Source: a virus
Taxonomy: Duplodnaviria; Heunggongvirae; Uroviricota; Caudoviricetes
Virus record (IMG/VR): IMGVR_UViG_2541047802_000008
Strand: one strand, 5' to 3'
DNA: 40,539 nucleotides
The translations under genes and the position numbers were made by a program. This document shows, piece after piece, positions 1-40,539 of this stretch. The first letter of the stretch is position 1. Every line of letters begins with the position of its first letter. The notes beneath the pieces are model-generated. The model was not told where the DNA came from. It saw only the letters and a program-made list of their open reading frames with translations, and made no database searches.

Positions 1-1251
1 GTGCTTACCGATACAAAATTAAAAAACCTCAAGCCGCAGGACAAACTGTACAAGGTCTCCGATCGTGACGGGCTGTATGTAGCTGTGCTTACGTCAGGCA
101 CGGTCTCGTTTCGCTATGACTACCGTATCAACGGTCGCCGCGAAACACTGGTAATCGGGCAGTATGGGCGTGACGGTATCAGCCTGGCAGAAGCGCGAGA
201 AGAACTGATTGCTGCAAAGAAGCTGCTTAAAGCAGGCCAGTCACCGGCTGCGGCTAAACGTGACGGTATCAAAAAGATTCGTGGTGCCGAGACGTTTGCG
301 GTACATACCGACAGTTATATGAAACACGTCATCCTGGCTGACAGTACCCGCGCAATGAAGCAGGCGGTGATCGACCGTGACATACTTCCTGTTCTTGGTA
401 ACAAAATGATGGCTGAAATTACCACATCGATGGTTCGTGATTTGTGTGACCGGATTGTCGAACGCGGTGGTCGGGCAACAGCAGTACAGGCCAGGGAGAT
501 CATCAGCAGCGTATACCGTCACGCCAATGACCGTGGTCATGGTTTGTTTAATCCTGCGGCTGACATTAAACCTTCGTCTATCGCCATATTTAAACCACGA
601 GAGCGAACACTGACACCAGAAGAAATTGGCCTGTTCTTCCGCACGCTGGATGCCATTGGTGCTATGGGCACTATGAAAATGGCTTTAAAGCTGGTGCTTA
701 TCACTATGGTTCGTAAAGGCGAATTCACCAATGCAACGTGGGATGAAATAGATTTTAAAAAATGGACATGGACAATTCCTTCAGACCGCATGAAGGGAAG
801 CCGGGCGCACGTTATTTACCTGCCTAAACAGGCACAGGATATATTGGTTGGGTTGCAGATGTGCGCTGGTGGAAGTGAATATCTGGTTCCTGGTCGTTAC
901 AATTTCCGGAAGCCATTATCTAATGCCGCGCTGAACTCTCTGATCGACAGAACGGTGAAAATAATAAATGAAGATGGTGAGCATATTCAGGGCTTCACCG
1001 TACACGATATGCGCCGTACAGCCAGTACGTTGTTGCATGAGGCTGGTTATCCTTCAGACTGGATTGAAAAGGCTCTGGCACATGAGCAGAAAGGTGTGCG
1101 CGCCGTATATAACAAAGCGGAATACGCCAGACAGCGCGCCTACATGTTGCAGCAGTGGGCCGATATGATTGATTCATGGATTGACGGGGAGCATACGGAT
1201 CTGATTCCGTTCTCCCCGTCGAAGTTTGAGAAGTGGATGGCGGGGGAATAA
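1..1251 (+). CDS. int: Tyrosine recombinase / integrase, P4-type (N-terminal arm-binding domain plus catalytic domain)
   Basis: 416-aa ORF; N-terminus LTDTKLKNLKP...YKVSDRDGLY typical of P4-family integrases; C-terminal HDMRRTAST...LAH...Y catalytic signature. Codon at position 1 is GTG, so the 5' end may be truncated or GTG-initiated. Confidence 0.88.
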   Translation: MLTDTKLKNLKPQDKLYKVSDRDGLYVAVLTSGTVSFRYDYRINGRRETLVIGQYGRDGISLAEAREELIAAKKLLKAGQSPAAAKRDGIKKIRGAETFAVHTDSYMKHVILADSTRAMKQAVIDRDILPVLGNKMMAEITTSMVRDLCDRIVERGGRATAVQAREIISSVYRHANDRGHGLFNPAADIKPSSIAIFKPRERTLTPEEIGLFFRTLDAIGAMGTMKMALKLVLITMVRKGEFTNATWDEIDFKKWTWTIPSDRMKGSRAHVIYLPKQAQDILVGLQMCAGGSEYLVPGRYNFRKPLSNAALNSLIDRTVKIINEDGEHIQGFTVHDMRRTASTLLHEAGYPSDWIEKALAHEQKGVRAVYNKAEYARQRAYMLQQWADMIDSWIDGEHTDLIPFSPSKFEKWMAGE

Positions 1252-1254
1252 CGT

Positions 1255-1449
1255 TTAATAGTTCTGCTGATTTTCTTCCATCTCTGCTTCTGCTGCCAGT
1301 GATTCAATTTTGTTTTCGAATATTGCTGACAGTGTTGCAAATTCAGCATCAGTGACAGCGGGAATTGGAACAAACCTGATCCCGCTGTGTGCAAGCATGT
1401 TTGCAGTTTCAAGGCATTTTCTTAAATCTGCTGGTGATGCCCTGTTCAT
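1255..1449 (-). CDS. Hypothetical small protein (64 aa)
   Basis: ATG at 1449 with GGGAG 8 nt upstream; its start overlaps the stop of the methyltransferase gene (ATGA-type overlap), suggesting translational coupling. Confidence 0.4.
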   Translation of the reverse strand: MNRASPADLRKCLETANMLAHSGIRFVPIPAVTDAEFATLSAIFENKIESLAAEAEMEENQQNY

Positions 1450-2096
1450 GCAGCACGCTCCCGCCCCTGGATGTCTGTTGGTGACAGCGGAGCATTGCTG
1501 AATGCATTTGTTAATCCGCCAATATCCAACGCGTATCCAGGGTGTAGTTGCACTGCCGGGTCTTCGCACTGATTACCCCAAACATCAAAGCCATGAGACG
1601 TCTGGCGGGCGAACAGTTCAATGCGAGAAACATCGCCTAATAATTGCACAAGTTTTTCACGAACGATATCTGGCTTTCTTGAATGCTCAAGCCGCGGTGC
1701 GGTAAATGACTGAACGATCCCTGCATTAATGCGCGTAGGTAGTTTTCCCTTTACCGCAAACAGGCAATCTTCACTATTGGCGCGAGTCATGTGTCCCATA
1801 CCCATAACCAGTTTATCTGGTTGTCGACTACCACATTTTATCCACGTGAAGCCCTTCATCGTCATCAGACGGAATCCCCAGGCTTCAACAACTTTTAGTG
1901 CTTCGAGTGGTTGTGTTGGCACCCACCACATGGCCAACAGACAGTTTTCATCGGCCAAATCCCACACAGGAAGGCGGCAGATATCCAGCACACTCATAAC
2001 CGGATATTTAAAACCGGCACCGCGATTACCATCTGCGGCTTTGTCCCGGTATACCCAGGGTGGATCTGCATAGATTAGTGTGTATTTCTTAGTCAT
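1446..2096 (-). CDS. MT-A70 family N6-adenine DNA methyltransferase (Dam-like orphan methylase)
   Basis: Translation contains TLIYADPPWVY (DPPW catalytic motif) near the N-terminus. ATG at 2096 preceded by GGGGTGG; a GTG at 2108 is an alternative start. Confidence 0.8.
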   Translation of the reverse strand: MTKKYTLIYADPPWVYRDKAADGNRGAGFKYPVMSVLDICRLPVWDLADENCLLAMWWVPTQPLEALKVVEAWGFRLMTMKGFTWIKCGSRQPDKLVMGMGHMTRANSEDCLFAVKGKLPTRINAGIVQSFTAPRLEHSRKPDIVREKLVQLLGDVSRIELFARQTSHGFDVWGNQCEDPAVQLHPGYALDIGGLTNAFSNAPLSPTDIQGRERAA

Positions 2097-2340
2097 AAAC
2101 CACCCCACAACATCCTATGCCGCTATAGTCGCCACGGCGAAGGCCGTTACCTTTTGTGATACATTGGTCCCTGCGAACCGCGATCCTTGCACGTTCAACA
2201 TCACCAGAAGCAACATCCATACACTGAAGCCAAAGGTGAGCGGCAATGCGGAATTGCCCTTTTTTCTCTCTTTCAATCGCGCGTTTTTCGATCTCTATCG
2301 CCGCAGGAGTAACGGCGACAATCTTTGACGGACTGCGCAT
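2089..2340 (-). CDS. Hypothetical protein (83 aa)
   Basis: ORF in the leftward early operon; ATG at 2340 with AAGG 8 nt upstream; 3' end overlaps the methyltransferase start. No recognisable motif. Confidence 0.3.
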   Translation of the reverse strand: MRSPSKIVAVTPAAIEIEKRAIEREKKGQFRIAAHLWLQCMDVASGDVERARIAVRRDQCITKGNGLRRGDYSGIGCCGVVYD

Positions 2341-2497
2341 TGAAACCTTATTCATGTGATATTTTTCAAGTCGGCTTAACTTTCTCACTTAATCCAACCC
2401 TCTCTGAAAATTAATGCCAGCAGATAAAGCCATGCTGAAACAGAGGCCAGGAATAAGTACCATCCTGACCATTTGCTCCAGTGCCTTAGCAGCGCAC

Positions 2498-2746
2498 TCA
2501 TGCAGCGTTGCTCACGGGACGATATACACGTTGCTGAACAGGAGGCTTTTTACCCTGGAACTCTGCCGGGCTTGCTGCCTGACGTTCATCAAGCCAACGC
2601 TCAACTTCATCACGGTTCCATGCGCAGCGTTTATCGGTGATATACCAGCGTTTAGGAAATTCCCCTGCGCGCTCCATACGGTCGATAGTGCTCCATGACA
2701 GTGGCACCACCGCCAGGAGTTCTTTCTTACCTAATGCACCTTTCAT
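2498..2746 (-). CDS. AlpA-family phage regulatory protein / putative excisionase (HTH)
   Basis: Translation LSWSTIDRMERAGEFPKRWYITDKRCAWNRDEVERWL matches the AlpA/Xis-type HTH pattern; AGAGG SD 6 nt before ATG at 2746. Confidence 0.7.
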   Translation of the reverse strand: MKGALGKKELLAVVPLSWSTIDRMERAGEFPKRWYITDKRCAWNRDEVERWLDERQAASPAEFQGKKPPVQQRVYRPVSNAA

Positions 2747-2795
2747 GAATACCTCTCTTGGTTGCAGTGCGGCGCACGTGGCGCCGCGGTGGTGG

Positions 2796-3818
2796 TTACT
2801 CGAATTCTGGACGCATATCGTTAAGCGTCATCATGAATTTTTGGTGATATTCATCACCGAGCTTTTCAGCCATGGTGTTAATTTCATTTTCAGCGCGCTT
2901 GAACATCGTTTTTGCATCTTCAGCAGATGGATCCAGGCTATTAAGTATCGCGATGATATATTCTCGAGCTTCTTCTCGTTCTGAATCTGAAATTGGCGAC
3001 AGGTGTTGACGCTCATCGTCAACTACGGAATATTCACCAGTGATAACAGCTGCGTTATCTTGGCTAAGTCCAGCTTCAGCGCGCTCATCCATAACAACAG
3101 CCTTCTGCATTTCAATAGAAACAGGAAGATATTTGAACAGTCGGCGAATTACTGTTTTTTTAGCCATCTCATCGAAGTGATCAACCCATGGGCCACTGCT
3201 ACCGGCTTTGCTCAGTGCACGAACTTTCTCAACGTCTGCCCGGCTCATAACTTCAAATTGGACTCCGCCATCTTTCAGTCGTGCAACGGCGTAAACGTGC
3301 GTTAATTCTCCGCGGTCACCTGTTTCGCAAGGTAAATGCTCGAGCGTTTCTTCCAGGCCGTATGAGTAGCTGAATTTGTCGTTTGTATGTACGGTACGAG
3401 CCGAGATACTCAGGATCTGCCCAGAGCGGCGGGCAAGGTCAATCATTCCGCGATAGCCGATAATCAGCTGTGCTTCTGTAGATACGGTTTCCCATCTTCC
3501 ATTTACTTTCTGGCGTTTGTCGAACGGTATCAGGTAAGCGTGTCCAAGAGCTCCGCCTGGTTCAAGACCCAATTGGGCACATTGCATAATTGCCCCCAGG
3601 AAGCTGGCTTGGTCGCATGATGCAAGTTTTGGAACCTTTCTGATCTCTGTGGTTGCTATGCGCGCCAGACGGTCTGCTGTCATGTGCTTTGGAAGTGCCA
3701 AAGCCATCTGAGCTTTAATTTTTGGGTCTGCCAGAAGTCCGGCCAGAGTTGTTGGTTTCTCATTATGATGTGCAACTTGGTTACCGGTAGCCGCTGCCTT
3801 AAGTGCATTGATAGACAT
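2796..3818 (-). CDS. recT: RecT-family single-strand annealing recombinase
   Basis: 340-aa translation shares long conserved blocks with Rac RecT (IATTEIRKVP, GLEPG.ALGHAYL.PF, LIIGYRGMIDLARRSGQI, THVYAVARLKDGG.QFEVM, GPWV.H..EMAKKT.IRRLFKYLPVSIE). Confidence 0.92.
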   Translation of the reverse strand: MSINALKAAATGNQVAHHNEKPTTLAGLLADPKIKAQMALALPKHMTADRLARIATTEIRKVPKLASCDQASFLGAIMQCAQLGLEPGGALGHAYLIPFDKRQKVNGRWETVSTEAQLIIGYRGMIDLARRSGQILSISARTVHTNDKFSYSYGLEETLEHLPCETGDRGELTHVYAVARLKDGGVQFEVMSRADVEKVRALSKAGSSGPWVDHFDEMAKKTVIRRLFKYLPVSIEMQKAVVMDERAEAGLSQDNAAVITGEYSVVDDERQHLSPISDSEREEAREYIIAILNSLDPSAEDAKTMFKRAENEINTMAEKLGDEYHQKFMMTLNDMRPEFE

Positions 3819-3827
3819 TTTTTCTCC

Positions 3828-4727
3828 TTACTTCATTCTGAAGACGCGTTGTGTCGTTGTTGTTTTGAATTTTTCGAATAACTCAGGGTGTACTGACTGG
3901 AATAGCTTCTGGTCGAATCTGTTGCTGATCTGAGATTTCCATGTGCAGAGCGGCTTTCCGTCCAGGGTCAGGACTGAGTGCTCTTGCATGTACATCTTCA
4001 GCTTCTCTTCTGATATAGCTATTTCTTCTTCCAGTGATTTTCTGCGTGATTTCATGTCTCGTAGATCGTTGAATAGTGCGAGTGCCTTTCCGTCAGCCTC
4101 GATACTTGTCCCGGCATCTTTCTCAAACATCAGCGATACATCGCTTACGCTGGTAGCTTCCGGCGGGTTAAGATTTTTCACTCGGTCCCAGAAAGCGATT
4201 TCTTTTTCTAAGATCGCCTGGATAGTTTCTTCATCACGCTCAACCCGATAGATTCGGAAGTCGTCGCCACCGATAAGCACACCGAAAACGCATACCTGTT
4301 TGTTTGTAACCATCAACCCGTGCATGGCCTGGGCCGTGTAATGCACAGGAATTGCATCTGTCTGGATTTCTCCCCATTCTTTGGCTTTGAACGGACTAAC
4401 TGTTTTGATCTCAATGTTCTCGCCTGACGCTGCTTCTGCATCGATCTCAGCTGCAATAAAATCGTAATCACGGTGGATATAGCGGTTTCCGCGATGAACG
4501 ATTTCCATCCCTGTTTCCTCAGAAAGCAGGTCTATTACGTATGGCTCCATACGCTGGCCACGCGTGAAAACTTTCTGCTTGCTTGGGTCTACTGGTTTGA
4601 CACGTGGCTGGACCTTATCCAGATAAACCTCAAGCGGGGTGCGCCATGGGCTAATTCCAAGAATCCCTGCAACATCGCTTCCTCCGATGTATTTTGTTCT
4701 ATCCATGATTCCAGCGTTCCGCATCAT
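3828..4727 (-). CDS. YqaJ-like viral recombinase exonuclease (PD-(D/E)XK), partner of RecT
   Basis: 299-aa ORF immediately upstream of recT in the same operon; N-terminal GGSDVAGILGISPWRTPLEVYL motif typical of YqaJ/lambda-exonuclease-like proteins. Confidence 0.82.
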   Translation of the reverse strand: MMRNAGIMDRTKYIGGSDVAGILGISPWRTPLEVYLDKVQPRVKPVDPSKQKVFTRGQRMEPYVIDLLSEETGMEIVHRGNRYIHRDYDFIAAEIDAEAASGENIEIKTVSPFKAKEWGEIQTDAIPVHYTAQAMHGLMVTNKQVCVFGVLIGGDDFRIYRVERDEETIQAILEKEIAFWDRVKNLNPPEATSVSDVSLMFEKDAGTSIEADGKALALFNDLRDMKSRRKSLEEEIAISEEKLKMYMQEHSVLTLDGKPLCTWKSQISNRFDQKLFQSVHPELFEKFKTTTTQRVFRMK

Positions 4728-5023
4728 GCCGCGTCCCTCTGCCCATCAAGCTGATCCGCCAGATCCCAGCGCGCTATAATTGCCATTGCCTCGCGCCGGT
4801 AGGCATCCATCAGTTCTTCGAACTCAGGGCTGTCTTTAGCAGCCTCCAGCACTTCCTGACGAACGCCTTTGCCTGTTACAACGTCGAAAGTTGAGGACAG
4901 TTGATGAAGTCGGATGCTCTCAATCAGTTCAACTTGTCGGTCATATAGCTGTTCTGACAGGCGGTAGTCCTTGTCGAATGCCAGCATGATTTTTTGAAGA
5001 TTTTTCTGCTGATTAACGTTCAT
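4724..5023 (-). CDS. Hypothetical early protein (99 aa)
   Basis: ATG at 5023 (MNVNQQ...) with GGGAGGG SD 8 nt upstream; 3' end overlaps the exonuclease start. A possible 33-aa ORF (5026..5127) lies just upstream but has no SD. Confidence 0.5.
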   Translation of the reverse strand: MNVNQQKNLQKIMLAFDKDYRLSEQLYDRQVELIESIRLHQLSSTFDVVTGKGVRQEVLEAAKDSPEFEELMDAYRREAMAIIARWDLADQLDGQRDAA

Positions 5024-5196
5024 TATCAGCCCTCCCATATCTCGTTATCGTTGGCTACATCGCGAGCTTCTTTGCTGACGAAAGCCCACTTAATGCCTTC
5101 CTGTAAGGTGCGGAACTTCCAGCTCATGAATCCGCATGCAGTAACGCAGTACCAACCGTTGATGATTTTCACTGCATAACTTGTTACCTCGGTCTG

Positions 5197-5211
5197 TTAC
5201 CGTTGGGGTAA
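5197..5211. promoter_or_regulatory. Operator-like palindrome TTACC-GTTGG-GGTAA (OL region)
   Basis: Perfect TTACC-N5-GGTAA dyad between the repressor gene terminator and the leftward recombination operon. Confidence 0.6.
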
Positions 5212-5258
5212 TAATTATGCTTATTTGGTTTGGTGTCAATAGATATGAGTTAAAAAAA

Positions 5259-5273
5259 TTACCCGTAAGGTAA
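5259..5273. promoter_or_regulatory. Operator-like palindrome TTACC-CGTAA-GGTAA (OL region)
   Basis: Second perfect dyad 62 bp from the first, same intergenic region. Confidence 0.6.
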
Positions 5274-5284
5274 TCTATCTGGCA

Positions 5285-5309
5285 ATAAAAAAGCCGCCAT
5301 GAGGCGGCT
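5285..5309 (-). terminator. Rho-independent terminator downstream of the repressor gene
   Basis: Plus-strand AAAAAAGCCGCCATGAGGCGGCT; on the minus strand the GC hairpin (AGCCGCC/GGCGGCT) is followed by a U-run, immediately 3' of the repressor stop. Confidence 0.6.
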
Positions 5310-5330
5310 TACTTACTGAAAACTATAGTT

Positions 5331-5915
5331 TTATTGTTTGCTTTTTTCGTTCTGGTTGATGACAAATTCAATGTAACTTTCGATCTTTGCTTTCTCGGTT
5401 TCGGGTAACAATGCGTAGCGTGAGCGGTCATAGTTGATAGTCGCAGGGTCGTGCGGGTGAATCAGTAGTTCATATCCGTGACGCCCGAATGCGGATGCAA
5501 CATTCTCCAGGGTGGAAATGGAAACGCTGACCTCATTGTTTAACAGGCGGCTGATTGTCACCTGGGCGACGCCGGATGCGCGGTGAAGTTTTCCCTGTGT
5601 TGAAAGGTCGCGGCTTTCGCTCATCCAGCGTTCCAGGTTGTGAGCCGCCAGCTGACCAATGTCGCTTGGGCCGACAGGCTGAAAACCTTCCTGAGAAAGC
5701 GAGCGATCGATATCAAGCCAGTTACGGGGTTTATTGGCGGCAGCTTCAATTTTTCGCGCAACCTGGTCGCCGATAACCTTCTTGCCAAGAGCCCAGCGGT
5801 TTACCAGATTTGCCTGAGTTCCAAGTTTTTCTGCCATCCGCGTCTGAACACCATTGAATTCACGGTCGATCAAGTCGTTGAGATTTTGCCTGCGGACGTC
5901 CTGGATACTTTTCAT
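5331..5915 (-). CDS. Prophage repressor candidate: tandem HTH (two XRE/lambda-repressor-like DNA-binding domains), no peptidase S24 autocleavage domain
   Basis: 194 aa; N-terminal RRQNLNDLIDREFNGVQTRMAEKLGTQANLVNRW and a second HTH-like segment SGVAQVTISRLLNNEVSVSISTLENVASAFG; no LexA-like Ser/Lys cleavage module. Divergent from a Cro-like gene, flanked on both sides by operator-like dyads. No SD in the last 12 nt before the ATG (the nearest GAGG is about 15 nt upstream, too far). Confidence 0.7.
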   Translation of the reverse strand: MKSIQDVRRQNLNDLIDREFNGVQTRMAEKLGTQANLVNRWALGKKVIGDQVARKIEAAANKPRNWLDIDRSLSQEGFQPVGPSDIGQLAAHNLERWMSESRDLSTQGKLHRASGVAQVTISRLLNNEVSVSISTLENVASAFGRHGYELLIHPHDPATINYDRSRYALLPETEKAKIESYIEFVINQNEKSKQ

Positions 5916-5970
5916 TTTCTGGAAAATCGCCTCATATATGAATCAGTAGATGATTCAATTTAAAGCAATA

Positions 5971-6033
5971 TTACCCATCAGGTAAATGCACCTCATAGGT
6001 AACTATCCTTGATTTTTGTTACCTTATGGGTGA
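5971..6033. promoter_or_regulatory. Immunity-region operator cluster (OR-like): three TTACC-N5-GGTAA-type dyads overlapping divergent promoters
   Basis: Sites at 5971..5985 (perfect), 5988..6002 (GCACC-TCATA-GGTAA) and 6019..6033 (TTACC-TTATG-GGTGA). A candidate rightward promoter TTGTTA-N17-TATTAT overlaps the third site. Confidence 0.6.
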
Positions 6034-6069
6034 ATATTTATTATCTGAAATAAATATCAGGCAATAGCT

Positions 6070-6300
6070 ATGAGCGATAACGGACATTTCGATTTCAAAA
6101 AGCACTGGCTTGCACTTACTCCGGATGAGCGTGAAGCCTTCGCACAGGAAGCCGGAACGACGAGTCACTATATCCAGACTCACTTAACAGGTAAGCGAAA
6201 AATGCCAGGTAAAGTATTGATGAATGGGCTTTTTAAAGCCTGTAAAACAAGACAATGGCTGCGCTCAAAAGCAGAACTGGCATACTTCTTCTACTCATGA
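6070..6300 (+). CDS. Cro-like HTH regulator (76 aa)
   Basis: Divergent from the repressor gene; HTH-like segment FAQEAGTTSHYIQTHLTGKR; in the cro position of a lambdoid layout. Confidence 0.55.
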   Translation: MSDNGHFDFKKHWLALTPDEREAFAQEAGTTSHYIQTHLTGKRKMPGKVLMNGLFKACKTRQWLRSKAELAYFFYS

Positions 6301-6322
6301 TATCCAGCTACAACCCTCTGTA

Positions 6323-6345
6323 GACCGCCACCCGGCGGTCTTTTC
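6323..6345 (+). terminator. Rho-independent terminator (tR1-like) after the Cro-like gene
   Basis: GACCGCC-ACCC-GGCGGTC hairpin followed by TTTTCAT. Confidence 0.6.
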
Positions 6346-6355
6346 ATATCTATTC

Positions 6356-6370
6356 GTACCTCAAAGGTAA
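6356..6370. promoter_or_regulatory. Operator-like dyad GTACC-TCAAA-GGTAA (one mismatch)
   Basis: Lies just after the tR1-like terminator and upstream of the 6451 gene. Confidence 0.45.
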
Positions 6371-6450
6371 TAAAAAACCAAATCTGGTTGATCTTTTTTT
6401 TGTGTCAGCACAAAATAACCGTAATCCCAATACTAATAACAGGGCTTACC

Positions 6451-6651
6451 ATGGAAATCATTACACGTATTGATGCCGCAAAGCGCGGACTTAAACGCTA
6501 CTACACCGGAAAACCATGTAAGCATGGACATGACAGTGAACGCTGGGTTTACAACGGACACTGTGTTGAGTGCACCATGGAATCAAACCGTCGCATCAGG
6601 GCAGAGATTAAGCAGATCATGATTAATTCCTCCCCACAACACTCAAGCTGA
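6451..6651 (+). CDS. Small Cys/His-rich hypothetical protein (66 aa) in the cII position
   Basis: ATG at 6451; translation MEIITRIDAAKRGLKRYYTGKPCKHGHDSERWVYNGHCVECT has a C-x-H...C-x2-C pattern. The longer ORF-track start at 6388 would run through the terminator and operator, so the later start is preferred. Confidence 0.4.
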   Translation: MEIITRIDAAKRGLKRYYTGKPCKHGHDSERWVYNGHCVECTMESNRRIRAEIKQIMINSSPQHSS

Positions 6652-6666
6652 TAGCGGAGATTAATC

Positions 6667-7500
6667 ATGAGCAGACATGCAACAGATTGGGCCTGGGAGA
6701 CAGATCCAGGTAGCTCATCATTAAAGCTCATACTGCTCTCGATGGCTGACAGAGCCGATGAATATAACCTCTGCTACCCCAGCATAGAACGCCTCGTTAA
6801 AGACACTTGCCTGAATAAAAAAACCGTGCAGGCCGGGCTTATATCGCTCATGAAAATGGGGCTTATTTCAGATACCGGAGAGAGAAAGGGAGCGACAAAA
6901 AGAGTGCGGGTTTTCTCTCTTAATATAACCAAAAACGGGAACATTAAAGGCAACCGGGAGGGGGGCAATGAACCCGAAAACGGTAATGTTACCGAAAACG
7001 GGAATATACCCAAAAACGGGATGTTGAATGATCCCAAAAACGGGATGTTGAATGATCCCAAAAACGGGATCCAGAACCAGTCATATAACCAGTCATTTAA
7101 CCAAGAGAGGGAGAGCAGGACAAAAACCGGGGATTCTGTTCCTCATGACCCCGGCGCAAACAACGCCGTGATGAATAACTTTGTTCCTCCTGGTGGGCCA
7201 GGGCAATTAGGTAAATTTGTCATGCATGAACAATGGCAGCCATCAGATGACTTTCTTCGGAAAAGCTCATTGCAGGGAATCTACCTGGACAGTCTGCCAA
7301 CGGCACAGGAACTTGCAGAGTTCAGAATTTACTGGATGGCTGAGGGTAAGGCATACCATCAGGCACAGTGGGAGCAGAAGCTGGCAAGGCGCATCCAGTT
7401 CTGTAGACAGAAATCAGGTGAAGTCAGAAAGAGCCTTGACTGGCATAACACTGACTGGATAGATGAGGTGTGGGATGAAATCAACTCCAGAACTTCTTAA
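6667..7500 (+). CDS. Replication initiator (lambda O-like organiser: N-terminal HTH, internal repeat linker)
   Basis: GGAG SD before ATG 6667; N-terminal HTH-like region; internal repeated peptide (PKNGMLND x2 plus ENGN/KNGN variants) encoded by DNA iterons; immediately precedes a lambda P homologue. Confidence 0.72.
   Translation: MSRHATDWAWETDPGSSSLKLILLSMADRADEYNLCYPSIERLVKDTCLNKKTVQAGLISLMKMGLISDTGERKGATKRVRVFSLNITKNGNIKGNREGGNEPENGNVTENGNIPKNGMLNDPKNGMLNDPKNGIQNQSYNQSFNQERESRTKTGDSVPHDPGANNAVMNNFVPPGGPGQLGKFVMHEQWQPSDDFLRKSSLQGIYLDSLPTAQELAEFRIYWMAEGKAYHQAQWEQKLARRIQFCRQKSGEVRKSLDWHNTDWIDEVWDEINSRTS
6929..7072 (+). repeat. Iteron array (candidate origin of replication) inside the initiator gene
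   Basis: Six direct repeats of CC(A/C/G)(A/G)AAAACGG(G/T)A starting at 6929, 6973, 6991, 7009, 7033 and 7057, including two identical 24-bp units CCCAAAAACGGGATGTTGAATGAT; followed by a CCAGTCAT(A/T)TAACCA duplication. Confidence 0.6.
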
Positions 7501-8257
7501 TGAGTACGATCGCTTTCGTGGTGGGCATGACCACTCGACGGCGGTTGCTTCTGCTGACGATGAAAGGGCAAAGAAGGAGCAGGTTGCAAGAATTTTCAAC
7601 GAAATGTTTGTCCAGTTACAGGCTGCATTTCCAGGCAGCATCGCTGCTATCAGCGAGCAAGGAAAGCTAAACGAATTTCGAAAACAATGGATGCTTGCGT
7701 TTCTGGAGAATGGGATCACAACAATGGAACAGGTTAACGCTGGTATGCGCCACGCCCGCGCCAGTGAATCTCCGTTCTGGCCGTCGCCTGGGCAATTCAT
7801 CAAGTGGTGCAAAGACAGCAAGATGGTTCTTGGCGTCACCATTGACGATGTGATGGCGGAGTTTCACCGGTACAGCAAGGAAAAAAGTTTATATCCTGGT
7901 GGTCCCGAAAGATTCCCGTGGCGACATCCGGTTATGTACTGGGTCGTATGTGATACCCGCCGTGCAATGTATCAGCGCCAGCTTAGCGAGATTGAGGTTG
8001 AGAAACACGCGCGCAGGCTGCTCGATGATTGGGCGAAAAAGGTGGCTTCCGGACAGCAGATACCCGATCCGGTGATCAGCATACAGGCAAAGCCAGAACC
8101 CATGAGTACACCTCCGGACACAGGGAGAGACGTTTACCATCCACCAGGGCGAAGTTTCGGGTGCATGCCTAACGCCGCCACCCTTGGGGGAATAACACCG
8201 GCGCAGTGGCTGATGGAGGAATACAGGCGGGGAAAGTCGGCAGGATTTATCAAGTAA
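7475..8257 (+). CDS. Replication protein P homologue (lambda P-like DnaB helicase loader)
   Basis: Translation WMLAFLENGITTMEQVNAGMRHARASESPFWPSPGQFIKWC is nearly identical in pattern to lambda P (WVLAFRENGITTMEQVNAGMRVARRQNRPFLPSPGQFVAWC). GAGGTG SD before ATG 7475; overlaps the end of the O-like gene. Confidence 0.88.
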   Translation: MKSTPELLNEYDRFRGGHDHSTAVASADDERAKKEQVARIFNEMFVQLQAAFPGSIAAISEQGKLNEFRKQWMLAFLENGITTMEQVNAGMRHARASESPFWPSPGQFIKWCKDSKMVLGVTIDDVMAEFHRYSKEKSLYPGGPERFPWRHPVMYWVVCDTRRAMYQRQLSEIEVEKHARRLLDDWAKKVASGQQIPDPVISIQAKPEPMSTPPDTGRDVYHPPGRSFGCMPNAATLGGITPAQWLMEEYRRGKSAGFIK

Positions 8258-8263
8258 TACCAG

Positions 8264-8288
8264 CGCGATAGCGCATTTTTTTACGTCT
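8264..8288 (+). terminator. Weak intrinsic terminator candidate (tR2-like) after the P gene
   Basis: Short GCGC-GATA-GCGC stem followed by a 7-T run; the stem is only 4-5 bp. Confidence 0.3.
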
Positions 8289-8294
8289 CGATAA

Positions 8295-8309
8295 TTACCT
8301 GCTGGGTAA
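8295..8309. promoter_or_regulatory. Operator-like dyad TTACC-TGCTG-GGTAA
   Basis: Perfect dyad between the P gene and the nin-like genes. Confidence 0.55.
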
Positions 8310-8356
8310 TAAAATATTCTAAAATCTATTGATTTAGTGTCTTATGTGGTTTTTAA

Positions 8357-8371
8357 TTACCTCAGGGGTAA
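8357..8371. promoter_or_regulatory. Operator-like dyad TTACC-TCAGG-GGTAA overlapping the RBS of the 8375 gene
   Basis: Perfect dyad ending 4 nt before ATG 8375. Confidence 0.55.
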
Positions 8372-8374
8372 ATC

Positions 8375-8719
8375 ATGAGAAAACAGATACAGGCTCTTGG
8401 TCGACTCAAAACAGGCCAGATGAACAAAACAGAATCTGCGTATTGCCAGCACCTTGAGCAGCGTAAACGTGCAGGGGAAATCGCCTGGTATCGGTTCGAG
8501 GGTATCAAGCTGCGGTTAGCTGATAACACGTTTTATACGCCCGATTTCGCTGTGATGCTCGCCACCGGAGAGATGGAACTGCACGAAGTGAAAGGTTTCT
8601 GGACCGACGACGCCAGAGTGAAAACCAAAGTCGCCGCAGATCAGTATCCGTTCCGAATAATCGGGGTAACGGTTAAACCAAAGAAAGCAGGTGGCGGCTG
8701 GAACATCGAAGAGTTCTGA
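8375..8719 (+). CDS. Nuclease-fold phage protein (DUF1064 / VRR-NUC-like), nin-region gene
   Basis: 114 aa; pattern resembles small restriction-endonuclease-fold phage proteins; assignment from memory only. Confidence 0.45.
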   Translation: MRKQIQALGRLKTGQMNKTESAYCQHLEQRKRAGEIAWYRFEGIKLRLADNTFYTPDFAVMLATGEMELHEVKGFWTDDARVKTKVAADQYPFRIIGVTVKPKKAGGGWNIEEF

Positions 8720-8780
8720 ATCGACGATCTTTTTAGTTATCAATGTAATCAATAAGTTATGTGGATAAGCGAGGGTAAAG

Positions 8781-9713
8781 ATGGAAAGTAATATCAAAGG
8801 GTTAGTTGCCGCCGGGCATGAGATGGCTTCGGAACTGAAAGCAGAATGTGGTGCCGTTGATATGCGCAGTGTGGCAAAGCTGATCAGCGATTTGGCAACG
8901 CAACTGGAAGTGCAACTGGTGCGTGCTAATGCGCTGGCGGCGGGTACCTGTCAGCAACTGGCGCGTATCGTGCTGGCATCGCTGGAAGCAGAGCCTGTTC
9001 TGTATCAGTCCTGCACTCGCCCCACCTGGAATAGCGGTGTTCCGTGGACGGAATGGAAAGAACGTAGTCGTGAGTGCTACGAAGACGATTTGCGTTTTAC
9101 AGACACGCCTGACCATGCCGGTTGGATATACAAATGTCGAAAACTATATACCACTCCGCCAGCGCCGATAGCGTTAGAGGCCATTGAAAACGCAATTGAA
9201 TACATTCGTAGTATCGCTTTTCACATCGATGAAGACGATTACCACGGCAAACATATTGCGTATTTCATGCGACAAGCATTGGCCTGGCTGGAAGGGCATT
9301 CATGCAGCGACGACAGACTGGGTAAAGCCGACAATCAACCAGTACGCGGCAACCAGGCTGCCGAATCCAATCGCGGTAATGAGTGGACCGGCAATCCTGA
9401 TATTGATAACGCAATCATCATGCTCGACCGCATAGATACGGCGGAAAGTTACGATGATGACCGTATTGAGGCTGTTAAGGCTGTTTTGCGTAGACTGGCA
9501 GGCAACTCTCCGGTAACTCCGGATGGTTGGATAAGCTGTAGTGAGCGAATGCCCCCTCAAGATGATTGGATTTTAATTTATTCAAAGCACGGCGAGTATA
9601 TGGCAGGACAGGTACAAGGGGAATACGTGGAGTTGAGCGACGGCACTTTATCGTGGTTAGGGAACGCCTTGTTCTGGATGCCGCTACCAGAACCGCCGCA
9701 GGAGGCGAAATGA
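8781..9713 (+). CDS. DUF551-domain phage protein (C-terminal DUF551, N-terminal region unknown)
   Basis: C-terminal MPPQDDWILIY...WMPLPEPP is the typical DUF551 signature of lambdoid nin-region proteins. Confidence 0.6.
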   Translation: MESNIKGLVAAGHEMASELKAECGAVDMRSVAKLISDLATQLEVQLVRANALAAGTCQQLARIVLASLEAEPVLYQSCTRPTWNSGVPWTEWKERSRECYEDDLRFTDTPDHAGWIYKCRKLYTTPPAPIALEAIENAIEYIRSIAFHIDEDDYHGKHIAYFMRQALAWLEGHSCSDDRLGKADNQPVRGNQAAESNRGNEWTGNPDIDNAIIMLDRIDTAESYDDDRIEAVKAVLRRLAGNSPVTPDGWISCSERMPPQDDWILIYSKHGEYMAGQVQGEYVELSDGTLSWLGNALFWMPLPEPPQEAK

Positions 9714-9970
9714 TGGATGTAAAAGAGAAGGTTTTGCAGGTGATGCGTTCCCGGGCTGCCCTGCAAGATAAAGCTCTCGGCGGGGAATATCCATTCAGGA
9801 TGGCAACCTGGAATCTGCGGTTGGCAATGGAGAAGGAATTTCCTGATGAAGAATGGCGTTCGGCAGATTTGCGCAAAATTCTTATGGAGCTGGCTAAAGA
9901 CGGAACAGTATCCAAAGATACCCATGCCAGCCGGATTGGTCAGGCGGTATGGAGACTGGAGGTGAGGTAA
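9710..9970 (+). CDS. Hypothetical protein (86 aa)
   Basis: ATG 9710 overlaps the previous stop (ATGA) with GGAGG upstream; translationally coupled gene chain. Confidence 0.5.
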   Translation: MMDVKEKVLQVMRSRAALQDKALGGEYPFRMATWNLRLAMEKEFPDEEWRSADLRKILMELAKDGTVSKDTHASRIGQAVWRLEVR

Positions 9971-10251
9971 TGGCTAACCTGCAACTTGCCGTTAAAGGTG
10001 AATACTTCGATGCCATGATTCGCGGGGAGAAAACGGAAGAGTATCGCCTGTGTAATGACTACTGGAATAAGCGCCTCGTTAACCGTAAGTATTACCGCCT
10101 GATTATCACAAAGGGATATCCGAAGCGCGAAGACTTCAGTCGCAGAATTGACGTCCCGTATAACGGATATGAAATAAAAACAATCACACATCCGCACTTC
10201 GGTGATAAACCGGTAAAGGTGTTCGCGATAAAGGTAAATATTGATGGCTAA
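9970..10251 (+). CDS. Hypothetical protein, possible ASCH/PUA-like fold (93 aa)
   Basis: GGTGAGG SD and TAATG overlap with the previous gene; N-terminal LQLAVKGEYFDAMIRGEKTEEYR resembles ASCH-domain proteins (low certainty). Confidence 0.4.
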   Translation: MANLQLAVKGEYFDAMIRGEKTEEYRLCNDYWNKRLVNRKYYRLIITKGYPKREDFSRRIDVPYNGYEIKTITHPHFGDKPVKVFAIKVNIDG

Positions 10252-10582
10252 ATCAGCAGCAGAGCGCAAAGCCGCTCAGAGAGCCAGACAAGCTGCATCT
10301 GGTGTGCGTAAGCTGGAGATTGTGCTTGATGCTCAGGAAATTGAAATGCTGGAGCGTAACTGTGCCACACGTCGCCCCGGGCGTGCGCCTTACGAATTTG
10401 GTGAGTATATTGCGTTACTGATCCGCCAGGATGATGCACGCGTGCGCGGGCGTATAAAATCGATCAGCAGAAAACGTTGCGGTAAGTGTGGCGAGAGAGT
10501 TCCTGTGAATTCATGCCCGTGTAATGGTGACTCGCAATGCTGGGTGACCAAAGGCTGGCATGAAACGAAATTAATATTGTGA
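10244..10582 (+). CDS. Hypothetical protein with C-terminal Cys4 zinc-ribbon (112 aa); candidate late-gene regulator
   Basis: AAGGTAAA SD before ATG 10244; C-terminal CGKCGERVPVNSCPCNG; last gene before a promoter/terminator region preceding the terminase genes. Confidence 0.5.
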   Translation: MAKSAAERKAAQRARQAASGVRKLEIVLDAQEIEMLERNCATRRPGRAPYEFGEYIALLIRQDDARVRGRIKSISRKRCGKCGERVPVNSCPCNGDSQCWVTKGWHETKLIL

Positions 10583-10590
10583 CATGTCAC
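10579..10590. repeat. 12-bp perfect palindrome GTGACATGTCAC (copy 1 of 3)
   Basis: Exact palindrome overlapping the stop codon of the 10244..10582 gene. Confidence 0.7.
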
Positions 10591-10631
10591 GAGTGGGTTA
10601 TGCATGATGAATTTGATGGGCTTTGAATACT

Positions 10632-10658
10632 GCCGCCAACTATGGCGGCTTTATTTTG
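10632..10658 (+). terminator. Rho-independent terminator upstream of the terminase genes (tR'-like)
   Basis: GCCGCC-AACTAT-GGCGGC hairpin followed by TTTATTTTG; lies inside the N-terminal extension of the ORF-track terminase-small ORF, arguing for the later start. Confidence 0.55.
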
Positions 10659-10668
10659 CATGGTACTA

Positions 10669-10683
10669 TTACCACAACGGTAA
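10669..10683. promoter_or_regulatory. Operator-like dyad TTACC-ACAAC-GGTAA immediately upstream of the terminase small subunit gene
   Basis: Perfect dyad 18 nt before ATG 10701, followed by an imperfect copy (TTACC-ACGGT-GGTTA) at 10687..10701. Confidence 0.5.
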
Positions 10684-10700
10684 CTATTACCACGGTGGTT

Positions 10701-11297
10701 ATGATGCCTGCTGAACCTAAAACCTATAAACGCAAATCAACGCAATTTAAGCCACTAACAGCAATGCAGGAGGCTTATTGCCAGTCATACATCAAAACTC
10801 CTGAAAACCAGACTCAGGCAGCGATTAACGCAGGATTCTCCCCAAATACAGCGGCAGTTAAAGCCAGTGTCATGATGCGCGATGAACGCATTCAAAAACG
10901 CATTGCCGAGTTGATGGAGGAGCGCAACAAACGAATGCGCGTCAGTGCTGATTACGTTCTCATGCGCCTGGTGGAGATCGACCAGATGGACGTGATTGAT
11001 ATCCTCAACGACGATGGGAGCCTTAAGCCAATCCGCGAGTGGCCGAAAATCTGGCGCACTACGCTTAGCGGCTTTGATCTGTCATCGACCATCATGAACA
11101 TGAACGAGGATTCGATAGAGACAATCCTCAAAAAAATTAAATGGCCTGACAAGGTGAAGAACCTCGAGCTTATCGGTAAGCACGTCGACGTCAACGCGTT
11201 CAAAGAGCGCCTGGATGTTAATGTGAATGTGACAATTGCTGATCGCATAGCAGCAGCCAGGAAGAGACTGAAAGAACGTCAGGATGGCAATCAGTGA
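10701..11297 (+). CDS. Terminase small subunit
   Basis: Translation LTAMQEAYCQSYIKTPENQTQAAINAGFSPNTAAVKASVMMRDERIQKRIAEL matches the Terminase_2-type small subunit pattern; directly precedes and overlaps the large subunit gene. Confidence 0.75.
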   Translation: MMPAEPKTYKRKSTQFKPLTAMQEAYCQSYIKTPENQTQAAINAGFSPNTAAVKASVMMRDERIQKRIAELMEERNKRMRVSADYVLMRLVEIDQMDVIDILNDDGSLKPIREWPKIWRTTLSGFDLSSTIMNMNEDSIETILKKIKWPDKVKNLELIGKHVDVNAFKERLDVNVNVTIADRIAAARKRLKERQDGNQ

Positions 11298-12769
11298 CAG
11301 ATGCAGCGTTATCTCCTGAAGAGCAGTTGATCGAGGATATTGCAGGGTTCACTCACGATCCGCTTGGCTATGCCCTCTATGCGTTCCCGTGGGGGGAAGA
11401 GGGTACTGAACTGGCACATGCCACCGGTCCACGTCAGTGGCAGGCCGATGCGTTCCGAGAGATACGTGATCACCTGCAGAATCCAGAGACGCGATATCAG
11501 CCGCTTATGCTGGCACGTGCTTCTGGTCACGGTATTGGTAAATCCGCATTCATCTCAATGCTGATCAACTGGGGCATGTCCACTTGCGAGGATTGTAAGG
11601 TTGTGGTGACCGCCAACACCGACAACCAGCTACGAACGAAGACCTGGCCGGAAATTATCAAGTGGTCGAACCTTGCTATCACGAAAGACTGGTTTACCTG
11701 TACCGCTACCGCGATGTACAGCAATGATCCTGGACACGACAAGCGGTGGCGAGCTGACGCAATCCCCTGGTCTGAGCACAACACTGAGGCATTCGCCGGA
11801 CTACACAACGAGCGCAAACGCATCATCGTGGTATTCGATGAAGCGTCGAACATTGCGGATCTGGTGTGGGAAGTTGCCGAGGGTGCACTAACGGACGAAG
11901 ACACTGAGATTATCTGGGTGGCGTTCGGAAACCCGACGCGTAATACCGGACGTTTCCGCGAATGTTTCCGCAAATATAAACACCGCTGGAAAACTGCGCA
12001 GATTGACAGCCGAACGGTGGAAGGCACTAACAAACAGCAGTTGCAGAAATGGGTTGATGACTACGGGGAAGACAGCGACTTCGTTAAAATCCGTGTGCGC
12101 GGCATATTCCCTGATGCATCTGAATTGCAGTTTATCCCTACCGGTCTTACTGATGAGGCAATGAAACGGGTGGTAACCGCTGCGCAGGTGGCGCATGCTC
12201 CGGTGATAATCGGCGTTGACCCTGCATACTCCGGTGTTGATGACGCGGTGATATACCTGCGGCAGGGGCTGCACAGTAAGGTGCTGTGGACCGGCAACAA
12301 GACCACTGACGATCTGATTATGGCAAAGCGTATCGCTGACTTTGAAGACCAGTATCAGGCTGACGCGGTGTTCATCGACTTCGGTTACGGTACCGGGCTG
12401 AAGTCAATCGGTGACGGTTGGGGGCGCACATGGCAACTTGTTCCGTTCGGTGGCGCGTCTACTGACCCGCAGATGCTCAACAAGCGTGGGGAGATGTTCA
12501 ATTCATGCAAGACATGGCTGAGGCTGGGCGGCATGCTGGATGACCAGGAAACAGCAGACGACCTGTCGGCGGCAGAGTACAAAGTTCGAGTGGACGGTAA
12601 AATCGTTATCGAACCGAAGGAAGATATCAAGGAGCGGCTTGGGCGTTCACCGGGTAAAGGCGATGCGCTACTGCTGACGTTTGCGTTCCCTGTGTCTAAG
12701 CGTCTGCGAATTCCCGGGCAGCAGAACCAGCAAGGCAAGGCCATCACAGATTACGATCCCTATGCTTAA
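11294..12769 (+). CDS. Terminase large subunit (ATPase/nuclease)
   Basis: 491 aa; GTG start overlapping the small-subunit stop (GTGA); Walker-A-like GHGIGKS; typical position and size. Confidence 0.88.
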   Translation: MTDAALSPEEQLIEDIAGFTHDPLGYALYAFPWGEEGTELAHATGPRQWQADAFREIRDHLQNPETRYQPLMLARASGHGIGKSAFISMLINWGMSTCEDCKVVVTANTDNQLRTKTWPEIIKWSNLAITKDWFTCTATAMYSNDPGHDKRWRADAIPWSEHNTEAFAGLHNERKRIIVVFDEASNIADLVWEVAEGALTDEDTEIIWVAFGNPTRNTGRFRECFRKYKHRWKTAQIDSRTVEGTNKQQLQKWVDDYGEDSDFVKIRVRGIFPDASELQFIPTGLTDEAMKRVVTAAQVAHAPVIIGVDPAYSGVDDAVIYLRQGLHSKVLWTGNKTTDDLIMAKRIADFEDQYQADAVFIDFGYGTGLKSIGDGWGRTWQLVPFGGASTDPQMLNKRGEMFNSCKTWLRLGGMLDDQETADDLSAAEYKVRVDGKIVIEPKEDIKERLGRSPGKGDALLLTFAFPVSKRLRIPGQQNQQGKAITDYDPYA

Positions 12770-12843
12770 TCCGCTTGAGGGGATAATGTTGTTGATATCC
12801 TCTGATGAGGATAAAACAAAGCCAGCTCATAGGCTGGCTGTTT

Positions 12844-12855
12844 GTGATATGTCAC
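12844..12855. repeat. 12-bp palindrome variant GTGATATGTCAC (copy 2 of 3, one mismatch)
   Basis: Between the terminase large gene and the convergent Gp49-like gene. Confidence 0.5.
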
Positions 12856-12859
12856 GGTG

Positions 12860-13234
12860 TTATTGCTCGCTTAACTTCTGCTTCAGCAAGTAACCTTCAA
12901 GCATCCAGATTTTGTTTACAGCATTCTGTCGGGCAATCTTCCGACCAATTTCTGCATCAAAGTTTTCCGGGCTTGCACAGGCGCTCTCTCCGGTGACGGT
13001 GAAGCCGTTGCGCAGCACCAGGACGCAGAAAGTGAGAAGGTGCAGAGCATCAGGGGTGGCTTCGACATAAGGCTCTGGATTATAAATAAGGTCATCTTCT
13101 TTAGCCTGATGATCCCCCTGCGCAGCAGTAAAAAAATGCTCACTGCAAATGAGACCTTCAATTTTCTCAGGAGTTACACGAGGTGCCGTTTTACCTTTCT
13201 CAACGATTTCTTTTTCGATTTGCTGGTCGTTCAT
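12860..13234 (-). CDS. Gp49-like phage protein (conserved, unknown function)
   Basis: 124 aa; AAGGTGAG SD before ATG 13234; C-terminal FDAEIGRKIARQNAVNKIWMLEGYLLKQ resembles N15 gp49-family proteins (from memory). Confidence 0.5.
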   Translation of the reverse strand: MNDQQIEKEIVEKGKTAPRVTPEKIEGLICSEHFFTAAQGDHQAKEDDLIYNPEPYVEATPDALHLLTFCVLVLRNGFTVTGESACASPENFDAEIGRKIARQNAVNKIWMLEGYLLKQKLSEQ

Positions 13235-13245
13235 AATCTCACCTT

Positions 13246-13269
13246 AAAAAAATGCCCGGCGAACCGGGC
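13246..13269 (-). terminator. Rho-independent terminator downstream of the tRNA (minus strand)
   Basis: Plus-strand AAAAAAA-TGCCCGGCGAACCGGGC; on the minus strand the GCCCGG/CCGGGC hairpin is followed by a U7 run. Confidence 0.5.
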
Positions 13270-13438
13270 GAACTGGAAGCAATGAGTTATGCCTTCCGTG
13301 GCTGTACTGGTTTACAGCATGAAGTCATCGCAATGGCGTCCTGCTGTAAAAAGGGCAAGGGCGGTGATAGTCCTTCAAGGGAAACCATCACCGCCAAGCA
13401 CCTGGAACTTCTGGCATCACGGTCCTTAGGCGTGATTC

Positions 13439-13515
13439 TGGCGTGGCATGCAGGATTCGAACCTGCGACCAACCGCTTAGAAGGCGGTTGCTCTGTCCAA
13501 CTGAGCTAATGCCAC
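13439..13515 (-). tRNA. tRNA-Arg (anticodon UCU, reads AGA), phage-encoded, CCA encoded
   Basis: Reverse complement folds as a cloverleaf: acceptor GTGGCAT/ATGCCAC, D-arm GCTC...GAGC, anticodon stem ACCGC/GCGGT with loop CTTCTAA, T-arm GCAGG-TTCGAAT-CCTGC, discriminator G, CCA. Related to but distinct from host argU as recalled. Confidence 0.9.
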
Positions 13516-13837
13516 AACGCTGAGAGCACTTAGCCTGTTAAGGCGCCACACTTTGTCGCGGCTCCATAAATGCTCTCATCGTTGTACCCTCGTCTCTTCC
13601 GAGGCGTCACACCGAATCGCCGGGATGGTGAATCCCCGTGCGCGGAATAAAACCGCTCGACTTGCACATTCCGGCTACCTGGTTCGTTTGCCACAGCCAG
13701 GGAGGGTGCCCCTTAAACGTATCCAGACCGCTATCGGCGCATGTGCCATACGCCGTACTGCTCAAAATAAAAGCTCACTCCACCTGTTTAATTTAACGAC
13801 AAGCCAGTCAGGTTAGTAACCAGAATGAGCCCTTTGG

Positions 13838-13852
13838 TTACCTGAAAGGTAA
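13838..13852. promoter_or_regulatory. Operator-like dyad TTACC-TGAAA-GGTAA upstream of the virion gene cluster
   Basis: Perfect dyad about 90 nt before ATG 13943; followed by a TTAACGCGTTAA palindrome at 13856..13867. Confidence 0.5.
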
Positions 13853-13942
13853 TAATTAACGCGTTAAATGTCAACCTTCTACGATAAATAAATCATATGT
13901 GGTTAAATTGGTAATAATTTAATTGCGTACGGAGTCATTGAT

Positions 13943-14149
13943 ATGTGCATGGGTAGCTCACCATCAGTGCCTGCAACACCAGAAGTTCAGGCAGCACCAC
14001 AGGAGCAGGATGCCGCCGTTGTTGATGCCCGCGACGAAGAAACACGTCGCCGTCGCGCTGCTGCTGGTCGTAGTTCTACGCTGCTTACCGGTTCTCAGGG
14101 CGACACATCAACCGCTAATACCAGCGGTAAAACGCTGCTTGGTCAGTAA
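13943..14149 (+). CDS. Small hypothetical protein (68 aa) preceding the portal gene
   Basis: Strong RBS context GGAGTCATTGATATG, nearly identical to the portal initiation region GGAGTCATTGAAATG. Confidence 0.45.
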   Translation: MCMGSSPSVPATPEVQAAPQEQDAAVVDARDEETRRRRAAAGRSSTLLTGSQGDTSTANTSGKTLLGQ

Positions 14150-14163
14150 CCGGAGTCATTGAA

Positions 14164-15843
14164 ATGGCGGAAACAACTAAAGAGCGATTGAACAAACAGT
14201 TCGCACAACTTGAAAGCGAGCGTCAGTCGTTCGAGCCGCACTGGCGCGAGTTGAGTGATTACATCAACCCGCGTGGTTCCCGCTTTCTGACTTCTGAAGT
14301 CAACCGTAACGATCGACGCAATACACGCATTATTGATTCGACCGGGACTATGGCGGCGCGCACTCTCGCCAGCGGCATGATGTCAGGCATCACAAGCCCT
14401 GCGCGTCCGTGGTTTCGCCTGGCTACGCCAGATCCTGAAATGATGGATTATGGTCCTGTTAAGTTGTGGCTCGAGGCGGTGCAGAACCGCATGAACGATA
14501 TGTTCAATAAGTCGAATCTCTACCAGTCTCTTCCGCAGTTATACGGAAGCCTCGGCACATACAGCACTGGTGCAATGGCGGTGCTGGAGGATGACGAGGA
14601 CATCATTCGCACAATGCCATTCCCGATAGGCAGTTACTACCTGGCTAACTCACCTCGTGGCAGTGTGGACACCTGTTTTCGCAAGTTCTCTATGACTGTT
14701 CGTCAGCTTGTTCAGGAGTTCGGGCTAAATAACGTCAGCGAATCCGTAAAAAGCATGTGGGAAAGCGGCACCTACGAGAAGTGGATTGAAGTGATGCATT
14801 CGGTTTACCCGAACATTGACCGCGATACATCGAAGCTGGATAGCAAGAACAAGCCATTCAAATCGGTTTATTACGAGGTTGGTGGCGATAACGACAAGTT
14901 GTTGCGTGAGTCCGGATTCGATGAGTTTCCAATTATGGCTCCGCGCTGGGAAGTTAACGGCGAAGATGTTTATGGATCATCATGCCCGGGTATGCTGGCG
15001 CTTGGACCTGTTAAGGCATTGCAGCTTCTCCAGAAGCGCAAGTCGCAGTTGATTGATAAAGCCACCAATCCGCCGATGGTTGCTCCGACTTCCCTCAAGA
15101 ATCAGCGCGCCTCCCTTCTTCCTGGCGACATCACGTATATCGATCAGATTACTGGTCAGGATGGTTTCAGGCCTGCTTATCTGGTTAACCCCAGTACAGC
15201 AGATTTGGTGGCAGACATTCAGGACACTCGTCAAATCATTAACAGCGCCTACTTTGTCGATCTGTTCATGATGTTGCAGAACATCAATACCCGCTCGATG
15301 CCTGTGGAAGCGGTGATCGAAATGAAAGAAGAAAAACTTCTGATGTTGGGGCCGGTTCTGGAGCGCCTGAACGACGAATGTCTTAATCCTCTCATTGACC
15401 GCTCTTTCTCGATGATGGTGCGTAAAAACATGCTGCCGCCACCGCCAGACGTGATGGAAGGTATGCCCCTGAAGGTCGAATACATTTCCGTCATGGCTCA
15501 GGCGCAGAAGTCTATCGGCCTGTCCAGTCTGGCGTCCACGGTTAACTTCATTGGTCAACTTGCGCAAGCGAAACCAGAAGCTCTCGACAAACTCAACGTT
15601 GATCAGGCGATCGATGCATTCGCTGATATGTCCGGAGTGTCTCCAACCGTCATTGTTCCGCAGGAACAGGTTGAGCAGGCTCGCCAGCAACGGGCACAGC
15701 AACAACAGCAGCAACAAATGATGGCGATGGGGATGGCGGCGGCACAGGGTGCCAAGACGCTAAGCGAAGCTAAAACTTCGGATCCGAGTGTTTTGTCAGC
15801 TATGGCGAATGCAGTTAGTGGTCAGGGTGGGCAATCACAATGA
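14164..15843 (+). CDS. Portal (head-to-tail connector) protein, T7 gp8-like
   Basis: 559 aa; N-terminus and the Gln/Ala/Met-rich C-terminal tail (QQQQQQQMMAMGMAAAQGA) parallel T7 gp8 as recalled. Confidence 0.85.
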   Translation: MAETTKERLNKQFAQLESERQSFEPHWRELSDYINPRGSRFLTSEVNRNDRRNTRIIDSTGTMAARTLASGMMSGITSPARPWFRLATPDPEMMDYGPVKLWLEAVQNRMNDMFNKSNLYQSLPQLYGSLGTYSTGAMAVLEDDEDIIRTMPFPIGSYYLANSPRGSVDTCFRKFSMTVRQLVQEFGLNNVSESVKSMWESGTYEKWIEVMHSVYPNIDRDTSKLDSKNKPFKSVYYEVGGDNDKLLRESGFDEFPIMAPRWEVNGEDVYGSSCPGMLALGPVKALQLLQKRKSQLIDKATNPPMVAPTSLKNQRASLLPGDITYIDQITGQDGFRPAYLVNPSTADLVADIQDTRQIINSAYFVDLFMMLQNINTRSMPVEAVIEMKEEKLLMLGPVLERLNDECLNPLIDRSFSMMVRKNMLPPPPDVMEGMPLKVEYISVMAQAQKSIGLSSLASTVNFIGQLAQAKPEALDKLNVDQAIDAFADMSGVSPTVIVPQEQVEQARQQRAQQQQQQQMMAMGMAAAQGAKTLSEAKTSDPSVLSAMANAVSGQGGQSQ

Positions 15844-16136
15844 CAGATTACGAAGACGATCAACTGAAAGAAGAAAACGCCCGTAAGCAACGTGACATGG
15901 CACAGCGTGAAATTGATGACATTTGCTTTGTCATGAGCAGTGAACAGGGGCGTCGCGTTGTCTGGTCGGTGCTGGAGAAAGGCCGTGTGTTTTCCGCTAT
16001 CTCACCGATGGACGCTATGGCAATGGCATTTAATGAGGGGCAACGCAATCTGGCGCTGGAACTGTTTCAGCGCGTTATGGCGCATTGCCCTGAACAGTAT
16101 TTGAAGATGGCCAAAGAGGCCAGTGAACAGGAGTGA
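15840..16136 (+). CDS. Hypothetical head-assembly-region protein (98 aa)
   Basis: ATGA overlap with the portal stop; coupled in the late operon. Confidence 0.5.
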   Translation: MTDYEDDQLKEENARKQRDMAQREIDDICFVMSSEQGRRVVWSVLEKGRVFSAISPMDAMAMAFNEGQRNLALELFQRVMAHCPEQYLKMAKEASEQE

Positions 16137-16138
16137 TC

Positions 16139-16834
16139 ATGAATTTATTTGAGCGTTTGCTGTATCGCCGTCTTTGCAATGAGCAACCAGTCGATGGTGG
16201 AGCAGCTCCGGCTGCGTCAGAACCGTCAGCGCCTGCAGGTGATAACCCTGCTCCAGTTGGTGATCCATCACAACAGGAAGGTGATAAGCCACAACCTGTT
16301 GCTGATGGCGATAAACCTGATGATGAAAAAAAATCTGAAAACGATAAGCAGGGTGAAAAAAAGGACGGCGATAAACCAGAGGGTGCGCCGGAGAAGTACG
16401 AATTTCATGCTGCCGAAGGCGTAGAGCTGGATACAGAAGCGTTGAAGGAATTCGAGCCGGTGGCGCGAGAACTAAACCTGACCAACGAGCAAGCGCAAAA
16501 GCTGGTTGATGCTTATCCGAAGATTCTGGCAGGTGTGCAGCAGCGCCAGGCAGAAGCCTGGCAGAAAACAACCGAGCAGTGGGCTGCTGATGTAAAAGCT
16601 GACAAAGAAATTGGTGGCGACAAGTTGATTTCTAACCTTAGCGCCGCACAGCGTGCGCTTGACCAGTTCGGGACACCCGAGCTCAAAGAATATCTGAACA
16701 CCACCGGGCTGGGTAATCACCCTGATCTGGTCAAAACGTTCGTGAAAATCGGAAAGGCGATGTCTGAAGATGGCATGGTCACCGGTGGTAATGAAGGCCA
16801 GCGTAGTGCGGCCGAAGTGCTCTATGGCAAATAA
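16139..16834 (+). CDS. Scaffolding protein candidate (acidic, low-complexity)
   Basis: GGAG SD before ATG 16139; Pro/Asp/Glu/Lys-rich N-terminal half; located between portal and major capsid as in T7 (gp9). Confidence 0.6.
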   Translation: MNLFERLLYRRLCNEQPVDGGAAPAASEPSAPAGDNPAPVGDPSQQEGDKPQPVADGDKPDDEKKSENDKQGEKKDGDKPEGAPEKYEFHAAEGVELDTEALKEFEPVARELNLTNEQAQKLVDAYPKILAGVQQRQAEAWQKTTEQWAADVKADKEIGGDKLISNLSAAQRALDQFGTPELKEYLNTTGLGNHPDLVKTFVKIGKAMSEDGMVTGGNEGQRSAAEVLYGK

Positions 16835-16842
16835 GAGAGGAA

Positions 16843-17835
16843 ATGACAATGACTGTTAAAGGCTTAACTGCGCTAACGCTGGCTGACTGGGGTAAGCGCG
16901 TCGATCCAAACGGGAAAGTCGATAAGATTATCGAGCTTCTCAGTCAAACCAACCCAATCCTTCAGGATATGCCTTTTGTTGAAGGAAACCTTCCTACCGG
17001 ACACCGAACCACCATTCGTTCTGGTTTGCCTTCCGCTACCTGGCGTTTGCTGAACTATGGCGTACAACCGAGCAAATCAACAACGGTGCAGGTCACTGAT
17101 TCCATTGGCATGCTGGAAACCTATGCTGAAGTCGATAAGTCTCTGGCTGATCTGAACGGTAATACTGCCGAATTCCGCCTGTCTGAAGACCGAGCATTTA
17201 TTGAAGCGATGAATCAGGCGATGGCGCAGACGCTGTTTTACGGTGATTCCAGCGTTAACCCTCAGCAGTTTATGGGACTGTCCTCCCGCTATTCCAGCCT
17301 GTCTGCGGGTAATGCTCAGAACATCATTGATGCTGGTGGCACGGGTACAGATAACACTTCAATCTGGTTAGTGGTGTGGGGCGAAAACACCGTGCATGGC
17401 ATCTTCCCGAAAGGGCAGAAGGCTGGCATCCAGATGGAAGATAAAGGCCAGGTGACACTGGAAGATGCTAATGGCGGCAAGTACGAAGGTTATCGTACCC
17501 ATTATAAGTGGGACAACGGGCTGACATTGCGTGACTGGCGCTATGTTGTTCGCATTGCAAACATCGATGTCAGCAATCTTGACGCTCCTTCTACTGCTGC
17601 GAATATCGCAAAACTGATGATTCGTGCCCTTCATCGAATCCCAAATCGTGGGATGGGACGTCCTATTTTCTACATGAACAGAACCATTAACGAAGTGCTT
17701 GACCTGCAATCTCTGGAGAAGAGTTCTCTGGCGATCAGCGTGAAAGAGACAGAAGGCGAATGGTGGACAGAAATTCGTGGTGTGCCGATTCGCGAAACTG
17801 ACGCACTTCTGGAAACAGAAGCCCGCGTGGTGTAA
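16843..17835 (+). CDS. Major capsid protein
   Basis: 330 aa; AGAGAGG SD; position after the scaffold gene; followed by a stable stem-loop (GTGGGCC-GCAACA-GGCCCAC at 17853..17872). Confidence 0.75.
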   Translation: MTMTVKGLTALTLADWGKRVDPNGKVDKIIELLSQTNPILQDMPFVEGNLPTGHRTTIRSGLPSATWRLLNYGVQPSKSTTVQVTDSIGMLETYAEVDKSLADLNGNTAEFRLSEDRAFIEAMNQAMAQTLFYGDSSVNPQQFMGLSSRYSSLSAGNAQNIIDAGGTGTDNTSIWLVVWGENTVHGIFPKGQKAGIQMEDKGQVTLEDANGGKYEGYRTHYKWDNGLTLRDWRYVVRIANIDVSNLDAPSTAANIAKLMIRALHRIPNRGMGRPIFYMNRTINEVLDLQSLEKSSLAISVKETEGEWWTEIRGVPIRETDALLETEARVV

Positions 17836-17886
17836 CGCCTGTTATTAACCTGTGGGCCGCAACAGGCCCACTAATGGAGAAAGAAG

Positions 17887-18324
17887 ATGATCACCGACAA
17901 ACTGTTGATGTTCTCCGAAGCTCAGGCGGTTACGAATACCGCGGCTTCTACTGACGTAATCGATCTCGGTCCAATTGATGGAAACCGTCGCGATATCGGC
18001 GTGGGTTATCCGCTTGAGTTTTGGGTGCTGGTTAACGAAGCCGCCACGGCAAGTGGTGAGGCAACTGTAAACATCCAGTTGCAGACGAGTGAGAATAACA
18101 GCTCATGGTCCACTATTTATGATAGTGGCGCACTGGCAAAGGCCACCCTGACAGCAGGTAAGCGAGTTGTTTCTGCAAAGGTGCCAGCCGGTGTTCAGCG
18201 ATATCTGCGTGTTAACTACTCCGTCGCAACTGGCCCACTAACGGCTGGCAAATTCACTGCGGGTATCAATCTTGATGTTGATGCCAATACGCCGTATCCG
18301 ATCCGCTCAAAAGTAACTGGTTAA
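17887..18324 (+). CDS. Virion protein (possible capsid decoration or minor capsid protein, 145 aa)
   Basis: Position immediately after the major capsid gene; beta-rich composition. Confidence 0.45.
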   Translation: MITDKLLMFSEAQAVTNTAASTDVIDLGPIDGNRRDIGVGYPLEFWVLVNEAATASGEATVNIQLQTSENNSSWSTIYDSGALAKATLTAGKRVVSAKVPAGVQRYLRVNYSVATGPLTAGKFTAGINLDVDANTPYPIRSKVTG

Positions 18325-18334
18325 GGTGATATTG

Positions 18335-18670
18335 ATGTCAGGTGAGAAACCAAGATACCGCGTTCTGCGCCTCTCTCATATCCATAACACTCTGTGGCCG
18401 GAGGGGGCAGAAATCGAATACGAAGGTGAGCCTGGTAGCGCACTGGAACCTGTTAACGATGCAGCCAGACAGGCAAAAGCAAAAGTTGCAGGAAAGGTGT
18501 CAATGGCAGCAACCAGCACCAAAATCATCAACGATGTGTCAGATGATGGTGAACTGGATAAGCTCCGTGAAGAGTACGAATTGCTCTTTAACGAGAAGCC
18601 ACACCATAACGCCAAAGCAGAAACGCTCCGCGAGAAGATCGCAGATAAGCGTAAAGAACTGGGCGTGTAA
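18335..18670 (+). CDS. Hypothetical virion-module protein (111 aa)
   Basis: AAGGTGA SD, ATG 18335. Confidence 0.5.
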   Translation: MSGEKPRYRVLRLSHIHNTLWPEGAEIEYEGEPGSALEPVNDAARQAKAKVAGKVSMAATSTKIINDVSDDGELDKLREEYELLFNEKPHHNAKAETLREKIADKRKELGV

Positions 18671-18686
18671 GCCTCGCGGATCAGAC

Positions 18687-18708
18687 AAGGGGCTTCGGCC
18701 CCTTTATT
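18687..18708 (+). terminator. Intra-operon intrinsic terminator or attenuator candidate
   Basis: AAGGGGC-TTCG-GCCCCTT hairpin followed by TATTG; likely partial termination after the capsid-proximal genes. Confidence 0.45.
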
Positions 18709-18720
18709 GCAGGAGTGTAT

Positions 18721-19044
18721 ATGGAACTCGTAAACCTCAAAACCGGCACTGACAGCTACCAGGATGAGAGCGGAGAAACCAGAACTCGCGATGAATACCC
18801 GTGGGGGCTGTGCATCACGCTGAATAACGACTCATTGAATAAGCTGAAGGCGCAACCTCAGGGCGTCGGAACAGAAGTGATGATAACTGCAAAGGCTGTT
18901 ATTCGAGGCCTGTCTGCCAGAGAAACTGACGATGGCGTTAATCGCAGCGCCGATCTGCAGATCACTGATATGGCGATCGCTCCTGTTTCCGGGGATGTAG
19001 AAAAATCAGCGGCGGAAACTCTGTACGGTAACGGAGGTGAGTGA
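18721..19044 (+). CDS. Hypothetical virion-module protein (107 aa)
   Basis: AGGAG SD, ATG 18721; C-terminal SAAETLYG motif shared with the scaffold C-terminus (SAAEVLYG). Confidence 0.5.
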   Translation: MELVNLKTGTDSYQDESGETRTRDEYPWGLCITLNNDSLNKLKAQPQGVGTEVMITAKAVIRGLSARETDDGVNRSADLQITDMAIAPVSGDVEKSAAETLYGNGGE

Positions 19045-19649
19045 TGTCCTCTGTAGTAGAGATCTGTAATCGTGCGCTGTCCAATATTGGCAACAGCCGC
19101 AGCATTAACAGCCTGACGGAAGCCAGCAAGGAAGCGGGGGAATGTTCGCTGCACTTTGAGGCCTGCCGTGATGCTGTGCTTTCTGATTTTGACTGGAACT
19201 TTGCTACCAAACGCGTGGCGCTTGCAGATACGAGCAATCCACCGCCTGACTGGGAATATGCGTACCAGTACCCGTCAGATTGTCTGCGCATTACTGAAAT
19301 TATGCTTCCTGGTGTACGCAATCCAACAGCAGCAATGCGCGTTCAGTACGAAGTTGGTGCAGACACCAACGGAACAGGAAAGTTGATCTACACAGACCAG
19401 CCTCAGGCATGGCTCAAGTATGTCTCTCGCGTTACAGATGTGAACATGTTTGATGCCATTTTTATGGAGGCGTTGGCCTGGCGTCTTGCGGCAGCTATTA
19501 ACATGGCGCTGACTGGGAATGCAGACCTCGGTACGTTTGCCCTCAATATGTACAATCGCGTGATTCTTAGTGCTGGCTCGCATAGCCAGAATGAATCACA
19601 GGAACCACAGCCACCGGTTGACGAGTTTACCATTGCGAGGTTGTCCTGA
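19044..19649 (+). CDS. Tail tubular protein A / adaptor (T7 gp11-like)
   Basis: 201 aa; N-terminal ICNRALSNIGNSRSINSLTE parallels the T7 gp11 N-terminus as recalled; GGAGGTGA SD; TGATG overlap with the previous gene. Confidence 0.6.
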   Translation: MSSVVEICNRALSNIGNSRSINSLTEASKEAGECSLHFEACRDAVLSDFDWNFATKRVALADTSNPPPDWEYAYQYPSDCLRITEIMLPGVRNPTAAMRVQYEVGADTNGTGKLIYTDQPQAWLKYVSRVTDVNMFDAIFMEALAWRLAAAINMALTGNADLGTFALNMYNRVILSAGSHSQNESQEPQPPVDEFTIARLS

Positions 19650-22126
19650 TGGCTATCAGTTGGATTCAGCCCAGCTTTGCTGGTGGTGAGATTGGACCGT
19701 CGTTGTACGGACGTATCGACATGGCGAAGTACCAGGTGGCATTGCGCAAGTGCGATAACTTTATCGTGCGGCAGTATGGCGGCGTTGAGAATCGACCTGG
19801 TACGCGTTTTGTCGGTGCCGCCAAATATCCAAATCGGAAATGCCGCCTGATCCCGTTCCAGTTCTCGACGGTTCAGACCTATGCTCTGGAGTTCGGACAC
19901 CAGTACATGCGCGTTATCAAAGATGGTGCGTTGGTGCTGAACAGCAGCAATGTTATTTATGAAATTTCCACGCCATATACTGAAGCCGATCTGTTCCGAA
20001 TTAAATTCACGCAAAGCGCAGACGTGCTTACGCTGGTTCATCCGGCATACCCGCCGAAAGAGTTGCGCCGCTATGCGCATGACAACTGGCAACTGGTTGA
20101 TGTGGTAACGAAGAACGGGCCATTTGAAGATATCAATATTGACGAGTCAGTGACGGTTTATGCCAGCGCCAGCACCGGGACAATTACGTTAACGGCAAGC
20201 GCCTCTATTTTTGGCGCGGAGCAGGTAGGCAAATTGTTCTATCTGGAACAGCCTGCAGTGGATTCAGTGCCGGTATGGGAAACCAGTAAGAGTACGTCGA
20301 TTGGCGATATTCGCCGTGCAGACAGTAACTACTATCGAGCCGTTACAGCAGGCAAAACAGGTACTTTGCGCCCTTCGCATACAGAAGGCACATCATGGGA
20401 TGGCTGGGGCGGATCCGGTGATGATGATACTGGCATTGAGTGGGAATATCTGCACAGTGGTTTTGGCATTGCCCGTATCACTGCTGCAAATGGAACTACT
20501 GCAACTGCCGAGGTGATTTCCTATATCCCTTCGCAGGTAGTTGGCGAGGATAATGCCAGCTATAAATGGGCTAAATATGCCTGGAACAGTGTTAATGGTT
20601 ATCCTGGCACTGTTGTTTATTATCAACAACGTCTTTACTTCGCCGCATCGACTGCGTTCCCTCAGACTATCTGGGCCAGCCGTACCGGGGATTATAAGGA
20701 TTTTGGCAAAAGCAATCCTACGCAGGATGACGACAGAATTATCTACACCTATGCCGGGCGTCAGGTTAATGAGATCCGCCACCTGATTGATGTCGGTTCG
20801 CTGGTGGCGCTGACTTCCGGAGGTGAGTACGTCATCACTGGCGACCAGAACAAAGTGCTTACCCCATCATCATTTGCATTCAGCTCTCAGGGATCAAATG
20901 GCTCGAGCAATGTCCCACCAATTGCCGTGGCGAATATTGCTCTGTTCGTCCAGGAGAAAGGCAGTGTTGTCCGTGATCTGGCCTACTCATTCGATGTTGA
21001 CGGCTATCAGGGGAACGACCTGACCATCCTTGCCAATCATCTTTTTCAGAAGCACAGCATTGTTGACTGGTGCTTCTCAATAGTCCCTTACTCCAGCGCC
21101 TTCTGCATCCGTGATGACGGTAAATTACTGGTGATGACCTATTTGCGTGATCAACAGGTTTTTGCATGGGCACCACAGTCCAGTACCGGAAAATATGAAA
21201 GCACATGCAGTATCAGCGAAGGCAATGAAGATGCGGTGTATTTCGTCATTAACCGAACCGTTAACGGGCAAACAGTGAGATACATCGAGCGACTGTCCAG
21301 CCGTTTATTTACCAGCGATGAAGATGCTTTCTTTGTTGATTCTGGCCTTAGCTATGATGGAAGAAATACGTCTGACAGAACGATGACCATCACTGGTGGT
21401 TCTGGCGAATGGGATTACCGCGCGGAATATACAATCAGTGTTTCTGGTGGTGCGTACTTCACCAGTAGTGATGTCGGCGCGCAACTACAGTTCCCTTTCC
21501 CTTATACCGGAACTGATCCTGATACTGGCGATGAGGTGTCAAAAGAATTACGTTGCGACATTATTTCTGTAACCAGCAATACCGCTGTAGTGGTTCGTGC
21601 TAACAGGAACGTCCCGCCATCCCTCAGGAATGTGGCCACCACGAACTGGCAGATGGCGCGCCGGACATTTGGAGGCCTGTCTCATCTTGAAGGCCAGACC
21701 GTAAACATTCTCTCTGATGCGAACGTGGAACCACAGAAAGTGGTTTCCGGAGGTGCCGTCACGCTGGAATCACCGGGGGCTGTAGTGCACATCGGCCTGC
21801 CAATAACTGCTGAATTCGAAACACTGGATATCAACATTAACGGACAGGAAACGCTGCTGGACAAAAAACAGGTGATCCCGTCCGTTACTCTGGTTGTGAA
21901 TGCCAGTCGCGGCATCTGGGCGACTACGCCCGGCGGTAAATGGTACGAATATCCACAGCGTGAATTCGAGTTCTACGATGATCCTGTTGATGATGCTACC
22001 GGAAAAGTAGAAGTGAAACTGGACAGTAACTGGGGCAAAAACGGACGTGTAAAAATCCGTCAGCTTGATCCGTTGCCGCTGTCTGTTCTTGCCGTTATTC
22101 CTCGCCTTACTGTTGGTGGGTTCTGA
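19649..22126 (+). CDS. Large tail protein (tail tubular protein B / nozzle-like)
   Basis: 825 aa; follows the gp11-like gene as in T7-like gene order; family assignment uncertain. Confidence 0.55.
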   Translation: MAISWIQPSFAGGEIGPSLYGRIDMAKYQVALRKCDNFIVRQYGGVENRPGTRFVGAAKYPNRKCRLIPFQFSTVQTYALEFGHQYMRVIKDGALVLNSSNVIYEISTPYTEADLFRIKFTQSADVLTLVHPAYPPKELRRYAHDNWQLVDVVTKNGPFEDINIDESVTVYASASTGTITLTASASIFGAEQVGKLFYLEQPAVDSVPVWETSKSTSIGDIRRADSNYYRAVTAGKTGTLRPSHTEGTSWDGWGGSGDDDTGIEWEYLHSGFGIARITAANGTTATAEVISYIPSQVVGEDNASYKWAKYAWNSVNGYPGTVVYYQQRLYFAASTAFPQTIWASRTGDYKDFGKSNPTQDDDRIIYTYAGRQVNEIRHLIDVGSLVALTSGGEYVITGDQNKVLTPSSFAFSSQGSNGSSNVPPIAVANIALFVQEKGSVVRDLAYSFDVDGYQGNDLTILANHLFQKHSIVDWCFSIVPYSSAFCIRDDGKLLVMTYLRDQQVFAWAPQSSTGKYESTCSISEGNEDAVYFVINRTVNGQTVRYIERLSSRLFTSDEDAFFVDSGLSYDGRNTSDRTMTITGGSGEWDYRAEYTISVSGGAYFTSSDVGAQLQFPFPYTGTDPDTGDEVSKELRCDIISVTSNTAVVVRANRNVPPSLRNVATTNWQMARRTFGGLSHLEGQTVNILSDANVEPQKVVSGGAVTLESPGAVVHIGLPITAEFETLDININGQETLLDKKQVIPSVTLVVNASRGIWATTPGGKWYEYPQREFEFYDDPVDDATGKVEVKLDSNWGKNGRVKIRQLDPLPLSVLAVIPRLTVGGF

Positions 22127-22590
22127 TGATAGATGTTCAAATTATTCCCGCAACCGAAGAGCATCTTCAGATGATTTTGCCGGATGTTCGTCAGGCTGAT
22201 ATTGACGAACTGTATGCGGTATCACTGATGACTACCGAAGATGCGCTGCGTGTTGGTCTGCGTACTGCGACTATGGCCTGGTCAGGATTTGCGAACGGAG
22301 AACTGGTAACCATGTTTGGCGTATCTCCGGCGTCAATGATCGGTGGCAATGGTACGCCCTGGCTGGTAGGAACCAGCCGTATTGAAAAATATCAGAAGAC
22401 ATTTCTTCGCCACTGCCGCCCTGTATTGCAGCAGATGCTGGCAGTTTATCCGCGCCTGGAAAACTACGTCGACGAGCGAAACCATGTTGCCAAAGCATGG
22501 CTGCACTGGCTTGGATTCAGGCTTGAAGAAGCCGCGCCTTATGGTGCTCTTGGTCTTAATTTCCACAGATTTCACATGGAGAGAAAATAA
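22126..22590 (+). CDS. Virion-module protein (154 aa), possibly internal virion protein
   Basis: ATGA overlap with the preceding gene; GGTGGG SD. Confidence 0.45.
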   Translation: MIDVQIIPATEEHLQMILPDVRQADIDELYAVSLMTTEDALRVGLRTATMAWSGFANGELVTMFGVSPASMIGGNGTPWLVGTSRIEKYQKTFLRHCRPVLQQMLAVYPRLENYVDERNHVAKAWLHWLGFRLEEAAPYGALGLNFHRFHMERK

Positions 22591-23165
22591 TGTGCGATCC
22601 GGTTATTGCTGGTGGCGCAATGCTCGCCATGAGTGGCATTCAGGCATACACCCAGTACCAACAGGGAAAGTATGCCTCGAAGGTTGCAGAAGCGAACGCA
22701 GATATAGCCACTGCTCAGGCAAATGATGCAATAAACAGAGGTAACGCTGAAGCTGAGCAACGGCGCAGAGAGACCCGACAGCGGCTTGGTACACAGGCGG
22801 CGACAATGGGGGCGACCGGCGCCGATTTATCTACAGGTAACGCGCTGGATATATTTGGTGACACTGCTCAGTTCGGCGCTCTTGATTCGCTGACGACGGT
22901 GAATAACGCGCAACGCGAGGCTTACGGTTATCAGGTTCAGGCTGCCAACTATAAAGCAGAAGCCAGTTCAGCCCGTAAACAGGGGAATGTGGGAGCAGCA
23001 ACAACATTGCTCACTGCGCCTCTGAAGGCATACGGTGCGTACCAGATGTTTGGTGGGACGTGGAGTCCGTTCTCTAAAGGAAGTACATCTAGTGGTGGGA
23101 CGCCAATGTTATCTAACTCAGGTTTTATGAATTCTGACTCCCGATTCAAAATAGGAGGTTACTGA
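22590..23165 (+). CDS. Virion-module protein (191 aa), possibly internal virion protein
   Basis: GGAGAG SD; Ala/Gly/Gln-rich. Confidence 0.45.
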   Translation: MCDPVIAGGAMLAMSGIQAYTQYQQGKYASKVAEANADIATAQANDAINRGNAEAEQRRRETRQRLGTQAATMGATGADLSTGNALDIFGDTAQFGALDSLTTVNNAQREAYGYQVQAANYKAEASSARKQGNVGAATTLLTAPLKAYGAYQMFGGTWSPFSKGSTSSGGTPMLSNSGFMNSDSRFKIGGY

Positions 23166-25678
23166 TGCCTGTTGTTCCTACTACATCCGGACGCCAGGTG
23201 CAAAGTCGTGGTGTGCAAACCGGTGGTTTTCAAACCTTCGATGTTCCTCAAGCAGGTCAGGTGCTGGCGAATGTCGCAGATCAGTATGCGGTGGCATATG
23301 GTGAAGCCAGGCAGAAAGCGAATGTTGCTATGGCTCAGGATGCTTCTCTTAGCTTAAGCCAGATAAGCAGCGATCTGCTGAATAACCCTGAAACAGGTTT
23401 GCTTAACCTGAAAGGGAAAAATGCTATTGGAAAAGGTCAGGAGTATACGCAGCAGTTTGATGCTCAGGTCGAACAACTGGCTATGTCGCTGCCGGATGAA
23501 CAGGCTCGTAATGCTTTCATGCAGCAGGCGCAGCAGCAGCGCATTCAGTTCACTACGCAGGCCGGGCGGCACGAGATAGGGCAAATAAATGCCTACGAAG
23601 AAGGCCAGTTTCAGGCTACGCTGCTGAACAATGGTAAAAATGCCGCAGCATTGTATGGCGACAACGCCGCATACGTATTGGCTAATAAGCAAACTTTCCA
23701 GCAAATTGAGGATTACGGCATTGCACATGGCTGGAGTGACGAGCAAATCCAGGCCAAGAAAATCGAGTTTAAAGAAGCAACAGCAAAAGCAACTGCTCAA
23801 AATGCTATTGGAGCAAACTATCTTCAGGTAAGACAGCAAAACGGCGAGTTAAGCGATACTGCTGCTGGTTCTCGCCGTGCTGTAGCAGATAGTGGCTCTT
23901 CCGATCGTACCCGCGGTATACGCAACAATAACCCCGGCAATCTTGAATACAGCAAAACTAATCCGTGGGTTGGGCAGACTGGTGATGATGGTCGCTTTGC
24001 CAAATTCGAAACCCCTGAACACGGTATTCGTGCATTAGGGCGGAACCTGATGTCGTATCAGCGGCAGGGTATTGATACCGTCAGCGAGATAATTAATCGC
24101 TGGGCACCGCCTACTGATAAAAATGACACTATGTCGTATATCAAAGCAGTGTGCGAACAACTTGGCGTTTCTGCTGATGAGCCTCTCGATGCATCAAATC
24201 CTGATACCCTGAAGGCGCTTTGTGCAGCCATTATCCATCATGAAAACGGTAGCCAGCCATACAGTGATCAGCAGTTAACTGCAGGTGTTAGTGCTGCGCT
24301 GGGGCTTTCTCAGCTACCGACAAAAAATAAACGTTATACCGGTGTAGCCTGGTTCGATGCTTTAAGTGAATCAGATCAGGCCAGCGTGTTGCGACAGACT
24401 GATGCACTAGCCAGACAACAGCAGGCTGAATATAAAACGATGCTCGACAGCCGGGTTCGCGATGCGACGGCTGCGTATATGCGTGGCATTGAATTTCCTA
24501 ACCCACCTGGTGAGGATGATTTTATTGCAGCTTATGGAGTCAGAGAAGGAAACCTGCGATATACCGAGTTTAAGAATACGCAGATCGCCGGACAGTATAT
24601 AGGCTCTTTCCGCAACATGCCGACAAGCAGCATTACAGCATATGTTGAGCAATTACGCCCGGATACTGGTGATACAGGGGAGGGGTATGCGGCACGCGCA
24701 ACTCTTTATGACAACGTTGTTTCGGCTGCAAATCAGGTGATAAAGCAGCGGCAGTCGGATCCTGTGCAGTTCTCTCTTGCCTCCGGACAGGCAAAGCCTA
24801 TCGACATGAGCAATAAGGATAACTTTGGACAGAGCGTTGCCTTGCGTGCCGCTCAGGTCAGTGACCTTGCTAAGTCATATGGCACTCCACTGACGTTCTT
24901 TTCCAAAGACGAGGCCAATCAGATCGGTGTTTTCTTTCGTGATGCTCCAGTTTCCCAACAGGCAGCATATCTCGATACCATCAGGCAGAGCACTGGTGGT
25001 GGGCAGGTGTATATGTCAGCACTACAGCAGATCAGTGCCAACGCTCCATCTGCTGCCGTTGCCGGGATACTGATGGATAAGCCTGGTGGTATTTTGGCAG
25101 AAAAAAACTGGTTTAATCCGGATGTTTCCGTGTCTCCTGAAACCGCTGCGCAGACAATTCTTGCTGGCGCGGCGGCTCGTAAAGGTACTGATGATGCGAA
25201 AGGTATTCCGATGCCTAAAGATGCTGATCTTCGCCTTGAGTTTTCTGACATGGTGAAGGATGCATTTGCTGGTGACGCTCAGGGCGCATCAATGGCATAC
25301 GAGATCGCAAAGGATTATTACGCTGGTGTGATGGCGAAAAAAGGCGTGGTATCAGGCGAAATTGACAATGATGTCTGGAAACAGGCTGTTAACGTAGCTA
25401 CAGGTGGCGTGCATGACTATAACGGAATGGGGAATGTCCTTTTGCCGTGGGGAATGTCTGCAGAGCAATTCGATAAGCAGGTTAATCAGGCTTGGAATGA
25501 ACAAGTTGTCGGCTCCGGGATAAAAACACCGCCTGGTCAGTATGGTTTGCAAAGTTACGGCGATAGTCAGTACCTGGTGAAACTTGGTACTGGTTATCTG
25601 CTGAAAGATGATGGTTCTCCCGTTGTTCTTAATCTGACACAGAAGCGTCAGAGATTCTCCGGAGATATTCCGCAATGA
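23165..25678 (+). CDS. Internal virion / DNA-ejection protein (837 aa), possible cell-wall hydrolase-like segment
   Basis: AGGAGG SD; large protein in the injection-protein position; the segment GIRNNNPGNLEYSKTNPWVGQ resembles motifs seen in virion-associated hydrolases (memory-based, unverified). Confidence 0.55.
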   Translation: MPVVPTTSGRQVQSRGVQTGGFQTFDVPQAGQVLANVADQYAVAYGEARQKANVAMAQDASLSLSQISSDLLNNPETGLLNLKGKNAIGKGQEYTQQFDAQVEQLAMSLPDEQARNAFMQQAQQQRIQFTTQAGRHEIGQINAYEEGQFQATLLNNGKNAAALYGDNAAYVLANKQTFQQIEDYGIAHGWSDEQIQAKKIEFKEATAKATAQNAIGANYLQVRQQNGELSDTAAGSRRAVADSGSSDRTRGIRNNNPGNLEYSKTNPWVGQTGDDGRFAKFETPEHGIRALGRNLMSYQRQGIDTVSEIINRWAPPTDKNDTMSYIKAVCEQLGVSADEPLDASNPDTLKALCAAIIHHENGSQPYSDQQLTAGVSAALGLSQLPTKNKRYTGVAWFDALSESDQASVLRQTDALARQQQAEYKTMLDSRVRDATAAYMRGIEFPNPPGEDDFIAAYGVREGNLRYTEFKNTQIAGQYIGSFRNMPTSSITAYVEQLRPDTGDTGEGYAARATLYDNVVSAANQVIKQRQSDPVQFSLASGQAKPIDMSNKDNFGQSVALRAAQVSDLAKSYGTPLTFFSKDEANQIGVFFRDAPVSQQAAYLDTIRQSTGGGQVYMSALQQISANAPSAAVAGILMDKPGGILAEKNWFNPDVSVSPETAAQTILAGAAARKGTDDAKGIPMPKDADLRLEFSDMVKDAFAGDAQGASMAYEIAKDYYAGVMAKKGVVSGEIDNDVWKQAVNVATGGVHDYNGMGNVLLPWGMSAEQFDKQVNQAWNEQVVGSGIKTPPGQYGLQSYGDSQYLVKLGTGYLLKDDGSPVVLNLTQKRQRFSGDIPQ

Positions 25679-27477
25679 GTTACTTTGGCCTTAATCCAGT
25701 AAACCAGAATCAGCAGCTTGACGAAGCAGCATCAAATCCAGCTGGCTTTAACAGCGATGTTGGTTTTTTCGACAATGCTGTAGGAGCGGCATTGTCTGGT
25801 TTGTACTCCGGGCTGGTGGCAAAGCCAGATCAGTTGCTATGGGCAGGGATGGATAAAATCGTATCCCCGATTGCTCAGTTTGTTAACGAAAACACCTCGA
25901 TCAATGACACTTCAGTTTCATACATTGCTGAGCAGAGAAAACTAGCAGAGCAGCAGGTTAAGCGGCTGACGCCTGATGCCGCGACAACCGGAACCGCCGG
26001 GCAGGTCCTTTATGGGTTGTTCGATATGGGCGGGCAGGCTGTTGTCGGTACAACGCTCGGTGGTCCGGTCGGAGGTGCTGCGGCGGTAACTTCTCTACAG
26101 GGTTTTTCTGAGTTTGAACGGCTTACAGCACAGGGTGTTGATTTCAGGACGGCGCAGGAAGCGGGATTAGTGCAGGGTATTACTGCTGGTGCCGGAACAC
26201 TGATCCCTATGAGCCTCGGGTTACGTGCTGGTGGTGCGCTGGCGGAAGGTGTGGCGGCTCAGCTTGCGCGGACGGGTGAAAGTTCAGTGCGACGCGCCGC
26301 AGCAACAGCAGTACGTGCAACGCCAGATATTGCCTATGCCGCAGGTACAAATATTGCGTTCGGTATGGCACAGCGTGGGCTTACTGCAAAAACGCTTCGT
26401 GATGGTGGCTATAGCGAAATGGCTAACCAGTATGATGTGTTGGATCGACAGGCAATTGCTATTGATGCTGTTCTTGGGGTGGCGTTTGGTGGTGTCGGCA
26501 GATTTATTAACTCTCGCGGCGAGTCTACAAGCGCACCAAATTTTTCACCAGTTGATATCGATGCTGCACTGGCGGCGAATGCCGCTCATCATGCTGAAAT
26601 TGATATTGCTCCCGGCGTGCCGATCAACGTGCTTTCGCGTAATTCGCACATTCAGGCTCTGCGAAAAGCCATGTCTGATGTTAGCCAGGGGAGACCTGTA
26701 GACGTTGCCAGCATTGTTGAGTCTGCATCTTTCAGTGAAATTCCTGGACGCAAGAGTCTGCTGTCTCAGGCAGTTAATGAGGCTCTGTCATCTGTAGATG
26801 ATGGAGTAACGGCGCGCGCTATAGAAAATCGGTTGCTTGAAGAACAGGCCGCGCAGCTTTTGCCGCGTGGCGATAGACAGGTTTACCAGTCTGAAATCGC
26901 TAATAGCCAACGAATTATTGAAAATCTCACTGAACAGCGCGCACAAATTCTTGCAGAAGATCCAGCCGGTAGCGGTAAGGCTTTATCTCGTGCTCGATCA
27001 GATAAACAGGCCAGACTTCGCGATATTGACCAACGAATCCGGCAGGCACAAGAACGCCTGGAATTTTCTCGTAACGCGTTGGCACCGCATGAGCCTGGCG
27101 GTCAGTTTTTTGAAGCTCGAGCAGAACTGGCTCGGAGACAGCAGGCAGAAAGTGAACTTAATGCTCAGGCTGTTTCATTCTATAAAACAGCAGAGGTCAG
27201 GACGCCAGACGAAGTAGCTCCTTTTGAGCCTGATAAAATATTGCAACAGGCAGAACAAAAAATGATGTCAGATCAGGCAGGAGATATTGATTTGCGCATA
27301 GCTGAAGACTCGCTGATTGAATCACCTGACATGATAATCACCGTGCTGGATGATGATGGTAATCCACAATCGCGCAGTGCGCGTGAAGCACTGGATGAAG
27401 CGAACAGGGAAAGTGAGCAGGCAATACAGGATTCCAGCCTGTTTGATGTCGCTGTGGCGTGTTTCTTGAGAGGTTAA
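25675..27477 (+). CDS. Internal virion / DNA-ejection protein (600 aa)
   Basis: ATGA overlap with the upstream gene; Ala/Gly-rich N-terminus and coiled-coil-like C-terminus. Confidence 0.55.
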   Translation: MSYFGLNPVNQNQQLDEAASNPAGFNSDVGFFDNAVGAALSGLYSGLVAKPDQLLWAGMDKIVSPIAQFVNENTSINDTSVSYIAEQRKLAEQQVKRLTPDAATTGTAGQVLYGLFDMGGQAVVGTTLGGPVGGAAAVTSLQGFSEFERLTAQGVDFRTAQEAGLVQGITAGAGTLIPMSLGLRAGGALAEGVAAQLARTGESSVRRAAATAVRATPDIAYAAGTNIAFGMAQRGLTAKTLRDGGYSEMANQYDVLDRQAIAIDAVLGVAFGGVGRFINSRGESTSAPNFSPVDIDAALAANAAHHAEIDIAPGVPINVLSRNSHIQALRKAMSDVSQGRPVDVASIVESASFSEIPGRKSLLSQAVNEALSSVDDGVTARAIENRLLEEQAAQLLPRGDRQVYQSEIANSQRIIENLTEQRAQILAEDPAGSGKALSRARSDKQARLRDIDQRIRQAQERLEFSRNALAPHEPGGQFFEARAELARRQQAESELNAQAVSFYKTAEVRTPDEVAPFEPDKILQQAEQKMMSDQAGDIDLRIAEDSLIESPDMIITVLDDDGNPQSRSAREALDEANRESEQAIQDSSLFDVAVACFLRG

Positions 27478-27482
27478 ATTAA

Positions 27483-29957
27483 ATGAGACAGGAATGTATA
27501 CAAGCGGTTCAGCAGGCGGCGCAGCGCATGTTAACGGCGCGAGAAATACAGAACATTGAAGACCGCATTTATCGAAATATGCGCTCCATTGCTCGTGATG
27601 ACCCTATGTCGTGGCGACAACTTTCCGAATCAGAGCGGCTATATCGAGCAGCACAATTGGCATCTGAAGAATTACAGCGAGAAGCGGCATTAAAGAAACG
27701 TCGTGTGGCTCTAACTATAGCCGCGCGTCAGAGATTGGATAAATTTATCAATAGCTATCAAGGGGCTGATGGGAAACTTGGCGCTCTTAACCGTACTATA
27801 GCTTTTAATGCAGACGGTAAATCTAATTTCCTCTCTGTTGAATCCAGAACAAAAGCCACCCGTGATTATGCATTGAGTCAATTGCAGGAGGCATTCGAAG
27901 CAGTTGATCCTCGCTTTTTTGGTCTGTTTGAAGATGAAGCGGGCGTACGTGACCTGGTATATGAAATGCGGGGGCAAAATACTGGCAATGCTAAAGCAAG
28001 AAACGGTGCTAAGGCGTGGAGAGAAGTTACAGAGCTGCTGCGCCGCCGGTTTAATGATGCTGGTGGGGACATTGGCTATCTCGAAAACTGGGGGATCCCT
28101 CAACATCATTCTATGGAAAAGGTTGGGGCAGTATCAAAGGATAAGTGGGTTAGCGATGTTATAGGTAAGCTGGATCGCAAATATTATATCCGAGCCGATG
28201 GACAACTGATGAACGATGCCGAGTTGTCTTCATTTCTTGGAGAGGCTTATAACACGATCGCTACTGGTGGGCTGAATAAGCTTACTGATACCGGAATGCG
28301 AATTTCCGGCGCACGTGCTAACCGTGGTAATGCATCACGACAGATACATTTCAAAGATGCAGATTCCTATCTGCAATATCAGCAACTTTATGGCGATCGC
28401 TCTCTATGGGAAATCATGGTCGGTCACCTGGAAGGTATCAGTAAAGATATTGCACTGGTGGAAACATATGGCCCAAACCCCGATCATGTTTTCCGCTCTC
28501 TTCTTGATCAGGTGAAGGCAGAAACGGCAACAGCTAACCCGAGTAAAACCGGTAAAGTCGAGCGGCTGGCGAACAACACAGAGAATCTGTACAACTTTAT
28601 TTCCGGAAAGACACAGCCTGTAGCGAATCCGCACATCGCGCGATGGTCTGACAATATCCGCAACTGGCTGGTTGCCAGCAGACTCGGATCCGCGTTGCTG
28701 TCATCGTTCTCTGATCTTGGAACCATGTATCTGTCTGCGAAGGTTACCAACCTTCCAATAAACCAGTTATTCCGCAACCAGCTTGAAGCTATGGACCCAA
28801 CGAACCGTACAGAACTTGCGCGGGCTCGCCGCGCTGGTCTGGCGATGGAATCTCTACTTGGCAGCGTTAACCGCTGGGCGATGGATAATATGGGGCCGTC
28901 AGTGTCTCGTTGGGCGGCAACGGCGGTAATGCGTGCCAGTGGGCTTACAGCATGGTCAGATGCGCACAAGCGCGCCTATGGCGTAACCATGATGGGAAGC
29001 CTGGGAGAAGTAGTGTCACGGACACCAGACCTTCGTAGCCTCGATGACTCTGATTTTCGTATCCTGAAAAGCAAAGGGATTACTGACACAGACTGGAGCG
29101 TATGGAAGCTGGCGAAACAGGAGGACTGGGGGAACGGTAATAATACGATGCTGACACCGGAAAGCATTATGCGTATCCCTGATTCAGCAGTTAAACATCT
29201 TGGTGAGCCTGAACGCGTGAAATTTGAGGCAATGCGTAAACTGCTCGGTGCCGTAACTGAAGAAGTTGATATGGCTGTTATTACACCGGGAGCACGTGAG
29301 CAACTGATAACCGGTTCTGGTATTCAGCGTGGAACATGGAAAGGTGAATTAACGAGAAGTGTTTTCCTGTTTAAATCGTTCCCTATCTCGGTTGTTATGC
29401 GTCACTGGTCACGCGCTATGGGTATGCCGTCTGCTGGTGGGCGTGCGGCATATATTGCGACGTTTATTGCCAGTACGACCATTCTTGGCGCTTTGTCGCA
29501 GCAACTTAACGACCTTGCGTCTGGTCGTAATCCTCGAGAGATGACAGGAGAAGATGCCGCAAAATTCTGGCTTGGTGCTCTACTGAAAGGTGGTGGTCTT
29601 GGCCTTTACGGTGACTTTTTATTGTCAGATCACACTAGGTACGGAAGCGGCGCGCTGGCGTCGATGCTTGGCCCGGTAGCTGGTCTGGTTGATGACGTAG
29701 TGAAGATTGCTCAGGGCATACCGTTAAATGCTGTGGAAGGGAAGAGTGAGCAGACTGGTGGTGATCTGGTGAAGCTGGGGAAAGGTTTGATGCCTGGTGC
29801 GAATCTCTGGTACTTGAAGGCGGCTCTCGATCACATGATCTTTAACCAGATGCAGGAGTATTTTTCACCAGGCTATTTGCGTAAAATGGAGCAACGTTCG
29901 AAGAAAGAGTTTAACCAGACATACTGGTGGCGACCACAGGATGTCACTCCGCAATAA
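27483..29957 (+). CDS. Internal virion / DNA-ejection protein (824 aa)
   Basis: Large ORF completing the podovirus core-protein trio before the accessory island. Confidence 0.55.
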   Translation: MRQECIQAVQQAAQRMLTAREIQNIEDRIYRNMRSIARDDPMSWRQLSESERLYRAAQLASEELQREAALKKRRVALTIAARQRLDKFINSYQGADGKLGALNRTIAFNADGKSNFLSVESRTKATRDYALSQLQEAFEAVDPRFFGLFEDEAGVRDLVYEMRGQNTGNAKARNGAKAWREVTELLRRRFNDAGGDIGYLENWGIPQHHSMEKVGAVSKDKWVSDVIGKLDRKYYIRADGQLMNDAELSSFLGEAYNTIATGGLNKLTDTGMRISGARANRGNASRQIHFKDADSYLQYQQLYGDRSLWEIMVGHLEGISKDIALVETYGPNPDHVFRSLLDQVKAETATANPSKTGKVERLANNTENLYNFISGKTQPVANPHIARWSDNIRNWLVASRLGSALLSSFSDLGTMYLSAKVTNLPINQLFRNQLEAMDPTNRTELARARRAGLAMESLLGSVNRWAMDNMGPSVSRWAATAVMRASGLTAWSDAHKRAYGVTMMGSLGEVVSRTPDLRSLDDSDFRILKSKGITDTDWSVWKLAKQEDWGNGNNTMLTPESIMRIPDSAVKHLGEPERVKFEAMRKLLGAVTEEVDMAVITPGAREQLITGSGIQRGTWKGELTRSVFLFKSFPISVVMRHWSRAMGMPSAGGRAAYIATFIASTTILGALSQQLNDLASGRNPREMTGEDAAKFWLGALLKGGGLGLYGDFLLSDHTRYGSGALASMLGPVAGLVDDVVKIAQGIPLNAVEGKSEQTGGDLVKLGKGLMPGANLWYLKAALDHMIFNQMQEYFSPGYLRKMEQRSKKEFNQTYWWRPQDVTPQ

Positions 29958-29965
29958 AAGGAGAT

Positions 29966-30091
29966 ATGATGGTTCAAATAACTTTTATTGTACTAATATG
30001 TGCAGCGTTTTTATGCTATTCATACATTTTGATAAAAATGGGTTTCAATTGGAATCTCTGTTGCGTGCAGCGGCATGGTTCGGCTTTGTAG
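29966..30091 (+). CDS. Small hydrophobic peptide candidate (41 aa)
   Basis: AAGGAG at 29958..29963 followed by two in-frame ATGs at 29966 and 29969; translation MMVQITFIVLICAAFLCYSYILIKMGFNWNLCCVQRHGSAL. An overlapping alternative frame (29998..30129) also encodes a hydrophobic peptide; which is real is unresolved. Confidence 0.25.
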   Translation: MMVQITFIVLICAAFLCYSYILIKMGFNWNLCCVQRHGSAL

Positions 30092-30176
30092 TATTCGGAA
30101 TTGTATTGTTCGGAAGAATAATAAAATAACTAGTTAATTTGTGGATTGGTGCTGTTTTTCCATGATAGGGGTAATT

Positions 30177-30557
30177 ATGAGAAAAGTATTTTTGATTTTT
30201 GGATTTATGCTTCTCGTTGGATGCCAGTCAGCTGCACAGTTTGAAAGAAATATGCTTACGTGGCGCGGGCAGAGTATAGACGCAATGGTTCAGCAGTGGG
30301 GGTATCCTCAGGGAGAGCTTACATCTCCAGATGGAAACAGAGTGTATGTTTACTCAAGCTCTGGTAGTTATAACGTACCACAAACCACAACGTATAATAC
30401 TACGTCTAATCTAATTGGTAATACTATATATTCAAACACATACGCAACAACTGATGGCGGTTATACACTCCATTTCAGTTGCTCTGTTTACGTTGAGTTT
30501 GGTGCTGATAAGATTATTAAAAATGTTACATGGCGCGGTAATAATTGCGTTGCGTGA
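30177..30557 (+). CDS. Lipoprotein (126 aa) with signal peptide and lipobox LVGC; accessory gene
   Basis: MRKVFLIFGFMLLVGCQS signal/lipobox; Thr/Ser/Tyr-rich mature region; AT-rich surroundings. Confidence 0.6.
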   Translation: MRKVFLIFGFMLLVGCQSAAQFERNMLTWRGQSIDAMVQQWGYPQGELTSPDGNRVYVYSSSGSYNVPQTTTYNTTSNLIGNTIYSNTYATTDGGYTLHFSCSVYVEFGADKIIKNVTWRGNNCVA

Positions 30558-30565
30558 CATGTCAC
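30554..30565. repeat. 12-bp perfect palindrome GTGACATGTCAC (copy 3 of 3)
   Basis: Overlaps the lipoprotein stop codon and directly abuts the terminator hairpin. Confidence 0.7.
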
Positions 30566-30590
30566 AGGCCGCTTTCGCGGCCTTGTTTTT
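30566..30590 (+). terminator. Rho-independent terminator after the lipoprotein gene
   Basis: AGGCCGC-TTT-CGCGGCCT hairpin followed by TGTTTTT. Confidence 0.6.
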
Positions 30591-30750
30591 AACGAATGCC
30601 ACCGCCACCCGGGCGGGAATCCGCAGAACGCCCACCGCAGCGTGAGCCGTCAGCAGCAGTGTCGCTGTCGTGCTGACAACGACCGGCAAAGGCCTGAGTT
30701 GAAGCTACCAGAGACAACAAAACGAACAGTGCAGCAAATGCTTTTTTCAT
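30589..30750 (-). CDS. Small secreted protein candidate (53 aa) with signal peptide
   Basis: MKKAFAALFVLLSLVASTQAFA signal peptide followed by a short Cys-containing Gly/Arg-rich region; weak RBS. Confidence 0.3.
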   Translation of the reverse strand: MKKAFAALFVLLSLVASTQAFAGRCQHDSDTAADGSRCGGRSADSRPGGGGIR

Positions 30751-30821
30751 TGTGAAATTTCCATCTATAAGCCACCTCAATGTGGCGTCAATGAGTGTAG
30801 CACTGACTTTTGTTTCGTCCA

Positions 30822-30844
30822 CAAAAAAGCCCGCAGCGCGGGCT
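30822..30844 (-). terminator. Rho-independent terminator ending the minus-strand accessory operon
   Basis: Plus-strand AAAAAA-GCCCGCAGCGCGGGC; on the minus strand the hairpin is followed by U6, immediately 3' of the 30844 stop. Confidence 0.55.
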
Positions 30845-31392
30845 TACTTTTCTTCAGGTTTGTTGTCTTCAGATTTCTTCTTGATGCTTGGTTTTTGTCT
30901 AAGAACGAAAATACCAGCCACTGCAACAACTGTACCGATCACTGTGCCAGCTAGAACTTCATGGCCTGTTAAACCTAATAATGTTGCACAAGCTACTGTA
31001 AAAATAGTTGCACTCAGGCCAAACCACTGCCCACGTTTATCTCTATTAATAGCCCCGTCAAGTGCCTTTTCCTCCATTTTCTGGCGGTGAGCAAACTCCT
31101 TCTCCGTCAGCTGGAAGATGCGTTCGGGGGCATCAGGTAAAATATCCTGATACCCGCGAAGCAGATAGGGGGGAGGAAGCGGACCCTGAAACGCATGGTG
31201 AGCGACAACTATCTCCTGAATTTCAGGGCGATCAAGAACTCTTGTGAAGGCATCTGGGTGTTGAATGATCTCGTTACTTAGCCCTTCCTCAACTTCCTCG
31301 AACTCAGTTTCTTCGTTATCACTTGGTTGCCCAATAGATTTTTGCATATTTGTCGAAGGACATTCCTTTAGCTTCTGGTTTTCCTCTTGCAT
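30844..31392 (-). CDS. Membrane protein (182 aa) with acidic N-terminal region and two C-terminal TM helices (DUF2335-like)
   Basis: C-terminal hydrophobic segments WFGLSATIFTVACATLLGL and LAGTVIGTVVAVAGIFVL followed by a Lys-rich tail; RGQ motif before the first TM. Start at 31392 overlaps the upstream gene by 74 nt; a later start at 31347 is possible. Confidence 0.5.
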   Translation of the reverse strand: MQEENQKLKECPSTNMQKSIGQPSDNEETEFEEVEEGLSNEIIQHPDAFTRVLDRPEIQEIVVAHHAFQGPLPPPYLLRGYQDILPDAPERIFQLTEKEFAHRQKMEEKALDGAINRDKRGQWFGLSATIFTVACATLLGLTGHEVLAGTVIGTVVAVAGIFVLRQKPSIKKKSEDNKPEEK

Positions 31393-31645
31393 TTGAGTTT
31401 TTCCCTGTCACTATTGCCCATTTTCCGCCAGCAGGCGCTGCAATTTTTTTTCCGTTCTTTACTATATATTCAGCATAAACACGATTTTCTGACCGTCTGA
31501 GATCGTCTCCGACCATATTCATGTCTCTTGATATAACTTTGACGACAGAGTCTCGGTTTAAAGCCTTGGCATAGTTGGAGCCAGGAACGATACCCAAAGG
31601 GGTGCCAGACTCTATAGCCAGCTCCTTGACATATCTTCTGCTCAT
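31319..31645 (-). CDS. Hypothetical protein (108 aa)
   Basis: ATG at 31645 with GAGG 6 nt upstream, 22 nt downstream of an operator-like dyad; basic protein, function unknown. Confidence 0.45.
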   Translation of the reverse strand: MSRRYVKELAIESGTPLGIVPGSNYAKALNRDSVVKVISRDMNMVGDDLRRSENRVYAEYIVKNGKKIAAPAGGKWAIVTGKNSNARGKPEAKGMSFDKYAKIYWATK

Positions 31646-31666
31646 ATGAACCTCAACCAATCGACT

Positions 31667-31681
31667 TTACCAATCGGGTAA
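31667..31681. promoter_or_regulatory. Operator-like dyad TTACC-AATCG-GGTAA
   Basis: Perfect dyad between the Ant-like gene and the 31645 gene. Confidence 0.5.
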
Positions 31682-31766
31682 TTTTAAACATGAGTATAAT
31701 GCTTTTAACTGCAACGAGTGTAAACAATTATTGATAATTGTAGGCACATCCATGTGCCGCCGCTCG

Positions 31767-32423
31767 TCAGAAGAACCCTGCTTTGTCGTTGATATACTCC
31801 GCGTGGGTCTGGATATCACGCAGGCATTTGCTCACACCGACGATGTAGCAGAACATGGTGGTCAGCTCCGCCGCCGCGCCCGATACGTCGTGCCCGTCGT
31901 CCTGTAACTGGTTCAGCAGATTCATCAGCAGTGAGTGCTCCGTCAGGCCGAGAACACCAGACGGCGAGTGAATCAAACTGCGGTAGCCGGGCTTCAGCGG
32001 GGCGCTGTATTCTTTTTTGTCTTCCAGCTTGATCGCCTCCATAATGGCGGGCATGAAGCCTGACAAGACCTTCTCCACTTTTGTTTCTTGTTGTCTTAAA
32101 CGTTTCTCGCATTCAATGAAGTAGCGTCGCACCTGGCGACCTTTTTCGTTACGCTCGACCATCGCCAGCTCTTTGGCTGTATCAAGGGTGAGGTGGTACT
32201 CTTTGCGGTTGTGGCCGCCTCTACCAGATGTTTGCTTTCCCAAATTGGAAAGCAAAATATAGTCTTGATTTTCAATGAATTCGTATTCTGATATGCGATT
32301 TGTAATCCATGCTGCAAACACCTTTTTAACACCTAAAAAAGCGTGCAGATCGCGGGCATTACAAAGTAGGGCTGTTTCGTTAGATATAGTGCCGTTGAAT
32401 ACGGGGATGAGTTGAGCGTTCAT
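31767..32423 (-). CDS. Ant-like antirepressor candidate (218 aa): N-terminal AntA-like domain plus C-terminal domain shared with the 33574..33831 protein
   Basis: N-terminal [33 protein letters not shown] resembles the AntA/AntB antirepressor N-domain pattern (from memory). The C-terminal ~70 aa align with the 85-aa protein at about 45% identity (IH(S/T)P.GV..L.E.S.LM.LL..L..DG..V.G..AELT...Y......DLQTH). Confidence 0.6.
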
Positions 32424-32580
32424 GATGGCGTCTCCACTTAGCGAATTACATCACCACCGCTGAGACCAATCAGATGGTGGTGAACTGAACGGAGTTGGTC
32501 TTACCGGCCTAAGTGGTACCGGCGTCCTTTCGGACCCCCATTCAGCCCACCATAATTCTGGCATGACTGTGCTATACGCA

Positions 32581-32665
32581 TAAAAAAACCACGTCTGGCG
32601 TGGTATGCGCCACTTAGTAATCCGGGAGACCAATCCCGGCACTGGATTTTGCCAGTGCCCGATTA
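32581..32665 (-). ncRNA. Candidate small RNA or attenuating leader upstream of the Ant-like gene
   Basis: Minus-strand unit: candidate promoter near 32660-32700 (TTTACA-N18-TAGTAA on the minus strand, overlapped by an operator dyad), two adjacent hairpins (32640..32657 and 32622..32639) and an intrinsic terminator (CCACG-CCAGA-CGTGG plus U7, plus-strand 32582..32603). No convincing ORF. Confidence 0.3.
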
Positions 32666-32694
32666 CTATGGCACAAGAGGAGTGCAATGTAAAT

Positions 32695-32709
32695 TTACCG
32701 CAAAGGTAA
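32695..32709. promoter_or_regulatory. Operator-like dyad TTACC-GCAAA-GGTAA
   Basis: Perfect dyad overlapping the candidate promoter of the leader/Ant transcription unit. Confidence 0.5.
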
Positions 32710-32787
32710 TGATAAACGCGAAGAAATATTAAAATCAACCGTATTTGGTTGATTGCGTTTAACGCTTGATCACCTGAAAGCAAGATA

Positions 32788-32802
32788 TTACCTTTAAGGT
32801 AA
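32788..32802. promoter_or_regulatory. Operator-like dyad TTACC-TTTAA-GGTAA
   Basis: Perfect dyad 21 nt upstream of ATG 32823. Confidence 0.5.
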
Positions 32803-32822
32803 TGTTATTGTGAGGAAAAGCA

Positions 32823-33551
32823 ATGGAAGTTTTCTGGATAGTTGTTGGTGTGGTTGCGGTGATTATTTACGTTATCAACCAGAACAAGACTAAGATCTCT
32901 GATCGTACGGTCGTTAATCATAACAAAACGATAAAGACCGAAGATGGGGAGATAACGATTAATCGTACACAGGTGATAGAACACACCTCTACTCAGTTTC
33001 AAAAAACTGGAGGTAATGCGCCTAATATTTCCGCACCTCCTGCTTATGATAGTGCGGTAATCCAGACATATTATAAACAGCAGGAGTTAGCAAAAGAGAG
33101 GCAACTGATTCAGCCAAAGCCGTTTACAGCTGAGCTTCCACCTGGAGTGTCAACGCGTCCGGCATATCATGGAAGATTCCCTGGTGATGACATATCGTCT
33201 CAGTCATCTAAAAAAGCACCTCAGGCAGTATCAGAGCCAGCAAGAATACCTTCTGTATCGCCGCCAAAAGAAGAATCAGCTAACAGAGTTTCAAGTGGTA
33301 GCAAGCAGTGCTTGCGATGCAGAATAAACCTACCATATGAAAAATTCAGGAAATCGTCAAAAAATCCAGATGGATTGACTAAGTGGTGTGCAAGGTGTCT
33401 CGATGGCCCAAAGAATACACGCCATATGAAGTGGTGCCCAATTTGTAATGTCCGCAGAAAACGAACAAGCTTTTACCCTAATAATCAAAATGCGGATGGC
33501 TTAATGGCATGGTGCAAAACGTGCTGGGACGAGCACAAAGCGAAACGATAG
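32823..33551 (+). CDS. Membrane-anchored protein (242 aa): N-terminal TM helix, low-complexity linker, two tandem Cys4 zinc-ribbon repeats
   Basis: TM helix FWIVVGVVAVIIYVI; C-terminal repeats C-LRC-x22-WC-ARC and C-PIC-x24-WC-KTC, each with DGL before WC; GAGG SD. Confidence 0.6.
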   Translation: MEVFWIVVGVVAVIIYVINQNKTKISDRTVVNHNKTIKTEDGEITINRTQVIEHTSTQFQKTGGNAPNISAPPAYDSAVIQTYYKQQELAKERQLIQPKPFTAELPPGVSTRPAYHGRFPGDDISSQSSKKAPQAVSEPARIPSVSPPKEESANRVSSGSKQCLRCRINLPYEKFRKSSKNPDGLTKWCARCLDGPKNTRHMKWCPICNVRRKRTSFYPNNQNADGLMAWCKTCWDEHKAKR

Positions 33552-33575
33552 GCCGCTCTTGCGGCCTTTAAATTT
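33551..33575 (+). terminator. Rho-independent terminator after the zinc-ribbon protein gene
   Basis: GGCCGC-TCTT-GCGGCC hairpin followed by TTTAAATTT. Confidence 0.5.
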
Positions 33576-33831
33576 ACCGGGTTTGTTTTCGTAATTGTTC
33601 GGCACAATAGTCGAGATGTGTTTGCAGATCCTGCATAGACATCTGTGAGCTGGTGACGTAGTTAATCAGTGCAGTCAGTTCGGCAAGTGGGCCATCGACA
33701 TTAAATCCATCCTTATCGAGATCCCGGAGTAATTTCATCAAGTGCGATCCCTCCACCAGTGACCTGACGCCTCCCGGCGTGTGAATCCTTTCGGTAAATC
33801 CGTCTTCCAGTGGATAGTGATACTGCTGCAT
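33574..33831 (-). CDS. LexA-controlled small protein (85 aa), paralogue of the Ant-like C-terminal domain; candidate SOS-inducible antirepressor or modulator
   Basis: ATG at 33831 with GGAGAAG SD; a near-consensus LexA box lies 22 nt upstream. The ORF-track start at 33954 would run through the LexA box and operator and is rejected. Confidence 0.6.
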   Translation of the reverse strand: MQQYHYPLEDGFTERIHTPGGVRSLVEGSHLMKLLRDLDKDGFNVDGPLAELTALINYVTSSQMSMQDLQTHLDYCAEQLRKQTR

Positions 33832-33852
33832 CTTATCTTCTCCATGCAATAA

Positions 33853-33868
33853 CTGTATATTTATACAG
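33853..33868. promoter_or_regulatory. LexA (SOS) box CTGTATATTTATACAG
   Basis: With flanks AACTGTATATTTATACAGTA it matches the enterobacterial LexA consensus TACTGTATATATATACAGTA at 18 of 20 positions; a TATAAA -10-like element lies inside the box on the coding (minus) strand. Confidence 0.75.
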
Positions 33869-33907
33869 TAGCAAATAATTTGTTTGCTATCCAGCACGTT
33901 TTGCAAA

Positions 33908-33922
33908 TTACCCGAAAGGTAA
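33908..33922. promoter_or_regulatory. Operator-like dyad TTACC-CGAAA-GGTAA
   Basis: Perfect dyad upstream of the LexA-box promoter, between it and the tailspike gene. Confidence 0.5.
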
Positions 33923-34026
33923 TATCTATTGGTATTTATAGTCTTTTTATCCATATATGGTTTTTCAGGTAATAGAATAACCAGATATGCGGCGCAACGG
34001 GTGCTGCGACTATCTGGAGATTTAAC

Positions 34027-37000
34027 ATGACGGTCTCAACCGAAGTTGACCACAACGAATACACCGGTAACGGCGTTACGACATCGTTTCCGTATACTTT
34101 TCGAATTTTCAGAAAATCAGACCTGGTTGTTCAGGTGTCTGACCTGAACGGAAACGTAACAGAATTGGTTCTGGATACCGGTTATACGGTAACTGGGGCG
34201 GGCACTTATAGTGGCGGTTCTGTGGTTCTTCCGTCTCCGCTTGCTACTGGATGGCGAATTACGATAGATCGTGTGCTTGATGTAGTGCAGGAGACAGACC
34301 TTCGCAATCAGGGAAAATTTTTCCCCGAAGTGCATGAAGATGCCTTTGACTACCTGACGATGCTGATCCAGCAATGTTTTGGGTGGTTCAGACGTGCATT
34401 GATGAAACCATCTTTGCTTGCAAAATATTACGATGCAAAGCAAAACAAAATTTCTAACCTTGCAGATCCATCATTTGAGCAGGACGCTGTAAATAATCGC
34501 TCAATGCGTAATTATGTCGATGCTGCAATCGCCGGGGTTGTTGGTGGTTTTGGTTGGTTTATTCAGTATGGTTCTGGGGCAGTATACCGAACGTTCCAGG
34601 ATAAGATGCGTGATGCTATTAGCCCCAAAGATTTTGGAGCTGTTGGTGATGGTATAAATGACGATTCCACTGCAATAAGCGCGTGCCTTGAAGCCTCATC
34701 TCCAGGTTATAAAATTGACGGATTAGGGCTTACTTTTAAAGTATCAACTCTTCCGGATGTCAGCCGATTTAAAAATGCTCGTTTTTTATTTGAGAGAATA
34801 CCGGGTCAGCCTCTTTTTTATGCTTCTGAAGATTTTATCCAGGGAGAGTTATTTAAAATTACAGATACACCGTGGTACAACGCCTGGACGCAGGATAAAA
34901 CGTTTGTATATGACAATGTCATCTATGCGCCTTTTATGGCTGGAGACCGCCATGGTGTAAATAACCTCCATGTTGCATGGGTTCGCTCAGGAGATGACGG
35001 GAAGACCTGGACAACGCCGGAATGGCTTACAGATTTACATGAAAACTATCCCACAGTTAACTATCACTGCATGAGTATGGGGGTTGTCAGAAATCGCCTT
35101 TTTGCTGTAATTGAGACGCGGACCGTGAGCGGAAATAAACTGCAGGTTGCAGAGTTGTGGGATCGCCCAATGAGTCGCAGCCTTCGCGTTTATGGTGGTA
35201 TAACGAAAGCAGCAAATCAGCAAGTCGCTTATATTCGCATTACTGATCACGGATTATTTGCTGGTGATTTTGTCAACTTCTCAAACTCTGGTGTTACAGG
35301 TGTTACCGGGAATATGACGGTGACTACTGTTATTGATAAAAATACTTTTACAGTTACGACGCAAAATACCCAGGATGTGGATCAGAATAACGAGGGTAGA
35401 TACTGGAGTTTTGGTACATCATTTCACTCGTCACCATGGAGAAAAACCAGTCTTGGAACTATTCCTTCTTTTGTTGACGGAAGCACTCCTGTTACTGAGA
35501 TTCACAGTTTTGCGACGATTAGCGATAACAGTTTTGCTGTTGGCTACCATAATGGTGATATTGGTCCACGCGAGCTTGGGATACTCTATTTCTCTGATGC
35601 TTTCGGTTCTCCTGGTAGCTTTGTTCGCAGACGCATACCTGCAGAATATGAGGCGAATGCATCTGAGCCATGTGTAAAATATTATGATGGCATTCTGTAT
35701 CTGACGACCAGGGGGACATTAAGTACTCAACCCGGTAGTTCATTGCACAGAAGCTCTGATTTAGGTACATCATGGAATTCTCTTCGCTTCCCAAATAATG
35801 TTCATCACTCAAACCTTCCTTTTGCCAAAGTTGGCGATGAGCTGATTATTTTTGGCAGTGAGCGCGCATTTGGTGAGTGGGAAGGAGGAGAACCTGATAA
35901 CCGTTATGCAGGAAACTATCCAAGAACATTTATGACCAGAGTTAACGTCAATGAGTGGAGTCTGGATAATGTAGAGTGGGTTAATGTTACTGATCAGATT
36001 TATCAGGGCGGAATAGTTAACTCTGCGGTTGGTGTTGGTTCAGTTTGTATCAAAGACAACTGGCTGTACTACATTTTCGGTGGGGAAGACTTTCTAAACC
36101 CATGGAGCATAGGGGATAACAACAGAAAATATCCTTATGTTCACGATGGTCACCCGGCTGATTTGTATTGTTTCAGGGTGAAAATTAAACAGGAAGAATT
36201 TGTTTCAAGGGATTTTGCCTACGGAGCCACTCCTAACAGAACGCTTCCTACTTTTATGTCGACGTCAGGCGTGAGGACGGTTCCTGTACCTGTTGATTTC
36301 ACAGATGATGTTGCCGTCCAGTCACTGACTGTCCATGCAGGTACATCAGGACAAGTTCGCGCGGAAGTCAAACTTGAGGGTAATTACGCCATTATTGCGA
36401 AGAAAGTACCGTCTGATGATGTTACCGCTCAGAGATTAATCGTTAGCGGCGGTGAAACAACGTCTTCAGCAGATGGTGCAATGATAACGTTGCATGGTTC
36501 CGGAAGCAGTACTCCACGTCGCGCGGTATATAACGCACTCGAACATCTTTTTGAGAACGGAGATGTTAAACCTTATCTTGATAATGTAAATGCTCTTGGT
36601 GGTCCGGGAAACAGGTTCTCGACAGTTTATCTTGGCTCCAATCCTGTGGTTACCAGTGACGGAACATTAAAGACAGAGCCGGTCTCTCCTGACGAAGCAT
36701 TGCTGGATGCCTGGGGTGACGTCAGGTATATCGCTTATAAATGGCTGAACGCTGTCGCTATAAAGGGGGAAGAAGGGGCGAGGATACATCATGGTGTAAT
36801 CGCGCAGCAACTTCGTGATGTTCTTATTTCTCACGGACTCATGGAAGAAGAAAGCACAACATGCCGCTATGCCTTTCTTTGCTATGACGATTATCCCGCA
36901 GTATATGATGACGTCATTACTGGCCAAAGGGAAATGCCGCTGACTGATAATGACGGGAGCATCATTGTTGATGAGGATGATAATCCAGTGATGGTAATGG

Positions 37001-37146
37001 AAGACATCATTGAGCGCGTTGAAATAACGCCAGCAGGATCTAGATGGGGGGTCAGACCTGATCTCTTATTCTATATCGAGGCAGCATGGCAGCGCAGAGA
37101 AATGGATAAGATAAAAGAGCGGATTCAGTCTCTGGAAGAACGTTAA
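34027..37146 (+). CDS. Tailspike protein: conserved N-terminal particle-binding domain, beta-helix (pectate-lyase-like) domain, C-terminal intramolecular chaperone (S74-like) domain
   Basis: 1039 aa; N-terminal EYTGNGVTTSFPYTF motif; KDFGAVGDGINDDSTAI is the typical beta-helix tailspike motif; C-terminal GARIHHGVIAQQLRDVL matches the autoproteolytic chaperone domain of endosialidase-type spikes. Confidence 0.85.
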   Translation: MTVSTEVDHNEYTGNGVTTSFPYTFRIFRKSDLVVQVSDLNGNVTELVLDTGYTVTGAGTYSGGSVVLPSPLATGWRITIDRVLDVVQETDLRNQGKFFPEVHEDAFDYLTMLIQQCFGWFRRALMKPSLLAKYYDAKQNKISNLADPSFEQDAVNNRSMRNYVDAAIAGVVGGFGWFIQYGSGAVYRTFQDKMRDAISPKDFGAVGDGINDDSTAISACLEASSPGYKIDGLGLTFKVSTLPDVSRFKNARFLFERIPGQPLFYASEDFIQGELFKITDTPWYNAWTQDKTFVYDNVIYAPFMAGDRHGVNNLHVAWVRSGDDGKTWTTPEWLTDLHENYPTVNYHCMSMGVVRNRLFAVIETRTVSGNKLQVAELWDRPMSRSLRVYGGITKAANQQVAYIRITDHGLFAGDFVNFSNSGVTGVTGNMTVTTVIDKNTFTVTTQNTQDVDQNNEGRYWSFGTSFHSSPWRKTSLGTIPSFVDGSTPVTEIHSFATISDNSFAVGYHNGDIGPRELGILYFSDAFGSPGSFVRRRIPAEYEANASEPCVKYYDGILYLTTRGTLSTQPGSSLHRSSDLGTSWNSLRFPNNVHHSNLPFAKVGDELIIFGSERAFGEWEGGEPDNRYAGNYPRTFMTRVNVNEWSLDNVEWVNVTDQIYQGGIVNSAVGVGSVCIKDNWLYYIFGGEDFLNPWSIGDNNRKYPYVHDGHPADLYCFRVKIKQEEFVSRDFAYGATPNRTLPTFMSTSGVRTVPVPVDFTDDVAVQSLTVHAGTSGQVRAEVKLEGNYAIIAKKVPSDDVTAQRLIVSGGETTSSADGAMITLHGSGSSTPRRAVYNALEHLFENGDVKPYLDNVNALGGPGNRFSTVYLGSNPVVTSDGTLKTEPVSPDEALLDAWGDVRYIAYKWLNAVAIKGEEGARIHHGVIAQQLRDVLISHGLMEEESTTCRYAFLCYDDYPAVYDDVITGQREMPLTDNDGSIIVDEDDNPVMVMEDIIERVEITPAGSRWGVRPDLLFYIEAAWQRREMDKIKERIQSLEER

Positions 37147-37152
37147 AAAAAA

Positions 37153-37171
37153 GCCCGCAATATTTTGCGGG
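37153..37171. terminator. Hairpin with A-run upstream (terminator-like; orientation favours minus-strand transcripts)
   Basis: AAAAAAAA-GCCCGCAA-TATT-TTGCGGGT followed by TATCAAAAA; the U-tract would be on the minus strand, so it may be a leaky bidirectional terminator or an insulator against antisense transcription. Confidence 0.35.
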
Positions 37172-37452
37172 TATCAAAAACGGAGTTTGTGAAAAGTTAT
37201 CTTTGAATTCTATCATGAATCAGTACGTATTTTAAATACATGTTCAGGTTTATTACACCATAGCATTATTAAATACAAAATTAAGTCTATGGTTCCTGTA
37301 CAACTGCCCCCACTCTGCTGGCTCGTTCTGTAAAATCATTAGTACTTTTATTGAGATATATGATATGGAACAATAATGATTCATATATGGTTTACTATGC
37401 GGGTTTAGTCATCAATAATTGACTGGCTTATAGATAGTAAACAGGAGAAAGT

Positions 37453-37857
37453 ATGTCTGCTCAAGTAACAAGTGAGCAATTAAATCAGTTGCTTAGTTTT
37501 GGTTCTCTTGCTGCGGTTATTGCAGGTGTCCCTCCGGAGGTTGCTTTAGGGGCTTTGGCTGGGGCGGTAATTTTTGTTACCTCTGCAGTAGAGTACCCCA
37601 TCCGTCGCCGGGTGCTCCTGTCGATGCTCAGCTTTCTTTGCGGCCTTCTCTTTTACAAACCAGCAGCATCAATTCTTATCGGCATAGCCAGCCTGATCCC
37701 TACCATCACGCAGGACTCTTTTGAAAAAGGGATTGTTTTCTCTGCAGGCGCATTCGTGTCAGCAATTGTCGCTGTGCGTATTGGTATATGGCTCTATCAC
37801 CGTTCCGATAATCCACGCGAGTTAATTCCGGGGAGAAAAGACGATGGTAACGCATGA
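37453..37857 (+). CDS. Holin candidate (134 aa, multi-TM)
   Basis: AGGAGAAAG SD; three to four hydrophobic helices; first gene of the lysis cassette. Confidence 0.6.
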   Translation: MSAQVTSEQLNQLLSFGSLAAVIAGVPPEVALGALAGAVIFVTSAVEYPIRRRVLLSMLSFLCGLLFYKPAASILIGIASLIPTITQDSFEKGIVFSAGAFVSAIVAVRIGIWLYHRSDNPRELIPGRKDDGNA

Positions 37858-38152
37858 GTTTTTTTTGCTTATCACTAATGCAGTTATTTGCACTGGCATA
37901 GCAATTCGCGTTGTCACATTCCGGCGTAACGGCTCTCAACATCGAAGGTGGGGAGGATGGCTTGCTTATTTCCTGATTGTTGCTGCGGCCAGTATTCCTG
38001 TTCGAGTCGCCTATGCAATCTGGTTACGTACGCCAATGGCTGTGGATTTATCTGAGGTCATTATCAACGCTGTCATGCTGGCTGCGGTTATTAAAACGCG
38101 CGGTAACGTCGTTCAAATTTTTAAAGTATCGAGGTCTAAACATGGAGATTAA
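37844..38152 (+). CDS. Second holin-like / antiholin candidate membrane protein (102 aa)
   Basis: Overlaps the holin stop; three hydrophobic helices; lies between the holin and endolysin genes. Confidence 0.5.
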
Positions 38153-38771
38153 ACAATTCCAGCGAGCTGCTGGTATCAGCGAGGCACTGGCCGCACGCTG
38201 GTTCTCGCATATAACTTCTGCGATGAAAGAGTTTGGTATCAGCAAAGCAGAAGATCAGGCAATGTTTATTGCTCAAGCCGGGCATGAGTCTGGGGGCTTC
38301 ACCAGGTTGCAGGAGAATTTCAACTACAGTGTCAGCGGACTGGCTAACTTCGTTCGGGCTGGGCGTCTCACTCAGGGGCAGGCTAATGCACTGGGGCGCC
38401 GTGCTGGTGAACCACCATTGCCACTTGAGCGCCAGCGCGCAATCGCAAATCTGGTATACAGCAAACGCATGGGGAACAATGCCCCTGGTGATGGCTGGAA
38501 TTACCGAGGGCGCGGACTTATCCAGATTACCGGTTTGAATAACTATCGTGATTGCGGAAACGGTCTGAAGGTTGACCTGCTGGAGAGCCCTGAACTGCTG
38601 GCGCAGGACGAATATGCGGCTCGTAGCGCGGCGTGGTTCTTCGCCAGCAAAGGATGCATGAAGTATACCGGCGATATTGCACGTGTAACTCTGATTATCA
38701 ATGGTGGCCGGAACGGCATCGACGACCGGCGAGCGCGGTACATCACTGCCAGTAAGGTGCTGGCGGTATGA
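38142..38771 (+). CDS. Endolysin, glycoside hydrolase family 19 (chitinase-like lysozyme)
   Basis: Motifs [22 protein letters not shown] and [16 protein letters not shown] are characteristic of GH19 endolysins; ATG 38142 overlaps the upstream gene end. Confidence 0.82.
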
Positions 38772-39250
38772 TCTGGGCATTCGTAAAAGCATACTGGAAA
38801 CAGTTTCTTATCGTGGCAGTGCTTGCTGTTCTGGTCATATCAGGAGTGGTTGCTTGGAATATACACGGCAGTCGCCAGTACGATGCCGGGTATGCTCAGG
38901 CGGAAGAAGACCGCAAAGCCGAAGAAGACAAAGTTCGTCAGTACTACGAACAGGAGAAAGTGACCAATGAACGTGAAGCTCAGCAGAGGATCGACCAGGC
39001 GCGCAATGATGCTCTTGATGCTGCCGCTAGCGCTGGCCGGTTGCAGCAACAACTCTTTGCCATCCGTGAGCAGCTCAGGCAGTATAACGCCATTGTCGGC
39101 GCTGGGTCGTCAGCCGCAGACACCGGAGTTTTGCTTGCCGACGTGCTCAGCAAATCTCTCGAGAGAAACAGACAACTGGCAGAGTATGCTGACCGGGCAG
39201 CCGAAGCCGGAAGAGTCTGCGAAAAACAGTACGACACTTTGACCAGATAG
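38768..39250 (+). CDS. Rz-like inner-membrane spanin (i-spanin)
   Basis: N-terminal TM helix ([18 protein letters not shown]) followed by a coiled-coil periplasmic domain; ATGA overlap with the endolysin stop. Confidence 0.7.
38967..39242 (+). CDS. Rz1-like outer-membrane lipoprotein spanin (o-spanin), embedded in the +1 frame of Rz
   Basis: AGGAGAAAG SD; signal peptide with lipobox LALAGC; Pro-rich mature peptide; embedded within the Rz reading frame. Confidence 0.6.
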   Translation: MNVKLSRGSTRRAMMLLMLPLALAGCSNNSLPSVSSSGSITPLSALGRQPQTPEFCLPTCSANLSRETDNWQSMLTGQPKPEESAKNSTTL

Positions 39251-39399
39251 CATGGCATTTTTCATGGTACTGATTTCCGGTGACGGTATATAAAACGGTA
39301 CGGGAAAAATTGAGATTTGGAAAAATGTTATCACTCAATTGGTTATGGTTATCGTAAATAATTGAGTGGGAATGATTTGACCCTGCACTATGAATGAAC

Positions 39400-39431
39400 A
39401 AAACCCTCTGTTACTACAGAGGGTTTTTTTA
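39400..39431 (+). terminator. Strong Rho-independent terminator (potentially bidirectional) closing the lysis operon
   Basis: AAAACCCTCTG-TTACTA-CAGAGGG followed by TTTTTTTAT; the A-run upstream gives some minus-strand potential for the convergent 39469 gene. Confidence 0.7.
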
Positions 39432-39468
39432 TCCTAAAGAATTATAGGTTTGAAGTTACTAACATCGT

Positions 39469-40008
39469 TTAGTTAAACCAGCTATCTGATTTATTCTCTT
39501 CTGCTTTACCCACGCTTTTCATCAGATCGCGACCGCCTTCAGTCATATTTCTGTTTGCGTCAGCTTCAGATTGCACCACATCGGTTTGCGCAGCTTTGTG
39601 CTTCAGTTCCTGATCGATAAATTCGTTTTCGCGCTTGACGCGGGCTTCTTCTTTCGCCAGCGCCAGTTTTTGTTTCTGAATCTCTAAGCTACGTAGCTCA
39701 TCTTCATAACTTTGATCGCGTTTTTTGTCCGCAGTGGCTTCGGCGTCCAGTTTATCCTGACGAGCTTTCTTATTCGCTGCTGCCGTTGCCGCTCTTTTAT
39801 TAGCCGCGGCCTGGGCGTTTGCGCGACGTTGCTTCTCTTGCTGGATTTCCCTGTTGCGCTCCGCGACCCATTCGTCATGCTGCCTTTGCTCTTCATTTTT
39901 ACCTTGCTGTTCCGCTTCTGCGACAGCCGAGAGTTGATCCTGCAATGATGAGGCGATAGCCGGATAGCTTAAGGAGGCTAAGATGGCGCAAAGAAAAACT
40001 TTCTTCAT
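39469..40008 (-). CDS. Secreted charged coiled-coil protein (179 aa) with signal peptide; host or cargo gene
   Basis: MKKVFLCAILASLSYPAIAS signal peptide; Lys/Glu/Ala/Gln-rich low-complexity mature region; convergent with the lysis operon. Confidence 0.5.
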   Translation of the reverse strand: MKKVFLCAILASLSYPAIASSLQDQLSAVAEAEQQGKNEEQRQHDEWVAERNREIQQEKQRRANAQAAANKRAATAAANKKARQDKLDAEATADKKRDQSYEDELRSLEIQKQKLALAKEEARVKRENEFIDQELKHKAAQTDVVQSEADANRNMTEGGRDLMKSVGKAEENKSDSWFN

Positions 40009-40023
40009 GACTCCTCCTGATTA

Positions 40024-40539
40024 TTAGCTCTTTTCAGGACATTTGGTATTTGGCTGAATACGCGTTTCGTTATACGTCGTGGTAATAACAACGGCTAAAC
40101 CTGTCGTAAACTGGCACTCTTTACCCACCTGGGTGGAGGTATACACTTTGGTGCCTTCCTTATATGTTAAAGAAACACCTTCCACTAAGGTTTTATCATT
40201 CACCATAGAACCCGCTGCCGCGCCTACAGCTCCGCCGCCAACTGCACCTGCCGTCGTTCCGGAATTGCTGCCAGACCCGACGTTGTGGCCGATAACACCG
40301 CCAGCGACAGCGCCAATAAGCGCGCCGAAGGCTTGTGCGTTCCGTTTATTTTGGGCGTTGTCTACGGCAACTTTTGCGGGAAGAATGGAAATAATATTAA
40401 CGGTTTTAGTTTCTTGTTTGGTATTCAGTTGATCGGTTTGATAAACATCGGCGGCATGATCATCAGCATTTGACTGGCATCCTGCCAGAGTGAATGACGC
40501 TAACATTGCCACAGGCAGAAGACATTTTTTAAATTTCAT
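40024..40539 (-). CDS. Glycine-zipper outer-membrane lipoprotein (SlyB/Pcp/OsmB-like)
   Basis: Signal peptide with lipobox LAGC; glycine-zipper GALIGAVAGGVIGHNVGSGS...GAVGGGAVGAAAGS; ATG start is the last three bases of the window. Confidence 0.6.
   Translation of the reverse strand: MKFKKCLLPVAMLASFTLAGCQSNADDHAADVYQTDQLNTKQETKTVNIISILPAKVAVDNAQNKRNAQAFGALIGAVAGGVIGHNVGSGSNSGTTAGAVGGGAVGAAAGSMVNDKTLVEGVSLTYKEGTKVYTSTQVGKECQFTTGLAVVITTTYNETRIQPNTKCPEKS

Follow-up and report, generated by a model that had tools for sequence, protein, structure and literature searches.

IsrK and C4 antisense RNA in the structured leader of a prophage antirepressor gene

The structured leader of about 300 bases 5' of the prophage antirepressor gene ant was identified from its sequence as the small RNA IsrK plus the C4 antisense RNA, both of which are catalogued. 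It is a real, ordinary and previously unannotated copy of the known P1-type C4/IsrK antirepressor switch. Very probably, the module is an antirepressor control of the immI type, belongs to the P1 c4 / Gifsy-1 isrK family and resides in a phiV10-like (Uetakevirus) prophage of E. coli. The term 'window' is used for the whole stretch of 40,539 nt which was analysed. Two unannotated RNA genes and four target sites account for the entire 'empty' antirepressor leader, which settles its annotation, and nothing in the module is unexpected to a specialist in phage RNA. Of 5426 complete E. coli genomes, 430 contain the same segment with at least 80% identity along most of it, and the only annotated feature under the match in those genomes is the Ant CDS. 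The identity is 100% in, e.g., the E. coli strains SCU-101, TW10722 and FDAARGOS_1285. The initial annotation had implied that the leader is novel; this does not hold, since both RNAs are existing Rfam families.

RNAs and target sites of the leader

The Rfam matches for isrK and C4 adjoin each other, are both located on the ant strand and both exceed the gathering score. For isrK (RF01394), 67.7 bits were obtained (gathering score 50) for model positions 1-77 of 77 at 32658..32582, and for C4 (RF01695), 61.2 bits (gathering score 45) for model positions 1-87 of 87 at 32557..32473. Family membership, anatomy, complementarities and their covariation are established at this locus. The coordinates of all features are given in Table 1.

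Table 1. Features of the antirepressor control module in the window.
Feature	Position	Strand	Description
Operator-like palindrome TTACCGCAAAGGTAA	32695..32709	.	One base upstream of the -35 element of the IsrK/C4 promoter; putative operator
Sigma-70 promoter-like site	32665..32693	-	-35 TTTACA, 17-nt spacer, TG-extended -10 CATAGT; 9/12 in the consensus scan
IsrK sRNA (a1b1 element of the C4 system)	32582..32658	-	Hairpin 1, hairpin 2, intrinsic terminator
a1 target site UUGGUCU	32627..32633	-	Loop of IsrK hairpin 2, IsrK positions 26-32; perfect complement of a'
b1 target site CUAAGUGG	32610..32617	-	Single-stranded linker between hairpin 2 and terminator
IsrK intrinsic terminator	32582..32604	-	ACCACG-CCAGA-CGUGGU, then U7; found by scan and part of the isrK model match
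C4 antisense RNA gene	32473..32557	-	Rfam RF01695
b' antisense element CCACUUAG	32509..32516	-	Carried in the loop of the second internal C4 hairpin; partner of b1 and b2
a' antisense element AGACCAA	32495..32501	-	Single-stranded joint on the 3' side of the b' hairpin; partner of a1 and a2
a2-presenting hairpin	32451..32483	-	a2 UUGGUCU in the loop at 32469..32463
b2 target site CUAAGUGG	32441..32434	-	Overlaps the Shine-Dalgarno sequence GGAG at 32435..32432
Antirepressor gene (regulated cargo)	31767..32423	-	218 aa; Pfam AntA PF08346, 4.2e-26

IsrK corresponds to the two adjacent hairpins (32658..32639 and 32638..32623) and the terminator which had been recognized in the initial annotation; a scan recovered the terminator as a stem-loop at 32604..32588 followed by T7. 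The features of the isrK family are present: a pair of hairpins at the 5' end, then a linker, then an intrinsic terminator ending in a U-tail. This U-tail, typical of Hfq-dependent sRNAs, is the visible Hfq-related trait of IsrK, which may bind Hfq. Transcription probably starts near 32658, the first base of hairpin 1, and the promoter geometry (-10 hexamer, 6 nt, hairpin 1) matches that of the annotated P1 promoter P1c4/P51b. The short minus-strand RNA suggested earlier is thus predicted to be IsrK, with a length of ~77 nt and an end near 32582. The model c4-a1b1 (RF03163) gave 39.9 bits at 32671..32619 (E = 3.3e-08), which is below its gathering score of 46.7; the two hairpins match this model, whereas the 5' unpaired part differs. 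Two related loci (L012 and L018) pass both the c4-a1b1 and the isrK model on the same bases. An anti-terminator pairing of the 3' part of b1 (GUGG) with the 5' arm of the terminator (CCAC) was rejected, as it comprises only 4 bp and was not evident elsewhere by eye. Sites of the 15-bp palindrome TTACC-N5-GGTAA were counted in the window, and 11 were found with 0.03 expected. Such a site is also present upstream of the homologous RNA module in phiV10.

The fold of C4 consists of a long outer stem, a GAAA-capped hairpin, a second hairpin carrying b', a single-stranded joint and a 3' end ...CACCACC. Folding of the single sequence yields the expected shape with the GAAA loop, and compensatory changes were found at 16 of 24 pairs in an alignment of 19 sequences including P1. 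The mature C4 is predicted at 32551..32476 (76 nt) by alignment to the annotated 77-nt C4 of P1, whose ends were taken from the P1 record. C4 has traits resembling an RNase P substrate, namely a tRNA-like stem and the 3' CACCACC aligned with the mature end of P1 C4, and its excision is predicted. AGACCAA is complementary to UUGGUCU at 7/7 positions and CCACUUAG to CUAAGUGG at 8/8.

In the ant leader, the 5' arm of the a2 hairpin (32483..32476) is at once the 3' end of C4 and the 3' half of its outer stem. Hence, only one of the two, the a2 hairpin or the outer stem, can form at a time. The inner stem of the a2 hairpin shows covariation among homologous sequences and the hairpin is also readable in P1; it is absent from the minimum-energy fold of the whole leader. 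A spacer of 8 nt separates GGAG from the ATG of ant at 32423. The antirepressor matches phrog_377 'anti-repressor Ant' (2.8e-66) and its RefSeq name is 'phage antirepressor Ant'. No icd-like ORF was found between C4 and ant, and b2 with the Shine-Dalgarno sequence leads straight into the 218-aa AntA gene. Upstream of the promoter, a divergent 242-aa gene, a 126-aa gene and the endosialidase tailspike gene are located; antQ was not found among the neighbouring genes examined. For vB_EcoP_ZX5, a phage of the same genus, overexpression of the Bro-N-type antirepressor resulted in a ~1000-fold lower prophage titre with an unchanged total phage titre (PMC9782041).

Sequence motifs and their covariation in related loci

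All motifs, hairpins and the terminator reported in the initial annotation were recovered at their positions and are above chance. The 10-mer GAGACCAATC occurs exactly twice in the 40.5-kb window (32462..32471 and 32626..32635; 0.06 expected), both times in a hairpin loop as claimed. The 8-mer CCACTTAG is present on the plus strand at 32434..32441 and 32610..32617 and on the minus strand at 32509..32516; with a further minus-strand match at 33379..33386, the window contains four (0.76 expected). The 8-bp hairpin at 32483..32451 is readable in the sequence, and 39 of the 40 distinct homologous sequences share it. The minus-strand RNA 32670..32410 is indeed highly structured, with a folding energy of -106.2 kcal/mol compared to -80.6 ± 5.0 for shuffled sequences (z = -5.1). 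The complementarity of CTAAGTGG and CCACTTAG is the functional core of the module. That the complement lies between the two copies of the 8-mer had been noticed, but not that it is the loop element b' of a C4 RNA of ~76 nt. Likewise, the duplicated 10-mer had been seen, which holds the a1 and a2 sites, but its pairing partner a' (32501..32495) was missed.

Covariation was determined in a set of 45 distinct IsrK+C4 loci from IMG/VR. The regular expression used for this set required C4 at most 70 nt from the terminator, and the pairing elements were read by position. In 44 of the 45 loci, a' is complementary to both a1 and a2 at 7/7 positions (non-cognate pairings 0.5-0.8%). For b' and b2, 8/8 positions are complementary in 35 loci and at least 7/8 in 44 (non-cognate 1.75%). 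The a1 element begins at IsrK position 26 in 44 of 44 scored loci and co-varies with a', and b2 adjoins an SD-like purine run and a start codon in every locus. Altogether, 10 a-types, 28 b-types and 34 combinations of them are present. A chance origin of the 8-mer complementarity, which had been considered, is ruled out because it co-varies across related loci; the check across homologous prophages proposed in the same place found the 8-bp hairpin conserved and the motif pairings co-varying. Judged by these alignments, the a/b sequence pairs appear to behave as exchangeable specificity determinants, and they could serve to predict prophage cross-immunity at the antirepressor level.

A covariance model built here detects C4 in 108 of 120 loci with the IsrK pattern, and all but one of the remaining loci without C4 are chance matches of the pattern or contigs ending early. 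IsrK-pattern loci outside the set of 45 also carry C4, farther downstream of the terminator; loci with a more distant C4 were left out of the covariation counts. When a guessed IsrK pattern was compared to genome contigs, only two Franconibacter contigs matched.

Proposed mode of action and alternative explanations

The likeliest mechanism, which we hold with considerable confidence, is that processed C4 blocks the translation of ant at a2/b2 and that IsrK counteracts C4 by means of a1/b1. Transcription start, processing, and direction and size of the effects at this locus are what we infer. A single promoter near 32693..32665 would start the transcript at ~32658. The majority of transcripts would end at the intrinsic terminator, which gives the ~77-nt IsrK with the target mimics a1 (loop) and b1 (single-stranded), and transcripts reading through would extend over the C4 precursor and the leader of ant. 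Excision of C4 (~76 nt, 32551..32476) would presumably proceed as in P1, where the 5' end is made by RNase P. The joint a' and the loop b' of processed C4 would then bind a2 and b2 of the ant leader. Since the Shine-Dalgarno sequence is overlapped by b2, the ribosome would be shut out, the antirepressor would not be made and the prophage repressor would stay active. IsrK bears both target sites of the ant leader and would, therefore, compete for C4; a higher ratio of IsrK to C4 should release the ribosome-binding site of ant and favour induction. The riboregulation by base-pairing at the Shine-Dalgarno sequence which had been suggested for the antirepressor was right in kind.

In the P1 record, c4 is annotated as a repressor of icd/ant translation via a2/b2. 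In Gifsy-1, IsrK supplied in trans increased the translation of anrP >100-fold, and IsrK-G28A or IsrK-G31A in trans did not (PMC4825925). In the double mutants G28A+C162U and G31A+C159U, the RNA returned to the wild-type conformer and the raised expression of anrP was reduced in part (PMC4825925). Some results count against this best explanation. The a1 mutations G28A and G31A in cis raised the basal translation of anrP (PMC4825925), which is the opposite of what a pure decoy model predicts. The authors of the Gifsy-1 study invoke the upstream orf45 and alternative structures, not a direct occlusion of the anrP Shine-Dalgarno sequence (PMC4825925). Furthermore, the c4-a1b1 model is below its gathering score, and P1 acts via icd, which is absent here.

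If C4 acted on nascent a1/b1 and a2/b2 to promote termination at the IsrK terminator, or by Rho in the ant leader, transcription would be controlled as in P4 and the translation block would be secondary. We regard this as unlikely, although b1 sits 5 nt upstream of the stem of the IsrK terminator, IsrK is called a structural homologue of the P4 SeqA RNA in PMC4825925, where a termination model is discussed, and IsrK in trans raised an anrP transcriptional fusion 8-fold in Gifsy-1 (PMC4825925). The a2 hairpin of the window is not followed by a U-run, and b2 overlaps the Shine-Dalgarno sequence in 45 of 45 loci, which suggests that translation is the main target. Co-expression tests in Gifsy-1 gave no support for STnc1160 as a termination factor (PMC4825925).

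All elements are on a single transcript, in which the a2 hairpin and the C4 outer stem are alternatives that cannot coexist; the long RNA of Gifsy-1 shows alternative conformers (PMC4825925). The leader could, thus, act purely in cis, with b' and a' of the unprocessed transcript folding onto b2 and a2 and sequestering the Shine-Dalgarno sequence without any diffusible C4, which is the 'sequestered SD' of the initial annotation. This has a very low probability, since the tRNA-like outer stem with its 3' CACCACC is conserved and aligns with the mature ends of P1 C4, a stable processed STnc1160 was seen downstream of IsrK in Salmonella, and the large number of a/b specificity types that co-vary agrees with an immunity determinant acting in trans.

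[quoted passage not shown] The window agrees with Gifsy-1 in the isrK model match and in the placement of a1 and a', and mutations of the orf45 start codon and stop lowered the IsrK-dependent translation of anrP in Gifsy-1 (PMC4825925). The equivalent of orf45 was sought in the window and is absent: the ORF from the corresponding AUG (32553) has three codons (AUG GUG GGC UGA), by which coupling is already contradicted here. The length of this ORF ranges from 3 to 76 codons across the 45 loci, and ant possesses its own Shine-Dalgarno sequence, overlapped by b2. For orf45 itself, the nucleotide sequence is conserved and the amino acid sequence is not, according to its authors (PMC4825925). Hence, we hardly give this explanation any weight for the window.

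That the leader encodes a protein, either in the open 110-aa TTG frame (32451..32783) or as the 'hypothetical protein' features placed under the match in TL-2011b and other phage records, was dismissed as having a negligible probability: the frame has no Pfam match and runs across promoter and terminator, the indels in homologues are not multiples of three (the homologous C4 segment is 73 to 82 nt long) and substitutions in RNA stems are compensatory, in agreement with the initial statement that there is no credible ORF. An antisense RNA from the opposite strand, similar to sar, was dismissed as well, since the promoter scan found no plus-strand promoter in the leader; the sole plus-strand promoter-like site nearby lies inside ant at 32017..32045.

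Comparison with known systems

The immI region of P1 and P7, with the c4 antisense RNA, icd and ant1/ant2, was reportedly described by Citron and Schuster in 1990. The c4 system of these phages is also covered in PMC7313666, and the P1 annotation used is that of NC_005856. The arrangement had been thought to differ from P1 c4. This was not confirmed, as the order is the same in both: promoter, two hairpins with a1 in the loop of the second, b1, a terminator-like hairpin, C4, the a2 hairpin loop, b2 on the Shine-Dalgarno sequence and the start codon, with all elements on the strand of the target. In P1, a1 has 7 nt, b1 8 nt and C4 77 nt, a2 lies just 3' of C4, and the 8-nt b2 ends 10 nt before the start codon; the lengths of the pairing elements (7 + 8 nt) and the distance from b2 to the start match those in the window. 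The operator at the promoter is Oc4 in P1; in the window, the palindrome is a putative one. P1 itself scores 68.8 bits with C4, 51.0 with c4-a1b1 and 35.1 with isrK; the a1b1 element of the window reaches 67.7 bits with isrK because its terminator is stronger. P1 acts through icd, a small upstream ORF, whereas the first regulated gene in the window is the antirepressor itself. The antirepressor is of the AntA type in the window and of the KilAC/ANT type in P1, and the carriers are the prophage of a phiV10-like podovirus and a plasmid prophage, respectively.

The locus isrK - orf45/STnc1160 - anrP of the Salmonella prophage Gifsy-1 was described by Hershko-Shalev et al. 2016 (PMC4825925). Its sequence was taken from S7 Fig of that paper and seems to be one G short after +121, judged by the mutation numbering in the paper. 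The IsrK RNAs of Gifsy-1 and the window belong to the same Rfam family, and order, element lengths and spacing match. In Gifsy-1, a1 is at 26-32 (G28, G31) and a' at 158-164 (C159, C162), and the positions in the window are the same. In both, C4 starts at AUGG near +106/107, a2 is located in a CACCACC/GGUGGUG hairpin and b2 adjoins the Shine-Dalgarno sequence of the antirepressor. The specificity letters differ, with a being UUGGUCU in the window and UUGGCGU in Gifsy-1, and b being CUAAGUGG and AUCACCG, respectively. Gifsy-1 has orf45, which runs across the C4 region and whose stop overlaps the antirepressor start, and upstream the antiterminator gene antQ, which is the downstream effector of the circuit, whereas the window has neither orf45 nor an adjoining antQ. 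A blastn search of the phage collection with the isrK Rfam consensus gave no Gifsy-1 record, and the positional screen of related loci gave none either.

In APSE phages of Hamiltonella, a pair of isrK and C4 sRNAs is annotated (Rouil et al. 2020, PMC7313666; LR794147). As in the window, C4 directly follows IsrK, a' and b' are annotated and the pair lies upstream of an antirepressor-like gene. The cargo is of the Bro-N type and the DNA identity is ~72% over 180 nt. The labels of the APSE record are swapped relative to the P1 target order followed here, with a' standing for the loop element and b' for the joint element. The CI RNA of P4 with seqA/seqC shares with the module a processed antisense RNA between two target copies on one transcript. 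Pairing in P4 causes premature termination of transcription (described in PMC4825925), whereas b2 of the window overlaps the ribosome-binding site.

A likeness to P22 sar had also been suggested and applies to the small RNA blocking antirepressor translation and to the immI region beside the tailspike gene, but not to the arrangement. In P22, sar is a true cis-antisense RNA: it is transcribed across the start of ant from the other strand, and Arc and Mnt act as co-regulators. It pairs with the ant mRNA (PMC12197685). In contrast, the antisense elements of the window are short, of the trans type and all located on the same strand as ant, and no promoter for the other strand was detected in the leader by the scan.

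Taken jointly, IsrK (RF01394), c4-a1b1 (RF03163) and orf45/STnc1160 of Gifsy-1 may be one P1-type module, and phiV10-like podoviruses may have a two-part immunity like P1; we rate the chances of this joint reading as about even. Neither half of it was found stated in text searches of papers on these systems, and a text search of PMC4825925 found no mention of Citron, phage P1 or Rfam. If true, IsrK would be the a1b1 target mimic of C4, orf45 would be the C4 gene, and the a and b letters of this pair of antisense and anti-antisense RNA would make up a combinatorial code of immunity, of which the 45 loci show 34 combinations. In the second half, the immI module would be joined by a repressor whose regulon consists of dispersed TTACC-N5-GGTAA operators, including the one at the IsrK/C4 promoter; the 194-aa HTH protein (5331..5915) is a candidate for binding these sites. 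The accounts of Gifsy-1 IsrK and P1 c4 would then describe the same module, in which coupling via orf45, as published, is not conserved.

IsrK and C4 in the ant leader

In an Rfam scan of the whole window, three matches exceeded the curated thresholds: a tRNA-Arg elsewhere, isrK and C4. The latter two adjoin each other on the minus strand in the leader (the 300 bases before the start) of the antirepressor gene ant (218 aa, 31767..32423), the site of the predicted RNA elements a1 and b1 (in IsrK), a' and b' (in C4) and a2 and b2 (before ant). The leader was rejected as a protein-coding region.

The initial annotation had described a highly structured leader with an intrinsic terminator, a 10-mer duplicated in two hairpin loops, and an 8-mer present twice with its exact complement in between. 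The 10-mer GAGACCAATC has only two copies in the whole window (32462..32471 and 32626..32635; 0.06 expected), both in hairpin loops, and its core forms the a2 and a1 loop sites. Motif counting recovered the 8-mer CCACTTAG at the same coordinates: two plus-strand copies (32434..32441, 32610..32617) and one minus-strand copy (32509..32516), with 0.76 matches expected in the window; a fourth copy at 33379 is unrelated. The intervening complement had been seen correctly, but not recognised as the second internal hairpin loop of a C4 RNA gene, and a' had been missed. A consensus scan found the terminator independently (stem-loop 32604..32588, then seven T), and the RNA fold of the leader was better than that of shuffled controls by 5 standard deviations. 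The same type of scan gave a promoter-like site at 32693..32665 (TTTACA, 17 nt, TG-extended CATAGT). Its -10 hexamer lies 6 nt ahead of hairpin 1, exactly as in the annotated P1c4 promoter of phage P1.

Table. RNA elements of the ant leader and dispersed palindromes in the window
Feature	Position	Strand	Remark
isrK RNA (RF01394)	32658..32582	minus	Rfam 67.7 bits, threshold 50; two adjacent hairpins and terminator
C4 antisense RNA (RF01695)	32557..32473	minus	Rfam 61.2 bits, threshold 45
a1 UUGGUCU	32633..32627	minus	loop of IsrK hairpin 2; core of duplicated 10-mer
b1 CUAAGUGG	32617..32610	minus	duplicated 8-mer
b' CCACUUAG	32516..32509	minus	loop of second internal C4 hairpin; complement of b
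a' AGACCAA	32501..32495	minus	single-stranded joint 3' of b' hairpin; complement of a
a2 UUGGUCU	32469..32463	minus	loop of hairpin 32483..32451
b2 CUAAGUGG	32441..32434	minus	overlaps Shine-Dalgarno GGAG, 8 nt before ATG
TTACC-N5-GGTAA, 15 bp each	5197, 5259, 5971, 8295, 8357, 10669, 13838, 31667, 32695, 32788, 33908		
TTACC-N5-GGTAA near-sites	6019, 6356, 10687		

The P1 record (NC_005856) annotates, in this order, promoter P1c4, a1 (7 nt), b1 (8 nt), the 77-nt C4, a2 (7 nt, beginning 4 nt past C4) and b2 (8 nt, ending 10 nt ahead of the start codon of icd, a small ORF before ant). The initial annotation had described the leader as arranged differently from P1 c4; its elements have the same order and lengths, and b2 ends 10 nt from the start codon in both. 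The arrangement is that of P1 and not a separate one, and the leader is a real, functional-looking element in which two known RNA families stand unannotated in this familiar order.

The Rfam model c4-a1b1 also scores in the window (39.9 bits, below its threshold), and the P1 segment scored 68.8 (C4), 51.0 (c4-a1b1) and 35.1 bits (isrK). Since isrK and c4-a1b1 both score in the window and in P1, where their matches overlap (32582..32671 in the window), they model the same two hairpins. In two IMG/VR loci, both exceed the threshold on the same bases (L012, 2299..2389; L018, 6877..6967). The a1b1 motif was described as two covarying hairpins enclosing a1, just 5' of b1, and its authors repeated an earlier proposal that a1/b1 vie with a2/b2 for C4 (Weinberg et al. 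2010; PMC2864571 supplement). In the Rfam table, c4-a1b1 (RF03163) is placed in clan CL00128 and isrK has no clan, though both describe one element.

Covariation among related loci

From IMG/VR, 120 loci matching a degenerate IsrK hairpin 1 pattern were collected; covariation, an initially suggested check, was counted in the 45 distinct loci in which a simple parser located C4. Perfect pairing (7/7) of a' to both a1 and a2 was found in 44 of the 45 loci for cognate elements and in 0.5-0.8% of non-cognate pairings. For b' and b2, pairing was perfect (8/8) in 35 of 45 cognate and 1.75% of non-cognate cases, and at least 7/8 in 44 of 45 cognate cases, non-cognate pairs being counted for 8/8 only. 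The 45 loci carry 10 a-types and 28 b-types in 34 combinations; hence a and b elements reassort. Position 26 of IsrK begins a1 in all scored loci, and b2 adjoins a purine-rich Shine-Dalgarno sequence and start codon in all 45. The anatomy of the module and the covariation of a', b' and their targets are observed in the window and its relatives.

Compensatory changes affect 16 of the 24 pairs of the C4 fold in an alignment including P1. The hairpin that presents a2 can also be read in P1; 39 of 40 distinct sequences keep it, and its inner stem covaries. It shares its 5' arm with the 3' end of C4 and so competes with the foot of the C4 stem. Weinberg et al. (PMC2864571 supplement) noted that a predicted terminator hairpin sometimes has its 5' half in common with the 3' half of the C4 outer stem; this may be the downstream hairpin seen here.

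With a covariance model built from our alignment, C4 was present in 108 of the 120 loci. Of the other 12, seven were chance pattern matches and four were truncated at contig ends, L050 being the last; IsrK and C4 thus form a fixed pair. In L050 (pattern at 4972..4995, plus strand), the terminator region of the IsrK-like element is longer and the C4 model gave no match; a C4-like 5' strand was seen by eye ~120 nt downstream. Two viral contigs hold two complete modules each: L053 (2422..2605 and 3565..3753, ~1.1 kb apart, with differing a/b specificities and an sRNA-Xcc1 match between) and L040 (7101..7333 and 9737..9962). A longer IsrK-to-C4 spacer (~140 nt) occurs in L028 (7978..8039) and L036 (8236..8303); int-alpA RNA on these contigs would fit P4-like satellites.

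Control of ant and comparison with Gifsy-1

The best supported reading is that C4 blocks ant at a2/b2 and IsrK counteracts C4. Transcription would start near 32658; termination at 32582 would yield IsrK, and read-through the C4 precursor with the ant leader. Processed C4, presumably released by RNase P and predicted at 32551..32476 from alignment to the mature P1 RNA, would pair with a2 and b2 and cover the ant Shine-Dalgarno sequence. IsrK, carrying a1 and b1, would titrate C4 and relieve repression; the quantitative behaviour at the window locus we likewise infer. The P1 record annotates repression via a2/b2, and experiments in Gifsy-1 addressed both a1:a' pairing and the activation by IsrK in trans.

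The experimentally studied locus of this Salmonella prophage, isrK - orf45 - anrP (PMC4825925), is by sequence a canonical c4 module (S7 Fig therein): a1 is UUGGCGU (26-32, with G28 and G31), C4 starts at AUGG (+107), a' is ACGCCAA (158-164, with C159 and C162), a2 lies within a CACCACC/GGUGGUG hairpin, and b2 AUCACCGG adjoins GGAGG ahead of the anrP AUG. The window likewise has a1 at positions 26-32 and a' at 158-164. A text search of the paper found neither Citron nor phage P1 nor Rfam. G28A, G31A, C159U and C162U each raised anrP expression; G28A+C162U or G31A+C159U regained the wild-type RNA conformer and partly lowered the raised expression. IsrK in trans raised anrP translation >100-fold, and IsrK-G28A or -G31A had no effect (PMC4825925). 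These genetics are a direct test of the a1:a' helix. The rise caused by a1 mutations in cis (PMC4825925) does not fit a simple decoy model.

Purely cis sequestration of the ant Shine-Dalgarno sequence is less likely in view of the a/b specificity code and of STnc1160, a stable processed RNA over 'orf45' highly expressed in lysogens (PMC4825925). The Gifsy-1 authors liken IsrK to P4 seqA/CI (PMC4825925); a P4-like termination effect or Rho polarity is a minor possibility here. Their mechanism depends on translation of orf45 (PMC4825925), which starts from the AUG at the C4 5' end; such coupling is contradicted and cannot operate in the window, as the equivalent frame has only 3 codons (3 to 76 among the 45 loci) and the authors found orf45 conserved at the nucleotide but not at the amino-acid level (PMC4825925). 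What is added is modest: IsrK, c4-a1b1 and 'orf45' are explicitly equated with parts of immI, the P1 antirepressor control region, and the a/b specificity repertoire is sized.

Prophage context and dispersed palindromes

As a prophage, the window is phiV10-like (Uetakevirus); by megablast, 73% of bases 16000-40539 matched phiv142-3 at 96.5% identity, and the leader is 99% identical. Among 5426 RefSeq E. coli genomes, 465 carry the segment, and nothing but the Ant CDS is annotated under the match. In phiV10 the module has the same place, between virion genes and tail fibre; its record annotates the terminator but neither RNA, whereas APSE phage records annotate both, including the a' and b' regions. 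As the cargo gene varies (AntA in the window, Bro-N in phiV10 and APSE, KilAC/ANT in P1), the RNA module acts like a movable cassette that can serve different antirepressor genes. Overexpression of the Bro-N-type antirepressor of vB_EcoP_ZX5 (same genus) lowered the prophage titre ~1000-fold and left the total phage titre unchanged (PMC9782041).

Several neighbouring features were recorded. The tailspike (34027..37146, plus strand) is a complete endosialidase (E = 1e-233 for the K1 polysialic-acid depolymerase domains). The prophage is phiV10-like in other respects, and its relatives have O-antigen-specific tail fibres. A 126-aa ORF (33574..33954, minus) matches phrog_450, phrog_15539 and phrog_1760, as does the C-terminal third of Ant, and is a stand-alone copy of that domain. 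Divergent from the IsrK promoter, a 242-aa gene (32823..33551, plus) aligns over its whole length with phrog_6762 (1e-150, unknown function); its N-terminus is hydrophobic, and its C-terminus weakly matches endonuclease VII / Lar-like / HNH families. It lies in a swapped segment, since in distant-mode blastn from 32800 the phiv142-3 alignment starts only at 32715. On the minus strand, ant is followed (30844..31660) by a 113-aa ORF of unknown function (phrog_10654) and by a 182-aa membrane protein with DUF2335 (phrog_3996, 'moron' category). The tRNA-Arg (anticodon UCU; 13439..13515, minus) lies inside the prophage.

The 15-bp palindrome TTACC-N5-GGTAA has 11 copies in the window (0.03 expected) and 8 in phiV10, mostly at homologous positions. 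Copies lie on both sides of a 194-aa HTH repressor gene (5331..5915) and ahead of several operons, some in pairs 62 bp apart. Others lie near the tRNA (13838), within the 5' end of the 126-aa ORF (33908..33922), just upstream of the 242-aa gene (32788..32802), and between ant and the downstream genes (31667..31681), which may therefore be separately controlled. No such palindrome or binding site is mentioned in the vB_EcoP_ZX5 paper (PMC9782041). The copy at 32695..32709 is one base upstream of the -35 element of the IsrK/C4 promoter and immediately follows a second promoter-like site (32738..32709, consensus scan). This recalls P1, in which the C1 operator Oc4 lies at the tandem c4 promoters. 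The set has the look of a regulon with scattered operators, like those for C1 in P1, and suggests that phiV10-like podoviruses may pair a repressor acting at dispersed operators with an immI module, as in P1.

Follow-up and report, generated by a model that had tools for sequence, protein, structure and literature searches.

We found that the ant locus of the window, the whole stretch of 40,539 nucleotides of viral DNA analyzed here, is very probably an induction module orthologous to the Rep/Ant switch of Salmonella phage SPC32H, in which a LexA-gated antirepressor would act against a non-cleavable repressor. The locus is an Escherichia coli copy of a characterised prophage induction switch, which is real, ordinary, and already known. 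The genetic elements (Table 1), their homologies, the conservation of the LexA box, the synteny, and a network of operators were all directly observed.

The region matched epsilon15/phiV10-like podoviruses (genus Uetakevirus), 16 records showing 95-99% nucleotide identity and 15 of these belonging to E. coli phages, and the window is recognizable as an E. coli prophage of this epsilon15/phiV10-like group. Its genes are arranged in the order of integrase, recombination genes, rep/cro, replication, terminase, and virion genes, followed by an accessory island of 3.4 kb (30141..33551), and then by a small minus-strand gene (ant), the tailspike gene, and the lysis genes; the whole order corresponds to the epsilon15 plan. 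The accessory island is located downstream of ant and carries a second Ant-domain gene. The ant gene is placed between the last virion gene and the tailspike gene, on the opposite strand and divergent from the latter. The same synteny was identified in SPC32H, epsilon15, and other relatives, and the location of a stand-alone Ant between virion genes and tailspike, as given in an earlier note on this DNA, was verified here and also in SPC32H.

Table 1. Coordinates of the features identified in the window. A1 refers to the alignment of 12 phages described in the text.
Feature	Position	Strand	Basis
Early-left region dyads	5197, 5259
rep: immunity repressor, 194 aa, SPC32H Rep homolog	5331..5915	-	PDB and Pfam matches
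rep-cro intergenic operator dyads	5971..5985 (exact); 6019..6033 (one mismatch)	.
Dyad pair	8295/8357
Dyads upstream of terminase and portal genes	10669, 13838
Dyads in accessory island	three sites
Paralogue, 218 aa: AntA N-domain + Ant-like C-domain (residues ~135-216)	31767..32423	-	Pfam, PHROG, PDB
C4 antisense RNA upstream of the 218-aa gene, same strand	32473..32557	-	Rfam RF01695, 61.2 bits (gathering score 45)
IsrK-type leader/sRNA, a1/b1 C4 targets, own terminator	32582..32658	-	Rfam RF01394, 67.7 bits (gathering score 50)
Promoter-like TTTACA-17-CATAGT	32693..32665	-	7 nt short of the 5' boundary of the IsrK match in Rfam
Operator dyad directly adjoining the -35 of the IsrK/C4/antA promoter	32695..32709	.
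G+C-rich, terminator-like hairpin in the gap from the 242-aa ORF to the 3' end of ant	33550..33567	.	
ant: stand-alone antirepressor, 85 aa, SPC32H Ant ortholog	33574..33831	-	homology
Shine-Dalgarno GGAG of ant, 8 nt 5' of the ATG	33840..33843	-	direct read; invariant in 12 phages
LexA (SOS) box AACTGTATATTTATACAGTA	33851..33870	.	predicted; 18/20 to the consensus TACTGTATATATATACAGTA
Candidate extended -10 of ant: TG (33873..33872), n, TACTGT (33870..33865)	33865..33873	-	proposed from invariant A1 columns
Inverted repeat TAGCAAA/TTTGCTA, 7 bp, in the promoter spacer	33869..33889	.	window, phiV10, and TL-2011b only
Candidate -35 TGGATA of the ant promoter	33888..33893	-	proposed from T148 G149 G150 A151. 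A153, invariant in 12 phages
Operator dyad ATTACC-N5-GGTAAT, putative Rep (and Cro) operator	33907..33923	.	over-representation, conservation, epsilon15 annotation
Putative tailspike promoter region TTGGTA ... CATATATGG, then half-site GGTAATA (33968..33974)	33929..33974	+	proposed from layout and conserved A1 columns
Tailspike (K1 endosialidase)	34027..37146	+	Pfam End_beta_propel E = 1.4e-233, End_tail_spike, Peptidase_S74

The ant gene runs on the minus strand from an ATG at 33831 to a stop codon at 33574..33576. Its 85-aa product showed 88% identity to SPC32H_020, which is named 'ant: anti-repressor protein' in SPC32H and SPC32N, and matched chain E of PDB 5D50, 'Anti-repressor protein' (E = 4.1e-47, residues 2-84 on 3-85), as well as PHROG 450 (E = 9e-48), with phrog_15539 and phrog_1760 as the only other PHROG matches. 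No family was matched by Ant in Pfam and NCBIfam, neither of which has a model for the crystallised family, and a Pfam match to DUF724 was discarded as spurious (17.6 bits against a cut-off of 38.4). An ORF extended to 126 aa, with its start at 33954 in the window, can be read there as well as in ZX5 and SPC32H. In nine of the 12 related phages, an in-frame stop removes or shortens the extension, leaving it with no ATG in frame, and because it is broken in these relatives, the 126-aa ORF was rejected as the true gene; the short start fits PHROG 450 and the 86-aa crystallised protein. The phages with Ant and those with Rep formed essentially one and the same set, with 35 and 37 records, respectively. 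In particular, the E. coli phage ZX5 has an Ant identical to that of the window and a Rep with 99.5% identity. The ant gene was also present in 531 of 5426 complete E. coli genomes (approximately 10%), where it is labelled 'hypothetical protein'.

The repressor Rep matched chain A of PDB 5D50, 'Repressor', over its full length (E = 3.5e-42, residues 1-190), and the C-terminal fragment 5D4Z_A (E = 3.6e-20). In the Pfam search, Rep had HTH_3 at residues 106-147 and a weaker HTH-like match at residues 21-61, and Peptidase_S24 was not found, which agrees with the repressor with HTH domains and no S24 module described in the earlier note. Rep showed 99.5% identity to the phiV10 repressor and 42.7% identity to SPC32H Rep. 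Its C-terminal stretch holds 14 invariant columns and is the best conserved part after the N-terminal HTH.

The sequence AACTGTATATTTATACAGTA was the sole match to the LexA consensus with three or fewer mismatches in 40.5 kb, and no such match was obtained in any of 100 dinucleotide shuffles of the window. Two perfect CTGT-N8-ACAG cores were found elsewhere in the window, at 13302 and 17850, with G+C-rich spacers and poor flanks, and these are not conserved in epsilon15; they were set aside as likely chance occurrences, since their number is in line with our estimate of about 0.6 perfect cores expected by chance in 40.5 kb. The ant-tailspike intergenic region was aligned for 12 Uetakeviruses of E. 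coli, Salmonella, Enterobacter, and Klebsiella (alignment A1), and the LexA box occupied the aligned position in all 12, the flanks drifting while the box stays. With SPC32N set aside, all nine phages of E. coli, Salmonella, and Enterobacter had the perfect core, and the left half of the box is ATGT in the three Klebsiella phages. The box of SPC32N departs from that of SPC32H by one substitution, C to A within ACAG, at the equivalent of window position 33855.

Additionally, the alignment contained invariant columns under a candidate -10 (T168 G169. T171 A172. T174 G175 T176), where TACTGT, separated from the candidate -35 TGGATA by a spacer of 17 nt, is the left half of the LexA box. We propose that the ant promoter is of the extended -10 type, with transcription starting near 33858. 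The earlier note had taken a TATAAA over the box (33865..33860) as the -10; this hexamer is not conserved and has no conserved -35 at the right distance, and TGGATA-17-(TGn)TACTGT is conserved instead. The 18/20 box and the good Shine-Dalgarno sequence that it described were both confirmed, whereas the box is 19 nt away from the ATG of the 85-aa gene and not 22 nt. The 7-bp inverted repeat is likewise present, but the regulatory role given to it was not upheld: the repeat was absent from the Salmonella, Enterobacter, and Klebsiella phages of alignment A1, and it is specific to the E. coli clade and probably not a separate regulatory element.

In a lysogen, host LexA would occupy the box over the -10 of ant and keep the gene off. 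Upon DNA damage, RecA would be activated, LexA would cleave itself, and transcription of ant would begin. Ant (85 aa), which is tetrameric in SPC32H, would then bind the C-terminal tetramerisation domain of Rep and split the DNA-binding Rep tetramer into dimers with poor binding to ATTACC-N5-GGTAAT, and once the operators are vacated, lytic promoters across the phage would be derepressed while Rep itself stays uncleaved. For this phage, the binding of LexA, the inducibility by SOS, and the interaction of Ant with Rep, including its stoichiometry, are predicted from homology or from the literature. The self-cleavage of LexA requires activated RecA, so that induction should be RecA-dependent even though Rep is not a RecA substrate, and the RecA-independent induction put forward in the earlier note has to be withdrawn. 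In SPC32H, Rep reportedly remains uncleaved in the SOS response and is inactivated by Ant, the expression of which is repressed by LexA, and the point mutation in the LexA box of SPC32N is said to result in constitutive Ant and lytic growth.

PMC7380047 describes Ant as being produced after LexA self-cleavage and inhibiting the repressor by protein-protein interaction. According to PMC9638917, an Ant tetramer engages two Rep dimers and thereby takes apart the tetrameric, DNA-binding form of Rep, and PMC9986798 places the action of Ant at the C-terminal tetramerisation domain of Rep. Phage ZX5 is inducible by mitomycin C (PMC9782041), and a DNA-damaging microcin induces prophages of the phiV10 species. 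The homology to SPC32H Ant and Rep supports the view, already expressed in the earlier note, of a LexA-gated antirepressor directed against a repressor without an autocleavage module. Since Rep shares 43% identity with its SPC32H counterpart, against 88% for Ant, it is by homology that we infer a cognate interaction in the E. coli lineage.

The dyad TTACC-N5-GGTAA, represented beside ant by TTACCCGAAAGGTAA at 33908..33922, occurred in 11 exact copies in the window against 0.15 expected, and in 14 copies against 0.61 expected when one mismatch was allowed. The copies sit within intergenic regions or at their edges. The half-sites at 33907..33923 were invariant in the 12 phages, apart from one base in phiV10 and TL-2011b (GGTGA). 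Furthermore, the GenBank record of epsilon15 is annotated with 'protein_bind repressor' at the equivalent sites, including the one beside gp19, its ant. Given the over-represented copies and the annotation of repressor sites in epsilon15, we regard the dyad as a genuine phage-wide operator.

At 5259/5197 and 8295/8357, operator pairs flank a promoter starting with TCTATTGA, in the layout of a dyad, TCTATTG (-35), and a second operator. The same layout was found at 33908, where the dyad is followed by TCTATTGGTA, the conserved CATATATGG, and the half-site GGTAATA at 33968, all facing the tailspike. Because this arrangement matches the operators flanking rightward promoters elsewhere in the phage, the dyad at 33908 probably serves mainly the tailspike promoter. 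The earlier note had suggested dual control. In such a reading, Rep bound at 33907..33923, approximately 14 bp upstream of the -35 of ant, would co-repress ant with LexA, and Ant synthesis would become self-reinforcing once Rep begins to leave the DNA. The operator itself stands: the dyad is over-represented, recurs in the rep-cro region as well as next to the early-left genes, keeps a conserved spacing to the ant promoter in alignment A1, and is annotated as a repressor site in the epsilon15 record. Dual control itself is doubtful, as the dyad lies upstream of the -35 of ant with no overlap with the core promoter, and together with the half-site at 33968 brackets a rightward promoter-like element in the manner seen at 5259/5197 and 8295/8357. 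Moreover, SPC32N keeps the dyad and has a single base of the LexA box changed, and since it is reportedly a constitutive producer of Ant, the dyad alone would be insufficient to silence ant. A contribution of the dyad to the repression of ant is conceivable but rather improbable, and it is not required for the LexA-gated switch.

The second Ant-domain gene of the phage encodes a protein of 218 aa, in which Pfam AntA was detected with E = 4e-26, and residues 135-216 matched PHROG 450 (E = 1e-35) and 5D50_E (E = 1.5e-13). The 85-aa protein aligned with residues 137-210 of this protein with 42% identity over 74 aa (E = 1e-15). Thus, the paralogy claimed for the two proteins in the earlier note was borne out, and profile searches of both agree with it, PHROG 450 matching Ant as well as the C-domain of the paralogue. 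The C-domain showed 73% identity to ZX5 ORF4 over the last 125 aa. It forms a subfamily of its own, with 74-100% identity within the subfamily and approximately 42% identity to the stand-alone Ant, and its N-terminal fusion partner is an AntA, Bro-N, or P22-Ant-like domain, depending on the Uetakevirus. No LexA box was found upstream of the 218-aa gene, even with one core mismatch allowed.

Upstream of this gene, an IsrK-type leader and a C4 antisense RNA were identified, and the c4-a1b1 model (RF03163) scored 39.9 bits on the leader, just below the gathering score of 46.7. Sites complementary to the C4 loops CCACUUAG and AGACCAA are present in IsrK and also at the Shine-Dalgarno sequence of the 218-aa gene. 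In detail, CUAAGUGG is located at 32617..32610 and again at 32441..32434, where it overlaps the Shine-Dalgarno sequence GUGGAG, and UUGGUCU is located at 32633..32627 and 32469..32463. No ORF, icd-like or other, was found between C4 and the 218-aa gene, the distance from C4 to the ATG at 32423 being only 49 nt. The cassette of the 218-aa gene, as read from these elements, has the architecture of P1 immI with icd missing. An IsrK-C4 cassette also precedes genes with the same C-domain in phiV10, TL-2011b, ZX5, and Tyrion, and was found in two Klebsiella phage loci (L010 and L011). Over-expression of ZX5 ORF4, which has the same fused C-domain, reduced lysogeny approximately 1000-fold (PMC9782041), and the second antirepressor-like gene of the phage in the window could contribute to induction.

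We consider it possible, although only as a tentative reading, that two signals reach one repressor via two versions of one Rep-binding fold, namely the LexA-gated Ant and the IsrK/C4-gated C-domain. On the same tentative footing, the promoter of the IsrK/C4 cassette would carry a Rep operator, and the C-domain would bear interchangeable N-domains. If true, the SPC32H Ant fold would be a portable 'repressor-disassembly' module for SOS induction plus superinfection/anti-immunity decisions. The pairing of a LexA-gated Ant with a C4-gated Ant-domain fusion beside the tailspike was not found in the searchable literature, and the second, C4-RNA-controlled Ant-domain gene is the only part of the locus with some discovery potential.

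The presence of the paralogue raises the alternative that the small Ant is not the main inducer here, with the larger protein or another route inactivating Rep, and the small Ant being redundant or acting mainly in trans on other prophages. The divergence of Rep to 43% identity while Ant stayed at 88%, as well as the loss of lysogeny caused by ZX5 ORF4 (PMC9782041), would be compatible with this alternative, but we consider it highly unlikely. The ant-Rep pair and the LexA box are kept in every Uetakevirus examined, also where the large paralogue is absent, as in SPC32H and epsilon15. The large paralogue has no LexA box, yet DNA damage induces such phages, and it is the Ant-binding C-terminal region of Rep that is best conserved after the N-terminal HTH. 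The idea that the palindrome arose by chance or serves something other than LexA, and that the 85-aa gene, or the 126-aa ORF over the box, is an unrelated accessory gene, could appeal to a LexA box predicted from sequence alone and to the extended ORF being open in the window, ZX5, and SPC32H, but is effectively refuted already by the shuffles (0/100), the box conserved across hosts while its flanks drift, the 88% identity of the protein to a crystallised antirepressor, and the extension broken in nine of the 12 phages.

For the preferred LexA-gated switch, the closest known system is the Rep/Ant switch of Salmonella phage SPC32H (Kim & Ryu 2013, J Virol 87:11775; Kim et al. 2016, PNAS 113:E2480; PDB 5D50, 5D4Z), a member of the same genus. 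The two systems share an orthologous Ant (88% identity; 85 aa here versus 86 aa in SPC32H), a Rep that is homologous over the full length and has no S24 domain, a LexA box aligned over the ant promoter, with the promoter overlap suggested by TGGATA/TG/TACTGT, and the succession of virion genes, ant on the opposite strand, and tailspike. They differ in the host, which is E. coli here and not Salmonella, in Rep, which is just 43% identical and of the phiV10 immunity type, and in the LexA box, which matches at 18/20 positions here and at 17/20 in SPC32H by our own count. In addition, SPC32H and epsilon15 lack the 3.4-kb accessory island (30141..33551). All features that define the SPC32H Rep/Ant/LexA switch and could be tested here were recognized in the window, so that neither the kind of locus nor its occurrence in this genus is new. 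The earlier note had named 186 Tum and Gifsy as the nearest precedents and thereby implied novelty, which cannot be maintained because the SPC32H Ant is orthologous and has the same size, position, and LexA box.

The 186 Tum, Fels-2, and Gifsy-1/2/3 systems (Shearwin 1998; Lemire et al. 2011, PMC3121763) share the logic of a LexA-repressed antirepressor gene and a non-cleavable repressor, and SOS induces these prophages indirectly, as proposed here and as stated in PMC7380047. The feature of this type that is present in the window is the combination of a LexA box at the antirepressor promoter with a repressor without an autocleavage domain. The likeness is one of logic; no sequence relationship was detected when Ant was compared with Pfam, NCBIfam, and PHROG families, and the Tum/Gifsy antirepressors have another genomic location than ant. 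The Ant of SPC32H is said to be distinct from the antirepressors of sipho- and myoviruses. For the 218-aa paralogue only, a likeness was recognized to the immI regions of P1/P7 (C4-icd-ant) and to IsrK-orf45-anrP of Gifsy-1 (PMC4825925), comprising an IsrK-type leader with a1/b1 sites, a C4 RNA, and then an antirepressor gene, C4 loops complementary to the leader and the downstream Shine-Dalgarno sequence, and a phage-repressor operator at the promoter. The cassette of the window differs from these in that no ORF resembling icd or orf45 separates C4 from the antirepressor gene, and in an antirepressor composed of an AntA domain and an SPC32H-Ant-like C-domain.

The main value of these results lies in annotation, as the E. 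coli orthologs of Ant are labelled 'hypothetical protein' and have no Pfam or NCBIfam model. A study of E. coli phage ZX5, whose Ant is identical, overlooked this protein and tested the larger Bro-N paralogue only (PMC9782041). The LexA-Ant-Rep circuit would explain the response of phiV10-like prophages to DNA-damaging drugs and bacteriocins, and this explanation would extend to K1-capsule-specific prophages such as that in the window; the circuit holds no new principle here.

The immI region of P22 (mnt-arc-ant, sar RNA) resembles the ant locus in that its antirepressor locus is located between the virion genes and the tailspike gene. Unlike the ant gene described here, P22 ant is under the control of Mnt, Arc, and sar, not LexA, and P22 c2 is RecA-cleavable; P22 Ant is a large, unrelated protein. 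In TL-2011b, a close relative of the phage in the window, an Arc-like repressor, Ant, and sar RNA were observed at the ant locus.

The dyad TTACC-N5-GGTAA occurred in 14 copies in the window, compared with an expectation of 0.61, and the copies were located within intergenic regions or at their edges, where pairs of dyads often bracketed promoter-like sequences. In the epsilon15 record, the counterparts of these dyads are annotated as repressor sites. This distribution is consistent with a tetrameric Rep (the immunity repressor) that silences early, late, and accessory promoters. The positions of the dyads and of the other features are listed in the table below.

Positions of the features in the window and in the loci of related phages
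Feature	Location	Strand	Remark
TTACC-N5-GGTAA dyads	5197, 5259, 5971, 6019, 6356, 8295, 8357	 	window, 7 of 14
TTACC-N5-GGTAA dyads	10669, 10687, 13838, 31667, 32695, 32788, 33908	 	window, other 7 of 14
Rep gene	5331..5915	minus	window
ant	33574..33831	minus	window
ant and LexA box region	33574..34026	 	window
P1-immI-like cassette	32473..32709	minus	window, upstream of the 218-aa AntA::Ant-C gene
RNA upstream of AntA::Ant-C gene	2870..2959	 	HEMP4 (L014)
Ant-like C-domain loci	877..1152 and 2334..2609	 	TL-2011b (L003)
Ant-like C-domain locus	2499..2774	 	Tyrion (L007)
Ant-like C-domain locus	3074..3769	 	ZX5 (L013)
Ant-like C-domain locus	3012..3271	 	phiV10 (L001)
LexA box	~1455..1475	 	Klebsiella phages (L009, L010, L011)
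tRNA-Arg gene (anticodon TCT)	13439..13515	minus	window, between terminase and portal regions
Accessory island, 3.4 kb	30141..33551	 	window, between last virion gene and ant
Tailspike	34027..37146	 	window, K1-type endosialidase with C-terminal S74 chaperone domain

The conservation of the antirepressor and its repressor was asymmetric: when the E. coli lineage was compared with that of Salmonella, Ant was 88% identical, whereas Rep was only 43% identical and had its identity concentrated at the N-terminal HTH (NLVNRW) and within its final ~35 residues. In view of this asymmetry, one may ask whether Ant from one immunity type cross-reacts with another. In the three Klebsiella Uetakeviruses, the LexA box had ATGT rather than CTGT as its left half (TATATGTATATATATACAGTA), and the stand-alone Ant carried a 12-residue motif in common with the fused C-domain subfamily and not with the Ants of the E. 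coli and Salmonella phages. Of 5426 complete E. coli genomes, 531 carried the region comprising ant and the LexA box, with ant annotated as 'hypothetical protein', and the Ant family has no Pfam or NCBIfam model despite an existing crystal structure.

The fused Ant-like C-domain formed a separate and highly conserved subfamily with variable N-domain partners (AntA, Bro-N, or P22-Ant-like). TL-2011b had three Ant-domain genes, as well as an Arc-like repressor and a sar RNA, and in phiV10 the C-domain match was divided into two pieces across gp23/gp22, as if by a frameshift. In the window, the cassette ahead of the AntA::Ant-C gene contained a promoter-like site with an operator dyad abutting its -35, a terminator-bearing leader/sRNA of the IsrK type, and a C4 antisense RNA, to whose loops both the leader and the SD of the gene were complementary. 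In HEMP4, whose AntA::Ant-C gene was 98% identical, the upstream RNA at the position corresponding to C4 scored as Rfam sRNA-Xcc1 (62.9 bits), not as C4.

Given its tailspike, the epsilon15-like prophage is K1-capsule-specific. Both SPC32H and epsilon15 lack the accessory island, which encodes, besides AntA::Ant-C, a DUF2335 membrane protein, a 113-aa ORF, a 138-aa ORF (PHROG 3716) with an N-terminus that is lipoprotein-like by eye, and a 242-aa protein (PHROG 6762), in whose C-terminal half Cys-rich motifs similar to HNH/endonuclease VII zinc fingers are repeated. Additionally, the tRNA-Arg gene was located upstream of an N4 gp49/Sf6 gp66-family gene.
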